DNA of 64,000 nucleotides, taken from the NCBI GenBank assembly GCA_029982205.1, contig JARRCM010000009.1:2042-66041 (forward strand), read 5' to 3'. Below, in pieces: positions 1 to 64,000 of the stretch. Origin of the DNA: Thermosediminibacterales bacterium (lineage in GTDB: Bacteria > Bacillota > Thermosediminibacteria > Koleobacterales > JARRCM01). The position numbers and the translations under genes are program-made. Position 1 is the stretch's first letter. Every line of letters begins with the position of its first letter. The notes under the pieces are model-generated. The model saw only the letters and a program-made list of their open reading frames with translations, ran no database searches and was not told the DNA's origin.

Positions 1-1812
1 CTTCTTCTTACATATCATCATCCCGTCTTTTTCTTTTTTTATCACAAGGTAATGCTGCCATTCAGGATCTCTACGCCCAACCGGAATGTTGTCTTCATAA
101 CGTTCAAAAAAGAGATGAGGACCTCTGCTTTCTTTTCGAGTTATACATGCGTTCAGGACCATCTCGGAAACAATAAGCATCATCTTAGTTTCCAAAGCAT
201 GGCATATATCTTTATCAACCACAATTTTTTGAACCTTTAATTCCCTTATGGTTGTCAAAGCTTCTAACAATTTATTTTCTGTTCGTACGATGCTGGCACT
301 GTCGGTCATAATTTCTTGAATTTGTTTCTTCAGTTCGGATGCATGTATACCATTTTTGTTGGAAATCAATTCTAATAACTCGCTTTTGTACTTATTAATC
401 TCTTGAGATGTTATTTCAACAATGTTTGTTCCCAATGCTCTTATTACTGCAGCTTCCCCAGCTATTTTTCCAAACACCTGACCATCTAACAGGGCGTTTC
501 CTCCCGGTCGGTTAGCTCCATGCTGACCTCCTGCACATTCTCCTATAGCATAAAGCCCCGGAATGCAGGTATTACCCTGTTCTCCTATCCTAATACCTCC
601 TTGAAAGTGCTGGCCACACACAGCAACTTCTACCATGTCTCCTTGTTCAAGGTCAATACCCCTGGCCTTAAGCCAATCTATAGACGGCTGGTTGATTTCC
701 TTCAACCGATTTAGAGGGCTTTTAATACGCAGCTTGTATCCTAGGTCTACACTCATCTCGTTTTTATACATCTGCTTGTTTTTTTCTGAGAGCTTTTCAA
801 AATCAAAGTTATCTGGATTCTTGCTGTAATCCAGATATACCCGTCTTCCCTTTTGGGTTTCTTTGTAAATCGCAATATCTATTATGTGAGTTGTGTGTTC
901 ATAGGTCACCGGCCAGCTGGCACCTTTCTGAAAAACAAAATTATAAACATCTGCTAAAGAATATTCTTTAGGGAAATATTTAGCTAAAAATTCCTCTCCA
1001 CTGTCATTAACGATACGAGGCACAGCTCTCATCATACTGCCTGAGCAATTCAACTTTGTTTTTGTTGATGCAAGCCCCAGTTGAATAAACTCCATGTTGA
1101 CAAGTTCTGCTCCTGCCTCATAGGCTACTGCATAGCCGTCCCCTGTCATGCCTTCTGGGTAAACATTGTGTCTGAAAATTTCTCCTGCTCCTCCTGTAGC
1201 AAGGATCACATTAGGGGTTTCAAAAACATATATGGAATTTACGGACTCTTGGGTTTCAAACTGCATATCAAGACCAAAAGCTCCTATCAACTCGCCTTTT
1301 TTAGTCAGAAGCCTTGTAATCATACAGTGTTCTATAACCATTATATCCAGTTCTCTGATTTTTCTGACCAGGGCCTGTTCGATATGCACTGCGGTATATG
1401 GCCCTGTAAAGCATGCTCTGGCATAATCTGAACCATCAGTTATAAACTGCACCGCTTTTCCATCTTTTTTAACAAAGGGCACTCCCAATTTATCCAGGTA
1501 ATGAAAGGCATCGGCTGCATTCCTGGCAAGGATTGAAGCAAGGTTTGCATCAGATACCTCCCCTCCTATTTCATAAATATCCCTGGCATGCAGCATCCAC
1601 GCATCCTTTCCACCGGGTTCAGTGTGCTCAAGTGTCGCATGAAAGGCCATTCTATCCGAGCATGCTGTGGCTGTAACACCACTTTCGCCCAATTTTCCCT
1701 TTGTTACAAGCACCACTTTAGCCTCTGGCCGCTTTTCCTTGGCTGCAATAGCTGCTCTAAGGCCCGCTCCGCCACCTCCCACAATCAACACATTACACTG
1801 TATTTTCCTCAT
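1..1812 (-). CDS. FAD-dependent oxidoreductase, SdhA/FrdA/NadB-like flavoprotein (partial, runs off left edge; absent from ORF track)
   Basis: Manual translation from ATG at 1812 (RBS GGAGG): MRKIQCNVLIVGGGGAGLRAAIAA (GxGxxG), ILATGGAG, TGDG, QHFQGG, GLYAIGECAG, HGANRPGGNAL, RKESRG; frame appears open to base 1. Confidence 0.85.
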   Translation of the reverse strand, partial: MRKIQCNVLIVGGGGAGLRAAIAAKEKRPEAKVVLVTKGKLGESGVTATACSDRMAFHATLEHTEPGGKDAWMLHARDIYEIGGEVSDANLASILARNAADAFHYLDKLGVPFVKKDGKAVQFITDGSDYARACFTGPYTAVHIEQALVRKIRELDIMVIEHCMITRLLTKKGELIGAFGLDMQFETQESVNSIYVFETPNVILATGGAGEIFRHNVYPEGMTGDGYAVAYEAGAELVNMEFIQLGLASTKTKLNCSGSMMRAVPRIVNDSGEEFLAKYFPKEYSLADVYNFVFQKGASWPVTYEHTTHIIDIAIYKETQKGRRVYLDYSKNPDNFDFEKLSEKNKQMYKNEMSVDLGYKLRIKSPLNRLKEINQPSIDWLKARGIDLEQGDMVEVAVCGQHFQGGIRIGEQGNTCIPGLYAIGECAGGQHGANRPGGNALLDGQVFGKIAGEAAVIRALGTNIVEITSQEINKYKSELLELISNKNGIHASELKKQIQEIMTDSASIVRTENKLLEALTTIRELKVQKIVVDKDICHALETKMMLIVSEMVLNACITRKESRGPHLFFERYEDNIPVGRRDPEWQHYLVIKKEKDGMMICKKK

Positions 1813-1831
1813 ACTTGCTTCCTCCTTGTTA

Positions 1832-2920
1832 TTACGGTATCAATACGGCTTTCAATGCTTCTTTATTATCCATTGCTCTTAATGCCTCATTGGCTTTCAA
1901 GAGGGGATATCTATGGCTAATCATTTTTTCAAAAGCTTCGGGGTTGGATAACACAAGGTTCATGGCCTGGAAAGTGTGCCTTGTATCACTCACCCAAACT
2001 CCCATAATTCTTATATTCTTTCTAACAAGGTCACTGTAACCATCAAACTCAATACTACCCATAGGCTGAGCAAATCCCATAGACAGGTATGTTCCACCAG
2101 GCCTTACCAGGCCAAGACCTTCCCTAAGAGCCTGGGGGTATCCTGCTGCTTCGATCACATAATCCGCTCCCCGACCCCTGGTAAGCTCAAAAATAGCCTG
2201 TTTTCTATCCTCTCTGGTTGTTTCGTGGCGGTTAAGTATTCTTGTCGCTCCGAATTCCCTGCAGAGGTCAAGTCTTTTTTGGGTGCCTCCAATAACGACG
2301 ATCTCCTTAACACCACATGCTTTGGCGAAAGCAACCGAGAAGATGCCTACCGGACCCGGGCCCTGAATTACAACCACATCTCCATTCCCGGGTTTTATAA
2401 TATCAAAGCCGTGGGCTGCTGTTGCACCAGAACAGGATGCGTTAACGATGATTGCCGGGTCTATATCCTTAGGTATCTTGAAAACGTCGGTGTTGTGTCT
2501 TAAAACAATATATTCAGAGTAGCATCCGTTAAGGTGAGGATGCTCATTGAATGAAATGTTAATGCCGTAAACTTTTCTATCTTCGCACAGAAATGGCTGT
2601 CTGGCCACCTTACAGTAAAAACATTTCCCACAGGTGATGCCCCTGTTCCATAAAATGGTATCTCCTGTTTTTAGTTCTATTCCATCTACCGTCTTTTTAC
2701 TTCCATTTATCTCTACGATTTCTCCCACACCTTCATGCCCCAGCACAATAGGAAGTGGTGTGCGAGGGTCTTCTCCTTTCCACATGTGGACATCGGAACC
2801 GCATACTCCCGATGCTGAAATCTTAACCAGAACCTCGCCTGATGATAATTGGGGGATTTCTACTTCTTTTTCTACAAGAGGTTTGTTGAATTCTTCTAGA
2901 ACCATTACTCTTGACAGCAT
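1832..2920 (-). CDS. Zn-dependent alcohol dehydrogenase (MDR; Thermotoga TM0436-like)
   Basis: CGSDVH, GHEG, structural Zn CGKCFYC..C, GPGPVG; WNRGITCG and KVYGIN recall TM0436. Confidence 0.9.
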   Translation of the reverse strand: MLSRVMVLEEFNKPLVEKEVEIPQLSSGEVLVKISASGVCGSDVHMWKGEDPRTPLPIVLGHEGVGEIVEINGSKKTVDGIELKTGDTILWNRGITCGKCFYCKVARQPFLCEDRKVYGINISFNEHPHLNGCYSEYIVLRHNTDVFKIPKDIDPAIIVNASCSGATAAHGFDIIKPGNGDVVVIQGPGPVGIFSVAFAKACGVKEIVVIGGTQKRLDLCREFGATRILNRHETTREDRKQAIFELTRGRGADYVIEAAGYPQALREGLGLVRPGGTYLSMGFAQPMGSIEFDGYSDLVRKNIRIMGVWVSDTRHTFQAMNLVLSNPEAFEKMISHRYPLLKANEALRAMDNKEALKAVLIP

Positions 2921-3312
2921 TGCATTGCCTCCTTATGTTTTAAATGGCCATGTTTTTCCTGATTCCAGTGTTCAACAACTCCTTTTGGAGCATAGCAGAA
3001 AATCATCACAAGATCTTCTTTCCCATTATTCATTAAATGGTGCTCTTGATGAGGTGAAATATACACATAATCTCCTTTTTTAACACTCAAACTTTTATCT
3101 TTTATTCTTATTTCACCATTTCCTTTTAGAATTAAATAAACTTCCTCCTGTTCATGAGAATGTAAAGGAACAGATCCGCCAGGATAAATTGTTACATAAC
3201 CCATCACAAAACCCTCAGCTTCTACTGGAGCACCAGGGCCTACTATTACTTTTGTGTTTCTTCCAGCAGGAAAATCAGTTCCTTTGATATCAAAAACATT
3301 ATATTTTTTCAT
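2905..3312 (-). CDS. Cupin-domain protein
   Basis: HSHEQEE...G and GD...P..EHH cupin metal motifs. Confidence 0.85.
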   Translation of the reverse strand: MKKYNVFDIKGTDFPAGRNTKVIVGPGAPVEAEGFVMGYVTIYPGGSVPLHSHEQEEVYLILKGNGEIRIKDKSLSVKKGDYVYISPHQEHHLMNNGKEDLVMIFCYAPKGVVEHWNQEKHGHLKHKEAMQCCQE

Positions 3313-3366
3313 TTTTAAAATCCACTCCGTTCTATAATAAGTTCTATAATAATATCTTCAACCTTT

Positions 3367-4641
3367 CTACATAAACAAATTAGGTAAAAACATGACAAGC
3401 CCCGGGAAATAAGTTATGATCATTAACACCGCAATCATTATAGCTAAATAGGGCAATAGTGATTTTATTAACTGGGTCATAGATATCTCAGCTATACTGC
3501 ATGCAACAAACAATGTGATACCTACCGGCGGAGTGCACATTCCAATAGCAAGATTTGTAACAGTAATCAAACCAAAATGAACGGGGTCAACACCCAGCTT
3601 TGTAACCATTGGGAGAAAAATTGGTACAAGCAATATTATAGCTGGAGTTGTATCAAGAAAAGTGCCTACAATCAGCAGGATTACGTTTATAAAAAGAAAA
3701 ATCAAATAGGGGTTTGTGGTAATAGACAGCATGAAGTTTGCCAATTTCAAGGGTATCTGTTCACTAGTAAGAATCCAGGCCAAAACGGCTGTTGTTGCCA
3801 CACAAAACATAACAATTGATGTTATTATTCCACTTTGTATAAGAATTTGGGGTAAATCCTTGATTTTTAAATCTTTATAAATAAACAAACCAATTATCAA
3901 GGCATAAACCACCGCAATGACAGAAGCTTCTGTCGCTGTAAAAACTCCAGAAAGAATACCTCCCATAATAATAACCGCCATCATCAAAGCCCAAAAAGAT
4001 TCTTTAAAGGATTTCCAGAGAGAAGGCAAATCAGCCCTAGGTTCTGCAGGATAATTGTATTTCAGGGCAAAACCATAACTTACTATCATCAATCCAAGGC
4101 CCAGGAGGATACCAGGAATATAACCCCCTAAAAACAGTTTTCCAATTGAAACATCAGCTGTTAAAGCATAAATTACCATCGGAATACTTGGAGGTATTAT
4201 TACACCAATCGAACCTGCCGTGGCTTGGACTGATGCCGCATAGCCTTTACTATATCCTTTTGCTTTCATAGCAGGTATCAAAACAGAACCAATGGCAGCT
4301 GTATCTGCTGAAGCAGAACCGGAAATCCCTGCAAAAAACATTGCAGCAACGGTTGAAACTAAAGCTAATCCACCTCTTATATGACCAACAAGATTCCCAG
4401 CAAAATTAATAAGTTTTATCGATATCCCACCTCTATCCATCAAACCTCCTGCCAGAACAAAAAAGGGTACCGCCAGCAGAGGAAATGAATCCAGCTGGGT
4501 AAACATTTTTTGAATCACTATCAACAGTGGAACATCGCTTTTAAAAAACAGGGCAATAGCTGAAGACAGCCCTATAGCAAAAGCTATGGGTATTCCTAAA
4601 ACTGCTAACATAACTAAAATCACAAAAAGCAAACTAATCAT
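3367..4641 (-). CDS. dctM: TRAP transporter large permease
   Basis: FPLLAVPFF, GISGSASAD, IIPPSIP, TPPVG motifs; polytopic. Confidence 0.95.
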   Translation of the reverse strand: MISLLFVILVMLAVLGIPIAFAIGLSSAIALFFKSDVPLLIVIQKMFTQLDSFPLLAVPFFVLAGGLMDRGGISIKLINFAGNLVGHIRGGLALVSTVAAMFFAGISGSASADTAAIGSVLIPAMKAKGYSKGYAASVQATAGSIGVIIPPSIPMVIYALTADVSIGKLFLGGYIPGILLGLGLMIVSYGFALKYNYPAEPRADLPSLWKSFKESFWALMMAVIIMGGILSGVFTATEASVIAVVYALIIGLFIYKDLKIKDLPQILIQSGIITSIVMFCVATTAVLAWILTSEQIPLKLANFMLSITTNPYLIFLFINVILLIVGTFLDTTPAIILLVPIFLPMVTKLGVDPVHFGLITVTNLAIGMCTPPVGITLFVACSIAEISMTQLIKSLLPYLAIMIAVLMIITYFPGLVMFLPNLFM

Positions 4642-5116
4642 TTCTGGAAGCCCCCTCTTTTTTGCAGTATCGGCAAAATGCTTCTAACACATGTATTATC
4701 ATAAATATTCCCGAAATCGGAATTGCAAGGTAAGGAAAGGACATTCTTATGTGTAAGGCAGGCGAAAACTGCATCCAGGTAAATTGTACTACCTGAAATC
4801 CATACACTATCATTATTAACGCAAACAACAGTATAACAAAAAAAGTTAATACGGATAATAATCTTTGCAGTTTCTGAGGTAAGCTTTGAGCTAAAACGTC
4901 AATACCAAAGTGGGCTCCCTTTGAGATGGCAAGACTCGCACCAATCAATGTTATCCAGACAAAGAGGTATCTTGCCATTTCAGCACTCCATGATAATGGG
5001 CTGTGCAGGGCAAATCTGGCTATTACCTGAGCAAAGGTAACAATTACCATTAATACAAGGGCATTTATTATTACGGCTTTTTCAAATAAAACTATTGCGT
5101 TGTAAATCTTTCTCAC
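4634..5116 (-). CDS. dctQ: TRAP transporter small permease
   Basis: 4 TM, WSAEMARYLFVW, H..ID motif; between dctP and dctM. Confidence 0.92.
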   Translation of the reverse strand: MRKIYNAIVLFEKAVIINALVLMVIVTFAQVIARFALHSPLSWSAEMARYLFVWITLIGASLAISKGAHFGIDVLAQSLPQKLQRLLSVLTFFVILLFALIMIVYGFQVVQFTWMQFSPALHIRMSFPYLAIPISGIFMIIHVLEAFCRYCKKEGASRND

Positions 5117-5188
5117 TTAAAATCACCTAACCTTCAAAAGGGTATATTGAAGGTGAGATGAGAAACCCTCACCTCACCCTTTATGTCG

Positions 5189-6223
5189 CTATTTTGTATT
5201 TGCAACCGCTTCTATTAGATCCTTGCCAATTTTATCTTCATACTTTTTCCATACTGTCTTCACAGCTTCTCTGAAGGGTGCTTGATCAACATCATTGAAT
5301 TCCATGCCTTCTGCTTTTAATTTTTCTACAACTTCCTTTTCTTGATCTATCCATAGTTGTCTCTGATAATCCTTAATTTCTTCAGCTGCTTCCAAAATAG
5401 CCTCCTGTATATCCGCAGGGAGCTTGTTCCATACCTTCAGGCTTATCATCAAGACATCAGGGGTTCTGAAATGGTCTGTCATTGAGAAATATTTTGTAAC
5501 TTCATGGTGTTTCTGCTGATAAGCAAACAAAGGCGCATTTTCTGCTCCATCAATTATTCCTTGCTGTAGTCCCGTATATATCTCAGCTAACCCCATAGGT
5601 ACACCTGTTCCTCCCATTGCATTTATGGTTTCTACCATCAATGGGTTTTCAGGAACCCTTATTTTAAGCCCTTTTAAATCTTCTGGTTTAGTGATTGGTC
5701 TTTTTGAATTGTAAATACTTCTGGAGCCAGCATCATAGAACAACAGCCCTTTCAAACCTACTTTCTCCATTTTTTCATTAAGAAAAGACTGGCCTATTGG
5801 ACCATCCACCACTTTATAGAAATGTTCTCTATCCCTGAAAATGTATGGCAAATCAAAAACCATAATTTCTGGAAGCACATTAGCAACTACAGCAGTCATT
5901 GATTTGCCCATGTCTATTGTTCCCATTTGCATGCCCTCAACAAGCGCCCTTTGCTGACCAAGTTGGTTATTAGGAAATACCTGAATTTCTACTCTGCCGT
6001 TGGTCTTCTCTTTTACCAATTTTGCAAATTCCTTGTGGGTTATTGTATGGGGATGGGTTTCTGCAAGACCACCGCCCAGCTTAAGAATAATCTTTTCTTG
6101 CTCTTTAGGCTGCTCTTTCTCGGCTTCTTTCTGCTTGCCTGCAGGACTGCCGCATCCAGCCAGCAATCCAACCATCATGGCCAACACCAACAGAATAGTT
6201 ATCGCTTTTACTCTCTGCCTCAT
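5189..6223 (-). CDS. dctP: TRAP substrate-binding lipoprotein
   Basis: Lipobox LLAGC; FPNNQLG, DLPYIF, DLKGLKIRV, LQQGIIDGAEN. Confidence 0.95.
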   Translation of the reverse strand: MRQRVKAITILLVLAMMVGLLAGCGSPAGKQKEAEKEQPKEQEKIILKLGGGLAETHPHTITHKEFAKLVKEKTNGRVEIQVFPNNQLGQQRALVEGMQMGTIDMGKSMTAVVANVLPEIMVFDLPYIFRDREHFYKVVDGPIGQSFLNEKMEKVGLKGLLFYDAGSRSIYNSKRPITKPEDLKGLKIRVPENPLMVETINAMGGTGVPMGLAEIYTGLQQGIIDGAENAPLFAYQQKHHEVTKYFSMTDHFRTPDVLMISLKVWNKLPADIQEAILEAAEEIKDYQRQLWIDQEKEVVEKLKAEGMEFNDVDQAPFREAVKTVWKKYEDKIGKDLIEAVANTK

Positions 6224-6351
6224 AAAAATACCCCCTTGTTTTTTTAACCTAAGACTATACGACCTGGCATTTTAAATTAAACAAATTTTGTGAACACCCC
6301 CCCTTTTTTTTATAAGTACTTTTAGAAAAAAAATAAATAATTGTTAAAAGC

Positions 6352-7365
6352 TTAACGGGTTGACTTTCTTATTATCAACTCAGCTTCCATCACATCGATT
6401 ACAGGTTCTGCGTTCTGTCCGTTTTTAATAAGCTGTATAAGCTTATTCACGGCCCTTGCGCCCATATCATAAAAAGGCTGTGCCATAGTAGATAGTGGAG
6501 GATCCAGTAATGAGCTAAATTCCAGGTTGTCAAAACCTATAACAGAAATATCCTCAGGCACCCTTAGGCCATGGTCCTTTATAGCTCTTATAGCTCCGAT
6601 AGCACGTAAATCCGTCGTGGCAAAAACGGCATCGAAGTCAATACTCTGATCAAGCAATCTGTTTATTGCATTGTATCCGTCTCTGCTCCACTGAACACAC
6701 TCTGCATCCTCACCTGTTATCAGTTCCTCTTTCAAAGGCAATCCAGCATCTTTTAATGCCTGTTTATATCCTCTAAAACGTTCCCTGTAAAGGGCCAGCT
6801 GCTGGTTGCCTTTTATAATGGCGATTTTTTTGTGCCCTGTTTTCACAAGGTAAGACACAGCTTTGTATGCCGCTTTAAAGTTATCTATTATAACCGCATC
6901 AACATGTTTGTCGATGTTTCTAATCAGCAGCACAACAGGAAACCCTTTTTTCTTTAACTCGAGTACGTGATCTATATGTTCAGAAACCGTTGCAAGAATA
7001 AAACCATCTACCCATCGTTTACGCAGTTTTTCCACATACTCTCTTTCGATAAGCACGTCCTCATCGGTATTACACAACACGACAGTATAGCCCTGCTTTC
7101 GGGCTGTATCCTCCACACCTCTTACTACAGCAGGAAATATGGGGTTCCGTATGTTAGGAATTATCAAACCTATAGTTTTAGTTCTGCCTTCCTTTAAGCC
7201 CTTTGCCAGAAAATTAGGTCGATAATTCAAAGCCCTTACTGCTTCCATCACTTTCTGCCTCGTTGCATCATTAACCGGGCCGTTTCCGCTGATAACCCTT
7301 GAAACAGTACTTGTCGATACTCCTGCTTTCTTAGCAACATCTTTTATGGTAACTATAACAATCAT
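6352..7365 (-). CDS. LacI-family transcriptional regulator
   Basis: TIKDVAKKAGVSTSTVSRV HTH, YRPN hinge, VPEDISVIGFD. Confidence 0.95.
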   Translation of the reverse strand: MIVIVTIKDVAKKAGVSTSTVSRVISGNGPVNDATRQKVMEAVRALNYRPNFLAKGLKEGRTKTIGLIIPNIRNPIFPAVVRGVEDTARKQGYTVVLCNTDEDVLIEREYVEKLRKRWVDGFILATVSEHIDHVLELKKKGFPVVLLIRNIDKHVDAVIIDNFKAAYKAVSYLVKTGHKKIAIIKGNQQLALYRERFRGYKQALKDAGLPLKEELITGEDAECVQWSRDGYNAINRLLDQSIDFDAVFATTDLRAIGAIRAIKDHGLRVPEDISVIGFDNLEFSSLLDPPLSTMAQPFYDMGARAVNKLIQLIKNGQNAEPVIDVMEAELIIRKSTR

Positions 7366-7408
7366 CCCTTCTTCTTGCGTTTTTTATAAATAAATTAATT
7401 TTCTACTC

Positions 7409-8725
7409 TCATGTTGTTATGGATTTGTAAATAGGAGCATAAACTCCTCTATCCCTGATAACACAACCTGTCGTGCCTCCCCTTCGCATGATTTCGGTAC
7501 ACTTGCTGCAGGCAATACAGCACTTTCTCCTTTCCATTGCTCCGTGTAATAAAATATCTTTTGGGAAATCGGGATATGCAAATGCCTGTCGGCCAAAACC
7601 TGCGATTCTGAACCAACCTGCCTCAATACCTCCTGCTGCAATAAGTGCTGCAAATTCGCGCAACCAACTGAAACCGGTAGCAATGATTGATACTTCAGGA
7701 ACACTTTTCTGTATATCCCTTGCGGTTTGCAATAATCTAAGCACTCCCATAAGAGGATGCTCGGGAGAGGAATAACCACCGGTATCAAAGGGTCTACCTA
7801 TATGAGGGTTGTAGTAAGGGTTGCCGCAAGTTATATTAATCAGCTTAACTCCTTTTTCTTTAAGAAGCTCGACCAGCTTAATAGGTTCAGCAAGATCGGG
7901 TTTGGAATCATCTTCAGCATCAACTCCCCATCCATAGGGATATGGAATAGCATCATAAGCATTAAGCCTTACTGCAATATCAATTGAATCACCTAAACGG
8001 GTTTTGATTTTGTCTACTATATTCAGAAGAAACCTTGTTCTGTTTTCAAAGCTTCCACCGTATTCCCCGTTTCTTGTATGAGCAGACAGAAGTTCTGATA
8101 TAAGGTACCTGTGACAGCTCTTGATATCTACTGCATCAAATCCTATTTTCTGGGCAAGCACTGCGGCCTCTACAAAACGGTCTTCTAGTTGCTTTAGTTC
8201 ATCATCTGTTATTATCCTGTAATGGAGTGATGATTTGTCGAGATATGGGTTTTCTGCAGCTATTATTGGAGCGGGTTTGCCTTCCGGTTTACTGTAACGT
8301 CCAGAATGGGTTAACTGCAGCACAGTATAAGGTCTGTAATCAGATCCAAATTCCTCCTGTGAAGTACTGATTATTAAGTCATATAATCTGGAAAATGCCT
8401 CTACATTCTGTCGACAGAGAAACAGCTGCCTGGGATTGGCTCTCCCTTCCGGAACAATAGCTGTAGCCTCAATCCATATAAGGCCGGCACCTCCTCTTGC
8501 CATTCTTTCATATCTTCTGTAAGTTAATTTATCAGGTTTTCCATCTTTTGTCCCATCACATCCCTCCATAGGATGAATGGATAAAGCATTAGGTATGGTT
8601 TTGCCTCCTAAATGTACAGGCTGTTCTAAGATTTTTAAATCATATGAAACAGGCAGTTCAAAACCTGCGGAATTTATCTCATCCAACAAATCAGTGATAG
8701 ATTCATAATTAAACTTCATCTTCAT
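7409..8725 (-). CDS. NADH:flavin oxidoreductase (Old Yellow Enzyme-like) with C-terminal Cys cluster
   Basis: HPMEG, GGAGLIWIEA, QLTHSGR, GFDAVDIKSCHRYL, YGGSFENR, CIACSKC...GC. Confidence 0.88.
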   Translation of the reverse strand: MKMKFNYESITDLLDEINSAGFELPVSYDLKILEQPVHLGGKTIPNALSIHPMEGCDGTKDGKPDKLTYRRYERMARGGAGLIWIEATAIVPEGRANPRQLFLCRQNVEAFSRLYDLIISTSQEEFGSDYRPYTVLQLTHSGRYSKPEGKPAPIIAAENPYLDKSSLHYRIITDDELKQLEDRFVEAAVLAQKIGFDAVDIKSCHRYLISELLSAHTRNGEYGGSFENRTRFLLNIVDKIKTRLGDSIDIAVRLNAYDAIPYPYGWGVDAEDDSKPDLAEPIKLVELLKEKGVKLINITCGNPYYNPHIGRPFDTGGYSSPEHPLMGVLRLLQTARDIQKSVPEVSIIATGFSWLREFAALIAAGGIEAGWFRIAGFGRQAFAYPDFPKDILLHGAMERRKCCIACSKCTEIMRRGGTTGCVIRDRGVYAPIYKSITT

Positions 8726-8750
8726 TTATAGGCTCCTTTCCAAGGCTTTC

Positions 8751-8764
8751 TGTAAACGTTTGCA
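8751..8764. promoter_or_regulatory. LacI-type operator (proximal)
   Basis: TGTAAACGTTTGCA, fits TGnAAnCGnTTnCA, upstream of operon containing a LacI gene. Confidence 0.65.
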
Positions 8765-8913
8765 TAAAATTGCAAAATAAAAAAATCACAAATTTCTATA
8801 GTGAAAATTTATATGAATAGACATAATAACTGATAATAAGCCGATATCAAGCTCTTATGTATACTTTCTCCAAAAATTTCAAAACCAACACAAAAACTTT
8901 TCTAAATATTTTA

Positions 8914-8927
8914 TGGGAACGTTTTCA
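8914..8927. promoter_or_regulatory. LacI/cre-type operator (distal)
   Basis: TGGGAACGTTTTCA with flanking A/T pair; same AACGTT core as the 8751 site. Confidence 0.55.
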
Positions 8928-9016
8928 TAGATAAATATTCTACATGTGTTTGAAAAATCCTGCTAAATTTTTAAAAATTTTTTATATGAAAATAAATTTA
9001 GTTCAAAATTCGTAAA

Positions 9017-9050
9017 CAAAAAGCAGGATTGGACTACATTCCATCCTGCT
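9017..9050 (-). terminator. Intrinsic terminator of nrd operon
   Basis: AGCAGGAT...ATCCTGCT stem followed by T tract on minus strand. Confidence 0.7.
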
Positions 9051-9060
9051 CGTTTTATAA

Positions 9061-11361
9061 CTATCCACATTTAGAATACCCGCATGAGCGGCACACAATA
9101 CACCCACCTTCATGTTCAATAACACCCCCACACTCAGGGCATCTGGTTTTAAAACTTAAATCTTCAGCTAAGCAGCCTGTTTCATCTTCAGAGGGGTAAA
9201 TCTTGCTCATGAGTTCGCGGTTACCACCATTCCCATTAGAAATATTAATTTTTTCTCCTATACAGCGTTCAATAGCCCTTCCAATAGCATCAGGGCAAGA
9301 TAAAACTTTGAGCCCTTTTTTTCTGATGGTAGAGTGGCATCTGATTCCCTTCAGCTGTTCTACTATTGATTTGACTTCGATTCCCGAGCGCAGGGCAAGA
9401 GATATCAGTCTGCTCGTGGCCTCCGACTGCGAAGGGCAGCCTCCGGCACGTCCGAGGTTTGTAAACACTTCACATATACCTTTTTCATCTGAATTTACTG
9501 TTATGTATAGATTGCCGCAACCTATCTTAACCTTTTCTGTATTGCCATATGTTATATTAGGCCTGGGACGGGGAGTTAGTTTTCCGCTTCCGCCTTCCTG
9601 TTTGGGAGGATCATTTTCTCCTTGTTTTTGAGCCAGACCTTTGTTCAAAACCTGTTCCTCACGGCTGCCGTCACGGTAAATGGTAACCCCCTTACAGCCC
9701 AGCTTATAAGCCATCAGATAAACCTTTTTCACATCTTCTTTTGTGGCTTCATTCGGGAAGTTTACCGTTTTTGATACGGCATTATCGGTATACTTCTGAA
9801 ACGCTGCCTGAATCCTTATGTGCCATTCCGGTTCCACATCATGTGCAGTTACAAAAACTTTTTTAATGTCTTCCGGGATAAAGTCTATGTCTTTTAATGA
9901 ACCTCTTTCCGCAACTTTCCTCAGAAGTTCATCGCTGTAAAATCCCCGTTCTTTAGCTGTTTCTTGAAAAATCGGATGAACCTCAACAAGCCTGTCGTTA
10001 TCCATTACATGACGTTCAAAAGCCAGGGCAAACACAGGTTCAATCCCGCTGCTGGCCCCACATATAATGCTGATGCTTCCTGTTGGGGCTATAGTTGTTG
10101 TTGTGGCATTCCTCAACTTCATTCCGCCGGGTCTATCAAAGATACTTCCTTCAAAGTTCGGAAATGTTCCCCTTTCAATTGCAAGACTTTCAGATGCTTT
10201 TTTGGATTCACAGTTTATAAACTTCATTATCTCTTCTGCGGTTGTTACTGCAGCTTCAGAGTTATAAGGGATACCCAGGCGAATAAGCATGTCCGCAAAG
10301 CCCATAACTCCAAGGCCTATTTTCCGGTTCGCTTTTGTTTTTTCTTCTATAATTTTTAACGGGTATTTATTTACATCGATAACATTATCAAGAAACCTCA
10401 CCGCAAGGTGCACGGTTTTCTTCAATTTTTCGTAATCTACAGCCCATCTGCTGCTGTTTTGTTCTTTTTTAACCATTTTTGAAAGGTTTATCGACCCAAG
10501 GTTGCATGACTCATAGGGCAATAAAGGCTGTTCCCCGCATGGGTTAGTGCTTTCAATCTGCCCGTCTTTTGGTGTAGGATTAAATTCATTCATGCGGTCG
10601 ATGAAAATAATCCCAGGCTCGCCGTTTTTCCAGGCCATTTCCACTATAAGATTAAAGACCTCCCGGGCGTTTAGGCTGCCGGTTATCTTTTTCGTATGAG
10701 GATCAATAAGGTTATAGTCTTTGTTTTCTTCAACAGCCTTCATAAACTCATCTGTTAGCGCCACGCTTATATTAAAATTGGTGATATCTTTATTGTCCCT
10801 TTTACACCTGATAAACTCCAGTATGTCGGGGTGGTCTACCCGCAGGATGCCCATGTTGGCACCCCTTCGCGTACCGCCCTGTTTCACAGCTTCGGTGGCC
10901 GAGTTGAAAACTTTCATAAATGATATGGGGCCCGAGGCTACCCCACCTGTTGACCTTACCGTAGAGCCCTTAGGCCTAAGCCTTGAAAAACTAAAACCTG
11001 TTCCGCCCCCGCTTTTATGGATAAGAGCAGCTTGTTTGATTGCGTCAAATATGCCTTCCATTGAGTCTTCCACAGGAAGCACAAAACATGCGGAAAGCTG
11101 CCCAAGCTCCCTTCCCGCATTCATCAAAGTAGGAGAGTTGGGCATAAACTCCAGTCTTGTCATCATTCCGTAAAACTCTTCTTCTATCCTTTTTACATCA
11201 GCATTTTTATCATAATTCAGTTCAGCCTGTGCTATTGTTTTTGCCACCCTTCGAAACATGTCTTCAGGTTTTTCAACAAGCCTGCCGTCTTCATCTTTTT
11301 TCAGGTATCGCCTCTCTAAAACTTTAACCGCATTTTCTGTTAATTTCAGTTTTTTCTCCAT
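9061..11361 (-). CDS. nrdJ: Class II (AdoCbl-dependent) ribonucleotide reductase with fused TSCPD and Zn-ribbon domains
   Basis: [51 protein letters not shown]; ATG at 11361 follows RBS GAGGTG. Confidence 0.95.
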
Positions 11362-11373
11362 TAACAGCACCTC

Positions 11374-12063
11374 TTATCTTATTATAGATTCCAAAACATA
11401 GTTTTTTAAAACTCTTTTTAAATACATGAATTCTTTATCAGAATATGTTGTTTTAGAAACAAAATCGCTATCTAGCGTCTTTGTAGGAACAAATTTTTGA
11501 AGAACATACCTTTCAGCACCTTTTATGATTTTTGCTATTTGTATTATATCATTCAAATCAAGCATAGATTTTATTACAGTTGTTCTAAACTCATAATCTA
11601 ATCCCGAATCCATAATCAATTTTATGCTCTGTTTGATTTTTCCAGGGTCAACACTACTTCTTGCGATTTCTTTATATTTTTCTAACGGAGCTTTTATGTC
11701 CATAGCAAAATAATCTATAGTTCTTGATTCAATCAACTTATTAATCGTTTCCGGATTGCTCCCATTCGAATCCAGTTTGACAAGATACCCCATATCCTTA
11801 ATACGCTCAATAAAATCAATTAAATCGGTTTGAAGTGTTGGTTCACCACCTGTTACAACAACAGCATCAAGTTTCCCCTTACGACTCTTTAAAAATCCGA
11901 AAACTTCTTCATTGCATAAAGGTTCCTCAAAAAAATCAGGATTAACAAGCTCCGGGTTATGACAATAAGGACACCTGAAATTGCATCCCTGTGTAAACAC
12001 AACAGCGCTGATTTTACCCGGATAATCTATTAGTGAGAACTTCTGTAAGCCTCCAATATTCAT
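11374..12063 (-). CDS. nrdG: Anaerobic RNR activating enzyme (radical SAM)
   Basis: GCNFRCPYCHN CX3CX2C, TGGEP; ATGA overlap with nrdD. Confidence 0.95.
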   Translation of the reverse strand: MNIGGLQKFSLIDYPGKISAVVFTQGCNFRCPYCHNPELVNPDFFEEPLCNEEVFGFLKSRKGKLDAVVVTGGEPTLQTDLIDFIERIKDMGYLVKLDSNGSNPETINKLIESRTIDYFAMDIKAPLEKYKEIARSSVDPGKIKQSIKLIMDSGLDYEFRTTVIKSMLDLNDIIQIAKIIKGAERYVLQKFVPTKTLDSDFVSKTTYSDKEFMYLKRVLKNYVLESIIR

Positions 12064-14156
12064 AATCCCTTAACCTCAAAAGTTTTTCTCAGTTTAAACT
12101 CCTCTTTTTTACCTTTGTTCCATTGATTAACAGGTCTCAGATAACCCACCACACGTGAATAGACTTCACACACAGACCCACATCTTGGACATTTGCTGTG
12201 TTCTCCTGATAAATAGCCATGAGCGGGACAAACGCTAAATGTAGGTGTTAATGTAAAGTAGGGCAGACGGTAGTTTTCACAAATTTTTTTAATCAAATTT
12301 TTAACTGAGTCCCTATTATTTATTTGCTCACCTAAAAAGATATGCATCACAGTACCGCTTGTGTATTTTGTCTGTATTTCGTCCTGCAGATCCAAAGCTT
12401 CAAACACATCATCGGTAAAATTGACAGGAAGCTGGCTGGAATTTGTATAAAACGGTTCTGCGCCTTTTTTGTATTCCTCTTCATTTGCACAAACTATTTC
12501 AGAGAATTTATCTTTATCTATTCTTGCGAGCCTGTAAGACGTCCCTTCAGCCGGAGTGGCTTCGAGATTATAGTTGTTTCCGGTTTCCTCCTGGAACTCA
12601 AGCAGTTTATCCCTCATAAAGTCTAAAACCTTAAGGGTAAAAGCCCTTGATTTTTCTGAAGCAATATTTTCCCCAAACATGTTTAAACAGGCCTCATTCA
12701 TTCCAACCAAACCCAGTGTAGAAAAATGGTTTTTCCAGTATTCATTAAAACGTTTTTTAATATCCCTCAGATAGTATTTGGCATATGGATAAAGGTCTTC
12801 ACCGGTATACTTTTCAAGGACCTTTCTTTTTATCTCAAGACTGCTTTTTGCCAGAACCATAAGTTTTTCTAATCTGTCAAAGAAATCGGCCTCATCTTTG
12901 GCAAGGTATCCAAGCCTTGGCATGTTAATCGTAACCACACCAATAGAACCGGTCAAAGGATTCGCTCCAAAAAGACCTCCTCCCCTCTTCTTCAATTCCC
13001 TTGTATCGAGGCGGAGACGGCAGCACATTGACCTTGCATCTTCAGGGCTCATGTCTGAATTTATGAAATTAGAAAAGTAGGGGATACCGTATTTGGCCGT
13101 CACTTCCCAGAGAATATCCAGATTGTGGTTTTCCCAGTCAAACTCATTAGTTATGTTGTAAGTTGGTATGGGGAAGGTGAAAACCCTTCCTTTAGCGTCT
13201 CCTTCCAGCATTACTTCCAGAAACGCCTTGTTGAGCATGTCCATCTCTTTCTGAAACTCTTTATACGTTTCCTTTTGCTGTCTGCCTCCGATTACTACAG
13301 GCTGATCAGCAAGATATCCAGGAACAGTAAGGTCAAATGTGACATTTGTAAAAGGCGTCTGAAATCCAACCCTTGTGGGGACATTCAGATTAAAAACAAA
13401 TTCCTGCAGAGCCTGTTTGACATCTCTAAACCCAAGACCGTCATATCTTATGAAAGGGGCAAGATATGTGTCAAAGTTGCTGAAAGCCTGAGCACCGGCA
13501 GCCTCACCCTGAAGCGTATAAAAGAAATTGACTATTTGACCAAGTGCGCTGCGAAAATGTTTTGCAGGTTTGCTTTCTACCTTTCCGGGCACTCCTTTAA
13601 AACCCTCTACCAGCAGGTCATAAAGGTCCCATCCTACACAGTAGACAGAAAGAATGTTCAAATCGTGAATATGTAAATCCCCGTTCACGTGAGCCTGTCT
13701 GATTTCAGGCGGATAGATTTTGTTCAACCAGTAAATTTTACTTGTTTCTGAAGAAATATAATTGTTTAACCCCTGTAAAGAAAAATTCATATTGCTGTTT
13801 TCATTAACCTGCCAGTCAAGCTGTTTCAGATATTGGTCTATCAGGTCAATCCCTGCCTTGGCTGTAATTTCTCTTATCTTTGCATGCTGCTCTCGATAAA
13901 TAATATACGCTTTTGCAGTCCTTCGATAAGGAGAAGACAAAAGGACTTCTTCTACTATGTCCTGAATCTCTTCAACCGTGGGAATTTGCTGCCCGAAATA
14001 TTTTTCAGCCAAATTTAAAACCTTAATAGTAAGCCTTTTCGCAATATGACAGTCAAATTCCCCCGTTGCCGCACCGGCCTTCGCAATCGCATTCGTAATT
14101 TTCTCAGCATCAAACTCGGTTATTCTGCCATCTCTTTTTTTAATAGTTTTGAACAT
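12060..14156 (-). CDS. nrdD: Class III anaerobic ribonucleoside-triphosphate reductase with ATP cone
   Basis: N-terminal KKRDG...FD.EKI ATP cone, SMCCRL, EATPAEG, glycyl radical YSRVVGYLRP. Confidence 0.96.
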   Translation of the reverse strand: MFKTIKKRDGRITEFDAEKITNAIAKAGAATGEFDCHIAKRLTIKVLNLAEKYFGQQIPTVEEIQDIVEEVLLSSPYRRTAKAYIIYREQHAKIREITAKAGIDLIDQYLKQLDWQVNENSNMNFSLQGLNNYISSETSKIYWLNKIYPPEIRQAHVNGDLHIHDLNILSVYCVGWDLYDLLVEGFKGVPGKVESKPAKHFRSALGQIVNFFYTLQGEAAGAQAFSNFDTYLAPFIRYDGLGFRDVKQALQEFVFNLNVPTRVGFQTPFTNVTFDLTVPGYLADQPVVIGGRQQKETYKEFQKEMDMLNKAFLEVMLEGDAKGRVFTFPIPTYNITNEFDWENHNLDILWEVTAKYGIPYFSNFINSDMSPEDARSMCCRLRLDTRELKKRGGGLFGANPLTGSIGVVTINMPRLGYLAKDEADFFDRLEKLMVLAKSSLEIKRKVLEKYTGEDLYPYAKYYLRDIKKRFNEYWKNHFSTLGLVGMNEACLNMFGENIASEKSRAFTLKVLDFMRDKLLEFQEETGNNYNLEATPAEGTSYRLARIDKDKFSEIVCANEEEYKKGAEPFYTNSSQLPVNFTDDVFEALDLQDEIQTKYTSGTVMHIFLGEQINNRDSVKNLIKKICENYRLPYFTLTPTFSVCPAHGYLSGEHSKCPRCGSVCEVYSRVVGYLRPVNQWNKGKKEEFKLRKTFEVKGL

Positions 14157-14216
14157 GATACTTCTCTCCTTTAATTACTGTTTCATTTAAATCTTCCTGA
14201 CAAACTATATTTTAGT

Positions 14217-14471
14217 TTATAAATCGGATATATAAAAATATTCTTTAGTATTTTTATAATCACTATCTAATTTATAGCAAAACACTTCATCAAAGTTAGT
14301 ATTTTTAAGGTATTGATTATTATCTAAAAGATTTTTAAAAGCTTCCTTTGCGTTTACACCAGAAGAAAAACCAATTACTTGTAAATTCTCAATATCTGGT
14401 AAAATAGATTCTGAATTAGGTTGAAAAGTATATCCTTCGGTTGTCAAAAATATATAGTAATTTATATCCAC
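14217..14471 (-). CDS. Hypothetical 84-aa protein coupled to the PLD-wH nuclease
   Basis: GTG start with RBS GGGAGG inside the upstream gene, 10-nt overlap, AT-rich like its partner. Confidence 0.7.
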   Translation of the reverse strand: MDINYYIFLTTEGYTFQPNSESILPDIENLQVIGFSSGVNAKEAFKNLLDNNQYLKNTNFDEVFCYKLDSDYKNTKEYFYISDL

Positions 14472-15271
14472 AGCTTTTTGTACCTCCCTTTACCTAAAAA
14501 TTTTATTAATCCCATATCTCTTAGGAATTGTAATTGCTGACGGATTTTGGCTTCTATGTTATGGTTTTCCGGGTAAATTTTTTGTAAATCTGGCTTATAT
14601 TTATAAACATCACTTAATTCAAAGACAAATTTGTTAATTTTATTTAATTGATTAAATATTGCAAGTTTCCACCCTGAAAGACTTTTTTTTATTGATTCTA
14701 TACCTCCAGTAAATAAATCATCTTGATAAACCTCCTCATCTTGAAAGCCTATTAAATTTATTTCTGGAAGTTTAATTTTCTTTTCTTGAGGTATATTATT
14801 TAGAATTCTATCAATGGTTTCAATAATTTCATTTGTAATTTCTCCACTTAATTCACTCTGATAAATCAAATCAAAATCTTCACATACTTTCTTAACCAAA
14901 TTCGGCTCATCTGAAAGTATTCCATATTCATAGTTTTTAGTTAAACCAGAATTAGTAAGGTTAGCTGAGGTTATAACAACAGATCTTTCATCAAAAATAT
15001 ATATTTTCGCATGCAAATTTTGATAATTCTTTATTCTTCCATTTTTCTCTAAAATATAACGCATAGCCTCAAGGTCAGAAGCTCGTTTATAAAAATGTGC
15101 AATATTAAAATTAGTAATTAAATCAAAATTAACTTTTTTACTTTTATATTTGAAAATCTTTTTTAAAACCTTATATTTGACAAATGGAGAACATATTTTG
15201 ATACTGTTTTTAGTTTCGAAAACATATTGAAGAAATTTATTTTCCCATGGTTTATTAATTATTTCTATCAT
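14462..15271 (-). CDS. PLD-family (HKD) nuclease fused to DpnI-type winged-helix domain; putative m6A-dependent type IV restriction enzyme
   Basis: LHAKIYIFD...TSANLT (HxKx4Dx6xSxN); C-terminal YPENHNIEAKIRQQLQFLRDMGLIKFLGKGRY resembles DpnI/DRP wH signature. Confidence 0.82.
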   Translation of the reverse strand: MIEIINKPWENKFLQYVFETKNSIKICSPFVKYKVLKKIFKYKSKKVNFDLITNFNIAHFYKRASDLEAMRYILEKNGRIKNYQNLHAKIYIFDERSVVITSANLTNSGLTKNYEYGILSDEPNLVKKVCEDFDLIYQSELSGEITNEIIETIDRILNNIPQEKKIKLPEINLIGFQDEEVYQDDLFTGGIESIKKSLSGWKLAIFNQLNKINKFVFELSDVYKYKPDLQKIYPENHNIEAKIRQQLQFLRDMGLIKFLGKGRYKKLWI

Positions 15272-15323
15272 TTTCTTCACCCTTTTATATAATTACTTGA
15301 TAATACTCATATTTAATTGTTAA

Positions 15324-15339
15324 ATCCCATATATAGTAA
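15324..15339. promoter_or_regulatory. NrdR box 2
   Basis: ATCCCATATATAGTAA (rc TTACTATATATGGGAT) vs consensus acaCwAtATaTwGtgt; 32 bp from box 1. Confidence 0.75.
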
Positions 15340-15347
15340 CCAATTTT

Positions 15348-15376
15348 ATTATAATACTCAATATATAGTATGTCCA
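15348..15376 (-). promoter_or_regulatory. sigmaA promoter of PLD-wH/nrdDGJ transcript
   Basis: TGGACA-N17-TATAAT on minus strand. Confidence 0.75.
15356..15371. promoter_or_regulatory. NrdR box 1
   Basis: ACTCAATATATAGTAT, near-consensus; lies in promoter spacer. Confidence 0.82.
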
Positions 15377-15459
15377 ACTCTTGTTTGGTAGATATTCTCT
15401 TTAATAAGTTAATATATCTTTTTTTTCCTCCAAATTACTTTCAGTAATTTATTTATAAG

Positions 15460-15485
15460 AATAACAGCCCCAAAGGGCTGTTATT
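15460..15485 (-). terminator. Terminator-like hairpin after DUF4015 gene
   Basis: AATAACAGCCC-caaa-GGGCTGTTATT 11-bp stem. Confidence 0.7.
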
Positions 15486-15527
15486 GTTCTGTTCTTTACA
15501 TTTTTTACAAAGAATTGCACTAATATA

Positions 15528-16760
15528 TCATTCGCTTCGTTCCTCTTCAATCCCTAAAGTGTTCATGGCCTCAAGTTTTTCAGTTGTAGTTTGTTTTTTT
15601 TCCAACGCCCCCACAGTATAGTAATTGCTTGGATTCCATAAAATCCACTCTTTAAGACCGGTATCATAAACTGCCTTGATCTGTGCTTTCACTTCTTTCA
15701 CACCATAAGGATAACCCAGAGAAAAATCCTGGAGCCATGGTCTTATTATTGCTTTATTGTTATCCATCTTGTTTAAACGCCTTACAGCATGACTCAGGCT
15801 TGCATAAACGGTTTCATAAGGAGATGCATTTGGATTTGGTATCCCGTAAGAACCCATAGCATAATGAGAAGGATACACCATCGGACATATATAGTCAACT
15901 ACTTCTGCGATATCTTCTAATACCTGACCGATATTGAGGTCATCTGAAGCTGAAGTGACAAGACCGAAAACGTCTGCAGAAACATATACTCCCCGCGGGT
16001 TTAAACGGCTTCGGGCATATTCCAAAAACCTTTTAATCACTTTGGATTTCGGTTCATCTGTGATTTTATCATATACAATGTTTTTCAGGTTTCCGTCTGA
16101 CGGAAACCTTACATAATCAAACTGAATTTCTTTAAATCCCAGTTTTGCCGCTTCTTCAGCCAATTTTATATTGTATTCCCAAACTTCTTTTAAATAAGGA
16201 TTGACCCATCCTTTCCCTTTATAATCAGTCCACACTCTGCCATCTTTAGTTTTCACTGCCCACTCTGGCTTGTTTTTTGCTAATATTGGATCTTTAAACA
16301 CAACTATTCGTGCAATAGAATATATGTGATTTTCTTCTAGTATCCTTAAAATCTCTTTAATATCATTTATTTTAGCAGAAACCGCATTTATGTCTTTAGC
16401 CTGCTGCACCTGGGTATTGAAAGTCACTTGTCCTGTAGCATCTTTGATATCTATCACCATAGAATTAAGCTCTGTTGATTTCACAAGATCCACCAATTCA
16501 AAAAAACGTTTTCGATTTCCCGCGCTCCAACCTGTCAGATAAATACCCTTTACTTCCACAGGTTTCCATACTGGTTTCACCTTCTCAAAGGGCTGAATGA
16601 AAAAGTCATCTATACTTTTGTTTTTTTTCTCAGTGTAAACCTCGTCACTAACCGAAACATCATCCTGATATGCAGGGATTGATTTGTCACAGGCTGTTAG
16701 TACCATTGATACTATTATTAATGTAATTATAAAAAAAATGTTTTGCCTCTTTTCCCTCAA
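15528..16760 (-). CDS. Putative glycoside hydrolase lipoprotein (DUF4015-like)
   Basis: Lipobox LTAC; KGIYLT, VIDIKD, ARIVVFKD, EIQFDYVRFP, SADVFG, PMVYPSHY, RPWLQDF. Confidence 0.8.
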   Translation of the reverse strand: MREKRQNIFFIITLIIVSMVLTACDKSIPAYQDDVSVSDEVYTEKKNKSIDDFFIQPFEKVKPVWKPVEVKGIYLTGWSAGNRKRFFELVDLVKSTELNSMVIDIKDATGQVTFNTQVQQAKDINAVSAKINDIKEILRILEENHIYSIARIVVFKDPILAKNKPEWAVKTKDGRVWTDYKGKGWVNPYLKEVWEYNIKLAEEAAKLGFKEIQFDYVRFPSDGNLKNIVYDKITDEPKSKVIKRFLEYARSRLNPRGVYVSADVFGLVTSASDDLNIGQVLEDIAEVVDYICPMVYPSHYAMGSYGIPNPNASPYETVYASLSHAVRRLNKMDNNKAIIRPWLQDFSLGYPYGVKEVKAQIKAVYDTGLKEWILWNPSNYYTVGALEKKQTTTEKLEAMNTLGIEEERSE

Positions 16761-16903
16761 GCTTTTCGACCTCCTGTTTGTGTTTAAATGCTATGTTAAT
16801 ACTTTTAACTTGCTTTATCTGATACTGTAAAGCATAAAACAACTCATAACAGGAGTTCGACATAAATCGCTTTTTTCCTTTTTGGCAAAACTTAGTGAAA
16901 GTA

Positions 16904-17944
16904 TTATTTTATAATGTGGACATCATCTGTATCAAAAGATATTTTTACTTCTGCTCCTTCACTGAACTTTTCGGTTGTTAATACCCATAAATCAAAACCG
17001 CAGTTTATTTTAAGCTTATAATAACTACCCCTTGATAAGGTTTTTTTAATTGTTCCACTTAACCTGTTTTCACCGGTTTCTTGATTTATTTTAATATTCT
17101 CCGGCCTGATGCAAACCTTGACTTCCTCTACATTTATCGGTTTATTTATATTAATTTTAATATTACCAATCATTATTTCTGAAGAATCTTTACAGGTTTT
17201 CAAAACTTTACCATCCAGAATGTTTTCTACTCCTACAAATTTTGCGATTTCAGCTGTTTCAGGTTTACGCAAAACCTCATCAGGAGAGCCTGTCTGTTTA
17301 ATCCTTCCGGAAAACAAAACAGCTGCTTTTGTTGCAATATAAGGAATTTCGGTAAAATCATGTGTCACAAAAACTGCAGTAATCCCCGTTGTGTCAAGAA
17401 TCTCTTTAAATTCAGCAAGAAGCTTTTCACGTGTGGGAGCATCCAAAGCCGAAAAAGGCTCGTCTAAAAAAATCACCTTCGGATTGTAGCACAGCGACCT
17501 TGCAATAGCAAGCCTCTGTGCCTCACCTCCCGAAAGTGTTTTGGCATATTGGTCTTTCAAGTGATATATCCCCAATCTTTTCAGCCAGTAATTAGTATTT
17601 TTTATTATTTCCCATTTGCTCAATCTTCTAAATTTTAGACCCAAGGCAACATTATCAAATACAGTCATGCCTAATAATACAGGGTTCTGAAATATTGCTG
17701 ACATCTGTCTTATAAAAGGCAGCAAGTTTTCTTTAAAATTTATCTCGTTGCCCTGAAAATAAACCTTTCCATGAGATGGTTTTTCCAAAAGGCACAATGT
17801 CTTTAAAAGGGTTGATTTGCCTGCACCGTTTGGCCCGATTAAAGCCAGCCTGTCACCCTGCCTGAGAACAAACTCGTCAATAGTTAAGATTGTTTTATTT
17901 GATTTTACAATTTCTACATCCTCAAGCCTTAATATTTCTTCCAA
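16904..17944 (-). CDS. tupC: Tungstate ABC transporter ATPase
   Basis: GPNGAGKS, LSGGE, LDEP, TOBE-like C-terminus; in operon with tupAB. Confidence 0.88.
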   Translation of the reverse strand: MEEILRLEDVEIVKSNKTILTIDEFVLRQGDRLALIGPNGAGKSTLLKTLCLLEKPSHGKVYFQGNEINFKENLLPFIRQMSAIFQNPVLLGMTVFDNVALGLKFRRLSKWEIIKNTNYWLKRLGIYHLKDQYAKTLSGGEAQRLAIARSLCYNPKVIFLDEPFSALDAPTREKLLAEFKEILDTTGITAVFVTHDFTEIPYIATKAAVLFSGRIKQTGSPDEVLRKPETAEIAKFVGVENILDGKVLKTCKDSSEIMIGNIKININKPINVEEVKVCIRPENIKINQETGENRLSGTIKKTLSRGSYYKLKINCGFDLWVLTTEKFSEGAEVKISFDTDDVHIIK

Positions 17945-18639
17945 TTATATGTCCTCCTCTGCTGAACAGTAGTAAGAAAGTATGTTATGAGGAATGATAA
18001 AAACATGAGGATAAGGCCTAATGCTATTGCAAGCTCAAACTCTCCTCTTGATACATGAAGGCTGATTGCGGTAGTTAAAACTCTTGTAAGCCCTTTAACA
18101 TTTCCCCCTACCATCATTGCTGCCCCTACTTCTGATACTACCCCGCCAAACCCGGCTATTACAGCTGCTAACAGCGAAAGCCTTGCCTCTGAAACAAGAA
18201 GCAAGGTTAACTGGAATTTAGATGCGCCCAGGGCCTTTAGCTGTAACCGAAGATTAGGGTCAAGCTGTTGTATTGCTGCCATAGACAAACCCATTATAAT
18301 AGGAGAAGCGATAACGGCCTGGGCAATGATTATTGCCGTAGGAGTGTACATAAGGTTTAAAAAACCCAAAGGGCCATATCTCCACAAAAGAATCGATACC
18401 CATAAACCTACAACCACCGGTGGCAATCCCATGCCCGTATTTACTATTGTTATTATAAATCTCTTACCGGGAAAATCACGGAGGGCCAAAAACAACCCAA
18501 CTGGCAGCCCAATGAACACACTTAAAAGCGTTGCAGTTCCGCACACTTTAAAAGTCAAAAGAGTTATCTGTAAAACTTCTTTATCTCCTCTGAGCAGTAG
18601 TTTTAAAGCTGTTTTTAGCCCTTCCAGTATAAACTCCAT
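17929..18639 (-). CDS. tupB: Tungstate ABC transporter permease
   Basis: GMGLPPVVVGL, EVGAAMMVGGN..G.TRVLTTAI. Confidence 0.92.
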   Translation of the reverse strand: MEFILEGLKTALKLLLRGDKEVLQITLLTFKVCGTATLLSVFIGLPVGLFLALRDFPGKRFIITIVNTGMGLPPVVVGLWVSILLWRYGPLGFLNLMYTPTAIIIAQAVIASPIIMGLSMAAIQQLDPNLRLQLKALGASKFQLTLLLVSEARLSLLAAVIAGFGGVVSEVGAAMMVGGNVKGLTRVLTTAISLHVSRGEFELAIALGLILMFLSFLITYFLTTVQQRRTYNWKKY

Positions 18640-18653
18640 TTAAAAAACACCTC

Positions 18654-19517
18654 TTATTTAAGCTGATCCTCGCTTTTTCCTGCATCAGGGAAAAACAAAG
18701 GCTGCCCATATTTATCCTTGCCAAAGTCTTTGATTATCTTTTGGGCTTTTTCCGAAACCATAAAATCTACAAACGCTTTTCCTCCATCAGCGTTTACTTT
18801 GTCAAATTTTTCAGGATTTACCTGCATTACATGGTAGATGTTCATGAGCATCGGATCACCTTCAACTAATATTTCCAACGCCAGATTTTCCTTGAGGGAA
18901 AGATAAGTTGCCCTGTCCGTTAATGTATATCCGTTTTTCTCAGATGCGATTTTTAAGGTTTGACCCATACCAGCACCTGCTTCTTGATAAAATTTGCCCT
19001 GCGGGGTGAGCCCGGTTTTTCCCCAGATGGCTTTTTCTTTTTTATGTGTCCCTGAATCATCACCCCGTGATATAAACAAGCACTGTTTTTCGTATATGGA
19101 TTTAAATGCTTCAGCCACGTCATTGAGCCCTTTTATACCTGCAGGGTCACCGGAAGGCCCAACTACAACAAAATCATTGTGCATAACCAATTTACGGTTT
19201 ATGGCAGATTTGTTTTCCACAAGGGGTATTTCCGCATCTGGAGCGTGAACAAGTAATACATCAGCTTCACCGTTATCTCCCATTTTAAGTGCTTTACCCG
19301 TACCTACTGCTATAGGTTTTACCATATAACCTGTTTGTTCTTCAAAAACCGGAATCAAAACATCTAACAACCCACTGTCATATGTAGATGTGGTTGTGGC
19401 TAAAATAACCTCCTTTTTAACGGGTGCTTGAGGTTGTTGTGTATGGCTGCAGCCAACCAATAAACCAAAAACAAGCAAAACTGCTAACAAACCTGAAACA
19501 AATCTTACTTTTTTCAT
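18654..19517 (-). CDS. tupA: Tungstate-binding lipoprotein
   Basis: ATTTSTYDSGLL (TTTS), AVGTGKAL, SRGDDSGTH. Confidence 0.95.
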   Translation of the reverse strand: MKKVRFVSGLLAVLLVFGLLVGCSHTQQPQAPVKKEVILATTTSTYDSGLLDVLIPVFEEQTGYMVKPIAVGTGKALKMGDNGEADVLLVHAPDAEIPLVENKSAINRKLVMHNDFVVVGPSGDPAGIKGLNDVAEAFKSIYEKQCLFISRGDDSGTHKKEKAIWGKTGLTPQGKFYQEAGAGMGQTLKIASEKNGYTLTDRATYLSLKENLALEILVEGDPMLMNIYHVMQVNPEKFDKVNADGGKAFVDFMVSEKAQKIIKDFGKDKYGQPLFFPDAGKSEDQLK

Positions 19518-19578
19518 ATGACTTCTACCTCCAGTTTCTAATTTTAAACCACCCCTTACCCGTTAAGAAAGACCTTAT

Positions 19579-19613
19579 AAAAAAATAAACTAAAGCTACA
19601 TTGCTTTAGTTTA
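19579..19613 (-). terminator. Attenuator terminator downstream of Moco/Tuco RNA
   Basis: TAAACTAAAGC-loop-GCTTTAGTTTA followed by T7, upstream of tupA. Confidence 0.8.
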
Positions 19614-19621
19614 CGCAATCT

Positions 19622-19722
19622 AGCTCCTTTCCACAACGGGAGGCATATCGGTTACCCGGTATACCCTAACGGTCCGGTTATCCTTCAAAATTTTTCCTAT
19701 AGGATAAAAGGACTCGGAGCGG
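19622..19722 (-). ncRNA. Moco/Tuco (tungsten cofactor) riboswitch-like RNA motif
   Basis: Minus strand CTCCGAG...TAGGGT...GGTAAC...GCCTCCCGTTGTGGAAAGGAG, matching the Moco RNA conserved blocks; 5' of tupA. Confidence 0.82.
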
Positions 19723-19792
19723 TTATTCTTTTGTATTAAATATTATCACATTTCATGGCTTTTTTCAATACAAAAAAATTCTAACAAGAACT

Positions 19793-20683
19793 TTAAGTTT
19801 CCAATAGTTCCCTCAATCTGGGTATTATTTTTCTTGTAGCCCTTTCCCCTTTTTCTATGGCTTCTGGTATTCTGGTGAATTCCAGCAGACCCATATCATA
19901 TATTTCAGGGTCTATAACCAAATCTGCATATACATCCAGTTTGCAATCCGATAAGCTTTGACCCATTATATCAGCACTCTGGAGCAGGATTTCCAACATA
20001 GTATTAATGTTTTGATCATCCTGACTTGCAAATTTAAGGTCTACTGCAAGGACAACATCTGCACCCCAAATCCTAAGTATGTCTACAGGCACATTATCTT
20101 TTATGCCGCCATCCACCAGATATCTGTTTTTCAACTTTTTCGGTGCGAAAACACCTGGAATGGAAATGCTAGCCCTGCAAGCCTCCGCAATTGTTGCATC
20201 ATCAATAAATACCGTATCTTTGACATATGTTTTTGGAATATATTCCTTTCCTGTAAAAATGATTCTTTCCCCGCTGTTGATATCTGTCGCAGTAATAGCA
20301 AGAGGCATTGAGATCTGATTAAGCATCATTCCCTTTGTCATCATAAACAAAAGGTTCTCTATATAATTACCTTTTATCAAACCCAAAGGTAAACTTAACG
20401 AACATTTAAAAAGCGATTTTATACCCATCCAAATGATATTAAAAAAATTAACACTCCAATCTACTATGTTTTTTTTCTTCACATTGACAACTGCGGTTTC
20501 TATATCATTAAAACTTAATCCGGCCACAAAGAGTGATGCAACTATACTGCCGGCACTGGTACCTGCAATATAGTCAGGAAGTATGCCGTTTTCTTTTAAT
20601 ACTTTTAATACGCCTATATGTGCTGCTCCCCTTAAAGAACCACCGCTTAAAGCCAAACCTAACGTTTTTTTCTTCCCGAGCAT
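19793..20683 (-). CDS. Patatin-like phospholipase
   Basis: GGSLRG, GTSAG, DGG motifs. Confidence 0.9.
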   Translation of the reverse strand: MLGKKKTLGLALSGGSLRGAAHIGVLKVLKENGILPDYIAGTSAGSIVASLFVAGLSFNDIETAVVNVKKKNIVDWSVNFFNIIWMGIKSLFKCSLSLPLGLIKGNYIENLLFMMTKGMMLNQISMPLAITATDINSGERIIFTGKEYIPKTYVKDTVFIDDATIAEACRASISIPGVFAPKKLKNRYLVDGGIKDNVPVDILRIWGADVVLAVDLKFASQDDQNINTMLEILLQSADIMGQSLSDCKLDVYADLVIDPEIYDMGLLEFTRIPEAIEKGERATRKIIPRLRELLET

Positions 20684-20780
20684 TAAGACACCCCCTTTGT
20701 TTTATGTTATGCTTTAATTTCACAAGTTCTTATGTAATTATAGTATGCAGGGTATCTTTTATTAGTTCTCAATCCAAAAC

Positions 20781-20809
20781 AAAAAAGCTCGCCCTAAAGG
20801 GTGAGCTTT
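20781..20809 (-). terminator. lysS terminator
   Basis: AAAGCTCGCCC-taaa-GGGTGAGCTTT stem with T tract on minus strand. Confidence 0.75.
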
Positions 20810-20837
20810 ACTCAGGTATAGTTTACGGAGATATTAA

Positions 20838-22804
<1,967 letters not shown>

Positions 22805-22982
22805 TTTTTTCTCCCCTTTACTGTGCAGAAATGAAAGTATTAAATATATTTTCTAATATATGCCCTATCGATTGATTTTATTCAATACTGTTATATCGAT
22901 ATCTGTGCCATATATATCAGAAACAAGCACTGTAAGTTTGTCTTAGCAGTGCTTGTATAATTTGGTTTTTTCCCTTCATGTA

Positions 22983-23011
22983 ATTATAGTTTAATCGATA
23001 TTTGATGTCAA
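22983..23011 (-). promoter_or_regulatory. sigmaA promoter of greA-lysS
   Basis: Perfect TTGACA-N17-TATAAT. Confidence 0.85.
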
Positions 23012-23022
23012 GAAAATTCTTT

Positions 23023-23934
23023 TTAAAAGCCTTCATTTAAAACTTCAACCCTGGGTTTAAAACTCATTTTATTTAAGAGTTCTGAATAGTCCTGAGCTGT
23101 TATTTGGGAAAGGGGTTTTTTAATTAATGACACAAAAACACCTTCCATTACATTCGTTCCAAAAGACCTGCCGTTAAGGTTCGGAGTTGTTGTTACAAGT
23201 ATTGCTACTCCTCTCTGCTTTAAGTTTTCTATATCCTCACTCGTAACTGTATTTGTTATAATGGTTTTTCCTTTCATATCATAGGGCATGTATTTTTTGA
23301 TGAAATGGAAATCACCTGCGATGATTTCCGCTTCTTGATAGTATTTAGAGTACTTCGGATTGGTGACTTCTTGTTTCTTACCTGTCGGATATAAATATTT
23401 AAAGGGGAGCTTAACAATAATCGGTGCTAACAATCTTGCAAGCTTGTCTAAGGTTTTAAGAGATTTGATCTTTATAGGAATACCTAAAGCAAAAATCAGG
23501 TCTCCTAAAACAAGGTCACTTTTTAAACTTTCAAAAGTTTCGGCCATACCAAACCTATCCATGCCGCTTACCAGCAATACTTTCTTGTTTTTGAAACTCA
23601 TCCCCAGCTCATCATTAAGATATCTTATCACATTACGCTCTAAAGTGTTTTTTAACCCTGAACCATCAACAATGGGAGTTTTTTTGGCAGCCCTGGCGAT
23701 ATTCAAGGCATCTCTAAATGCATATTTTCTATTGCCAATACATATGTAAAGGTCTATTCCCCCCATTCCAAACGCATCAACTTTTCCGTCAAGTTTTCTT
23801 ATCAACTCTATAGCCTTTTTCATATCTCCGTCTGTGCCAATTCTTTCTATTTTAAACTTTTCTCCTAAAATTTCTGTTTCTACACTGTGATTACGTTTTG
23901 AAGAACCCAGACTTACACTTACTACATGTTTCAT
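23023..23934 (-). CDS. Conserved uncharacterised protein (often auto-annotated 'quinate 5-dehydrogenase')
   Basis: VSVSLGSSKR, RIGTDGD, GMGGID, VDGSGLKNTLE, DRFGM, GRSFGTNVME recalled from this family; function unverified. Confidence 0.7.
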   Translation of the reverse strand: MKHVVSVSLGSSKRNHSVETEILGEKFKIERIGTDGDMKKAIELIRKLDGKVDAFGMGGIDLYICIGNRKYAFRDALNIARAAKKTPIVDGSGLKNTLERNVIRYLNDELGMSFKNKKVLLVSGMDRFGMAETFESLKSDLVLGDLIFALGIPIKIKSLKTLDKLARLLAPIIVKLPFKYLYPTGKKQEVTNPKYSKYYQEAEIIAGDFHFIKKYMPYDMKGKTIITNTVTSEDIENLKQRGVAILVTTTPNLNGRSFGTNVMEGVFVSLIKKPLSQITAQDYSELLNKMSFKPRVEVLNEGF

Positions 23935-24470
23935 CAGTTCTTACCCCCCGTTTTTAAATTTTTTATCAGGTTTCGAACCTTATCAGGTTCCACGTAAACA
24001 TCTTCGGTTATGGGGGATTCTCCTATTACCAGAGGAAACACTTCTTTGTCAAGCAGAGCCTCAAAAATCTTTATCCTGTAATCAGAACCTATTATAACTA
24101 CAGTATCATATGACCTGATCTTAGCAGCCAGCTCCATAATTGTGTTAAAAAGGTCGATACCGCTTTTTTCTTCCACAAAATCCCATCTTTCTTTTTCTGT
24201 CATAATTATGCTGAAATCGACTCCCTCATCTCTTAAAACTTTTTTAATTTCATCAGTATTTTTTATTGGAAAACCAATAACTGCTATTCTTTCTCCTTTT
24301 CGCAATTCACCTAAACTCTCCAAACGTGAAATAAAAGTACGGGCTATACCTAATTTATCGGCAACATCCTGCTGGGAAAGGCCCTGGCTTCTGAGTTCAA
24401 GTATTTCCTTCGCAGATTTTTGTATTTTTACATAACTTATAAGTTTATCACCAATTCGATAAAAGTCCAA
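23934..24470 (-). CDS. XRE-like HTH regulator with uncharacterised C-terminal domain
   Basis: GLSQQDVADKLGIARTFISRLE; TGATG coupling to downstream gene; TTG start after GGGGG. Confidence 0.8.
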   Translation of the reverse strand: MDFYRIGDKLISYVKIQKSAKEILELRSQGLSQQDVADKLGIARTFISRLESLGELRKGERIAVIGFPIKNTDEIKKVLRDEGVDFSIIMTEKERWDFVEEKSGIDLFNTIMELAAKIRSYDTVVIIGSDYRIKIFEALLDKEVFPLVIGESPITEDVYVEPDKVRNLIKNLKTGGKN

Positions 24471-24520
24471 TCGTATACCCCCAGTCAAAATTTAACGTGC
24501 ACAATGCTGTGTTCAATAAC

Positions 24521-24549
24521 ATTGTATACTCATTTTTCTGAAAATGCAA
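24521..24549 (-). promoter_or_regulatory. sigmaA-like promoter of HTH operon
   Basis: TTGCAT-N17-TACAAT. Confidence 0.5.
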
Positions 24550-24623
24550 GATGTTTAATCGACTTAAGACCAAGGGCTTTCTGGAAACCTCTGAAGGTTT
24601 TTCCGTCCCGGCATGGCAGCAGG

Positions 24624-25601
24624 CTATTTAAATCCAGATTGAATTTCCTTCAGAAAATTTTTAAGTATATCTTTCATTCCTTGGGTATCATTACACTTAA
24701 AAACCTCCTGTTTTATTTTGGCAGAATTTTTAATCCCTTTCAAATACCATCCTATATGTTTTCTCATTTCTAAAACCCCTGCTTTTTCACCTTTAAACTC
24801 GATTACCATATCAAGATGTTCAATAGCTTTTAAAATTTTCTCTTCAGGAGTGGGTAAAGGTTTCTTAATTCTTTCGATTTGAAAAGAATTAACCCTGCTG
24901 AAAATCCACGGATCACCTAAAGCGCCACGTCCTATCATAACAGCATCACAACCTGTCTGTTGTAACATTCTTTCTGCATCTTCTGGAGATGTTACATCCC
25001 CATTCCCAATCACAGGAATATCAACAGCTTCTTTTACTTTTTTTATAATCTCCCAGTCTGCTTTACCGCTATAAAACTGGCTGCGGGTGCGGCCGTGGAT
25101 TGCTATGGCTTTCACTCCGGCAGCTTCAGCCCTTTGCGCAATTTCTACAGCATTAACTGAAGAGCTGTCCCACCCTTTTCGGATTTTTACAGTTACAGGT
25201 TTTTCTGTTGATTCCACTACTGATTTTATGATTTTTTCCGCTAAATCAGGGTCTTTCATCAATGCGGCTCCGCTGCCGTTGTTAACTATTTTAGGTGTAG
25301 GGCATCCCATGTTAATATCTATTATGTCAAAAGAATAATTTGAAACGATTTTTGCGGCTTTTGCCATTATCCCAGGGTCACTTCCAAAAATCTGAACTGC
25401 TACAGGTTTTTCCTCGTCTGCGGTTGCCAGAAGTCTTCTGGTTTTTTGGTTTTCATAATAAAGGCCATTAGCGCTTATCATTTCAGTATAAACGAGCCCG
25501 CAGCCTTCACGCTTAACCAACAATCTGAATGGGAGGTCTGTAACACCCGCCATCGGAGCTAATACCGTTTTGTTAAATATTTTTACTGTTCCTATCTGCA
25601 A
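24624..25601 (-). CDS. dusB: tRNA-dihydrouridine synthase
   Basis: APMAGVTD, DINMGCP, HGRT, GNGD, MIGRG. Confidence 0.96.
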   Translation of the reverse strand: MQIGTVKIFNKTVLAPMAGVTDLPFRLLVKREGCGLVYTEMISANGLYYENQKTRRLLATADEEKPVAVQIFGSDPGIMAKAAKIVSNYSFDIIDINMGCPTPKIVNNGSGAALMKDPDLAEKIIKSVVESTEKPVTVKIRKGWDSSSVNAVEIAQRAEAAGVKAIAIHGRTRSQFYSGKADWEIIKKVKEAVDIPVIGNGDVTSPEDAERMLQQTGCDAVMIGRGALGDPWIFSRVNSFQIERIKKPLPTPEEKILKAIEHLDMVIEFKGEKAGVLEMRKHIGWYLKGIKNSAKIKQEVFKCNDTQGMKDILKNFLKEIQSGFK

Positions 25602-25676
25602 GTGGATTCCTCCATTTTCAACAAAAAAGTTTTATCCAATAAAAAACTATTAATTATTTTAGCACAAACGTAAAAA

Positions 25677-25710
25677 TAAAATAAGAGGAAGCTTGGTTCC
25701 TCTTATTTTA
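25677..25710 (-). terminator. Terminator after coaX
   Basis: TAAAATAAGAGGAA-gcttgg-TTCCTCTTATTTTA inverted repeat. Confidence 0.7.
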
Positions 25711-25716
25711 TAGCCT

Positions 25717-26496
25717 TTATTTTTCTTTGTTTTTTTCATACAGAATTCTTAATCCTTCAAGTGTTAATAGGGGATTTACTTCATCAATATGTTTAGTTTC
25801 CCTGCTAATAAGGTTTGCCAATCCTCCGGTTGCAACAACAAAAATATTCTCATCGCCCATTTCCTGTTTAAACCTTGATACTATATAGTCCACCTGTCCA
25901 ATATAACCATACACTATCCCAGCCTGCATACTTGCAACGGTGTTTCTCCCGATTACCTTTTCCGGCTTAATCAGTTCTATTCTTGGGAGCTTAGCCGCTC
26001 TCTGGAAGAGTGCCTCGGTAGCTATCCCAATTCCAGGGCTGATTGCACCACCGAGGTAATCTCCATCTTTTGAAATAGCACAAAAAGTTGTAGCAGTCCC
26101 AAAATCAACAACTATAACCGGCCCTCCATAAATGTTATAAGCAGCCACGGCATTAACAATTCTATCAGCGCCTACCTCTTTAGGATTGTCATATCGTATA
26201 TTTATGCCAGTTTTAATTCCTGGGCCCACTATTATTGGTTCTACCCCGAAATATTTGACCGCCATCTTTTCAAAAATCGGCATTAATGGAGGCACCACCG
26301 ATGATATGATTACAGCTTTTATTAAATTCGTATCAAGGTTCTCATATTTAAACAGGTTGTTTATAAGCATGCCGAACTCATCTGAAGTCTGACGATGAGT
26401 TGAAACTCTCCAGTTTGTAACAAGGGTTTTCCCTTTATAAACCCCCATTACTATGTTTGTGTTTCCAATATCTACCGCAAGTATCAAACCGTTCAC
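25717..26496 (-). CDS. coaX: Type III pantothenate kinase
   Basis: DIGNT, SSVVP, VGADR, DFGTAT, ATGG. Confidence 0.97.
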
Positions 26497-26993
26497 CTTC
26501 TAAACCTTTGAATACCCTTAACCAATAAAACAGTAAGCAATACTGCCACAGCTATTTCAGGAATACCGTGGGTAATACCTATTCCTACAGCTGCTGCCAT
26601 CGGGAGATAGCCTTTTAATACAATCAAGCCTAAAACTCCGATGGTGTTTGTAGCAGTACCAATTACTGCTGCAGCGGCTCCGCTCTTTGTAATTCGGTAG
26701 GCCATATATGCCATAACCCCTATAAATACCCTGGGAAGGATTGAAATTATAGGATCGGCAAAAAACGCATTGGTGGCTCTAAGAAAACTGTGAACACCAA
26801 AAATCAGGCCCACCAATCCCCCTACTACCGGGCCCTCTAAAATCCCACCCAGAATAGCCGGAATATGCATTATAGTAGCATGGCCAGCCGGTGTGGGTAC
26901 CGGGATAAAGCCCAGAGGGGTCATTCCCAGAACAACAGCCACCGCACCCAACAAACCCGTAATGGCAAGCTGTCGGGTAGTTAGTTTGATCAT
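26493..26993 (-). CDS. panT: ECF transporter S component, pantothenate type
   Basis: TPLGFIP, ATIMHIP...G.LEGP, LPR, GT.TNT; overlaps coaX; ATG 26993 after GGAGGTG. Confidence 0.85.
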
Positions 26994-27005
26994 ATCTTTC
27001 ACCTC

Positions 27006-27036
27006 CGTTCCAGTTCCCTTTCAAGGATACCGGACG
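27006..27036 (-). ncRNA. Bulged leader hairpin abutting the panT RBS (pan RNA motif-like)
   Basis: CGUCCGGU-A-UCCU-UGAAA-GGGA-A-ACUGGAACG with unpaired As; upstream of pantothenate genes. Confidence 0.5.
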
Positions 27037-27107
27037 TTTTTTGGAAAACTATATTAACTTTTTATCAATTATAATATTATCAGAAGAGTTTGTTTGAATC
27101 AAGGTTA

Positions 27108-27512
27108 TTACTCTTCCCTTTCGCTCAGTTCTACAAGTACTCCCTGTGTGGATTTGGGATGTATGAACGCTATATTTGCGCCACCGGCACCATATCTCGG
27201 TTTTTCATCGATCATCCGCATCCCTTTATCCTTCATTTCCTTGATAGCTTCTTCAATATTATCTACTCTAAAAGCTATATGTTGAATCCCTTGTCCTCTT
27301 TTTTCAATGAACTTTGCAATGGGGCTATCGGGGTCAGTGGGCTCCAGTAGTTCAATCTCAGTGTCTCCTATAGGCAAAAATGCAACTTTAACTTTCTGTT
27401 CTTCTACAATCTCAGTATCCGCAAGGTTAAGTCCCAAAACATCCGTATAGAGTTTTAAAGCTTCTTCCAGATTTGAAACAGCAATACCTATATGGTCAAT
27501 TTTCTTTATCAT
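27108..27512 (-). CDS. mce: Methylmalonyl-CoA epimerase
   Basis: [34 protein letters not shown]; next to mutase. Confidence 0.93.
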
Positions 27513-27548
27513 AAACAAGTCACTCCTTTTATGCTTTTTTATAAATCT

Positions 27549-29228
27549 TTATAATATTACATTTGCCTTATACTCTCCGAAAACTTCACGCAATACACCA
27601 CAGATCTCGCCCAATGTAGCGTATGCCTTGACACAATCCAAGATATACGGCATTAAGTTTTCATCTGTTTGGGCTGCTTTCTTCAGAGAAGCCAAAGTAT
27701 TATCTACTGCAATATTATCTCTGGTTTCTCTAAGCTGTTTCAGCTTTTTCTCCTGAAGTTCTCCAACGGCGGGGTCAACTTTTAGAAGGTCTTTTGGAGG
27801 TTCTTCCTCGATTTTGAATTTGTTTACACCTACCACTATCCTTTTGCCGCTTTCTACTTCTTTCTGATAATTATATGCACTATCTTGAATCTCTTTTTGA
27901 ATATATCCTTTTTCGATAGCTTTTGGCGCTCCACCCAGCTGATCGATTTTCTCAATGTATTCCATTGCCTCTTTTTCTATTCTGTTTGTCAGAGCTTCAA
28001 CATAATAGGAACCTGCAAGCGGGTCTATGGTTTCGGTTACTCCACTCTCATAAGCTATAATCTGCTGTGTTCTTAAAGCAATCCTTACTGAATCTTCACT
28101 CGGAAGAGCGAGAGCTTCATCCCTGGAATTGGTATGAAGTGACTGAGTTCCTCCCAAGACAGCAGCTAGTGCTTGAATGGTTACTCTTATAATATTATTA
28201 TCAGGCTGTTGTGCGGTCAATGTAGAACCACCTGTCTGAGTATGGAAACGCAGCATCATGGATTTTGGTTTTTTAGCTCCGAAGCGTTCTTTCATCAACC
28301 TTGCCCAGATTCTTCTGGCTGCTCTAAACTTGGCAACTTCTTCTAAAAGGTCATTATGTGCATTAAAGAAGAAGGAAAGCCTGGGTGCAAATTCGTCAAC
28401 TTCAAGCCCCGCTTTTATTGCTGCTTCTACGTAAGCAATACCATCCGCCAGGGTAAATGCTACTTCCTGAACAGCCGTTGAACCGGCTTCTCTTATATGA
28501 TAACCGCTGATGCTGATTGTGTTCCATTTAGGTACTTTTTGTGAACAAAACTCAAAAATATTAGTAATCAATCGCATTGATGGTGCTGGTGGAAAAATAT
28601 ATGTTCCTCGAGCAATATATTCCTTTAAAATATCATTTTGAATTGTCCCCCTGAGCTTATCAGAAGACACGCCCTGTTTTTCAGCAACTGCAATGTACAT
28701 AGCCAGAAGTATTGCAGCAGGTGCGTTAATAGTCATAGATGTACTAACCTTGTCTAATGGAATGCCATCAAACAAAATTTCCATATCCTGCAGAGAATCC
28801 ACAGCAACACCTACTTTGCCCACTTCGCCCTGGGCCAAAGGATGGTCTGAATCATATCCAATTTGAGTTGGCAGGTCAAATGCAACACTCAAACCAGTTT
28901 GCCCTTGTTCCAAAAGATATTTATACCTTTTGTTAGATTCTTCGGCAGTGGCAAAACCTGCATACTGGCGCATGGTCCAGAATCTGCCTCGATACATAGT
29001 CGGTTGAACGCCACGGGTGTAGGGATAACTTCCTGGGAAACCCAAATCTTTTGAATAGTCAAGGTTTTCCGTATCAAGTGGTGTATAGAGGCGTTCCACC
29101 TCCTTGCCGGAACCTGTTGTAAATTTTTCTTTTCTTTCAGGATACTTTTCTAGCGTTTTTTTCAATTCACCGTTTTCCCAATCAGACTTATTTTTGCGTA
29201 TTTCTTCAATTATTTCTTTCTTATACAT
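27549..29228 (-). CDS. Methylmalonyl-CoA mutase, substrate-binding (large) subunit
   Basis: [40 protein letters not shown]; no DxHxxG B12-binding domain. Confidence 0.93.
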
Positions 29229-29447
29229 TCCTTAACCTCCTCTTTTTCTTAAAACGATATTTTGATGGAAGTTTAAGAGTATTGAATACAATATACTTAT
29301 TCAATATAAAACTCATTTTCCCTTTTAGTTTTTCAAAAAAAATTTTTTATAAAACACAAATATTAAAGAACCCAACTTTTTTTAGCCGGGTTCTTCCAAT
29401 CAAGGGGCAATTATAATAAGAGGGCAATTATTTAAGTAGTCTATAAA

Positions 29448-30779
29448 CTAAAATACATCTAAATATTGATCAATTTCCCATTTATGCACCTGAGTTCTGT
29501 AGATATCCCATTCAATTGTCTTGGCTTTCACAAAATGTTCATAAGCATGTTTGCCTAAAGCTTCCTTAATAACTTCATCTTTAGCCAGATGTTCTAAAGC
29601 TTCTTTTAAGTTTGCAGGCAAACTTTCGATTCCTGCTTTTATGCGCTCTTGTTCAGTCATTTCATATATGTTATTAAAAGTCTGAGGGCCTGGATCTATC
29701 TTGTTTTTGATGCCGTCCAAACCGCTTTTAAGCATTACTGCAAGCGCCAAATAGGGATTTGCCGCCGGGTCCGGGTTTCTCAATTCTACCCTTGTTGCTA
29801 ATCCTTTTGCTGCCGGAACTCGAACTAAAGCACTTCTGTTTTTCCCTGACCATGAAATATACACAGGCGCTTCATATCCCGGCACGAGCCTTTTATACGA
29901 ATTTATCGTCGGGTTTGTTATTGCTGCAAAACTTTTGGCATGTTTTAACAACCCACCGATATAGTGCTTTGCAATTTCACTTAAACCAAGTTCACCATTC
30001 TCATCATAAAACACATTGTTCCCATCTTTAAATAATGATTGATGTGTATGCATGCCTGAACCGTTTATTCCAAATATAGGTTTTGGCATAAATGTAGCGT
30101 AGAGCCCATGCTCTTTCGCTATTGCTTTAGTCACAAACTTAAATGTGGCTATATTGTCAGCTGTTCTCAGTGCATCTGTATATTTGAAATCTATTTCATG
30201 CTGACCAGGCGCAACTTCATGGTGTGCAGCCTCAACTTCAAACCCCATTTTATCAAGCGCAAGCACTATGTCTCTTCGGGCATTTTCCCCTAAATCTACG
30301 GGTGATAAATCGAAGTAACCACCACCATCATGTGTCACCAGCATAGGCCTTCCCTTTTCATCGGTTTCAAAGAGGAAAAATTCGGGCTCTGGGCCTGCAT
30401 ACATAGTAAACCCAAGTTCTTTAGCCTCATTGATAACCTTCTTTAATATTCCACGGGGGCATCCTTCAAATGGTTCATTATCAGCAGTATAAACATCACA
30501 TATCAGCCTTGCTTCTGCTCCATCTTTAGGCCTCCAGGGAAGAACAACAAAAGTGTCATAATCAGGTTTCAGATACATGTCGGATTCCTGGATTCGTGTA
30601 AAGCCTTCAATAGAAGAACCGTCAAACATTATTTCCCCATCTAAGGCTTTTTCCAATTGTTCAACCGTTATGGTAACATTTTTAACTATGCCTAAAATGT
30701 CTGTAAATTGCAGTCTTATAAACTTTACATTTGAGTCTTGTGCTTTTCGTAAAATGTCATTTTTAGTTAATTTACTCAC
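29448..30779 (-). CDS. glnA: Glutamine synthetase type I
   Basis: [41 protein letters not shown]. Confidence 0.98.
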
Positions 30780-30803
30780 CTTGCTCTCTCCCTTCTAAAA
30801 ATA

Positions 30804-30826
30804 AATGTTAACATTATATTAACATT
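30804..30826. promoter_or_regulatory. Inverted repeat over glnA -10 (candidate GlnR operator)
   Basis: AATGTTAA-N7-TTAACATT overlapping the minus-strand promoter TTGACA(30844)-N17-TAATAT. Confidence 0.6.
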
Positions 30827-31034
30827 AAATTTTTATATTGTCAAGTTTATGTTATGTTTTTTTGATTTTTTAACAAAAATCTTGAGTTTATGCTGAGTTA
30901 AAAAACAAAATTTGACATAATCGTAATTAATTAATCTTTATTTTTACTTTTGCTTTTTTAATATAAACAAAATCTAAATATTTGAAATCCGTTTTCTTAC
31001 TAGTGATACTGTTCAAAAAAGTCCGTTTTTAAAA

Positions 31035-31063
31035 TTGACATTTATGTTTAATTTTGATACTAT
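31035..31063 (+). promoter_or_regulatory. sigmaA promoter of glnR
   Basis: TTGACA-N17-TACTAT with extended TG. Confidence 0.7.
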
Positions 31064-31105
31064 ATTTACACAACAATCTGCAAACCTAGGAGGGGGTAGG
31101 TTTTA

Positions 31106-31489
31106 TTGGAAAAGAAAGATCCCGCGGTTTACTCTATCGGAATAGTTGAGGAGAGAACAGGTTTAACAGGCCGTCAGATAAGGTACTATGAAAAAATGGG
31201 TCTTATTACGCCTGAAAGAACAGAAGGTAAACAGCGTCGTTATTCAGAAAAAGACATCAACCTTCTTCTTAAGATCAAGCAACTTCTATCAGAAGGTCTT
31301 GATATAAAAGGTGTTAAAGAAAAACTAAAAGCAATTAAAGAGGAATTAGATTTAAAAGAAGACCTTTTAAACAGTAAGTATTCCGTCAATATTCCGGGAA
31401 GAAAGGAAATTTCTTCACTTTATCCCGTTTCAGATCGAGCGGCTTTAATTGAATTACTCACCGAAAAAGAAAAGAACAAAAAAGATTAA
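31106..31489 (+). CDS. glnR: MerR-family regulator, GlnR/TnrA-like
   Basis: YSIGIV...TGLTGRQIRYYE..GLI.PERTEG.QRRYS; divergent from glnA. Confidence 0.8.
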   Translation: MEKKDPAVYSIGIVEERTGLTGRQIRYYEKMGLITPERTEGKQRRYSEKDINLLLKIKQLLSEGLDIKGVKEKLKAIKEELDLKEDLLNSKYSVNIPGRKEISSLYPVSDRAALIELLTEKEKNKKD

Positions 31490-31510
31490 GCACGCATTAT
31501 GCGTGCTTTT
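31488..31510. terminator. Terminator between convergent glnR and folK
   Basis: AAGCACGCA-tta-TGCGTGCTTTT. Confidence 0.7.
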
Positions 31511-31560
31511 CATTTATAATTTACCAAGCCTTAAATAAATTACTGCTTATACTTGTATAT

Positions 31561-32070
31561 TTAAGCTTCCCAAACAACATTGAATGCAGCTGTTTTTTGA
31601 ACTGTTTCTGTGTCTTTTAAAATTTCCAAGGCTTTTTTCAACGGCACGCCCCATGGATCTTTAATTTCAGGTTCGATTTCTAATAAGGGCACCAGCACAA
31701 ATGCTCTATTAGTCATTTCAGGATGGGGAATAACAAGGTCAGTTTCATTTAAGATGATATCTTTATAAAGCAATATGTCTATATCAATTGTTCTTGGGCC
31801 CCACTTTATTGTCTTTACTCTTTTTAGGCTTAGTTCTATTTTTTTTATATGTTCTAATAAGTCATGTGGTTCTAAATCCGTATCAATTATTACTGCTAAA
31901 TTAAGAAACCAAGCCTGGTTTTTGTATCCTACAGGTTCGGTCTCATAAACCGAAGAAACTTTTCTTATTTTTGTGGTCTTATCATTTTCCAGCATTTTAA
32001 GAGCCTGTTTTAAATTTTTTTCCCTGTTACCCAAATTCGAACCCAGACTAAGTGCAGCCCAATTCGACAA
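31561..32070 (-). CDS. folK: 6-hydroxymethyl-7,8-dihydropterin pyrophosphokinase
   Basis: LGSNLG, YETEPVG, WGPRTIDIDIL, IPHP, RAFVLVPL; TTG start 32070 after GGAGG. Confidence 0.96.
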   Translation of the reverse strand: MSNWAALSLGSNLGNREKNLKQALKMLENDKTTKIRKVSSVYETEPVGYKNQAWFLNLAVIIDTDLEPHDLLEHIKKIELSLKRVKTIKWGPRTIDIDILLYKDIILNETDLVIPHPEMTNRAFVLVPLLEIEPEIKDPWGVPLKKALEILKDTETVQKTAAFNVVWEA

Positions 32071-32131
32071 CTTACAAAAACCTCCTCGCCGGTTATTCGA
32101 CATTTATTTCCCGGGAAATTAATTTCGACAA

Positions 32132-33313
32132 TCAGGGTCGAACTATTGCATCTGTCATCCGCACAACTCGAGCCATTTCTCTTACATCGTGTACTCTAAC
32201 GATATCAATTCCTTGTGATATTCCCAGTGCAACCGTAGCAGCAGTACCCTCTAATCTTTCATCTACGGGAAGATCCAGTGTGTTTCCTATCATTGATTTT
32301 CTGGAAGTTCCCAGAAGTATTGGTTTTCCCAGACCTTTAAGTTGCCTAAGGTTTCTCATAACCTCAAGATTCTGTTCGGTGGTTTTGCCGAAACCTATCC
32401 CAGGGTCAATTATTATGTTGCCATGGTTGATTCCTGCCCGTTCCGCTTTTTCAATTGATTCTTTAAGAGATGATATTATATCTCCCATAAGGTCTTTATA
32501 ATAAAAATCATCCTTATTGTGCATTAAAATTACCGCACCGTTATATTTAGAAATTACCTGGCCCATTTTGGGATCTGCTTTAAGACCCCAGATATCGTTA
32601 ATAATATGTGCTCCCATTTGTAGCGCCCTTTCTGCCGTTTCTGATTTATAAGTATCTACAGATATAGGAACATCAACCGTTTTAATTAAAGGCTCCAGCA
32701 CAGGTACTAAACGGTTCAACTCTTCTTCCAATGAAATAGGGGTAGAACCCGGTCTGCTTGATTCAGCACCAACATCAATAATATCAGCACCTTGTTTCAC
32801 CATTTCTACAGCCCTTTGAATCGCTTTTTCCCTGTTGTTGTATTTCCCGCCGTCAGAAAATGAGTCAGGTGTTATATTTAATATACCCATTATATATGTT
32901 TTTTCACCTAGCGGCAGGGTGTGTTTGCCCAGTTTAAGCACCTGTGTTTTTTCCCCTTCAAGGTTGTTAAGCAGCTTTTCAATCTCATCAGCTATTTCTT
33001 TTAAACCAAATGGCTGAATTTTAAGTTTGTATAAAAGCCTTTCATACTGTTTTAAGTTGCCCATCAAAAGTATATCGGTCTTTTCGCTGCTAAAATCCAA
33101 TACTGACCTAGAAACAGCTGCCTCTCCGCCTTTTGAAAGCATTTCTTGTTTTATTATATTGGCAGCTTTTGTAGAAACATCGGTAATCTTAATAAGGCGA
33201 AAAACTCCCTTGGGCGCCATGATACTGATAGATGATGCATCAGGTTTAATCTTTCGAATTTCTTCTTTGATCTCTTTAAGGTTATCAGCATACAACACCT
33301 GAAGAGCTGGCAT
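32132..33313 (-). CDS. folP: Dihydropteroate synthase with ~130-aa N-terminal extension
   Basis: MGILNITPDSFSDGG, IIDPGIGFGK, GTSRKS, VRVHDV; extension with AANIIKQEMLSKGGEAA. Confidence 0.95.
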   Translation of the reverse strand: MPALQVLYADNLKEIKEEIRKIKPDASSISIMAPKGVFRLIKITDVSTKAANIIKQEMLSKGGEAAVSRSVLDFSSEKTDILLMGNLKQYERLLYKLKIQPFGLKEIADEIEKLLNNLEGEKTQVLKLGKHTLPLGEKTYIMGILNITPDSFSDGGKYNNREKAIQRAVEMVKQGADIIDVGAESSRPGSTPISLEEELNRLVPVLEPLIKTVDVPISVDTYKSETAERALQMGAHIINDIWGLKADPKMGQVISKYNGAVILMHNKDDFYYKDLMGDIISSLKESIEKAERAGINHGNIIIDPGIGFGKTTEQNLEVMRNLRQLKGLGKPILLGTSRKSMIGNTLDLPVDERLEGTAATVALGISQGIDIVRVHDVREMARVVRMTDAIVRP

Positions 33314-33347
33314 TTACATCCCTCCTTTTGGCTGTTTTATTTATATT

Positions 33348-33920
33348 TTAAGTATCCCTTCCTTTAATCAGGGCTAAAACTTCAGCTCTTGATGCCTCGT
33401 TTTTTCTGAATATTCCTCTGACTGCCGAAGTTACCGTTTTAGCCCCGGGTTTTTTGACACCTCTCATAGACATACACATGTGCTCAGCCTCAATAACCAC
33501 TGCAACTCCGTAAGGTTCAAGAACTTCCATAATTGAATCAGCGATAATAGAAGTAGCCCTTTCCTGTAACTGAGGTCGTTTCGAAACTGTTTCAACTACT
33601 CTTGCAAGTTTGCTCAAACCCGTAAGCTTACCTTTTTTCGGAATATAAGCAACATGTGCTTTCCCTATGAAAGGCAGGAGATGATGCTCACACATCGAAT
33701 AAAATGGTATGTCTCTGACAACAACCATCTCTTCATGGTCTTCATTGAAATATACCTCAAGCTCTTTTTTCGGGTCTTTGTGAAGGCCTGAAAAAAGTTC
33801 ACAATACATCTCGGCAACCCTTTTTGGCGTATCTAATAATCCTTCCCTTTTAGGATCTTCTCCTATGGCTTCAAGTATCATAGTAACTGCTTTTTCTATT
33901 TTTTTCATATCAAAGTTCAT
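33348..33920 (-). CDS. folE: GTP cyclohydrolase I
   Basis: [28 protein letters not shown]. Confidence 0.97.
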
Positions 33921-34131
33921 TTCTGCAACACTTCCTTTTTTCGAATTTATGTTATTTTAAATACTATTATACAACAACATTATGTTTTTAAAAGTTTTAG
34001 CATGAAGTTTTAGACAAAAAATTGTATCAAAAAAGGATTTTCCCCCTTTATTATAGAATATTTTTTTGTATGTAGTTAATTTTAAAGCGTCTTATTTTTT
34101 AAAGTTGCTAATCGGGAAGGAGTATGGCTTT

Positions 34132-35508
34132 TTGAAAAGGTCACTGGTTTATACATTCAATCCTTTAGGTGCAGTATTAATAGTGTTATTAATAATTATT
34201 GTATCAGGGTCTCTGGCTTTACTGTTATTGATTTCAAACCCTGACAGTTTCGGTATTGTTACAAATGATTTCAGTTTTAACGAAGTTTATTCATTTCAAA
34301 AATTTGATTTTTCCAGTGATTTCATATCATTTTCTATTAAAGATGCGGGTTATTTGATTCCTGGATATATAGACGATTCAGTATATGGTATCACGATTAT
34401 AGGTAATGGAAGTTATGTATTAAAATCTCCTGACAAAGAACTTCAAGGTTCATTTGATGCGTTATTTATGCCCCTAAGCCCAGAACGCTACATGCAAATT
34501 AGAGACGGGTTTCTTGTTAAAAAAATATATAACTCTGAACCCCTTGAAAAGGCAAGAAAAATATTCGAGGAAAACAAAACCTCATTTTTCCATATTGTGC
34601 TTTTCAATCATATTAGGAGCTTTATCCCTGATCCTGACATATATTTAGGCAGTATTTATTCACAAAACAGAGGCATGATTCGGTTTATAGAAGCCAAAAA
34701 CGTGACATTTATTCCTGAAAAAGGTGAAAAGATAAATTTTAGAAATCCAAAAGCATGTTCAGAATATCCCCCAAACAACCTTTTACCTATCACTTTTTTA
34801 GGCTTGATTATTATTACATTAATATTTAGTCTTACTATATATATACTAACTCTAGATTTAAATACCAAAAAAAACTCGTATCTGTTTAAAGATATTAATT
34901 CAAAAGCCCAAAAAACAAATCTACAATTAACCATCCTCATAATCTCATTTGTGGTGGTTTTCAGCTTAAACACATTATATCACATTTTAAACAACAGCGA
35001 CCTTATTTATCCGATATTTGCTGCACTTTCCCTGGTTATTATGATGAAAAAAGGATATACCTTTTTGGGCATAGGTATTAACAATTCCAATTTTTTAAGA
35101 TGTGTTTTTCTCGGATTAATTATTGCTATTATGGGAATCCTAATAGGGTCTATGGGTGTTATTCCGCGGGGTCTTGATACTCCTCCGGTTAAATTGATTT
35201 TAGTTTCTTTTCTCATTGGTCTTTCTAAAGAAATCTTTTTTAGAGGATTTATCCAAAACTCCCTGGAAAAAGCTTTTGGTTTCTTACCCAGTTTATTAAT
35301 AACGCCTTTTTTAATAGGATTACTGCACTTTATTCCCAATCTCTTACTACCAAACGGGGTGGATTCAAGCAGCCTTTTCAATTCTTTTGCTGTAATTCCA
35401 TCAGTTTCTTTTATTCTCGGCTACTCTTTTTATAAAACAAGGAGTTTAGTGCCATCTACAATATTTCAAACTTTAATCAATCTTGTTCCATTAACTTTAA
35501 TTTATTAA
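34132..35508 (+). CDS. Membrane protein with C-terminal CPBP (CAAX protease/Abi)-like domain
   Basis: KEIFFRGFIQ, GLLHF, KTRSL; multiple TMs; TTG at 34132 after AGGAG. Confidence 0.72.
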   Translation: MKRSLVYTFNPLGAVLIVLLIIIVSGSLALLLLISNPDSFGIVTNDFSFNEVYSFQKFDFSSDFISFSIKDAGYLIPGYIDDSVYGITIIGNGSYVLKSPDKELQGSFDALFMPLSPERYMQIRDGFLVKKIYNSEPLEKARKIFEENKTSFFHIVLFNHIRSFIPDPDIYLGSIYSQNRGMIRFIEAKNVTFIPEKGEKINFRNPKACSEYPPNNLLPITFLGLIIITLIFSLTIYILTLDLNTKKNSYLFKDINSKAQKTNLQLTILIISFVVVFSLNTLYHILNNSDLIYPIFAALSLVIMMKKGYTFLGIGINNSNFLRCVFLGLIIAIMGILIGSMGVIPRGLDTPPVKLILVSFLIGLSKEIFFRGFIQNSLEKAFGFLPSLLITPFLIGLLHFIPNLLLPNGVDSSSLFNSFAVIPSVSFILGYSFYKTRSLVPSTIFQTLINLVPLTLIY

Positions 35509-35509
35509 T

Positions 35510-35555
35510 ACAAAAATTAAGGTAGAGAAATATATTTCTCTACCTTAATTTTTGT
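35510..35555. terminator. Bidirectional terminator (perfect 46-bp palindrome)
   Basis: ACAAAAATTAAGGTAGAGAAATA|TATTTCTCTACCTTAATTTTTGT between convergent genes. Confidence 0.85.
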
Positions 35556-36824
35556 TTATATAATACCTTTTTCTTTAAGCTCATTAATTTTTTCTGTTGA
35601 ATAGCCCAAAAGTTTTGTTAAAACAGCTTCATTATCTTGACCTAAGTAAGGTGCGCCCCTCCAAACTTTACCTGGTGTTTCGCTGAATTTCGGAACAATT
35701 CCAAAGGCTTTAATCGTTTTTCCTAAGGTCTGATCTTCATACTCAATAAAGTCCTCTCTATCCAACCAATGCTTGTCATTTACCGCGTCTTCAGCAGTGT
35801 TGACTTTCGCACACCCTACTCTAAATTTAGCGAGATGTTCTACGACCTCATCAGCGGTTCTTTCTGACACCCATTTTATAGTTAATCTATCAAGCTCTCT
35901 TCCCTTTTCAGAGCTAACTGCCTCAACAGATGAAGCACAATCTTTGAAATTATAATAATCAACATCTAAACCTAATGCTTCAATGAAACGTTTGTATACT
36001 GCCGGACCAAAAGCACCAATCGCAACATACCGATCATCTTTAGTCTTAAACAATCCATACGGCTGAAATGCAGCTGCTTTTACCCCTGTCCTGGTTCTCA
36101 AAACATTTGCTTCAGTCCATGAAACGAATGTATCAGACAGTATTCTTGCATTTGCCTCAAACTGTGCTACATCAACAACCTGACCCTTTCCGGTTTTTTG
36201 TGCATTTATATATGCAGCAAGGGCTCCAAAAAGGGCGTGCAATGCCGAAATATAATCATTTGTCCATGGTTTTGTAAGCATAGGCATAGAAGGCTCTGGA
36301 TCTCCGTTAAGATGCATAAACCCACTGTAAGCCTGGCCAATCATATCGTACGATGCCCGATCACACACTTCAGGAATTCCGCCAAATTGAGGTCTGCCAT
36401 ATCCGCTTATGTGAACTATTACAAGTTTCGGATTTACTTCCATCAGCATTTCATCTGATATCCCGTATTTTTCTAACCACACAAGGTTTTCCATAAATAT
36501 ATCAGCTTTTTTAATAAGACCCAAAAAAATGTCTTTGACTTCAGGAATGGAAAGGTTAAGGTTTAAGGTCATGCTTAATCTGTTTCTGGCATCCTGTGCC
36601 CAGCTTGTGCTCACCTTTTTCCCTTTATATTCAGCAAAAGGTGCTAATCCTCGGTAAGTATCCCCAACTTTCGGTCTTTCAATATGGATTACCTCTGCAC
36701 CAAAGTCAGCCATCATATTTGCCGCATGGGGCATTGCTACTATGCTTCCAGCTGTTATAACCCTAATACCAGACAGCGGTCCAAATTCAGGTACTATAAA
36801 CTGCTCTTTTGAATTGTTGTCCAT
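35556..36824 (-). CDS. Family III CoA-transferase (CaiB/BaiF-like)
   Basis: FGPLSGIRV, ADFGAEVIHIE, RN..S..LNL, SGYG, catalytic Asp in PWTNDY, APYLGQDN. Confidence 0.92.
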   Translation of the reverse strand: MDNNSKEQFIVPEFGPLSGIRVITAGSIVAMPHAANMMADFGAEVIHIERPKVGDTYRGLAPFAEYKGKKVSTSWAQDARNRLSMTLNLNLSIPEVKDIFLGLIKKADIFMENLVWLEKYGISDEMLMEVNPKLVIVHISGYGRPQFGGIPEVCDRASYDMIGQAYSGFMHLNGDPEPSMPMLTKPWTNDYISALHALFGALAAYINAQKTGKGQVVDVAQFEANARILSDTFVSWTEANVLRTRTGVKAAAFQPYGLFKTKDDRYVAIGAFGPAVYKRFIEALGLDVDYYNFKDCASSVEAVSSEKGRELDRLTIKWVSERTADEVVEHLAKFRVGCAKVNTAEDAVNDKHWLDREDFIEYEDQTLGKTIKAFGIVPKFSETPGKVWRGAPYLGQDNEAVLTKLLGYSTEKINELKEKGII

Positions 36825-36858
36825 TAAATATGCCTCCTTTATAAATTGGTTAAATTTT

Positions 36859-37872
36859 TTATTTATTCAACATAGCCTTAAACTTTTTAATCAATTCAGG
36901 AACAATCTCTTCAACTCTTCCTACAATACCGTATGTTGCCACATTAAATATTGGTGCATCAGGGTTTTTGTCAATAGCGACTATGACATCGGCAGACTGC
37001 ATACCTACCGTAAATTGAACGGCCCCTGAAATGCCACATGTAATAATAAGTTTAGGTTTCACAGTTTTACCGCTTTGACCGATCTGATAATATGGAGGAA
37101 GCCATCCTTCATCTACTAAAGGTCTTGTCACACCTATAGTTCCTCCCAAGACATCTGCAAGCTCCTTTATTAATTTAAGGTTTTCTTTAGTTTCTAAACC
37201 GCGTCCACCAGCTACTATAACATCAGCTTCCTCAATTTTAGGCCCTTTTGACTCTTCTTTAGCAGTTTCAATGATTTTAACTGGTATGTCTTCTTCTTTT
37301 ATATTTACCTTCTTTCTAACAATCTCGCCTGTTCTTGAACTGTCCCTTGCCGGCATAGGAAATACTTTTGGCCTTACAGTTGTCATCTGAGGTCTGTGAT
37401 TAGGACAGATTATCTTACACATTATGTTTCCGCCATAGGAAGGTTTTGTCTGAATAAGCAAACCATTATCGTCAACTTCCAAATCCAAGCAATCAGCGGT
37501 CAAACCGGTTTTTAGTCTTGCAGCGACCCTTGGCGCAAGGTCTCTTCCTACAGAAGTCGCTCCATATATTATCATTGACGGTTTGTATTCATTCACCAAT
37601 TCTACCAGTATATCAGTATAGGGGTTTGTGCGGTATTTAGAGAACACAGGTGAGTCAGCCAGAATAACTTCATCTGCTCCAAAATAAATCAGTTCATGTG
37701 CTGTATCCTCCAAATTTTCACCAATCAAAACCGCGCTGAGCTTTTGCCCCAATTTATCGGCAAACTCTCTACATTTACCCAACAACTCGAAAGTTACGTT
37801 TGCAATCACTCCATCCCTCTGTTCCGCAAACACCCATATGCCTTTGTATTCACTGGAATTTGTAGCTGTCAT
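36859..37872 (-). CDS. etfA: Electron transfer flavoprotein alpha subunit
   Basis: GLTADC, GGRG, QIGQSGKTV, GISGAVQ; ATG 37872 after GGAGG. Confidence 0.95.
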   Translation of the reverse strand: MTATNSSEYKGIWVFAEQRDGVIANVTFELLGKCREFADKLGQKLSAVLIGENLEDTAHELIYFGADEVILADSPVFSKYRTNPYTDILVELVNEYKPSMIIYGATSVGRDLAPRVAARLKTGLTADCLDLEVDDNGLLIQTKPSYGGNIMCKIICPNHRPQMTTVRPKVFPMPARDSSRTGEIVRKKVNIKEEDIPVKIIETAKEESKGPKIEEADVIVAGGRGLETKENLKLIKELADVLGGTIGVTRPLVDEGWLPPYYQIGQSGKTVKPKLIITCGISGAVQFTVGMQSADVIVAIDKNPDAPIFNVATYGIVGRVEEIVPELIKKFKAMLNK

Positions 37873-37885
37873 CCTTATCAACCTC

Positions 37886-38668
37886 CTATAACACTTTCTT
37901 TTCCCTGAGTTTTTCAAACAGGGTGTTTGCGATCTCTTCTGCGGTACCTTGAATCATTTCTACTTCAGTAGTCTTCTCAGGTGTAAATATATCCACCACT
38001 TGTGTAGGTGAACCTTTTAATCCTATTTGTTCCGGGTCTGCGTTGAGTTCACTTGCCGACCATATGGGGATTTCTTTACGAGCGGCCTTCATTATTTTAA
38101 TAGGTGATGGGTATCTCGGTTCATTAAGTTCTTTTGTTGTTGTAATAACTGCCGGCAGTTTTACTGTTACCTTTTCTACCGCATCTTCTAACAGCCTTTC
38201 CGCAACAACAGCGTCATTTTCAAGCTTAAGGCTTTTTACAAATGTTATTTGAGGTATTCCCAACCTCTCAGCAATCTCCGGGCCAACCTGGCCTGTATCA
38301 GCATCTACTGCATGCTTGCCGCAGAAAATCAGGTCATAGTTCCCGATTTTTTTGATGGCTTCTGCCAATACATAGGATGTGGCCAGGGTATCAGCCCCTG
38401 CAAATGCCCTGTCACTGATTAATATCGCTTCATCTACTCCCATGGCTAAAGCTTCTTTTAGAGACTCTTTAAACTGCGGAGGCCCCATGCTTATCGCCGT
38501 TACCTTCCCGCCATACTCATCTTTTATTTTAACCGCTTCTTCTATAGCGTTTTTATCAAAAGGATTAATTACCCCTTCAATGCCCTCTCTAATTAAATTT
38601 TTTGTAACTGGGTCAATTTTTACATCCATAGTATCTGGAACTTGTTTTACACATACTATTATGTTCAT
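37886..38668 (-). CDS. etfB: Electron transfer flavoprotein beta subunit
   Basis: CVKQVPD, NPFD, DRAFAGADTLAT, DADTGQVGP. Confidence 0.96.
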   Translation of the reverse strand: MNIIVCVKQVPDTMDVKIDPVTKNLIREGIEGVINPFDKNAIEEAVKIKDEYGGKVTAISMGPPQFKESLKEALAMGVDEAILISDRAFAGADTLATSYVLAEAIKKIGNYDLIFCGKHAVDADTGQVGPEIAERLGIPQITFVKSLKLENDAVVAERLLEDAVEKVTVKLPAVITTTKELNEPRYPSPIKIMKAARKEIPIWSASELNADPEQIGLKGSPTQVVDIFTPEKTTEVEMIQGTAEEIANTLFEKLREKKVL

Positions 38669-38691
38669 TTTTCTCCACCTTCATAATTTTA

Positions 38692-39834
38692 TTATTTGCT
38701 TCTAAGAACAGTGCTGCCTATAACCATTCTCAGCACTTCCGATGCACCTTCGCCGATTTCTAAAAGTTTTGCATCTCTTAATAGCCTTTCCGGTGCATAA
38801 TCTCTGGTATAGCCATATCCCCCAAGTATCTGTATGGCGTTCTTTGCAGTTTTCATCGCCATTTCAGAACCAAAAACTTTAACCATAGCAGCTTCCTTAC
38901 TGTATCTGATTTTCTTGTCTCTTAAAGTGGCTGTCTTATAAACCATAAGCCTCGTTGCTTCTATTTCCATTTCCATATCTGCAATCATAAACTGAACGGC
39001 CTGGAAGTTTCCAATGGGCTGACCAAAAGCATATCTCTCTTTTGCATATTTTACCGCTATATCTTTTGCAGCCTCCGCCAGGCCAACGGCCATAGCCCCA
39101 ACATGCATACGGCCTCCGTCTAGTGCTACCATTGCAATCTTAAATCCTTCTCCTTCTTTGCCCAAAAGGTTTTCTTTCGGAACTCTGCAGTCTTTAAGGA
39201 TTAGTTCAGTTGTTATTGAACCCCGGCATCCCATCTTGTCTTCTTTTTTACCAATAGAAAATCCGGGGCTGCCTTTTTCAACTATAAAGGTGCTTATCCC
39301 TTTAACGCCTTTTGATTTATCTGTTTTTACTGCGATTACATAAATGTCAGCTGCATCGCCGTTTGTAACAAAAGCTTTTGTCCCGTTTAAAACCCATTCA
39401 TCACCATCAAGCTCTGCAGTAGCTTGAATCGCTGCGGCATCTGAACCTGCTACTGGTTCAGTTAATGAAAATGCTGCAATTTTTTCGCCGGTTAATGCAG
39501 GAGTCAGGTATTTTTTCTTCTGTTCTTCATTACCAAAAAGGTTGATTGCATCTACCGCCAGCCAATGAGCGTCAAGTGTTAATGCCACACTCGCACTGCC
39601 TTTTGCCAGCTCTTCAATTGTAATTACACCACAAACCGAATCGGCACCTGCACCTCCATATTCCTCCGGGTAAGGAATACCGAAAAGCCCGTTTTCTGCC
39701 ATTTTTTTCATGATGTCATACGGAAACTCTCCGGTCCTGTCCATTTCTTCATCTCGAGGCGCCACTTCCTTTTCGGTAAATTCTCTTACCATCTTTCGAA
39801 TCATCTTTTGTTCTTCTGTTAATTCAAAGTTCAA
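38692..39834 (-). CDS. Acyl-CoA dehydrogenase
   Basis: FSLTEPVAGSD, NGTKAFVTN, KMG.RGS, GGYGY, EIGEG. Confidence 0.95.
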   Translation of the reverse strand: MNFELTEEQKMIRKMVREFTEKEVAPRDEEMDRTGEFPYDIMKKMAENGLFGIPYPEEYGGAGADSVCGVITIEELAKGSASVALTLDAHWLAVDAINLFGNEEQKKKYLTPALTGEKIAAFSLTEPVAGSDAAAIQATAELDGDEWVLNGTKAFVTNGDAADIYVIAVKTDKSKGVKGISTFIVEKGSPGFSIGKKEDKMGCRGSITTELILKDCRVPKENLLGKEGEGFKIAMVALDGGRMHVGAMAVGLAEAAKDIAVKYAKERYAFGQPIGNFQAVQFMIADMEMEIEATRLMVYKTATLRDKKIRYSKEAAMVKVFGSEMAMKTAKNAIQILGGYGYTRDYAPERLLRDAKLLEIGEGASEVLRMVIGSTVLRSK

Positions 39835-39933
39835 AGTTCCTCAACCTCCTTTTGATAAATTTATGTCTCAGGATTCATTGATTGTGAAAAAACAAACAAT
39901 GACATTTGTTATATATATGTTATATATAATTAA

Positions 39934-39949
39934 TGCAAGTCTCATGCCA
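39934..39949 (-). promoter_or_regulatory. sigma54 (-24/-12) promoter
   Basis: TGGCATGAGACTTGCA (GG-N10-GC), next to a bEBP gene. Confidence 0.82.
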
Positions 39950-39976
39950 TTATTATTATCTGACTAAGAAAAATAA

Positions 39977-40002
39977 ATATTCCCCTATATATAGGGGAAT
40001 AT
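39977..40002 (-). terminator. Perfect 26-bp palindrome, likely terminator of the bEBP gene
   Basis: ATATTCCCCTATA|TATAGGGGAATAT followed by T-rich tract on minus strand. Confidence 0.55.
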
Positions 40003-40166
40003 AAACAAAAAAGAATTCATGTTAATATATTGCCCTTATGTATTACTTAATAAATATGTGCGTTTACGCATATTGGCTTGCGTTAAAATACATGATTCAA
40101 AACACGAAGCATCTTACAATGCTAAGTTCTATTTTATAATGTGTAATATCGCATATGTTATATGCA

Positions 40167-41642
40167 TTAATGCATACTTTTTTTGTTCTTATAAATATTG
40201 TATTTTTGTTTTTTCCTTGTCAATGTAGACAAATCAATACCAAGCGCTTTTGCTGCCTCATTTAATGTAGCATATGTCTCTACAGCCTGCTGAATTGCCA
40301 ACCTCTCAGTGTTTTCAATTATTTGTTTCAGAGTCTTTTCATCGGAAAGAACATGAGGGTTTTCTACATTCTCAAGGTGTTTTGGTAAGTCTTCTATTCC
40401 GATAGCTCTATGCGGCACCATAATAATTAATCTCTCTAATGTGTTTTCAAGTTCTCTAACATTTCCAGGCCAGGATAGTGTTTTAAAATAATCAACAACC
40501 TCCGGAAGCAGGATTTTATCAGTTTCATATTTTTTATTTAACTTCTTCAAAAAATGATAAATCAGGGGAACTATATCCTCTTTTCGATGTCTTAGAGGCG
40601 GAACATATATCGGTATAATATTCAGACGATAAAAAAGGTCACTCCTGAAAAGCCCTTTTTTGCACATTTTATCAAGGTTTTGATGAGTTGCAGCTATAAA
40701 ACGAACACTTACTTTTCGTTTCTTAACACCACCTATTCGCATTACCTCTTGAGTCTGCAGCACATTTAGGAGTTTAACCTGTAGGCTAAGGGGCATTTCA
40801 CCTATTTCATCCAGGAAAAGAGTACCTCCATCTGCCAGCTCCATAAGGCCCGGTTTGCCTTCTTTCCTTGCACCTGTAAACGCTCCTTTTTCATATCCAA
40901 ACAGTTCAGATTCTATAAGGTTTTCAGGTACCGCTCCACAGTTTATATGAATAAAATTACCGGTTTGACTTCGGTTGCTGAGTTTGTGGATAAGTTCTGC
41001 AATCACGCCTTTTCCGGTACCGGATTCACCAGTAATCAAAACCGTAGCATCGACTTTCGCTACCCGTTGAATTGTATTTATAATAGAAGTTATTGCACTA
41101 CTGTGCCCTACAAGTTTGCTCTTAATCAACTGGTTTGATTTCATTTCTTGTAACTGACGCTCATAATTTTTATATAATTCCTTTGTTTTTTTTAGGTTTT
41201 CTTTTATAGCATTCAGTTCAGTTAAATCTCTACATGTACATACAATTTTTTCTAATTCATCTCTGCTGTTTTTGATAGGTATCCCTGTGACCATAACCTC
41301 TTTGTTGTTTAAAAACCTGATCATTTTAGTTACGGGCTGACATTTTTCAATAACATCTAGCACAACAGATTCGGAATAAAAACCGTTTTTAACAAGATAT
41401 TTTACGTTCTTGCCTATTGCCTGTTTGAAATTTATTCCGGTTATTCGCACAAAAGCTTTATTATAAAAAAGCACCCAGCCATTATGGTCGGTAATCAAAA
41501 CACCATCTGAAACCGAATCAAAAATAGTTCTAAACTCCTCTTTTGTAAAAGTGATTATACTATCACCTATTTCAAAAACGCTCAACATCGGATTTTTTTG
41601 CAGATTTTTGCCATCCATACTTACCCGCCCCCAGTTTTTCAT
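40167..41642 (-). CDS. sigma54-dependent activator (PAS-AAA+-HTH)
   Basis: [38 protein letters not shown]-terminal HTH; start may be the internal ATG (MDGKNL). Confidence 0.95.
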
Positions 41643-41738
41643 GAAAAACTCTCTGTTTTTTATATTAACAAACTGTTTAACCTATGACAACAAAAAAATG
41701 CCCGGCGGCATTTCTATTTAATACTTACAGTATAAGTT

Positions 41739-42188
41739 TTAGTTTAACAAAAGCTTTGCTCCTGTTGCAAGGAGGACAAGGCCTGCTAACTTTATCCAGG
41801 AAAAGGGAACCTGTTTAAGACCAAACAAACCAAAATGATCAACTGCCATCGCAGTTAAAACCTGCCCCACAATTATCGCAGTGGTGGCAACTGCTGCACC
41901 CAATTTCGGAATGCTGATAACGACACCATATGTAATCAAAACCCCTATTAGCCCTCCCATATAAAGATACCAGGGAGCTTTGCTAAAGTTATTAAAATCA
42001 CCTTTTCCTGTATGAAGAAGAAAAAGCATAATAACAAGCACAATTGAAGCTGATAAATGTACCAAAAACGTTGTTTCCCAGAGCCCTATTATTTTCCCCA
42101 GTGCTGAATTAATAGCGCCCTGTAATGCCATTGCTATTCCGGCCACTAATGCCATAAAAAGAAAAAACAGACCTCCAGAAAAAGACAA
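41739..42188 (-). CDS. DMT-family small membrane transporter (YdcZ/DUF606-like)
   Basis: AG...ALQG.IN..L, PWYLYMGG, GQ...A..VDHFG.FG. Confidence 0.85.
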   Translation of the reverse strand: MSFSGGLFFLFMALVAGIAMALQGAINSALGKIIGLWETTFLVHLSASIVLVIMLFLLHTGKGDFNNFSKAPWYLYMGGLIGVLITYGVVISIPKLGAAVATTAIIVGQVLTAMAVDHFGLFGLKQVPFSWIKLAGLVLLATGAKLLLN

Positions 42189-42287
42189 TACAGTTTCCTC
42201 CTATTCAATACATGTTTTTCATAATCAATAAATTAATCCTTAATAATTTCCCCTTTTTCTGGAGGAGTTATTCCATAATTTGAACTG

Positions 42288-42683
42288 TTAACTCTGTTTT
42301 TTCGCCTGATTTTTCTTCATAAATTTTTCTATGTCGATTATAAACCTTTCATGGCTTCCTTCACCTATCTTTTCCTTTTCATCATAAGCTTCAACCTTAA
42401 ACACAAGCCGACGACCGTCAACCTCTATAAGTTCAGCCTTTGCTGTTGCTTCCATCCCTATGGGTGTTGCTGCTAAATGTTTAATATCTACTCTGGTTCC
42501 CACAGTTGTTTGACCTTCTGGCAGGTATTCCTGGACACAGTTTTTTGCTGCACCTTCCATTATTGCTACAAGCATAGGGGTAGAAAGCACTTCCACAAAA
42601 CCACTACCAAACTTAGCTGCGGTATGTTCAAACTCTACTTTCAGTTTGAGTTCTCCTTTTATACCCGGCTTAAGCCGACTCAT
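42288..42683 (-). CDS. Hot-dog thioesterase (FlK-like)
   Basis: VLSTPML...E, TVGT...HLAATPIG, GSHERF. Confidence 0.88.
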   Translation of the reverse strand: MSRLKPGIKGELKLKVEFEHTAAKFGSGFVEVLSTPMLVAIMEGAAKNCVQEYLPEGQTTVGTRVDIKHLAATPIGMEATAKAELIEVDGRRLVFKVEAYDEKEKIGEGSHERFIIDIEKFMKKNQAKKQS

Positions 42684-42773
42684 AAACAGGCCTCCTTTAG
42701 TGTTTTTATTTTAATATGTTTTTTTAAGTATTATAACATATATCTTCATATGTTTCACATGTTCGGCCAACTG

Positions 42774-43226
42774 CTAAAACATCTTCTTTATCAAAGCTTC
42801 TCCCACCGTAACCCAAAATACTGCCCATGATATATCTGCAATCCCAATATAAAACATAAAAACCAGTAAAGGTGTCCTGCTAGCTCCAAGAACCCATGCT
42901 CCCTGAGCGTATCCACCTAACCACCGCAGCACCAGCATTACACCCGGCCCTCTTTTTGATATCTGTTTCGTTGCATGAACTAACCATCTGCTTTTACTAT
43001 TAAATAGTAAACTTCCTCCAGTGTAACCGATATAGTATCCTGTAATGTTTCCCAAGAAACTGCCGCCAGCTGCATAACCCACTGCTGCCAGTGTCGATAT
43101 TTGCCCTTTGGCAACCAGATAATCAAGCAATCCAAACAATAAAGGAAGTGGTAACGGAAACCCTATCCCCTGAAGAACAAAACCTATGAAAACCGTAAAT
43201 TCATTTCCTTTTAATAAAAGATTCAT
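42774..43226 (-). CDS. DedA-family membrane protein
   Basis: GIGFPLP, G..LGN..GYYIG..GG, R..G, F......W pattern. Confidence 0.72.
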   Translation of the reverse strand: MNLLLKGNEFTVFIGFVLQGIGFPLPLPLLFGLLDYLVAKGQISTLAAVGYAAGGSFLGNITGYYIGYTGGSLLFNSKSRWLVHATKQISKRGPGVMLVLRWLGGYAQGAWVLGASRTPLLVFMFYIGIADISWAVFWVTVGEALIKKMF

Positions 43227-43266
43227 GTTAACAACACCTTCATCTGCAGCCTTGTTTTTAAGATAT

Positions 43267-43313
43267 AAAAAAGATAGGCATATTTACATCATACTCGTAA
43301 ATACTGCCTATCT
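43267..43313 (-). terminator. ftsH terminator
   Basis: AGATAGGCA...TGCCTATCT stem with T tract on minus strand. Confidence 0.65.
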
Positions 43314-43318
43314 ATTAA

Positions 43319-45115
43319 TCACACACTTGCAAACACTTGTTGAAACTCTTCTGCATTAAGTTTTTCTTTTTCTAATAGCACATCTGCCACTTTATGAAGT
43401 TTTTTGATGTTTTCTTTTAGAAGGGTTTCAGCTCTCTGATAGCATTTGTCTATTATTGCCCTGATCTCTTTGTCAATGGCAGCTGCTATTTCTTCACTGT
43501 AGTTCCTCTGCTGCCCAATATCCCGTCCAAGAAACACCTCTTCATGCCTATGGCCCAAGGTGATAGGCCCTAAGGTTTCACTCATGCCAAACTCGGTAAC
43601 CATTCTACGGGCTATTTTTGTAGCTCTTTCAAGGTCATTTTGAGCACCGGTGCTTATCTCATTCAACACCAGCTGTTCAGATACGCGTCCTCCCAAAAGA
43701 TGTGTAACCTGGTCTAGAAGTTCACTTTTCGCCATAAAGTAACGGTCTTCCTTAGGCAGTATCATAGTATATCCTCCTGCCCGACCCCTTGGCACTATTG
43801 ATACTTCATGAACAGGGTCAACATTCGGCAGGAGTTGTGCCACAACAGCGTGACCTGCCTCATGATAAGCCACCAAACGGCGTTCTTTTTCACTCATTAC
43901 ACGGCTCTTTTTCTCAGGGCCGGCTACCACTCTGGTAATAGCCTCCTCTAACTCTGTCATTGATATTTTTCGTTTATTTCGACGGGCAGAAAGAAGTGCA
44001 GCCTCATTGATAAGATTTTCCAAATCGGCACCTGTAAAGCCAGGCGTCCTTCTAGCAAGCACTTCAAGGCTTACATTCTCATCAAGGGGTTTTGAACGTG
44101 AGTGAACCTTAAGTATGGCTTCACGCCCTTTTATATCAGGTACATCTACAACTACCTGACGGTCAAATCTGCCCGGGCGCAGTAGTGCAGGGTCTAAAAT
44201 ATCAGGTCGGTTTGTGGCTGCGATTATTATTATCCCTTCATTCATGCCAAATCCATCCATCTCAACAAGAAGCTGGTTAAGTGTCTGCTCTCTTTCATCA
44301 TGGCCCCCTCCAAGGCCTGCACCCCTTTGACGGCCTACAGCATCTATTTCGTCTATAAACACTATACATGGCGCATTCTTTTTTGCCTGTTCAAACAGGT
44401 CTCTTACCCTTGAAGCACCAACTCCAACAAACATCTCCACAAAGTCTGATCCGCTAATACTAAAAAAAGGTACTCCCGCTTCTCCCGCTACTGCCCTTGC
44501 AAGAAGTGTTTTTCCCGTTCCCGGAGGGCCAACCAGAAGCACTCCTTTAGGTATTCTTGCGCCTAACTCAATAAACTTTTTTGGATGTTTTAAAAACTCA
44601 ACGACTTCTTCCAGCTCTTCTTTTGCTTCATCTACTCCTGCAACGTCTTTAAAAGTAACGCGTTTTTTCTCTTCGCTATATAATCTTGCACGGCTTTTAC
44701 CGAAAGACATTACACGATTTCCGCCTCCCTGCTGCTGCATAAAAAAGAACCATGCTCCTATAAACAGTAAAACCAAAAACAGGGAAGGCAGTATTTGAGC
44801 CCACCACGGAGGCTCAGGTGGAGGCTCACTGGAAAACTGTATTTCACCCGAATCTATTTTAGGCTGAATTCTTTCCATAAAAATAGAAACATCTGGCACA
44901 TAACTTATGAATTTACTGCCGTTTTTTAAAACTCCTTTGACATTTTTATCAACGAGGGTTATCTTTTCTACTTGGCCCTTATCTAATGCCAGAATGAGCT
45001 GGGTATAATCTATTTTTGTTATATCGCCCTCTTTGTTTGAGTACCACTGTACCAGCGAAAGTATTAAAATAAAAATCAGCAAATAAAAACTGATGTTTCT
45101 AAAAAGCTTGTTCAA
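43319..45115 (-). CDS. ftsH: ATP-dependent zinc metalloprotease FtsH
   Basis: [27 protein letters not shown]. Confidence 0.98.
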
Positions 45116-45192
45116 ATAATTGACCTCCCTTCTAATTCAGCGGGCATATCATTTCCTATTGTAACACAATACATTTTAAATTACAACAGGTT

Positions 45193-45732
45193 TTAAGCGT
45201 TGTAGACTGAGGGTTTAAGCACACATATGAAAGGGAGGTTTCTGTAACATTCATTATAATCTAGACCATATCCTACAACAAACTCATCAGGTATTGAAAA
45301 CCCTTTATAGTCTATTTTGATATCTACTTTTCTTCTCTCAGGTTTATCAAGAAGACTGCATATTTTTAAACTTGCAGGTTTCCTGGATTGAAGAATTGTT
45401 GTAAGATATTTCAGTGTAAGGCCGGAATCTATTATATCCTCTACAATCATTACATGTTTGCCTTCAATGCTTTCATCCAGGTCTTTGTTTATCCTTACCA
45501 CACCAGATGTCTCGGTGGACGAACCATAACTCGATACGTCCATAAAATCAACTTTAACCTGAACGGTTATCTGTTTCATAAGGTCGCCTATGAACATTAC
45601 TGCCCCTTTTAGAACTCCAATTAACAGAAGCTCTTTGCCTTCATAATCTTTAGAAATTTGACGTCCTAACTCTTTAACCTTTTGCTGAATTTGATTTTCT
45701 GATATCAGTATTTCCTTTATATCATCTTTCAT
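45193..45732 (-). CDS. hpt: Hypoxanthine phosphoribosyltransferase
   Basis: VLKGA, VEDIIDSGLT, FVVGYGLD. Confidence 0.97.
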   Translation of the reverse strand: MKDDIKEILISENQIQQKVKELGRQISKDYEGKELLLIGVLKGAVMFIGDLMKQITVQVKVDFMDVSSYGSSTETSGVVRINKDLDESIEGKHVMIVEDIIDSGLTLKYLTTILQSRKPASLKICSLLDKPERRKVDIKIDYKGFSIPDEFVVGYGLDYNECYRNLPFICVLKPSVYNA

Positions 45733-45733
45733 A

Positions 45734-47149
45734 CTACAACCCACCTTCCTTAGTGTAAGAAGCTTTTAAAACCAAAAGGTGTTTTGTGTGTTCGTCAACT
45801 TTGTATTTCTCACTTATTCTGTAACCCACAACCCAGATTATATCATCGCCAGATACCACCAGGGGAATCATGTCTCTGATATCTCTGGGGATTTTCTCAT
45901 CAATAAAAAACTGTTTCAGTTTTTTATTGCTTTTCATTCCAAGGGGAATAAACTTGTCCCCAGGCTGTCTGTTGCGAACTTTTAAAGCCCTGTCAGGTAT
46001 TTTGTCTAAATCTATATATTCCGTCATAAGGTCATCATTGTTAAGTTCGGCCATACATTCTTTTTGCTTAATACTGGAAGTCAGTCTCATGTTTGTTTCC
46101 TTTAAAAAAACTTCCCCTGGCACATCTAAACTGTATTCAAAACTTATATTTTTACTTTTTGATTTCAGGCCGTTCTTATAAAAAAACAAATCATTATACC
46201 CTTTTTCCACAACGACACCGTTTGGTAAACACAGCCGGCTGCCCACATTTGAATTTTTAATTAAATTGATTATATCAAAAACATGGACATATTCCAAGTC
46301 TTTACTGCTGCCTGAAATCTCAGACACAGCCACGCGAAGACATCTGGTTATAAGCGCCATCGGTGTTTCCTGAAACATCTCTTGAGAAATAACCAGTTTT
46401 TCATTTTCCCATTTTGAATTCTTTCGAAAAACATCTTCAGAAACTTTTTCTAAATATGAATTATCCTCTCTAATGATTTCAGCCGTTCTTGCAAGTACAG
46501 ATTTAATATTCGGGTTGTATTCTGCCTCTAAGTAGGGTATTAACTCAAGTCTAATACGGTTTCTGTAATAAACAGCCTCTAAATTTGTTTTATCAATACG
46601 ATAACTTATTTTATTCTGTTTAAGATAGTTTTCTATCTCAAAACGGCTTATATATAAAAGCGGCCTGATATACCTTCCCTGTCGAACCGGTTCAATACCC
46701 GCAAGTCCTTGAGTTCCGCTTCCTCTTAAAAGTCTCATCAAAACGGTTTCAGCCTGGTCGTCCTGGTTATGCCCCAGGGCAACTTTGTTCCCCTTGACCT
46801 TTGTTAAAGCCCTTTCATAAAACTCGTACCTGACCTTCCTTGCGGCAACTTCCGGGGAAAGCCTTGTTTTTTTAATATATGCCGGTACATCTATAGTTTC
46901 CATTATAAGTGGGATCTGCAATTTTTGACATACTTCTTTTACAAATAACGCATCGTTCCGTGATTCTTCATCACGGAACATATGATCTAAGTGAGCAACA
47001 TACAAGCTGATATTAAACTTATGTTTTAATTTACTTAAAACGTGTAATAAACATATAGAATCAGGGCCACCGGAAACCCCAACTATAATCCTGTCTCCGC
47101 TGCTTATCATGTTGTATTTTTTAATGGTTTCAACAACTTTGTTAAGCAA
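45734..47149 (-). CDS. tilS: tRNA(Ile)-lysidine synthase
   Basis: SGGPDS, H..DDQAET, RPLL, RNRIR. Confidence 0.97.
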   Translation of the reverse strand: MLNKVVETIKKYNMISSGDRIIVGVSGGPDSICLLHVLSKLKHKFNISLYVAHLDHMFRDEESRNDALFVKEVCQKLQIPLIMETIDVPAYIKKTRLSPEVAARKVRYEFYERALTKVKGNKVALGHNQDDQAETVLMRLLRGSGTQGLAGIEPVRQGRYIRPLLYISRFEIENYLKQNKISYRIDKTNLEAVYYRNRIRLELIPYLEAEYNPNIKSVLARTAEIIREDNSYLEKVSEDVFRKNSKWENEKLVISQEMFQETPMALITRCLRVAVSEISGSSKDLEYVHVFDIINLIKNSNVGSRLCLPNGVVVEKGYNDLFFYKNGLKSKSKNISFEYSLDVPGEVFLKETNMRLTSSIKQKECMAELNNDDLMTEYIDLDKIPDRALKVRNRQPGDKFIPLGMKSNKKLKQFFIDEKIPRDIRDMIPLVVSGDDIIWVVGYRISEKYKVDEHTKHLLVLKASYTKEGGL

Positions 47150-47180
47150 AAATTACCCTCCCGTTTTTTGTTTGAATTTA

Positions 47181-48092
47181 TTATATCATACCAAGTTTTT
47201 TTAAAGCCATCACAAAAAAAACAGAAGTCAAAACTAGACTAAATAAAAACACCATGTTCAAAACCATATCACCATTTGCTTTTTTTTTCAATACCGATTT
47301 TCTCGATTGTTTATTGATAAGACGTTTTAAATCACAAAAAAACTCTGTTGTATCATTATACTTTTGAAAAAAACCTTTCTTCAAAAGCTCTTTTGTTTGC
47401 GGAGTGGCTTTTTTAAGACCGTTAATCATTGTAACTAGTTTGTTTTTATCACCGGGTAATACGCTCTTCCCGTTTAAGAGAACATACAAGAACATCGTAA
47501 GGGAAAAAACATCATATTTCTCATCTGCCCAGCGTGACCCCATTTTCCAACTCGCTCTATCAAAACAAGGAGTAAACTCTTTTACTCCTTTCCCCTTTTC
47601 AACAATCCCTCCAAAATCTATAAGCTTTATTTGCCTGTTTTCTCTGTTATATACAACGTTTTCTGGTTTTAAATCACAATAAACATAACCGAAGGAGTGT
47701 AGTCTGTTTAATAACGCTGCAACTAATAATGTCATATATAATGCTTCTTTAAGTTTAAAGTTATAATTAGCCATCAAAAATTTAAGGTTTTGCCCTTTTA
47801 TAAACTCCATTGAAAAAAAATAAAATGTTTTATTTTGAATTTTACAGTCATCTAAGCAATAAACTTCAGGAACTGCCGAAATCCCCTTAAGCATTTTTAA
47901 ACATTCATATTCTTTAGTCATGCTAGAAAGGTTTCGGCCTATTTTGACTGCTACTTCTTCTTTTTGTTCTGGATTATAAGCCCTGTATACTTCTCCTATA
48001 CCGCCTCTTCCTATTATTTGTATTATAATAAACTTTTTCCCGCTCCAACGACCTGTTATAGTGTATCCTGACGGAAGATGCAGCTCATTCAT
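47181..48092 (-). CDS. yabT: Ser/Thr protein kinase YabT-like
   Basis: GRGGIG, AVK, DLKPEN, DFG, C-terminal TM; synteny. Confidence 0.85.
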   Translation of the reverse strand: MNELHLPSGYTITGRWSGKKFIIIQIIGRGGIGEVYRAYNPEQKEEVAVKIGRNLSSMTKEYECLKMLKGISAVPEVYCLDDCKIQNKTFYFFSMEFIKGQNLKFLMANYNFKLKEALYMTLLVAALLNRLHSFGYVYCDLKPENVVYNRENRQIKLIDFGGIVEKGKGVKEFTPCFDRASWKMGSRWADEKYDVFSLTMFLYVLLNGKSVLPGDKNKLVTMINGLKKATPQTKELLKKGFFQKYNDTTEFFCDLKRLINKQSRKSVLKKKANGDMVLNMVFLFSLVLTSVFFVMALKKLGMI

Positions 48093-48160
48093 TCTATTAC
48101 ACCTCTTCTACACAGCGGTATTTCTTTAATTATAAAACAAGGCCTTTTTTATAAGGCCTT

Positions 48161-48868
48161 TCAAATTATCTGTTCCTTTAACAACAAGCCACCTTTAGGT
48201 TCATCGCTGATGAAATTTAGAGAATCACGTATTGCTAAAGCTGTAGGAGTGGCACCTTCAGCCCTAAGACCTTCAAGGTTTTGTTTTAAACTCTCGAGAT
48301 CATCAGTAAAACCGGAAATTGTATATGAGGTCCTCCCATTTCTTCCGGGAAAACCCATTACAGCTATAAGGTTTTTCCCTTTACGGGTTTCAAGAGATTT
48401 GAACAGGCTTAATATGCTTTCTTTTGCCACAAGCAGTTTATCTGCCATACTCCCGCTGGTGTCTATTAATATTACTACTTTAAGATTTACTTCATCCTGC
48501 AGCCTGTCTATCAAATCAATTATCTGACACCTGTCATTAGGAGGAATATTTTCTATGTCTTTTCCCATAATTTGTCTCAGCTGTTTGTTAACAATACCTT
48601 CTATTGTCCCCTGTATTGAGCTTTGGGTAAGCATTATCATAGATGACGCAAGCTCTTCCAATTCTACTATTTGGTGGCACCCTCCCCCTGCCAGCGCAAT
48701 CTGTTCTACTTCTTCAATGCCTTTGCTGTTCGGAGACGCTATTCCTATGGCATTAACTATAACCCCATTTTTTTCAGCGTTTGCAGCCGCCGCACATGGG
48801 TCTCCTCCTGTATTCGAATGCCCATCAGTAACCAAAACAATTTGTTTGACTTCAAAATCTTTTTCCAC
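48161..48868 (-). CDS. yabS: vWA-domain protein YabS-like
   Basis: QIVLVTDGHSN, DTSGSM, TPT; between spoIIE and yabT. Confidence 0.85.
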   Translation of the reverse strand: MEKDFEVKQIVLVTDGHSNTGGDPCAAAANAEKNGVIVNAIGIASPNSKGIEEVEQIALAGGGCHQIVELEELASSMIMLTQSSIQGTIEGIVNKQLRQIMGKDIENIPPNDRCQIIDLIDRLQDEVNLKVVILIDTSGSMADKLLVAKESILSLFKSLETRKGKNLIAVMGFPGRNGRTSYTISGFTDDLESLKQNLEGLRAEGATPTALAIRDSLNFISDEPKGGLLLKEQII

Positions 48869-48972
48869 AATCAACACCTCCTCAGCCTTAGGATACCCAT
48901 ATTGTTTCAATATATGCATAATATTCCATTTGTTTTAAAACCTTAAAAAAGCAGACAACAAAAAACTCCGGT

Positions 48973-51420
48973 CTATGCCCGGAGCCTTCTTTCCCAAAGT
49001 TTTGCAGCCAGTATAGTTATATCATCCCTTATATCAAAATTTGTAAGTGTTAAAACATCATTCAAAAGTGTATCTGCTAACTCTTGAGGGTTTCTGGTAT
49101 TCAAACTTTTTATTTTTTCAGAAATCCACTTTTCAGGGTCGTTTTTGATAAGGCCAACAGAGTCAATCAAACCATCACTCATCATAATAACAATATCACC
49201 CGGTTTTAATTTCTTTTTAATTTTCTCAACTTCTACTGAATTTAATATTCCTGCAGGCAAACTCTCTGATTTAATTGCTTCAACACTGTTTTCCCTTTTT
49301 ATAAAACTAGTACATGATCCTGCTTTCACAAAATTTATTTCACCATTATACAGATTTACCATCCCCATGTCTATTGTAGAGAAGGTTTCTTCCCTTGACC
49401 TGTGCAAAAGCACAGAATTAATTGTCTTAACCGCAACATCTTCCTTGAAACCAGTTTCAAGAAGCCTTTCAAGAAGGCTTATAGCTGTATCGCTTTCTTT
49501 TAATGCTTTTGAACCCACACCCATTCCGTCACTTATAGCTAAAAGATATCTTCCATCCCGTAAATGCCTAAAGGTGTTTGTGTCACCTGACACCTGATTT
49601 CGGTTTTTAGGCATCGTGGCTACCCCCACCGCAACCTCAAACACCTCTGCGGAGTTCAATCGAACACGACAGATATTCTTGTTGTTTTTTAATCCACACA
49701 TTGAATCCCTGATGACCATTCTATCACCTACGGCTTCTGAAACAGCAGGCAGAATTTTTGTTATACAGTCCCTATCGCCCTTACAAGCGGTTTTTTCGAG
49801 ATTTATTTCCAGGCCATAACCGGGATTTTCCATTACCAAAAGTTCTTTGTACTCAACCCCAATTGTTTTTAGCTTGTTTATTATTTTTTCTTCAAGGTCT
49901 CTTCTAAATATCACTTCTGTTTTTATTTCATCAGCAATATCTGCCATAATTCGAGAAATGCTCTTTAGCTGTTCAGCCACAAGTTCCTGGTTGTCCGCTA
50001 CTTTTTTCTGCCATTGGTAATTAATCCTGCACGCCTCTACAAGGCTGTTTATCATATCAACAAGTTTTTCAGTGCGTAAACACCGTTTAGAAAAACTTAT
50101 CGGCAGGTTGTTGCCTCCTGCTTTTTTGTTTTCACACAATGAAATAATATCAAATATTTGTTGATATGTTTTATAAAAATCCTTTTCCCAACAAGTTTTA
50201 TAAAGTGAACACGAATTACACACCTTGTTCATAACAGCAGCAAAAATCTCTTCTAAATTGTTCTTTTCTATTATTCCTTTTCTGTTTTGTTGTGGAGCAA
50301 AAATACATGATAAATCTTCAAAGAGATATGATACTTCCTTTAATCTTAGTGAAGCAAGGCACCTTACTTTTTCACTAAACACGCCATCCGCCCACGAATG
50401 GAATCCTGATATTGAAGAACTTAAACCTGAAAAAAGCAAGTTACGATTTGATGTTAAGTTCATAGTTTTCCTAGGTATTGCCAAAAACACCAAAGATGCC
50501 ACAAACACTTCTTTTATCGGAACATAAATTTCCGAGAAATGGTTTATATAATAAGTCAGCAAACTGCTTCCACCTATGAAACCAACAATCACACCTATTT
50601 TCCCCATAGTATTAAATATTCCTGACATCAATCCTGCAAACGAATATACTCCTATCAACATAGGAGATGCAGCAGCCATTAACGAATTCAAAACCCCCAG
50701 TATCGCACCTCCTGCAGGCCCTATAGAAGCGCCGTATATATAAGAAACCATAAGAATGACAAAAATCTGCAGGCTTGTTGAAACAGATGCACCATATATT
50801 TTGATTTCAAAACCTGACAGCACAATTCCTAAAAGAATAATAATAGCAACAATCTTTTCATCCGTCAAACTTACCTCTTTACCGTCATGTTTTAAAAAAC
50901 ATGGCAAACCACAGAAAAAAATATATGAAAGAAGAAAAACCATTAAAGATTCAAAAGAAACAACTATCACATCATACAATATAAATCCCTGAAAATAAAC
51001 TATAATCAAACTTGTTACAAGACTGATTTCAAACATTAAAGCAGCTGTAACCAGGCCGTTCCCATTCAATTTCTTTTGAACAACCATGTAAATCAAAACA
51101 AACAAAACCGCAGAAATAATATAACGAAGTGAATCAACCTCCCAATGGGATGATAAAAAACCTAATATCGTAAAAACTGCTACACCAATAACCTTTTTAC
51201 GCTGTGCAGAAACAGCCGCAATATAAGCCAGTCCAAAAGGAGATAGGCCACCTAAAATAGATGCTCGTCCCAAAAAAAATCCTAATAAAGCAGGAATAAT
51301 GTTTTCACTTGTTATAATACTTAACAGCTTTTTTAGAAATTTCCTTCCTCCCGTATTCTGAAATTTGACTGTAGTTTTAAAAATTCTTTGATCAGAAAAT
51401 GCTTCAGCTTTGTTAAACAT
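48973..51420 (-). CDS. spoIIE: Stage II sporulation protein E (PP2C phosphatase)
   Basis: N-terminal TMs, C..C....CW, SGD, SDGMG, SDG, DDIT; likely ATG 51420. Confidence 0.95.
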   Translation of the reverse strand: MFNKAEAFSDQRIFKTTVKFQNTGGRKFLKKLLSIITSENIIPALLGFFLGRASILGGLSPFGLAYIAAVSAQRKKVIGVAVFTILGFLSSHWEVDSLRYIISAVLFVLIYMVVQKKLNGNGLVTAALMFEISLVTSLIIVYFQGFILYDVIVVSFESLMVFLLSYIFFCGLPCFLKHDGKEVSLTDEKIVAIIILLGIVLSGFEIKIYGASVSTSLQIFVILMVSYIYGASIGPAGGAILGVLNSLMAAASPMLIGVYSFAGLMSGIFNTMGKIGVIVGFIGGSSLLTYYINHFSEIYVPIKEVFVASLVFLAIPRKTMNLTSNRNLLFSGLSSSISGFHSWADGVFSEKVRCLASLRLKEVSYLFEDLSCIFAPQQNRKGIIEKNNLEEIFAAVMNKVCNSCSLYKTCWEKDFYKTYQQIFDIISLCENKKAGGNNLPISFSKRCLRTEKLVDMINSLVEACRINYQWQKKVADNQELVAEQLKSISRIMADIADEIKTEVIFRRDLEEKIINKLKTIGVEYKELLVMENPGYGLEINLEKTACKGDRDCITKILPAVSEAVGDRMVIRDSMCGLKNNKNICRVRLNSAEVFEVAVGVATMPKNRNQVSGDTNTFRHLRDGRYLLAISDGMGVGSKALKESDTAISLLERLLETGFKEDVAVKTINSVLLHRSREETFSTIDMGMVNLYNGEINFVKAGSCTSFIKRENSVEAIKSESLPAGILNSVEVEKIKKKLKPGDIVIMMSDGLIDSVGLIKNDPEKWISEKIKSLNTRNPQELADTLLNDVLTLTNFDIRDDITILAAKLWERRLRA

Positions 51421-51455
51421 ATAAAACACCACCCGTTGTTTTAGTGTGTTTTTAT

Positions 51456-51521
51456 ATTGTAATACAAACGGATGGTTTTTTTTGTCAGTATCAGTAGGGT
51501 CGAACTCATAATTTTCCGACA
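51456..51521 (-). promoter_or_regulatory. Spo0A-activated spoIIE promoter
   Basis: CTGACA-N21-TACAAT (long spacer as in B. subtilis spoIIE); 0A-like TGTCGGA (51515-51521, minus) and GGTCGAA (51498-51504, plus). Confidence 0.65.
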
Positions 51522-51586
51522 TTTATTTCTATAAAAAATAAAAAAATGTGCTTTACGCACATTTGATTGACAATTTTTTATTTGTT

Positions 51587-51663
51587 TGGTGGCGGCGCAG
51601 GGATTTGAACCCCGGACACTGCGGGTATGAACCGCATGCTCTAGCCAACTGAGCTACGCCGCC
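51587..51663 (-). tRNA. tRNA-Met (CAT), elongator
   Basis: GGCGGCGTAGCTCAG...GCGGTTCATACCCGC...GGTTCAAATCC...CGCCGCCACCA. Confidence 0.95.
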
Positions 51664-51664
51664 C

Positions 51665-51740
<76 letters not shown>

Positions 51741-51894
51741 TTATTGTGAATCATTGTTCTGCTGTAAACCAGCGACAAATTATATTTTATATCATATTTC
51801 ATAAAAGTTCAATACTTGAATTGCTGTTATAAACTTTTATATTCCCCAATATCTTAAATATGCTCTGTTATACTTGTATTTTCAGTACCGCACT

Positions 51895-52815
51895 TCACAT
51901 CATCTTGAATACCTTCAATGCATACCCTAAAAGCAGGTCAGAATCCCTTACTATTATTTTTTGCAAACCCATCATTTCAATAATAGTTTTGACTATTAAA
52001 GCACCGGCGGGAATTATATCAGCTCTTTCAGGTTGAAGACCGGGAATTTTTTGTCGTTCTGTAGTAGTTTTTGCTAATAATTTCTCAATTATGCGGTTAA
52101 CTTCTTTTAATGTCAAACAAAAACCGTTAATATATTCAGGATTATACTCTTTTAACCTTTTCTCAATTGCCGCCAAGGTAGTCATTGTTCCTCCCACGCC
52201 TATTGCCGTTTTAAAGTTGTGTTTTTGCAGTTTTGACCTTAATAATGTGATTTTGTTTTTTATAAACAAAGCCGCTTTTTGATACTCTTCCTCAGTTATA
52301 GGATCATTTTTGAAAAAACGTTCCGTTATTCTTACGGCTCCTATATCTATACTATCTGAGAAAACCGGCTTTCTGCAGCCGATTGTAAATTCAGTACTGC
52401 CACCACCGATATCGATTACAAGCACAGGAAACTCACCTTCAAAATCCCAAACTGCACCTTGAAAACTCAGCTCAGCTTCCTCTATCCCTGATAATACTTT
52501 GACATTTAATCCTGTCTCATCTTTAACCCTTTTAACAAACTCCTCTCTATTACCTGCATCCCGTACCGCACTTGTAGCAAGGGGAAAAAATGAACTCACA
52601 CCTGATTCCTGCGCTTTTGATTTAAGCTCTCTTAATGCAGATATCCCTCGGTCTATAGCATGAGAAGAAAGCAGCCTGTTTTTATCTACTTCTTCACCCA
52701 AACGCACAATCTTCATTGCTCGTAATAGTGTCTCTATACCCCCATTGATATTTCTTTTCACTGCAAGTATTCTTATCGAATTTGTGCCTATGTCTATTAC
52801 AGCTATGGGGCCCAT
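51895..52815 (-). CDS. Ppx/GppA family phosphatase
   Basis: IDIGTNS, ATSAVRDA.N, EEA, DIGGGSTE, RADII.AG. Confidence 0.93.
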   Translation of the reverse strand: MGPIAVIDIGTNSIRILAVKRNINGGIETLLRAMKIVRLGEEVDKNRLLSSHAIDRGISALRELKSKAQESGVSSFFPLATSAVRDAGNREEFVKRVKDETGLNVKVLSGIEEAELSFQGAVWDFEGEFPVLVIDIGGGSTEFTIGCRKPVFSDSIDIGAVRITERFFKNDPITEEEYQKAALFIKNKITLLRSKLQKHNFKTAIGVGGTMTTLAAIEKRLKEYNPEYINGFCLTLKEVNRIIEKLLAKTTTERQKIPGLQPERADIIPAGALIVKTIIEMMGLQKIIVRDSDLLLGYALKVFKMM

Positions 52816-52872
52816 GAAACATCCTCCTAATAATTAAAGCACCTCACTTCCGTGAAATGCTCGATTTTATGT

Positions 52873-53286
52873 TTAATAGTCCCTATTACGCCTGAAACCG
52901 GCTGCTTTTTTCTTAGATTCGCTGTTTCTTCGCAAATCCTGCTGTTTTTCTTCACTTTCTTTTAGAAACTTCAACAGCTTATCTTCAAAGGAAAGGCCTG
53001 AATCACGTCTTCCATTTATCCAGTCGATTTCAATAGGCTGAGAAGATTTTTTAGGTTTAACTCGACGAATAGACAAACTGATTCTGCCTTCTTTATCTAT
53101 AGATATCACTTTTACTTTTACTTTTTCATTGTCTTTTATATGGTTTTTAATATCCTTCACAAAAGTGTCTGCTATTTCAGATATGTGAACAAGACCTGTT
53201 TCACCTCCAGGCAATTCAATAAAAGCTCCAAAATGTGTAATGCCTGTTACCTTTCCTTCTACTATTTGTCCTACCTCAAGCGGCAT
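52873..53286 (-). CDS. yabR: S1 RNA-binding protein YabR
   Basis: FGAFI, GLVHISEI, FEDKL..F. Confidence 0.9.
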   Translation of the reverse strand: MPLEVGQIVEGKVTGITHFGAFIELPGGETGLVHISEIADTFVKDIKNHIKDNEKVKVKVISIDKEGRISLSIRRVKPKKSSQPIEIDWINGRRDSGLSFEDKLLKFLKESEEKQQDLRRNSESKKKAAGFRRNRDY

Positions 53287-53358
53287 ACCTCAAAAATTCC
53301 TCCTTTAGAGATTAAAAATAAACACAATTTAACAAATTAATTATACTCTAAAAAAACT

Positions 53359-53685
53359 TTACTTGTCAACAAAAGGCTGTTTTGAAGGCAAAACTTTATA
53401 TATTACTTCACCGGGTTTGACCAAACCTAATTCCTTTCGTGCGATTTCCTCAATATATTCATCTTCATTAAGGAGTTTTATCTGTTCCTCAATTCTATGT
53501 TTTTCTTCAAGGGCTGCTTTAATTTCCCTTTCTACTTCCTGCTGTGATTTATTAATAGAATTGATTTGTATTTGCTGATTAACAAAAACAAAAACAAGAT
53601 ACATCCCAAAAACAGTCAACAGCAGATGTCTTATTTTAAATCTCTTTTTTGATTTTTTTCTGTAGTAATAACTACGGTGTGCCAA
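53359..53685 (-). CDS. divIC: Septum formation initiator DivIC/FtsB
   Basis: TM + coiled coil + YIEEIARKELGLVKPGE. Confidence 0.9.
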   Translation of the reverse strand: MAHRSYYYRKKSKKRFKIRHLLLTVFGMYLVFVFVNQQIQINSINKSQQEVEREIKAALEEKHRIEEQIKLLNEDEYIEEIARKELGLVKPGEVIYKVLPSKQPFVDK

Positions 53686-53755
53686 GGCAAACCCTCCATA
53701 AACCTTCTGTACAATTTTTATTCTACAAACAAGTTCTAAAACCCTCTTTTTTTAT

Positions 53756-54247
53756 TTAGCGGTTTTTTATGATTTTGGGAAATGATAATCTTACTCTATC
53801 TATTATACGGGAAGGCAAAAGGCCCATTTTTTTAAAAAATCTCTTTTTTTTATGCAAAAACAAATTTATCGTTTTGATTGCTTTCTTTAAAGGCCATAGT
53901 ACAATCTTAATTATGCCAGTCAAAATATTATCTATAAAGTTAATGGTTTTTATTATAGACCTTACAATTATTCTACTCAAAAGTTTTTTGTATAAAAAAA
54001 AACCAACGAAAAAAATAATCGCCAGATAAAACCTCATTTCCCCCCAATTGCTATAAAACAATACAGCAAACACCGTGAAAGTTATAAGCACCCAAAACAC
54101 AAGGTCTCCAATTACAGTAGCAACACCTCCCGGCTTAACTAGGCCTCTAATAATTCTATAAACATCAAACACTGCTCCGATCAAAAATCCGATTCCAATG
54201 GAAACAGCTATAAGTTTAAGCTGCAGAACAACATCGGTTAAAATCAT
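53756..54247 (-). CDS. yabQ: Spore cortex protein YabQ
   Basis: G...G..FD.YR, DLVFW, N.GEMRFY. Confidence 0.88.
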   Translation of the reverse strand: MILTDVVLQLKLIAVSIGIGFLIGAVFDVYRIIRGLVKPGGVATVIGDLVFWVLITFTVFAVLFYSNWGEMRFYLAIIFFVGFFLYKKLLSRIIVRSIIKTINFIDNILTGIIKIVLWPLKKAIKTINLFLHKKKRFFKKMGLLPSRIIDRVRLSFPKIIKNR

Positions 54248-54351
54248 ACAAGGCCCACCTCCCTCATAATTTAAATATATTATTATATTATGCAGCATAT
54301 TTATAAGTGTGAATTTATTTTTTAGATAAAAACAAAAAAGCGGCTTCGCCG

Positions 54352-54630
54352 CTATCTTAACAGTTTACTCAAAAAACCCTTCCCTTTCTGTTTTACATCT
54401 AATTCACTGTATTGATAACTCTTTATCGTTCCATCTATTGTCAATTCTCCATTATCTAAATTTAGTTTTTTCATGTGCATGTTTTCTCCTTTTATTGTTA
54501 GCATTCCCATTGAAGTCTCTAAAATAACTTCTGTATCATTAAATTTTTCTACATTTATTATTCCGCTGATATCCATAAGTTTCCTGTCTTTCAGAGTAAC
54601 ATTGTGTTTTAACTGTTTTTTTTCGTCCAC
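54352..54630 (-). CDS. yabP: Sporulation protein YabP
   Basis: H.V.L..R....ISG...V..F, T.MG.L.IKG, LNLDNG. Confidence 0.92.
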   Translation of the reverse strand: MDEKKQLKHNVTLKDRKLMDISGIINVEKFNDTEVILETSMGMLTIKGENMHMKKLNLDNGELTIDGTIKSYQYSELDVKQKGKGFLSKLLR

Positions 54631-54700
54631 GCAACTCCCTCCTTTCTTTTGAAAGAGTTTTCTAACAAATCCTGAAATTGGTTAAACATCCTTAATTGAT

Positions 54701-54727
54701 AAATATGCTTGTAAAATTTTTTTATGA
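54701..54727 (-). promoter_or_regulatory. Possible sigmaE promoter of yabP
   Basis: TCATAAA-N13-CATATTT; yabP is sigmaE-dependent in B. subtilis. Confidence 0.4.
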
Positions 54728-54831
54728 TTATGGTCTTTTGATGTTTTATGTTTAGCACACTTCTTATAGAGACGATGAAACCCGACTTGATACCCTGTTG
54801 AGTACAAAAAAAACGGCGTTAATACGCCACT

Positions 54832-55797
54832 TTAATCCCAAAGGTTTACTATTTCAACATCCTTAAAATAGTACTTCACTATCTCATCAGGTGATTTTCC
54901 TCTTTCAGCCATGATTTTTGCCCCCCATTGGGCCATTCCCACACCATGGCCGAATCCCTTTCCTTCAATTATTACTTTACCGTTTTCAAGCCGAAGACTT
55001 GAAAGCAGTGTCGAACGCATTCTCATGGGATCCAGGGCAATTCGGACATCCGGTGCGGCTATTTCAGTTCCGTTAATTCTTAAAGTTACTGCCCTTCCGG
55101 AGGGTCCCCTTTTCCCCACGGAAATGCTCCTAATTTCACCAAAATCTTTCCCCAATTTTTGTTTTATTCTGCTTCTAAACTCTTCAGCAATGAAAGATGC
55201 TGACCAGCTGCTTTCAGGGCCTACTCCGCCATCAGGAGATTTAACAATTTTAATGTAAGGAGGCTCTGCTTCTTCAAAAGCCAGGCCTTCTTTAGCTGTG
55301 GCGGTTAGCCCTCCCGAATGTGAGTGAAACCATGCGTTTATAAACTTTCCATTGTAAACCGCAACCTTACCCCGGGTCATTTCCACAGCCCTTTTGATCC
55401 TGTCATTAATATTATCAGGATTCCATGCCTGGGCTTCTTTAAAGTCAGTGGAGATGTCAGCACCTCCATATTTTGACCCGCCTTTTGATTCAATAAAGTA
55501 TAATACATAGGTCCGAGCTACAATCGCCTGGGCTGCTAGGGCTTCTACAGGCCAGTAATTTTTCATTTCACCTGCTATTACTCCAGTTACATATTCTTCA
55601 ATGTTCATCTTTTTATTCTTTTTTTCATCTACTAAATATACTGTTAGTTGTGGTTCTTTTCCCGGGCCCCGGCTTATTTTAGCGGGTATTTCAGGTTTTT
55701 TTACGGGTTTTCTAAAAGGGCTTCTAATACATCCTGCAATACTTATTATTAAAAACAATACCAGAAAAACGGAAACCCATTTAACAATTTTTTTCAT
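54832..55797 (-). CDS. SpoIID/LytB-domain lipoprotein
   Basis: Lipobox IAGC; EEYVTGVIAGEM, EAL.AQA..ARTY, GFGHGVGMAQWGA. Confidence 0.9.
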   Translation of the reverse strand: MKKIVKWVSVFLVLFLIISIAGCIRSPFRKPVKKPEIPAKISRGPGKEPQLTVYLVDEKKNKKMNIEEYVTGVIAGEMKNYWPVEALAAQAIVARTYVLYFIESKGGSKYGGADISTDFKEAQAWNPDNINDRIKRAVEMTRGKVAVYNGKFINAWFHSHSGGLTATAKEGLAFEEAEPPYIKIVKSPDGGVGPESSWSASFIAEEFRSRIKQKLGKDFGEIRSISVGKRGPSGRAVTLRINGTEIAAPDVRIALDPMRMRSTLLSSLRLENGKVIIEGKGFGHGVGMAQWGAKIMAERGKSPDEIVKYYFKDVEIVNLWD

Positions 55798-55875
55798 TAA
55801 AAACAACCTCCCTGAAATTTACGTCACATCTTTATTATCCTCTCTCATTTGAAAAATATACCGCTTAACAAAAAC

Positions 55876-55909
55876 AAAAGATCAGGTCCTTTCAAGACCT
55901 GATCTTTTT
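55876..55909 (-). terminator. hup terminator
   Basis: AAAAGATCAGGTC-ctttcaa-GACCTGATCTTTT. Confidence 0.8.
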
Positions 55910-55925
55910 ATTAGACCACCCCAAT

Positions 55926-56201
55926 TTATTTATTTACACTGTCTTTTAGTGCTTTTCCTGCTTTAAATGCTGGAATCTTGGCGGCAGGGATTTCGATTTC
56001 TTCACCCGTTTGAGGATTTCTCCCTTTTCTGGCACTGCGCTCTCTGACTTCAAAAGTTCCGAATCCAACCAGCTGAACCTTTTCCCCATTTACGAGTGCT
56101 TCTTCTACACTTTCAACAAATGCGTTCAATGCTTTTTCAGAATCCTTTTTGGTTAATCCGCTTTTTTCTGAAATACTGGTTATTAATTCTGCTTTATTCA
56201 A
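55926..56201 (-). CDS. hup: DNA-binding protein HU
   Basis: GFGTF, GRNPQTG, PAFKAGK. Confidence 0.97.
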
Positions 56202-56270
56202 ACTTTTTCCCTCCTTGTAAAATATATGGTTTTCTATATTGTCTATTCTCTAAAATAACCAAAAGTCCTG

Positions 56271-57761
56271 CTATTTATAGCATTTTTTGTTGTTTTTTTT
56301 CACATTTAGCATATGTTTCCCCTCATTCCACAATTTATCCATTTCATTAAGAGTCATATCCTTCAAATCCTTATTAAGTTTTTTTGCAGTTTCCTCGATA
56401 TAAGAAAATCTCTTAATAAACTTTCTGTTTGTTAGATCTAATGCTAATTCGGGATTTACTCCTAAAAACCTGGCAACATTCACCACTGCAAATAGTGTAT
56501 CACCCAGTTCTTCCTTTATTTTATCTCGATTTGCTGAATTGTATACTTGTTTTAGTTCTTCTATCTCTTCAAAAACTTTCTCGAAGGCGTCTTCAACCCG
56601 ATCCCAATCAAACCCCACCAGTGCTGCCTTTTGCTGAATCTTAAAAGCCCTCATCAAAGCAGGCAGTGTTTTCGGGATGTCTTTCAAAGTATCTGTGTAA
56701 GTGTTTATATCCTTTTCCCGTTTTTTTATCTCTTCCCAATTTTTAAGAACAAGTTCTGAAGTTTTAATGTTTTTGCCGCCAAAAATATGAGGATGACGCC
56801 TTATCATCTTTTTGCTAACAGAAGTTATGACATCATAAATATCAAATTCTTCGTTTTCTTTTGCAATCTGTGCATGAAACACTATTTGCAAAAGAAGGTC
56901 TCCCAATTCTTCGGCTAACCCTTTCCAGTCTTTCTCATCGATTTTCTCTAACACTTCATAAGTTTCTTCTAACAAAAATTGTTTTAACGAGGTGTGGTCC
57001 TGTTCAAGGTCCCAAGGGCAGCCGTTCTCCCCACGCAAAACAGCCATAATTTCTACTAAATCTTTCATTTCAAATCTGTCTTTGTTTTTAAGGCTTAGAG
57101 GAGGTATGTAAAGTGTTGTTAAATGGTCTATCCAGGGTTGACGGTCAAGTTCATAAAGGGGAATTTTTTTTACAATTTCATCCGGGGTTCCGGCAGCTTT
57201 TATTAAAACAACTTCAAATTCATCAGGATAAAATTCCATAAGGTTAATTTTGACTTGAGACGCAACCAAAGGACTGTATATTTGTGTAACGATATTTCCA
57301 CATTTTGTATCAGGCATGTCCATTTGAAGTGCATCTATGAGTTTTATGCCGTTAATAGGATTTATATTTAAAGAAACAAAAACTGAATCCAAAAAGCTTA
57401 CAGCAGGCATTATTTTCACATCTATATTATTCTGCTCGGCTTTTTTAACAAGAATCTCAACTGAGCTTTCAGCTACCATTGGGTTTCCCGGTACCGCATA
57501 TACAATTCTGGAATATTTTAATGCTTCCTTCATAAGATGTTTTACTATGTCCTCATAAACCTGTTCAAACCGTTGATTTCTGTCATATACCCAGTCAAAA
57601 CTAATGTAGTTTATACCATAATCAGGAAGTTTTTTTGCTATTGGGTGTCTTTCTGTTCTTAAAAACACTTTGTCGGCATTTTTCATGGCCTCTAGGGCGC
57701 CGAGAGTCAAAGTGTTTTCATTTCCCGGGCCAAGCCCTATCACTGTTATTATATTTTTCAT
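56271..57761 (-). CDS. mazG: YabN: tetrapyrrole methylase-like/MazG nucleotide pyrophosphohydrolase
   Basis: GLGPG, VPG.P.VAE, GCPWD, EELGD twice, RRHPH, GFDW. Confidence 0.93.
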   Translation of the reverse strand: MKNIITVIGLGPGNENTLTLGALEAMKNADKVFLRTERHPIAKKLPDYGINYISFDWVYDRNQRFEQVYEDIVKHLMKEALKYSRIVYAVPGNPMVAESSVEILVKKAEQNNIDVKIMPAVSFLDSVFVSLNINPINGIKLIDALQMDMPDTKCGNIVTQIYSPLVASQVKINLMEFYPDEFEVVLIKAAGTPDEIVKKIPLYELDRQPWIDHLTTLYIPPLSLKNKDRFEMKDLVEIMAVLRGENGCPWDLEQDHTSLKQFLLEETYEVLEKIDEKDWKGLAEELGDLLLQIVFHAQIAKENEEFDIYDVITSVSKKMIRRHPHIFGGKNIKTSELVLKNWEEIKKREKDINTYTDTLKDIPKTLPALMRAFKIQQKAALVGFDWDRVEDAFEKVFEEIEELKQVYNSANRDKIKEELGDTLFAVVNVARFLGVNPELALDLTNRKFIKRFSYIEETAKKLNKDLKDMTLNEMDKLWNEGKHMLNVKKNNKKCYK

Positions 57762-57764
57762 GCT

Positions 57765-59375
57765 CTACCCCCTTGTTATTCCAATCTTACTCAAAATTCT
57801 TGCAATCACAGGTCCCCATCTGGGTATTAACTCAAGGTCTTTTTCTGATATCCCGCCGATACTCAACAACATTAAGACATATATAATTCCCCCAATGCTT
57901 ATAGCTGATAGGGTAGCTAGAGTATTACTGCCTAACAGGGCCAAAGCTCTATCATATGTAAACAAAACCGCAATACCCATTGAAGCAACTGCAATCAGTG
58001 GTTTTATTATCATTTGCTTCAAATTCATATTTATACCTATATACCTGTTTACCGCCATAACATTAAGCATAGATGCAACAAGGTAACCCCCGACTGTACC
58101 TATAGCGGCGCCCCTAATGTTTATCGCAGGTATTCCTGTAAGAGTAAAATTAAGAACCACTTTTACAATTGCACCCATCAGCAAATTTTTAACAGGGACC
58201 ATTGTTCTTCCTGTGCCCTGGAGAATCCCTGCAGAAGTCTGGTTTAGGGTTAGAAAAATCACACCAAACGCCAGTACCGAAAGGGGCACTCCTGCTTCAG
58301 GATTGTCATAGAGCATTTCACAAATTGGTGTTGCCAGAAGGTATAAGCCAATGGATGACGGCAAACCGAATATAATAGTCAACCTAATCCCTGTAGTAAC
58401 CTTTGAGACTACCAGCCTGTGGTTCTTACGAGCAATAGATTCGGAAATGGCCGGCACTAAACTGGCCGCAAGAGCTATAGTAAGTATTGGAGGAAGATTT
58501 ACCAAAGGGCCTGCCATTCCTGTTAAATACCCGAAAAGTGTTGTGGCCTGTTCAACACTAAACCCGGCAACTAAAAGGCGTCGATTTACAATAGCTGTAT
58601 CAGCTAGATTCATGATAGGTATTATTAATCCGCCGAGAGTTATTGGAACTGCAAAAGCAAAAAGCTGGTAAACTATTGATAAAATGCTTTCCTGCTTTAT
58701 TGTTCTGTCATTTGCTATTTCATTCATAATAAACGACTTTTTTCGCTGGAAAATTACCAAAAGAATTATAAGACCCATAATGGCGCCCACTACAGGCCCA
58801 AACGCAGCACCGGCAGCTGCATACTTTACTCCTTTAGGCATTAATATAATCACGAGAATAAACACTGCAGCCACTCTGCCCACCTGTTCTACAACTTGAG
58901 AAACAGCAGATGGTATCATGTTTTGCATTCCCTGAAAGAACCCTCTATATGCAGACATTATTGAAACAAAGAATATAGCAGGAGCTATGCTCACAAGAGG
59001 ATAAAACGCTTCGGGATTTGCTATTATCTTTTCAGCAATAAAACGGGCGCCTAAAAGCAGTGTAGCTGAAAATATGATACCTATAGTTGTTAAAATAAGC
59101 AATGAAACTTTAAACACCCGGTACGCTCCCCGGGGATTGTTTAAAGCCCTTCTTTCTGCAACCATTTTTGATATTGCCGTAGGTAAACCTGCTGTTGAAA
59201 TAGAAAGCAGAGTTACATATATAGGATATGCCATCTGGTACAGCCCCATGCCTTCACCCTGAATCAGCCGTGACAGGGGAATCCGATAAAGCGCTCCTAA
59301 AAGTTTAACAATTAATCCTGCAGCTGTCAGAACTAATGTTCCTTCAAGAAAGGTTTGTTTTCGGTGTTTTTCCAT
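57765..59375 (-). CDS. yabM: SpoVB/MurJ-like MOP flippase YabM
   Basis: LGALYRIP, GMGLYQMAYP, RGFFQG, SQVVEQ; synteny. Confidence 0.85.
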   Translation of the reverse strand: MEKHRKQTFLEGTLVLTAAGLIVKLLGALYRIPLSRLIQGEGMGLYQMAYPIYVTLLSISTAGLPTAISKMVAERRALNNPRGAYRVFKVSLLILTTIGIIFSATLLLGARFIAEKIIANPEAFYPLVSIAPAIFFVSIMSAYRGFFQGMQNMIPSAVSQVVEQVGRVAAVFILVIILMPKGVKYAAAGAAFGPVVGAIMGLIILLVIFQRKKSFIMNEIANDRTIKQESILSIVYQLFAFAVPITLGGLIIPIMNLADTAIVNRRLLVAGFSVEQATTLFGYLTGMAGPLVNLPPILTIALAASLVPAISESIARKNHRLVVSKVTTGIRLTIIFGLPSSIGLYLLATPICEMLYDNPEAGVPLSVLAFGVIFLTLNQTSAGILQGTGRTMVPVKNLLMGAIVKVVLNFTLTGIPAINIRGAAIGTVGGYLVASMLNVMAVNRYIGINMNLKQMIIKPLIAVASMGIAVLFTYDRALALLGSNTLATLSAISIGGIIYVLMLLSIGGISEKDLELIPRWGPVIARILSKIGITRG

Positions 59376-59554
59376 TGATAAAAATCCGCCTTCCCTAGAA
59401 AAATCCAATCTGCTATAATCTATAATAATCTACAATACATTATAGCTTATATCTAATAAAAAGAGAAGTTGATCGACTTTTAAACTTTAAAACAAAAAAG
59501 AATAGCAACCAACGGCTACTATTCTCGTTCTTTATAATTTCAATTGTTTTATAT

Positions 59555-60112
59555 TTACTGTTCCATCTGTTTAGCCAAAAATCCTGCCGCCGTTTCGGCT
59601 AATTTAACCTCCAGATCACCCATTTTAACGTTTTCGTCTTTTGAAAGCAGTATAACGGATCCGATAGGATCCCCTTCAGCTATGATAGGTGTTATAACCT
59701 CTGCAGTATATTTGTAACGGTTTTCTTCTTCATCTGCACTAATCCTGTAATATTTGCCATCACCTTTATTAACCAAAACTGTCTTTCGCTCTTCCATAAT
59801 TTTTTCAATATCCGGACTTATAGGCTTATCTAAAAATTCTTTTTTAGGCGCCCCGGCCACAGCTATTATTGCATCTCGATCAGCAATACAGGTAATATGA
59901 TTTACTGCCTCATGAAGGGAATCGGCATATTCCTTGGCAAAATCGCCCAATTCTCCAATTGGAGAATATTTTTTCAGAATAACCTCGCCCTCTCTATCGG
60001 TAAAAATCTCTAAGGGGTCTCCTTCGCGAATTCTTAAAGTCCGCCTAATCTCTTTAGGGATGACGACTCTGCCCAAATCATCAATCCGTCTGACTATCCC
60101 TGTTGCCTTCAT
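59555..60112 (-). CDS. spoVT: Stage V sporulation protein T
   Basis: MKATGIVRRIDDLGRVVIPKEIRR, GAF domain ending FLAKQME. Confidence 0.97.
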   Translation of the reverse strand: MKATGIVRRIDDLGRVVIPKEIRRTLRIREGDPLEIFTDREGEVILKKYSPIGELGDFAKEYADSLHEAVNHITCIADRDAIIAVAGAPKKEFLDKPISPDIEKIMEERKTVLVNKGDGKYYRISADEEENRYKYTAEVITPIIAEGDPIGSVILLSKDENVKMGDLEVKLAETAAGFLAKQMEQ

Positions 60113-60162
60113 TACCATCCCTCCTTTTTCTGCATTAATTAACAATTACGTCCTTCCATAAA

Positions 60163-60192
60163 TAGTATATAGCTTTTTTATGGTTTTTATTC
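60163..60192 (-). promoter_or_regulatory. sigmaG-type promoter of spoVT
   Basis: GAATA-N18-TATACTA vs GNATR-N18-CATNNTA. Confidence 0.55.
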
Positions 60193-60228
60193 ATGAGGAA
60201 TGAGTAAAAAGAAGGCAATGTAATATTT

Positions 60229-61218
60229 TTACAGATATTTCTTTATCCTGGATTTATCCTTCCATTCATTGAGTCTTTCTGTAAAAACTTCATTCTTTCT
60301 GTCACTAAGCAGCATTTTTCTGATTTCATTTTCTACTTCTTGAAATTCATATACTGGATATATTTTCTTGTCTTCAACTTTAATTATATGATAACCAAAG
60401 TCTGTTTTCACAATATCGCTTACCTGACCTGGCTCCAGCTCAAAGGCTGCTTTTTCGAAGGGAGCTACCATTTGACCTCGGCGAAAATACCCTAAGTCTC
60501 CACCTTTTTCAGCGCTTTCAGGGTCCTCAGAATTTTTTTTCGCCAATTCCGCAAAATCTGCGCCGTCTTTGATCTGTTTTAAAATTTCTCTGGCTTTTTC
60601 TTCGGAAGATACAAGGATATGCCTTGCTCTAACCTCATCAGGTGATTCTTTAAATTCATTTATATGGAGGTCATAATATTCCTTAACTTCTTTTTCTGTA
60701 ACTTCTACATCTCTAGTTACTTCATCAAGTAACCTGGAGTATAACATCTCTTGTGTCACATTCTTTTTTACGTCATCTAAACTTAGCCCCTGTTCTTTTA
60801 GAAACTCTTCAAAATTTTGCTCTCCTCCAAACTGGGTTTTCAGTTCATCAAGCCTTTTTTCAAGCTCGTCTTCTGTGATTTCAATTCCACGTTTTTTTGC
60901 TTCCTGTTCAATAATAACATTGTTAATCATGTCTTCAAGCAGCTGTTTTTTTATATTTTCCATAGTGGTTTTTCCTTCTTCAGATTCAAGAACATCTTCT
61001 CCGTAGTGTTTCTTTAACATTTCCTCTATATCTTGTAGGTTTTTGTCATATTCGCTTTTAAGGATTTTTTCATCGTTTACAACCGCTACTACTTCCTGGC
61101 CATCTATGGTTTTACCGATTTTTTCTTCTTTTTTTATAAGGTTACAGCCGGTTAAAGATAATATTGTTAAAATAACAAGCAGAACATAAAACACCTTTTT
61201 TTGATTCAATATTTCCAC
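60229..61218 (-). CDS. prsA: PrsA-like parvulin PPIase lipoprotein
   Basis: Lipobox LTGC; [24 protein letters not shown]. Confidence 0.9.
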
Positions 61219-61265
61219 TCTCCCTTATTTTTAAAACATATAGTTAAGCTTGACCAACAATAATA

Positions 61266-64000
61266 TTATACTATAGTTGCTTTCGTCTGGAAAGATTTAA
61301 GGTCTTCCAATATCTTCTCTACCCTCTGCGCTAATTCATAATTTTGGGCTCCTTTCGTTTTAAAAACAAAATACGGTGGTGTCTTTGCTGTGAAAACTAA
61401 TCTTCGGGAATAACGGTTTATAAGTTTTAACACTGTTTCCCTGGCAATAGATTTGTCTTTCTCAAAAGTTAAGGTTACGTTTTCTCCTTTTTGTATAACC
61501 GAAGCTATCCCTGTTTCACGCGCATATATTTTAATTCGAGAAAACGCCAAGAGATTACGGGCTGCTTCAGGTATATCACCAAACCTGTCTTCCATTTCTT
61601 CTTCTATGTCATTTACTTCAGCAATAGTTTCACTGTTGGCTATTCTTTTATAAAACTCCACTTTATATGCAGGTTTTATATATTCATCACTGATATAAGC
61701 ATCTATTTTCAAATCTATTACAGGTTCTGTAGAAACCGCATCTTGTTTTTCTTTACCTTTCAGCTCTGCCACTGTCTCTTCAAGCATACGACAGTAAAGT
61801 TCAAACCCCACAGCAACCATATGCCCATGCTGTTGTGCTCCTAAAATGTTGCCAGCGCCACGAATTTCCAAGTCCCTAAGAGCAATTTTAAATCCTGAAC
61901 CAAACTCGGTAAACTCTTTAATGGCTGCAAGCCTCTTCTCGGCGATTTCGGACAATACCTTGTCTTTATTATATGTTATATATGCATAAGCAAACCGATT
62001 CGAACGGCCAACCCTACCCCTTAACTGATAAAGCTGAGATAAGCCAAGCTTATCCGCGGAAGTGACAATAAGTGTGTTTACATTAGGTATGTCCAGGCCG
62101 TTTTCAATGATTATCGTACATAACAACACATCATATTCACCCAGGTAAAAACCCATCATTACTTTTTCCAGCTGCCTTTCACTCATCTGACCGTGTGCAA
62201 CGGCTATCCTTATTCCGGGCAGCAGTTCTCTTAATCTGGCAGCTTCTTTTTCTATTGTTTCAACATGGTTATAAACATAGTATACCTGGCCTCCCCGTGC
62301 AACCTCCCGCATAACAGCATCCCTAATCAGGGCATCGCTCTGTTCTACAACGTAAGTCTGTACAGGGTACCTGTCTTCGGGAGGGGTATCGATTATACTT
62401 ATATCCCTTGCCCCGGAAAGTGACATGTATAAGGTGCGGGGTATTGGAGTTGCTGTCATTGTCAGCACATCTATGTTTTTTTTCATTTGTTTAAGCTTTT
62501 CTTTATGTGCAACTCCAAAACGCTGTTCTTCATCAATAACCAGCAGGCCTAAGTCTTTAAACTTTATATCTTTTTGAATCAGCCTATGGGTACCGATGAT
62601 AATATCAACATTCCCTTCTCGAATTCCTTGAATTATTTTCTTCTGTTCTTTTGGGCTTTTAAAACGGCTTAAGACTTCTACATTGACAGGGAAAGGCGAA
62701 AATCTCTCCTTGAAAGTGTTAAAATGCTGTTGAGCAAGAATTGTGGTTGCAACAAGTACTGCCACCTGTTTTCCGTCCATAACCGCCTTAAACGCTGCCC
62801 TGAGTGCCACTTCGGTCTTTCCATAACCTACATCCCCGCACAAAAGGCGGTCCATGGGTTTGGGACTTTCCATGTCTCTTTTTACTTCTTCGATAGCCTT
62901 CAGCTGATCTGGGGTTTCTTCATATGGAAAAAGGTCTTCAAACTCCTTTTGCCACGGTGTGTCGGGTGAGAAAGCAAAGCCTTTTGATGCTTCTCGTTCT
63001 GCATATAAAAGCAAAAGTTCCTGAGTCATTTCACGTATAGAAGATTTTACGCGGTTCTTTATCCTTTTCCATTCACTGCCCCCTAACTTGTTCAACTTTG
63101 GAGGCTTGTTTTCAGTTCCCACATATTTTTGGATAACTGACATTTGTTCTATAGGAATGTAAAGCCTGTCGCCTCCGGCATAATAAAGCTCTAAATAATC
63201 CCGATAATTCCCATCGACTTCCAGTTTCTTGACCCCAACATATTTTCCTATTCCGTGAGTTGCATGAACTACATAATCTCCAACATTCAAGTCGGCAAAA
63301 GTAGTAATACTGAGACTTGTTTCCTTTTTTGTTTTTAAAACACGTTTCTTTTTAGGCTTGCCAAATATCTCCCAATCTGAAACCAAAACAAGTTTTATTT
63401 CAGGGAACTCAAAACCTTTAGATAAACTGCCTTCTGTTATTGTTACTTGACCTGCAGGAATTTCTTTAAGAGGCCTCTGCTTAAAAAAGGAGTTTATCCC
63501 CGCCTCCTGTAGAGTTTCTGCCAATCTATTGCCGCGGGAATCCGTGCCTGAAAGCAAAACAACCTGATAAGATTTTCGTAACCATTCTGTAAGCTCTTCT
63601 TTCAACAGAGCTAGTTTTCCATGGAAACTGTGCATAGTCTTTATGGGAAAAGAAATCCTCTCAAAAACCGGCAATTCTTGAATAACTTTAGGTAATAATG
63701 AAACCTGGATATTAATGTATTTTTTAAGGTGTTCGAAAAAATCTTTAAAGGAATAGTATATATTAAACTGTGATGACAGTATTTCACCTCTTTGAAGAAG
63801 GTCTTTATATATTTCCTGATTTTCAAAATCGTATGATTCAACTGCCTCTTTCAGTTTGCCGGGCTCGTCAACTACTACTAAAGGCTCATCAGAGAAGTAT
63901 TCCAACAGCGTTGTTAACTTTTTATAAAAATAAGAAACATAAAGTTCGATGCCTTCAAAATATTTGAATTCTTCAAGTTGTTCTAGGTGCGACCTGACTT
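61266..64000 (-). CDS. mfd: Transcription-repair coupling factor (partial, starts beyond right edge)
   Basis: CarD-like RID, GDVGYGKT, DEEQRFG, TATPIP, QLRGRVGR, TRCF domain; frame open to window end. Confidence 0.98.
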   Translation of the reverse strand, partial: VRSHLEQLEEFKYFEGIELYVSYFYKKLTTLLEYFSDEPLVVVDEPGKLKEAVESYDFENQEIYKDLLQRGEILSSQFNIYYSFKDFFEHLKKYINIQVSLLPKVIQELPVFERISFPIKTMHSFHGKLALLKEELTEWLRKSYQVVLLSGTDSRGNRLAETLQEAGINSFFKQRPLKEIPAGQVTITEGSLSKGFEFPEIKLVLVSDWEIFGKPKKKRVLKTKKETSLSITTFADLNVGDYVVHATHGIGKYVGVKKLEVDGNYRDYLELYYAGGDRLYIPIEQMSVIQKYVGTENKPPKLNKLGGSEWKRIKNRVKSSIREMTQELLLLYAEREASKGFAFSPDTPWQKEFEDLFPYEETPDQLKAIEEVKRDMESPKPMDRLLCGDVGYGKTEVALRAAFKAVMDGKQVAVLVATTILAQQHFNTFKERFSPFPVNVEVLSRFKSPKEQKKIIQGIREGNVDIIIGTHRLIQKDIKFKDLGLLVIDEEQRFGVAHKEKLKQMKKNIDVLTMTATPIPRTLYMSLSGARDISIIDTPPEDRYPVQTYVVEQSDALIRDAVMREVARGGQVYYVYNHVETIEKEAARLRELLPGIRIAVAHGQMSERQLEKVMMGFYLGEYDVLLCTIIIENGLDIPNVNTLIVTSADKLGLSQLYQLRGRVGRSNRFAYAYITYNKDKVLSEIAEKRLAAIKEFTEFGSGFKIALRDLEIRGAGNILGAQQHGHMVAVGFELYCRMLEETVAELKGKEKQDAVSTEPVIDLKIDAYISDEYIKPAYKVEFYKRIANSETIAEVNDIEEEMEDRFGDIPEAARNLLAFSRIKIYARETGIASVIQKGENVTLTFEKDKSIARETVLKLINRYSRRLVFTAKTPPYFVFKTKGAQNYELAQRVEKILEDLKSFQTKATIV

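Follow-up and report, generated by a model that had tools for sequence, protein, structure and literature searches.

A putative methyl-directed PLD-wH restriction cassette of foreign origin in the NrdR-type leader of a bacterial ribonucleotide reductase operon

The window, i.e. the whole stretch of 64,000 nucleotides that was analysed, comes from a Thermosediminibacterales bacterium and carries on its minus strand a terminator-like hairpin, a promoter with two NrdR boxes, the gene of a PLD-wH nuclease, an 84-aa ORF, a 60-bp spacer and the ribonucleotide reductase (RNR) genes nrdD, nrdG and nrdJ, in this order (Table 1). The promoter, the boxes and the genes were all recovered where the original prediction had placed them, and gene calls and Pfam searches bore out that the nuclease and the 84-aa ORF, not nrdD, come first behind the promoter. 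As nrdD begins only 1.1 kb behind the operator, two restriction genes occupy the place of the RNR gene, which is an unusual feature of the locus. In the genome, a metagenome bin of 86% completeness, RNR catalytic genes other than nrdD and nrdJ were not detected, and nrdJ is the sole match to PF02867. None of 200 shuffled sequences folded as well as the hairpin behind the DUF4015 gene, which is likely to be a terminator shielding the nrd promoter from upstream transcription. A search with Rfam detected no riboswitch in positions 8700-15700, and no Rfam element of any kind from the promoter to nrdD.

Table 1. Features of the nrd locus and of the block that differs between strains. Positions are those of the window; mismatches are counted against the consensus assumed for NrdR.
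Feature	Position	Strand	Evidence or remark
DUF4015 putative glycosyl hydrolase, upstream, outside the operon	15528..16760	-	Pfam PF13200, 6e-125
Hairpin 3' of the DUF4015 gene	15460..15485	-	11-pair stem; fold -21.1 kcal/mol, z -3.41
Sigma-70-type promoter TGGACA-17-TATAAT	15348..15376	-	11/12 matches
NrdR box 1, inside the promoter spacer	15356..15371	-	2 mismatches
NrdR box 2, at roughly +3 to +18 from the predicted start	15324..15339	-	5 mismatches
PLD-wH nuclease, 269 aa, HKD domain and DpnI-type winged helix	14462..15271	-	PLDc_2 8.9e-17, DpnI_C 3e-25
84-aa partner ORF, PF27350 (AF_1447)	14217..14471	-	GTG start; 10-nt overlap with the nuclease end
Spacer preceding nrdD, 60 bp	14157..14216	-	no terminator-like site; carries the nrdD ribosome-binding site
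Strain-variable block	14170..15521	.	contig breakpoints in X6 and X7; GC 24.8%
nrdD, class III RNR with ATP-cone	12060..14156	-	PF13597 6.6e-205, PF03477 9e-22
nrdG, radical-SAM activase	11374..12063	-	PF04055 1.6e-21, PF13353
nrdJ, class II RNR	9061..11370	-	PF02867 2.8e-148, TSCPD

The promoter hexamers are placed at 15376-15371 (TGGACA) and 15353-15348 (TATAAT), and this site is the best promoter-like one in 13800-15800. NrdR boxes were scored against the 16-mer ACACWATATATWGTGT, which we take to be the NrdR consensus. Box 1 reads ATACTATATATTGAGT and box 2 reads TTACTATATATGGGAT, the latter being a good match in its left half only; the two box starts are 32 bp apart, leaving a 16-bp spacer. 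Boxes with at most 2 mismatches occur three times in the whole genome (1,905,103 bases). Two box pairs passed the genome filters, one of them on contig C39 with a 21-bp spacing, and the pair at 15371-15324 is the only one genome-wide that combines a spacing of 30-33 bp with a mismatch sum of at most 8. The same consensus detected boxes ahead of nrdD in 9 of 24 loci from relatives, and in L016 and L017 two boxes 31 bp apart abut the ribosome-binding site. The genome also encodes nrdR itself (TIGR00244, 212.1 bits versus a cut-off of 124.65).

[quoted passage not shown] The two partial-palindrome boxes described here, with their 16-bp spacer and promoter overlap, have this published design, as does nrdDG of Listeria monocytogenes, where two 16-bp boxes with a 16-bp spacer likewise overlap the polymerase site (PMC12051234). 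Since nrdR is encoded, the pair is unique in the genome and its design fits the published one, 15371-15324 is accepted as a convincing predicted operator and candidate NrdR binding site, and the earlier proposal of a box pair in and just after the promoter was confirmed by the consensus scan and this uniqueness. RNR genes start 13 to 157 bp past the boxes in PMC12051234, and here the first start codon, that of the nuclease, lies 52 nt downstream of box 2; unlike the NrdR-operated nrdDG promoters of that work, two restriction genes precede nrdD. The 11-mer TTACTATATAT, found at 15339-15329 and 14460-14450, was considered as a duplicated target site or as an additional, third NrdR box, and both ideas were dropped because the second copy is coding (N-Y-Y-I) and is different in G001, a genome of the same order.

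The nuclease was predicted to be a PLD-wH fusion, and domain searches agreed: a PLD domain (PF13091, 8.9e-17; PF00614, 2.6e-05) is joined to a DpnI winged-helix domain (PF17726, 3e-25), which aligns over 81 residues with residues 175-257 of DpnI in structure 4esj (E 1.6e-15). H87, K89, S102 and N104 are invariant among 30 homologues and D94 is kept in at least 90% of them; neither cassette ORF is disrupted, and the residues of the HKD motif are conserved. PADLOC returned matches to DrmC-type PLD nucleases and to methyl-directed type II enzymes (mREase_II, 1.4e-18). At E up to 0.001 there are 345 homologues, with PLDc_2 and DpnI_C in all 120 matches listed, and no match spanning at least 80% of the length was found in 50,697 phage or 72,556 plasmid records. 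Judged from the common winged-helix domain alone, the enzyme would read N6-methyladenine (Gm6ATC). DpnI of Streptococcus pneumoniae (PDB 4esj, 4kyw) shares this winged helix, but its catalytic domain is of the PD-(D/E)XK type, whereas that of the nuclease described here is PLD. The PLD-wH class was named in PMC11037411 (Front Microbiol 2024) with Aba4572I and CbaI, which have the same architecture of N-terminal PLD/HKD and C-terminal DpnI-type winged helix in about 260-270 aa. Both were toxic in E. coli in a Dam-dependent manner, while expression or purification failed and no in vitro activity was obtained (PMC11037411). Aba4572I and CbaI adjoin methyltransferase or restriction genes (PMC11037411), in contrast to the present enzyme, which adjoins RNR genes.

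The 84-aa ORF belongs to family PF27350, named AF_1447 in Pfam 38.1, an assignment made through precomputed labels of its homologues. There are 164 of these, typically about 60% identical across phyla, and the label is on all 120 matches listed; Atlas clusters with 100% PF27350 gave a score of 0.96. One source calls the gene from a TTG start instead, giving 76 aa. The 10-nt overlap with the nuclease end is also present in G001 and in L060, a locus from another phylum. A family HMM recovered 58 ORFs in 128 loci, and the gene upstream was most commonly DpnI + DpnI_C (10/27 scanned); a 260-aa family without Pfam match accounted for another 8/27, and a type I R subunit, Schlafen-type helicases, TdeIII, a D12 methyltransferase and Fic were also seen. 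In P0241, the 260-aa family (57% identity, 1e-94) and AF_1447 are naturally fused. By its neighbourhoods, the 84-aa ORF is a real partner, i.e. a conserved companion of several restriction nucleases that is fused to one of them.

What this small protein resembles in structure was less informative. Its AlphaFold2 model (pLDDT 87) gave no assignable fold, the best Foldseek match to the PDB having E 0.44 and the best of 48,161 chains in VIA-align Z 4.5, and PDB sequence searches with the fused form P0246 and an L126-type neighbour returned no matches. Prediction of a complex with the PLD-wH nuclease scored 0.00, which has no bearing either way. No match to the protein was found in 50,697 phage or 72,556 plasmid records. 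The pneumococcal DpnI cassette presumably also has a small second gene, dpnD (DpnD/PcfM family); the 84-aa ORF is not detectably a member of that family, because it has no Pfam match at E 0.01. In G127, the small ORF has an HNH-like gene on one side and HIT- and McrB-like genes on the other (motifs judged by eye). A literature search for AF1447 or PF27350 returned unrelated papers only, and the partnership of AF_1447 with restriction nucleases is a new observation and a useful by-product of this work. In PMC11037411, 'hypothetical protein' genes are listed directly 3' of both Aba4572I and CbaI, and the text of that paper treats neither a link to NrdR nor a small partner ('DpnD' and 'small ORF', 0 occurrences). 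Pairing with AF_1447 may explain why PLD-wH enzymes expressed alone failed in E. coli (PMC11037411). The more practical outcome of the analysis is AF_1447 itself, a family conserved alongside DpnI-type, PLD-wH and other restriction nucleases.

Composition and context mark the cassette as foreign and horizontally acquired, as had been proposed. Its GC content is 25.0%, versus 37.7 ± 4.0% for the genome; among 9293 genome windows it ranks within the lowest 0.18%. In G001 and L060, too, the copies fall 9-12 GC points below their flanks. In G001, which belongs to the same order and another family, the same overlapping pair (66% and 80% identity) is flanked by a binding-protein gene and a dehydrogenase-like gene, and NrdR boxes are absent there; the nrdD of G001 is located on a different contig. 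Beyond the ends of the two ORFs the window and G001 are no longer alike, the flanks aligning with a score of 22 versus a null of 22.0 ± 3.1. Among 400 other genomes of the phylum, a single one was found to have AF_1447. L125 and G001 represent one locus, and L125 was not counted as independent. A promoter borne by the cassette itself was also considered; MAFFT aligned the window and G001 promoters, but the local score equalled that of shuffles and the idea was rejected.

The site also differs between strains. In four runs of one study, 99-100% of the words sampled from the window were found, and these runs may be the source of its DNA; run X5, from another study, includes a 231-nt contig that matches 14681-14911 without a difference. 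One X6 contig of 4912 nt is 98.3% identical to the window over 11300-14169 (50 differences), and its remaining 1586 letters past 14169, a length computed by arithmetic, are unlike the window. The match of a 276-nt contig of X7 ends at the same base, 14169/14170, and on the other side an X6 contig across the DUF4015 gene diverges at 15522. These diverging contigs, which come from two other studies (P3 and P4) and are 98-99% identical to the window in nrdD, carry the claim of variability, rather than the little or no cover of 14170-15500 in X6 and X7. Strains 98-99% alike in nrdD therefore differ from the DUF4015 stop up to the ribosome-binding site of nrdD. Hairpin, promoter, the two NrdR boxes, the two cassette genes and the greater part of the spacer all belong to this variable block, and a simple insertion behind a native promoter fails to explain it, because promoter and operator themselves fall inside the block. 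In the original prediction, an insertion found in one strain only was held to suggest accident rather than adaptation, and this is largely the situation observed, near-identical strains diverging at 14169/14170. Protection from loss by the position in an essential operon, which had also been suggested, is not supported.

Whether transcription crosses the cassette was approached from the sequence. No terminator-like site was found between the promoter and nrdD, and the spacer at 14157-14216 folds poorly (-8.4 kcal/mol, z +0.9), 163 of 200 shuffles folding equally well. The earlier description of these 60 bp as free of terminator and promoter holds for the terminator only, since a weak promoter-like site (TTTATA-16-TAAAAT, 9/12) lies close ahead of nrdD at 14236-14209, its -10-like hexamer overlapped by a 17-nt AT palindrome at 14218-14202. 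Because the cassette follows the NrdR promoter and precedes the sole RNR operon, and no terminator separates them, control by NrdR is likely on grounds of position, in agreement with the proposed placement under this promoter and with the uniqueness of the box pair. The simplest reading is probably that cassette and RNR genes are co-transcribed, starting at the NrdR promoter. In an RNA run, X8, whose sample is that of X7 and has the other allele, the contigs were restricted to pieces of nrdD.

We favour, with restrained confidence, the view that a foreign type IV module sits in an NrdR-controlled RNR leader and that its coupling to NrdR is accidental. A horizontally acquired, strain-variable module of two genes would occupy the leader of the RNR operon; its PLD-wH nuclease would read N6-methyladenine through the DpnI-type winged helix, and the AF_1447 partner would be translationally coupled to it. 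Transcripts from the NrdR promoter would run through both genes into nrdD-nrdG-nrdJ, and by this read-through the nuclease would come under NrdR repression, being repressed by dATP/ATP-loaded NrdR and expressed alongside RNR. The cassette may be tolerated since RNR expression is not blocked by it. The coupling would then be a by-product of the landing site and not an evolved dNTP-sensing defence circuit. The locus is a new arrangement of known parts, in one strain of a subsurface bacterium, and it indicates that the leader of an essential operon can absorb 1.1 kb of foreign genes. If cassette and RNR genes are co-transcribed, the amount of a restriction nuclease would, in this natural example, track the dNTP-sensing repressor NrdR. 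Internal promoter-like sites, the weak box 2, the variable promoter and operator, L060 and the host methyltransferases are points against this explanation.

The first of these points bears on an alternative that we regard as unlikely but worth serious attention, namely that the cassette, nrdD or both use promoters within the AT-rich insert, NrdR then controlling part or none of the RNR genes. Promoter-like sites with 9-10/12 matches occur within the cassette at 14832-14795, 14664-14637 and 14236-14209, so separate starts may exist; four gene-strand sites inside the cassette, that near nrdD included, and the palindrome overlapping the -10-like hexamer speak for such starts. These sites are nevertheless weaker than the upstream promoter, and the region holds no more of them than expected (13 versus 10.9 ± 3.5 in shuffles). 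Moreover, no NrdR box with 4 or fewer mismatches was found within 450 nt ahead of nrdD, and nrdDGJ would be left without an NrdR box although nrdR has been kept.

The original prediction went further and proposed that the cassette had captured the RNR promoter, which would keep it under NrdR for induction at falling dATP, as in phage replication, and guard it from loss. That the cassette lies immediately downstream of the sole NrdR operator, and that NrdR lets go of DNA with ATP alone (PMC12051234), are consistent with this. An evolved capture was, however, unsupported and appears improbable: near-identical strains of two other studies differ at the site, the G001 copy is at a non-nrd locus, and a pair of NrdR boxes ahead of the nuclease was found in 0 of 131 related loci (1.07 Mb). 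On general grounds, restriction enzymes are needed before infection, and RNR promoters are on in any growing cell; NrdR control would thus amount to growth-coupled expression and not to a phage alarm. In the literature searched, no paper linked NrdR to restriction or defence (a Halomonas paper has nrdR as an editing target only), in line with the original statement that no NrdR-regulated restriction system had been described.

The search for nrd neighbours of PLD-wH homologues yielded a single adjacent case. With the NrdD, NrdG and NrdJ of the window as queries, tblastn gave matches in 3/84 genome loci and 0/47 metagenome loci. An NrdJ-like gene (32% identical) lies 3 kb off in L108 and an NrdG-like gene (29% identical) was found in L072; by our own estimate, two RNR loci in about 1 Mb are roughly what a random genome would give. 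Single NrdR-like boxes in L062 and L064 were discarded, as they stand ahead of AAA_14 ATPase and DinG-type helicase genes and not of nrd genes. L060, from a bin of the Deferribacteres, is the only one of the 131 related loci with an nrd gene directly adjacent to the cassette. There, nrdJ, with an NrdR box in its promoter spacer, is followed after 102 nt by PLD-wH and AF_1447, the gap having a stable fold without a T-run terminator. Cassette and nrdJ thus lie together in another phylum, which favours capture, while 30 genomes related to that of L060 yielded no full-length PLD-wH, which argues against it. With the window and L060, two of roughly 9 PLD-wH + AF_1447 pairs are nrd-adjacent, which hints, in a post hoc test, that the link is perhaps non-random. 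It is quite doubtful that nrd operons are a preferred and functional home of PLD-wH and AF_1447, entered at least twice across phyla with AF_1447 obligatory, and that this is the first NrdR-regulated defence system; if so, restriction of methylated phage DNA would be tied to the dATP/ATP sensor of the cell.

The genome encodes two full N6_N4 methyltransferases and one N6_Mtase. On C39, a nuclease gene lies between two methyltransferase genes, and its product has weak matches to DpnII (28 bits) and BanI (26 bits). Among all 16 four-base palindromes, none is as rare as GATC (observed/expected 0.47). Should the adenines of GATC be methylated by the host, the PLD-wH nuclease would be directed against the host's own DNA, and given the amino-methyltransferases an m6A reader could be self-toxic. 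A transient passenger in a self-methylating host, its nuclease inactive or restrained by the small protein or by low expression, would accord with these genes, the GATC depletion and the variable block, but is the least probable of the readings given the intact ORFs and conserved HKD residues, and the C39 locus and the cassette could stem from different strains because the assembly is an 86% complete metagenome bin.

Free-standing homing endonuclease genes lie within the nrd genes of phage T4. These genes and the cassette have in common that a selfish nuclease gene is lodged in a highly expressed nrd cluster. The T4 enzymes are homing endonucleases of the HNH or GIY-YIG type, whereas the gene described here encodes a putative methyl-reading restriction nuclease, lies on a bacterial chromosome and bears no sign of homing.

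The genome from which the window comes (G000) carries, on another contig, a restriction enzyme flanked by two methyltransferases, and the enzyme gives matches to DpnII and to BanI, both weak. Across this genome GATC is present at 0.47 of its expected frequency, the lowest ratio among the 16 four-base palindromes. The methyltransferase locus and the rarity of GATC represent a possible conflict with the nuclease of the cassette, PLD-wH, which is predicted to read m6A.

A locus in a Deferribacteres bin (L060) contains an nrdJ whose product shares 64% identity with that of the window. The promoter upstream of this nrdJ, TTGACA...TTTAAT, contains an NrdR box inside its spacer, and the gene is followed by stable hairpins devoid of a T-run, then by a PLD-wH gene and an overlapping AF_1447 ORF. 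Small ORFs of the AF_1447 family (PF27350) were also found directly 3' of restriction nucleases of several catalytic types, mutually unrelated, at loci L126-L171 and L048-L121. In one protein (P0241), the AF_1447 domain is fused to one of these restriction nuclease neighbours. There is also a longer form, P0246, whose name in UniRef begins with 'Antirestriction prote...'. The 96-aa ORF overlapping another PLD-wH gene gave no match to AF_1447 and may be a different small partner of PLD-wH. ATPase genes lie 3' of PLD-wH at two loci, unrelated to each other.

Features in the window, its genome (G000) and compared loci (L)
Feature	Position	Remark
17-nt AT palindrome AAACTAAAATATAGTTT	window 14202-14218	
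Five-codon mini-ORF (MSIIK, stop)	window 15293-15310	leader, between NrdR box 2 and PLD-wH start
NrdR box, nrdJ, PLD-wH, AF_1447 array	L060:2975-6645	Deferribacteres bin
96-aa ORF	L064:6791-7081	11-nt overlap with PLD-wH gene end
AAA_14/DUF4143 ATPase genes	L060:7209-8639; L062:9365-12459	just downstream of PLD-wH genes
Single NrdR-like boxes, 2 mismatches each	G000:C36:13506; G000:C40:35765	only two in G000 besides window box
Methyltransferase-restriction enzyme-methyltransferase	G000:C39:9500-12700 (= L192:2502-5700)	

At five loci from relatives (L021-L025), a near-perfect NrdR box is located far upstream, about 330 nt before nrdD, with three mismatches to the consensus in L021 and one in each of the others. 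Judged by eye, the stretch separating this box from nrdD looks like a candidate cobalamin riboswitch. In the window, the small ORF's stop codon contains the start of the AT palindrome, which extends over a -10-like TAAAAT upstream of nrdD; minus one base, the palindrome would differ from an NrdR box by three mismatches.
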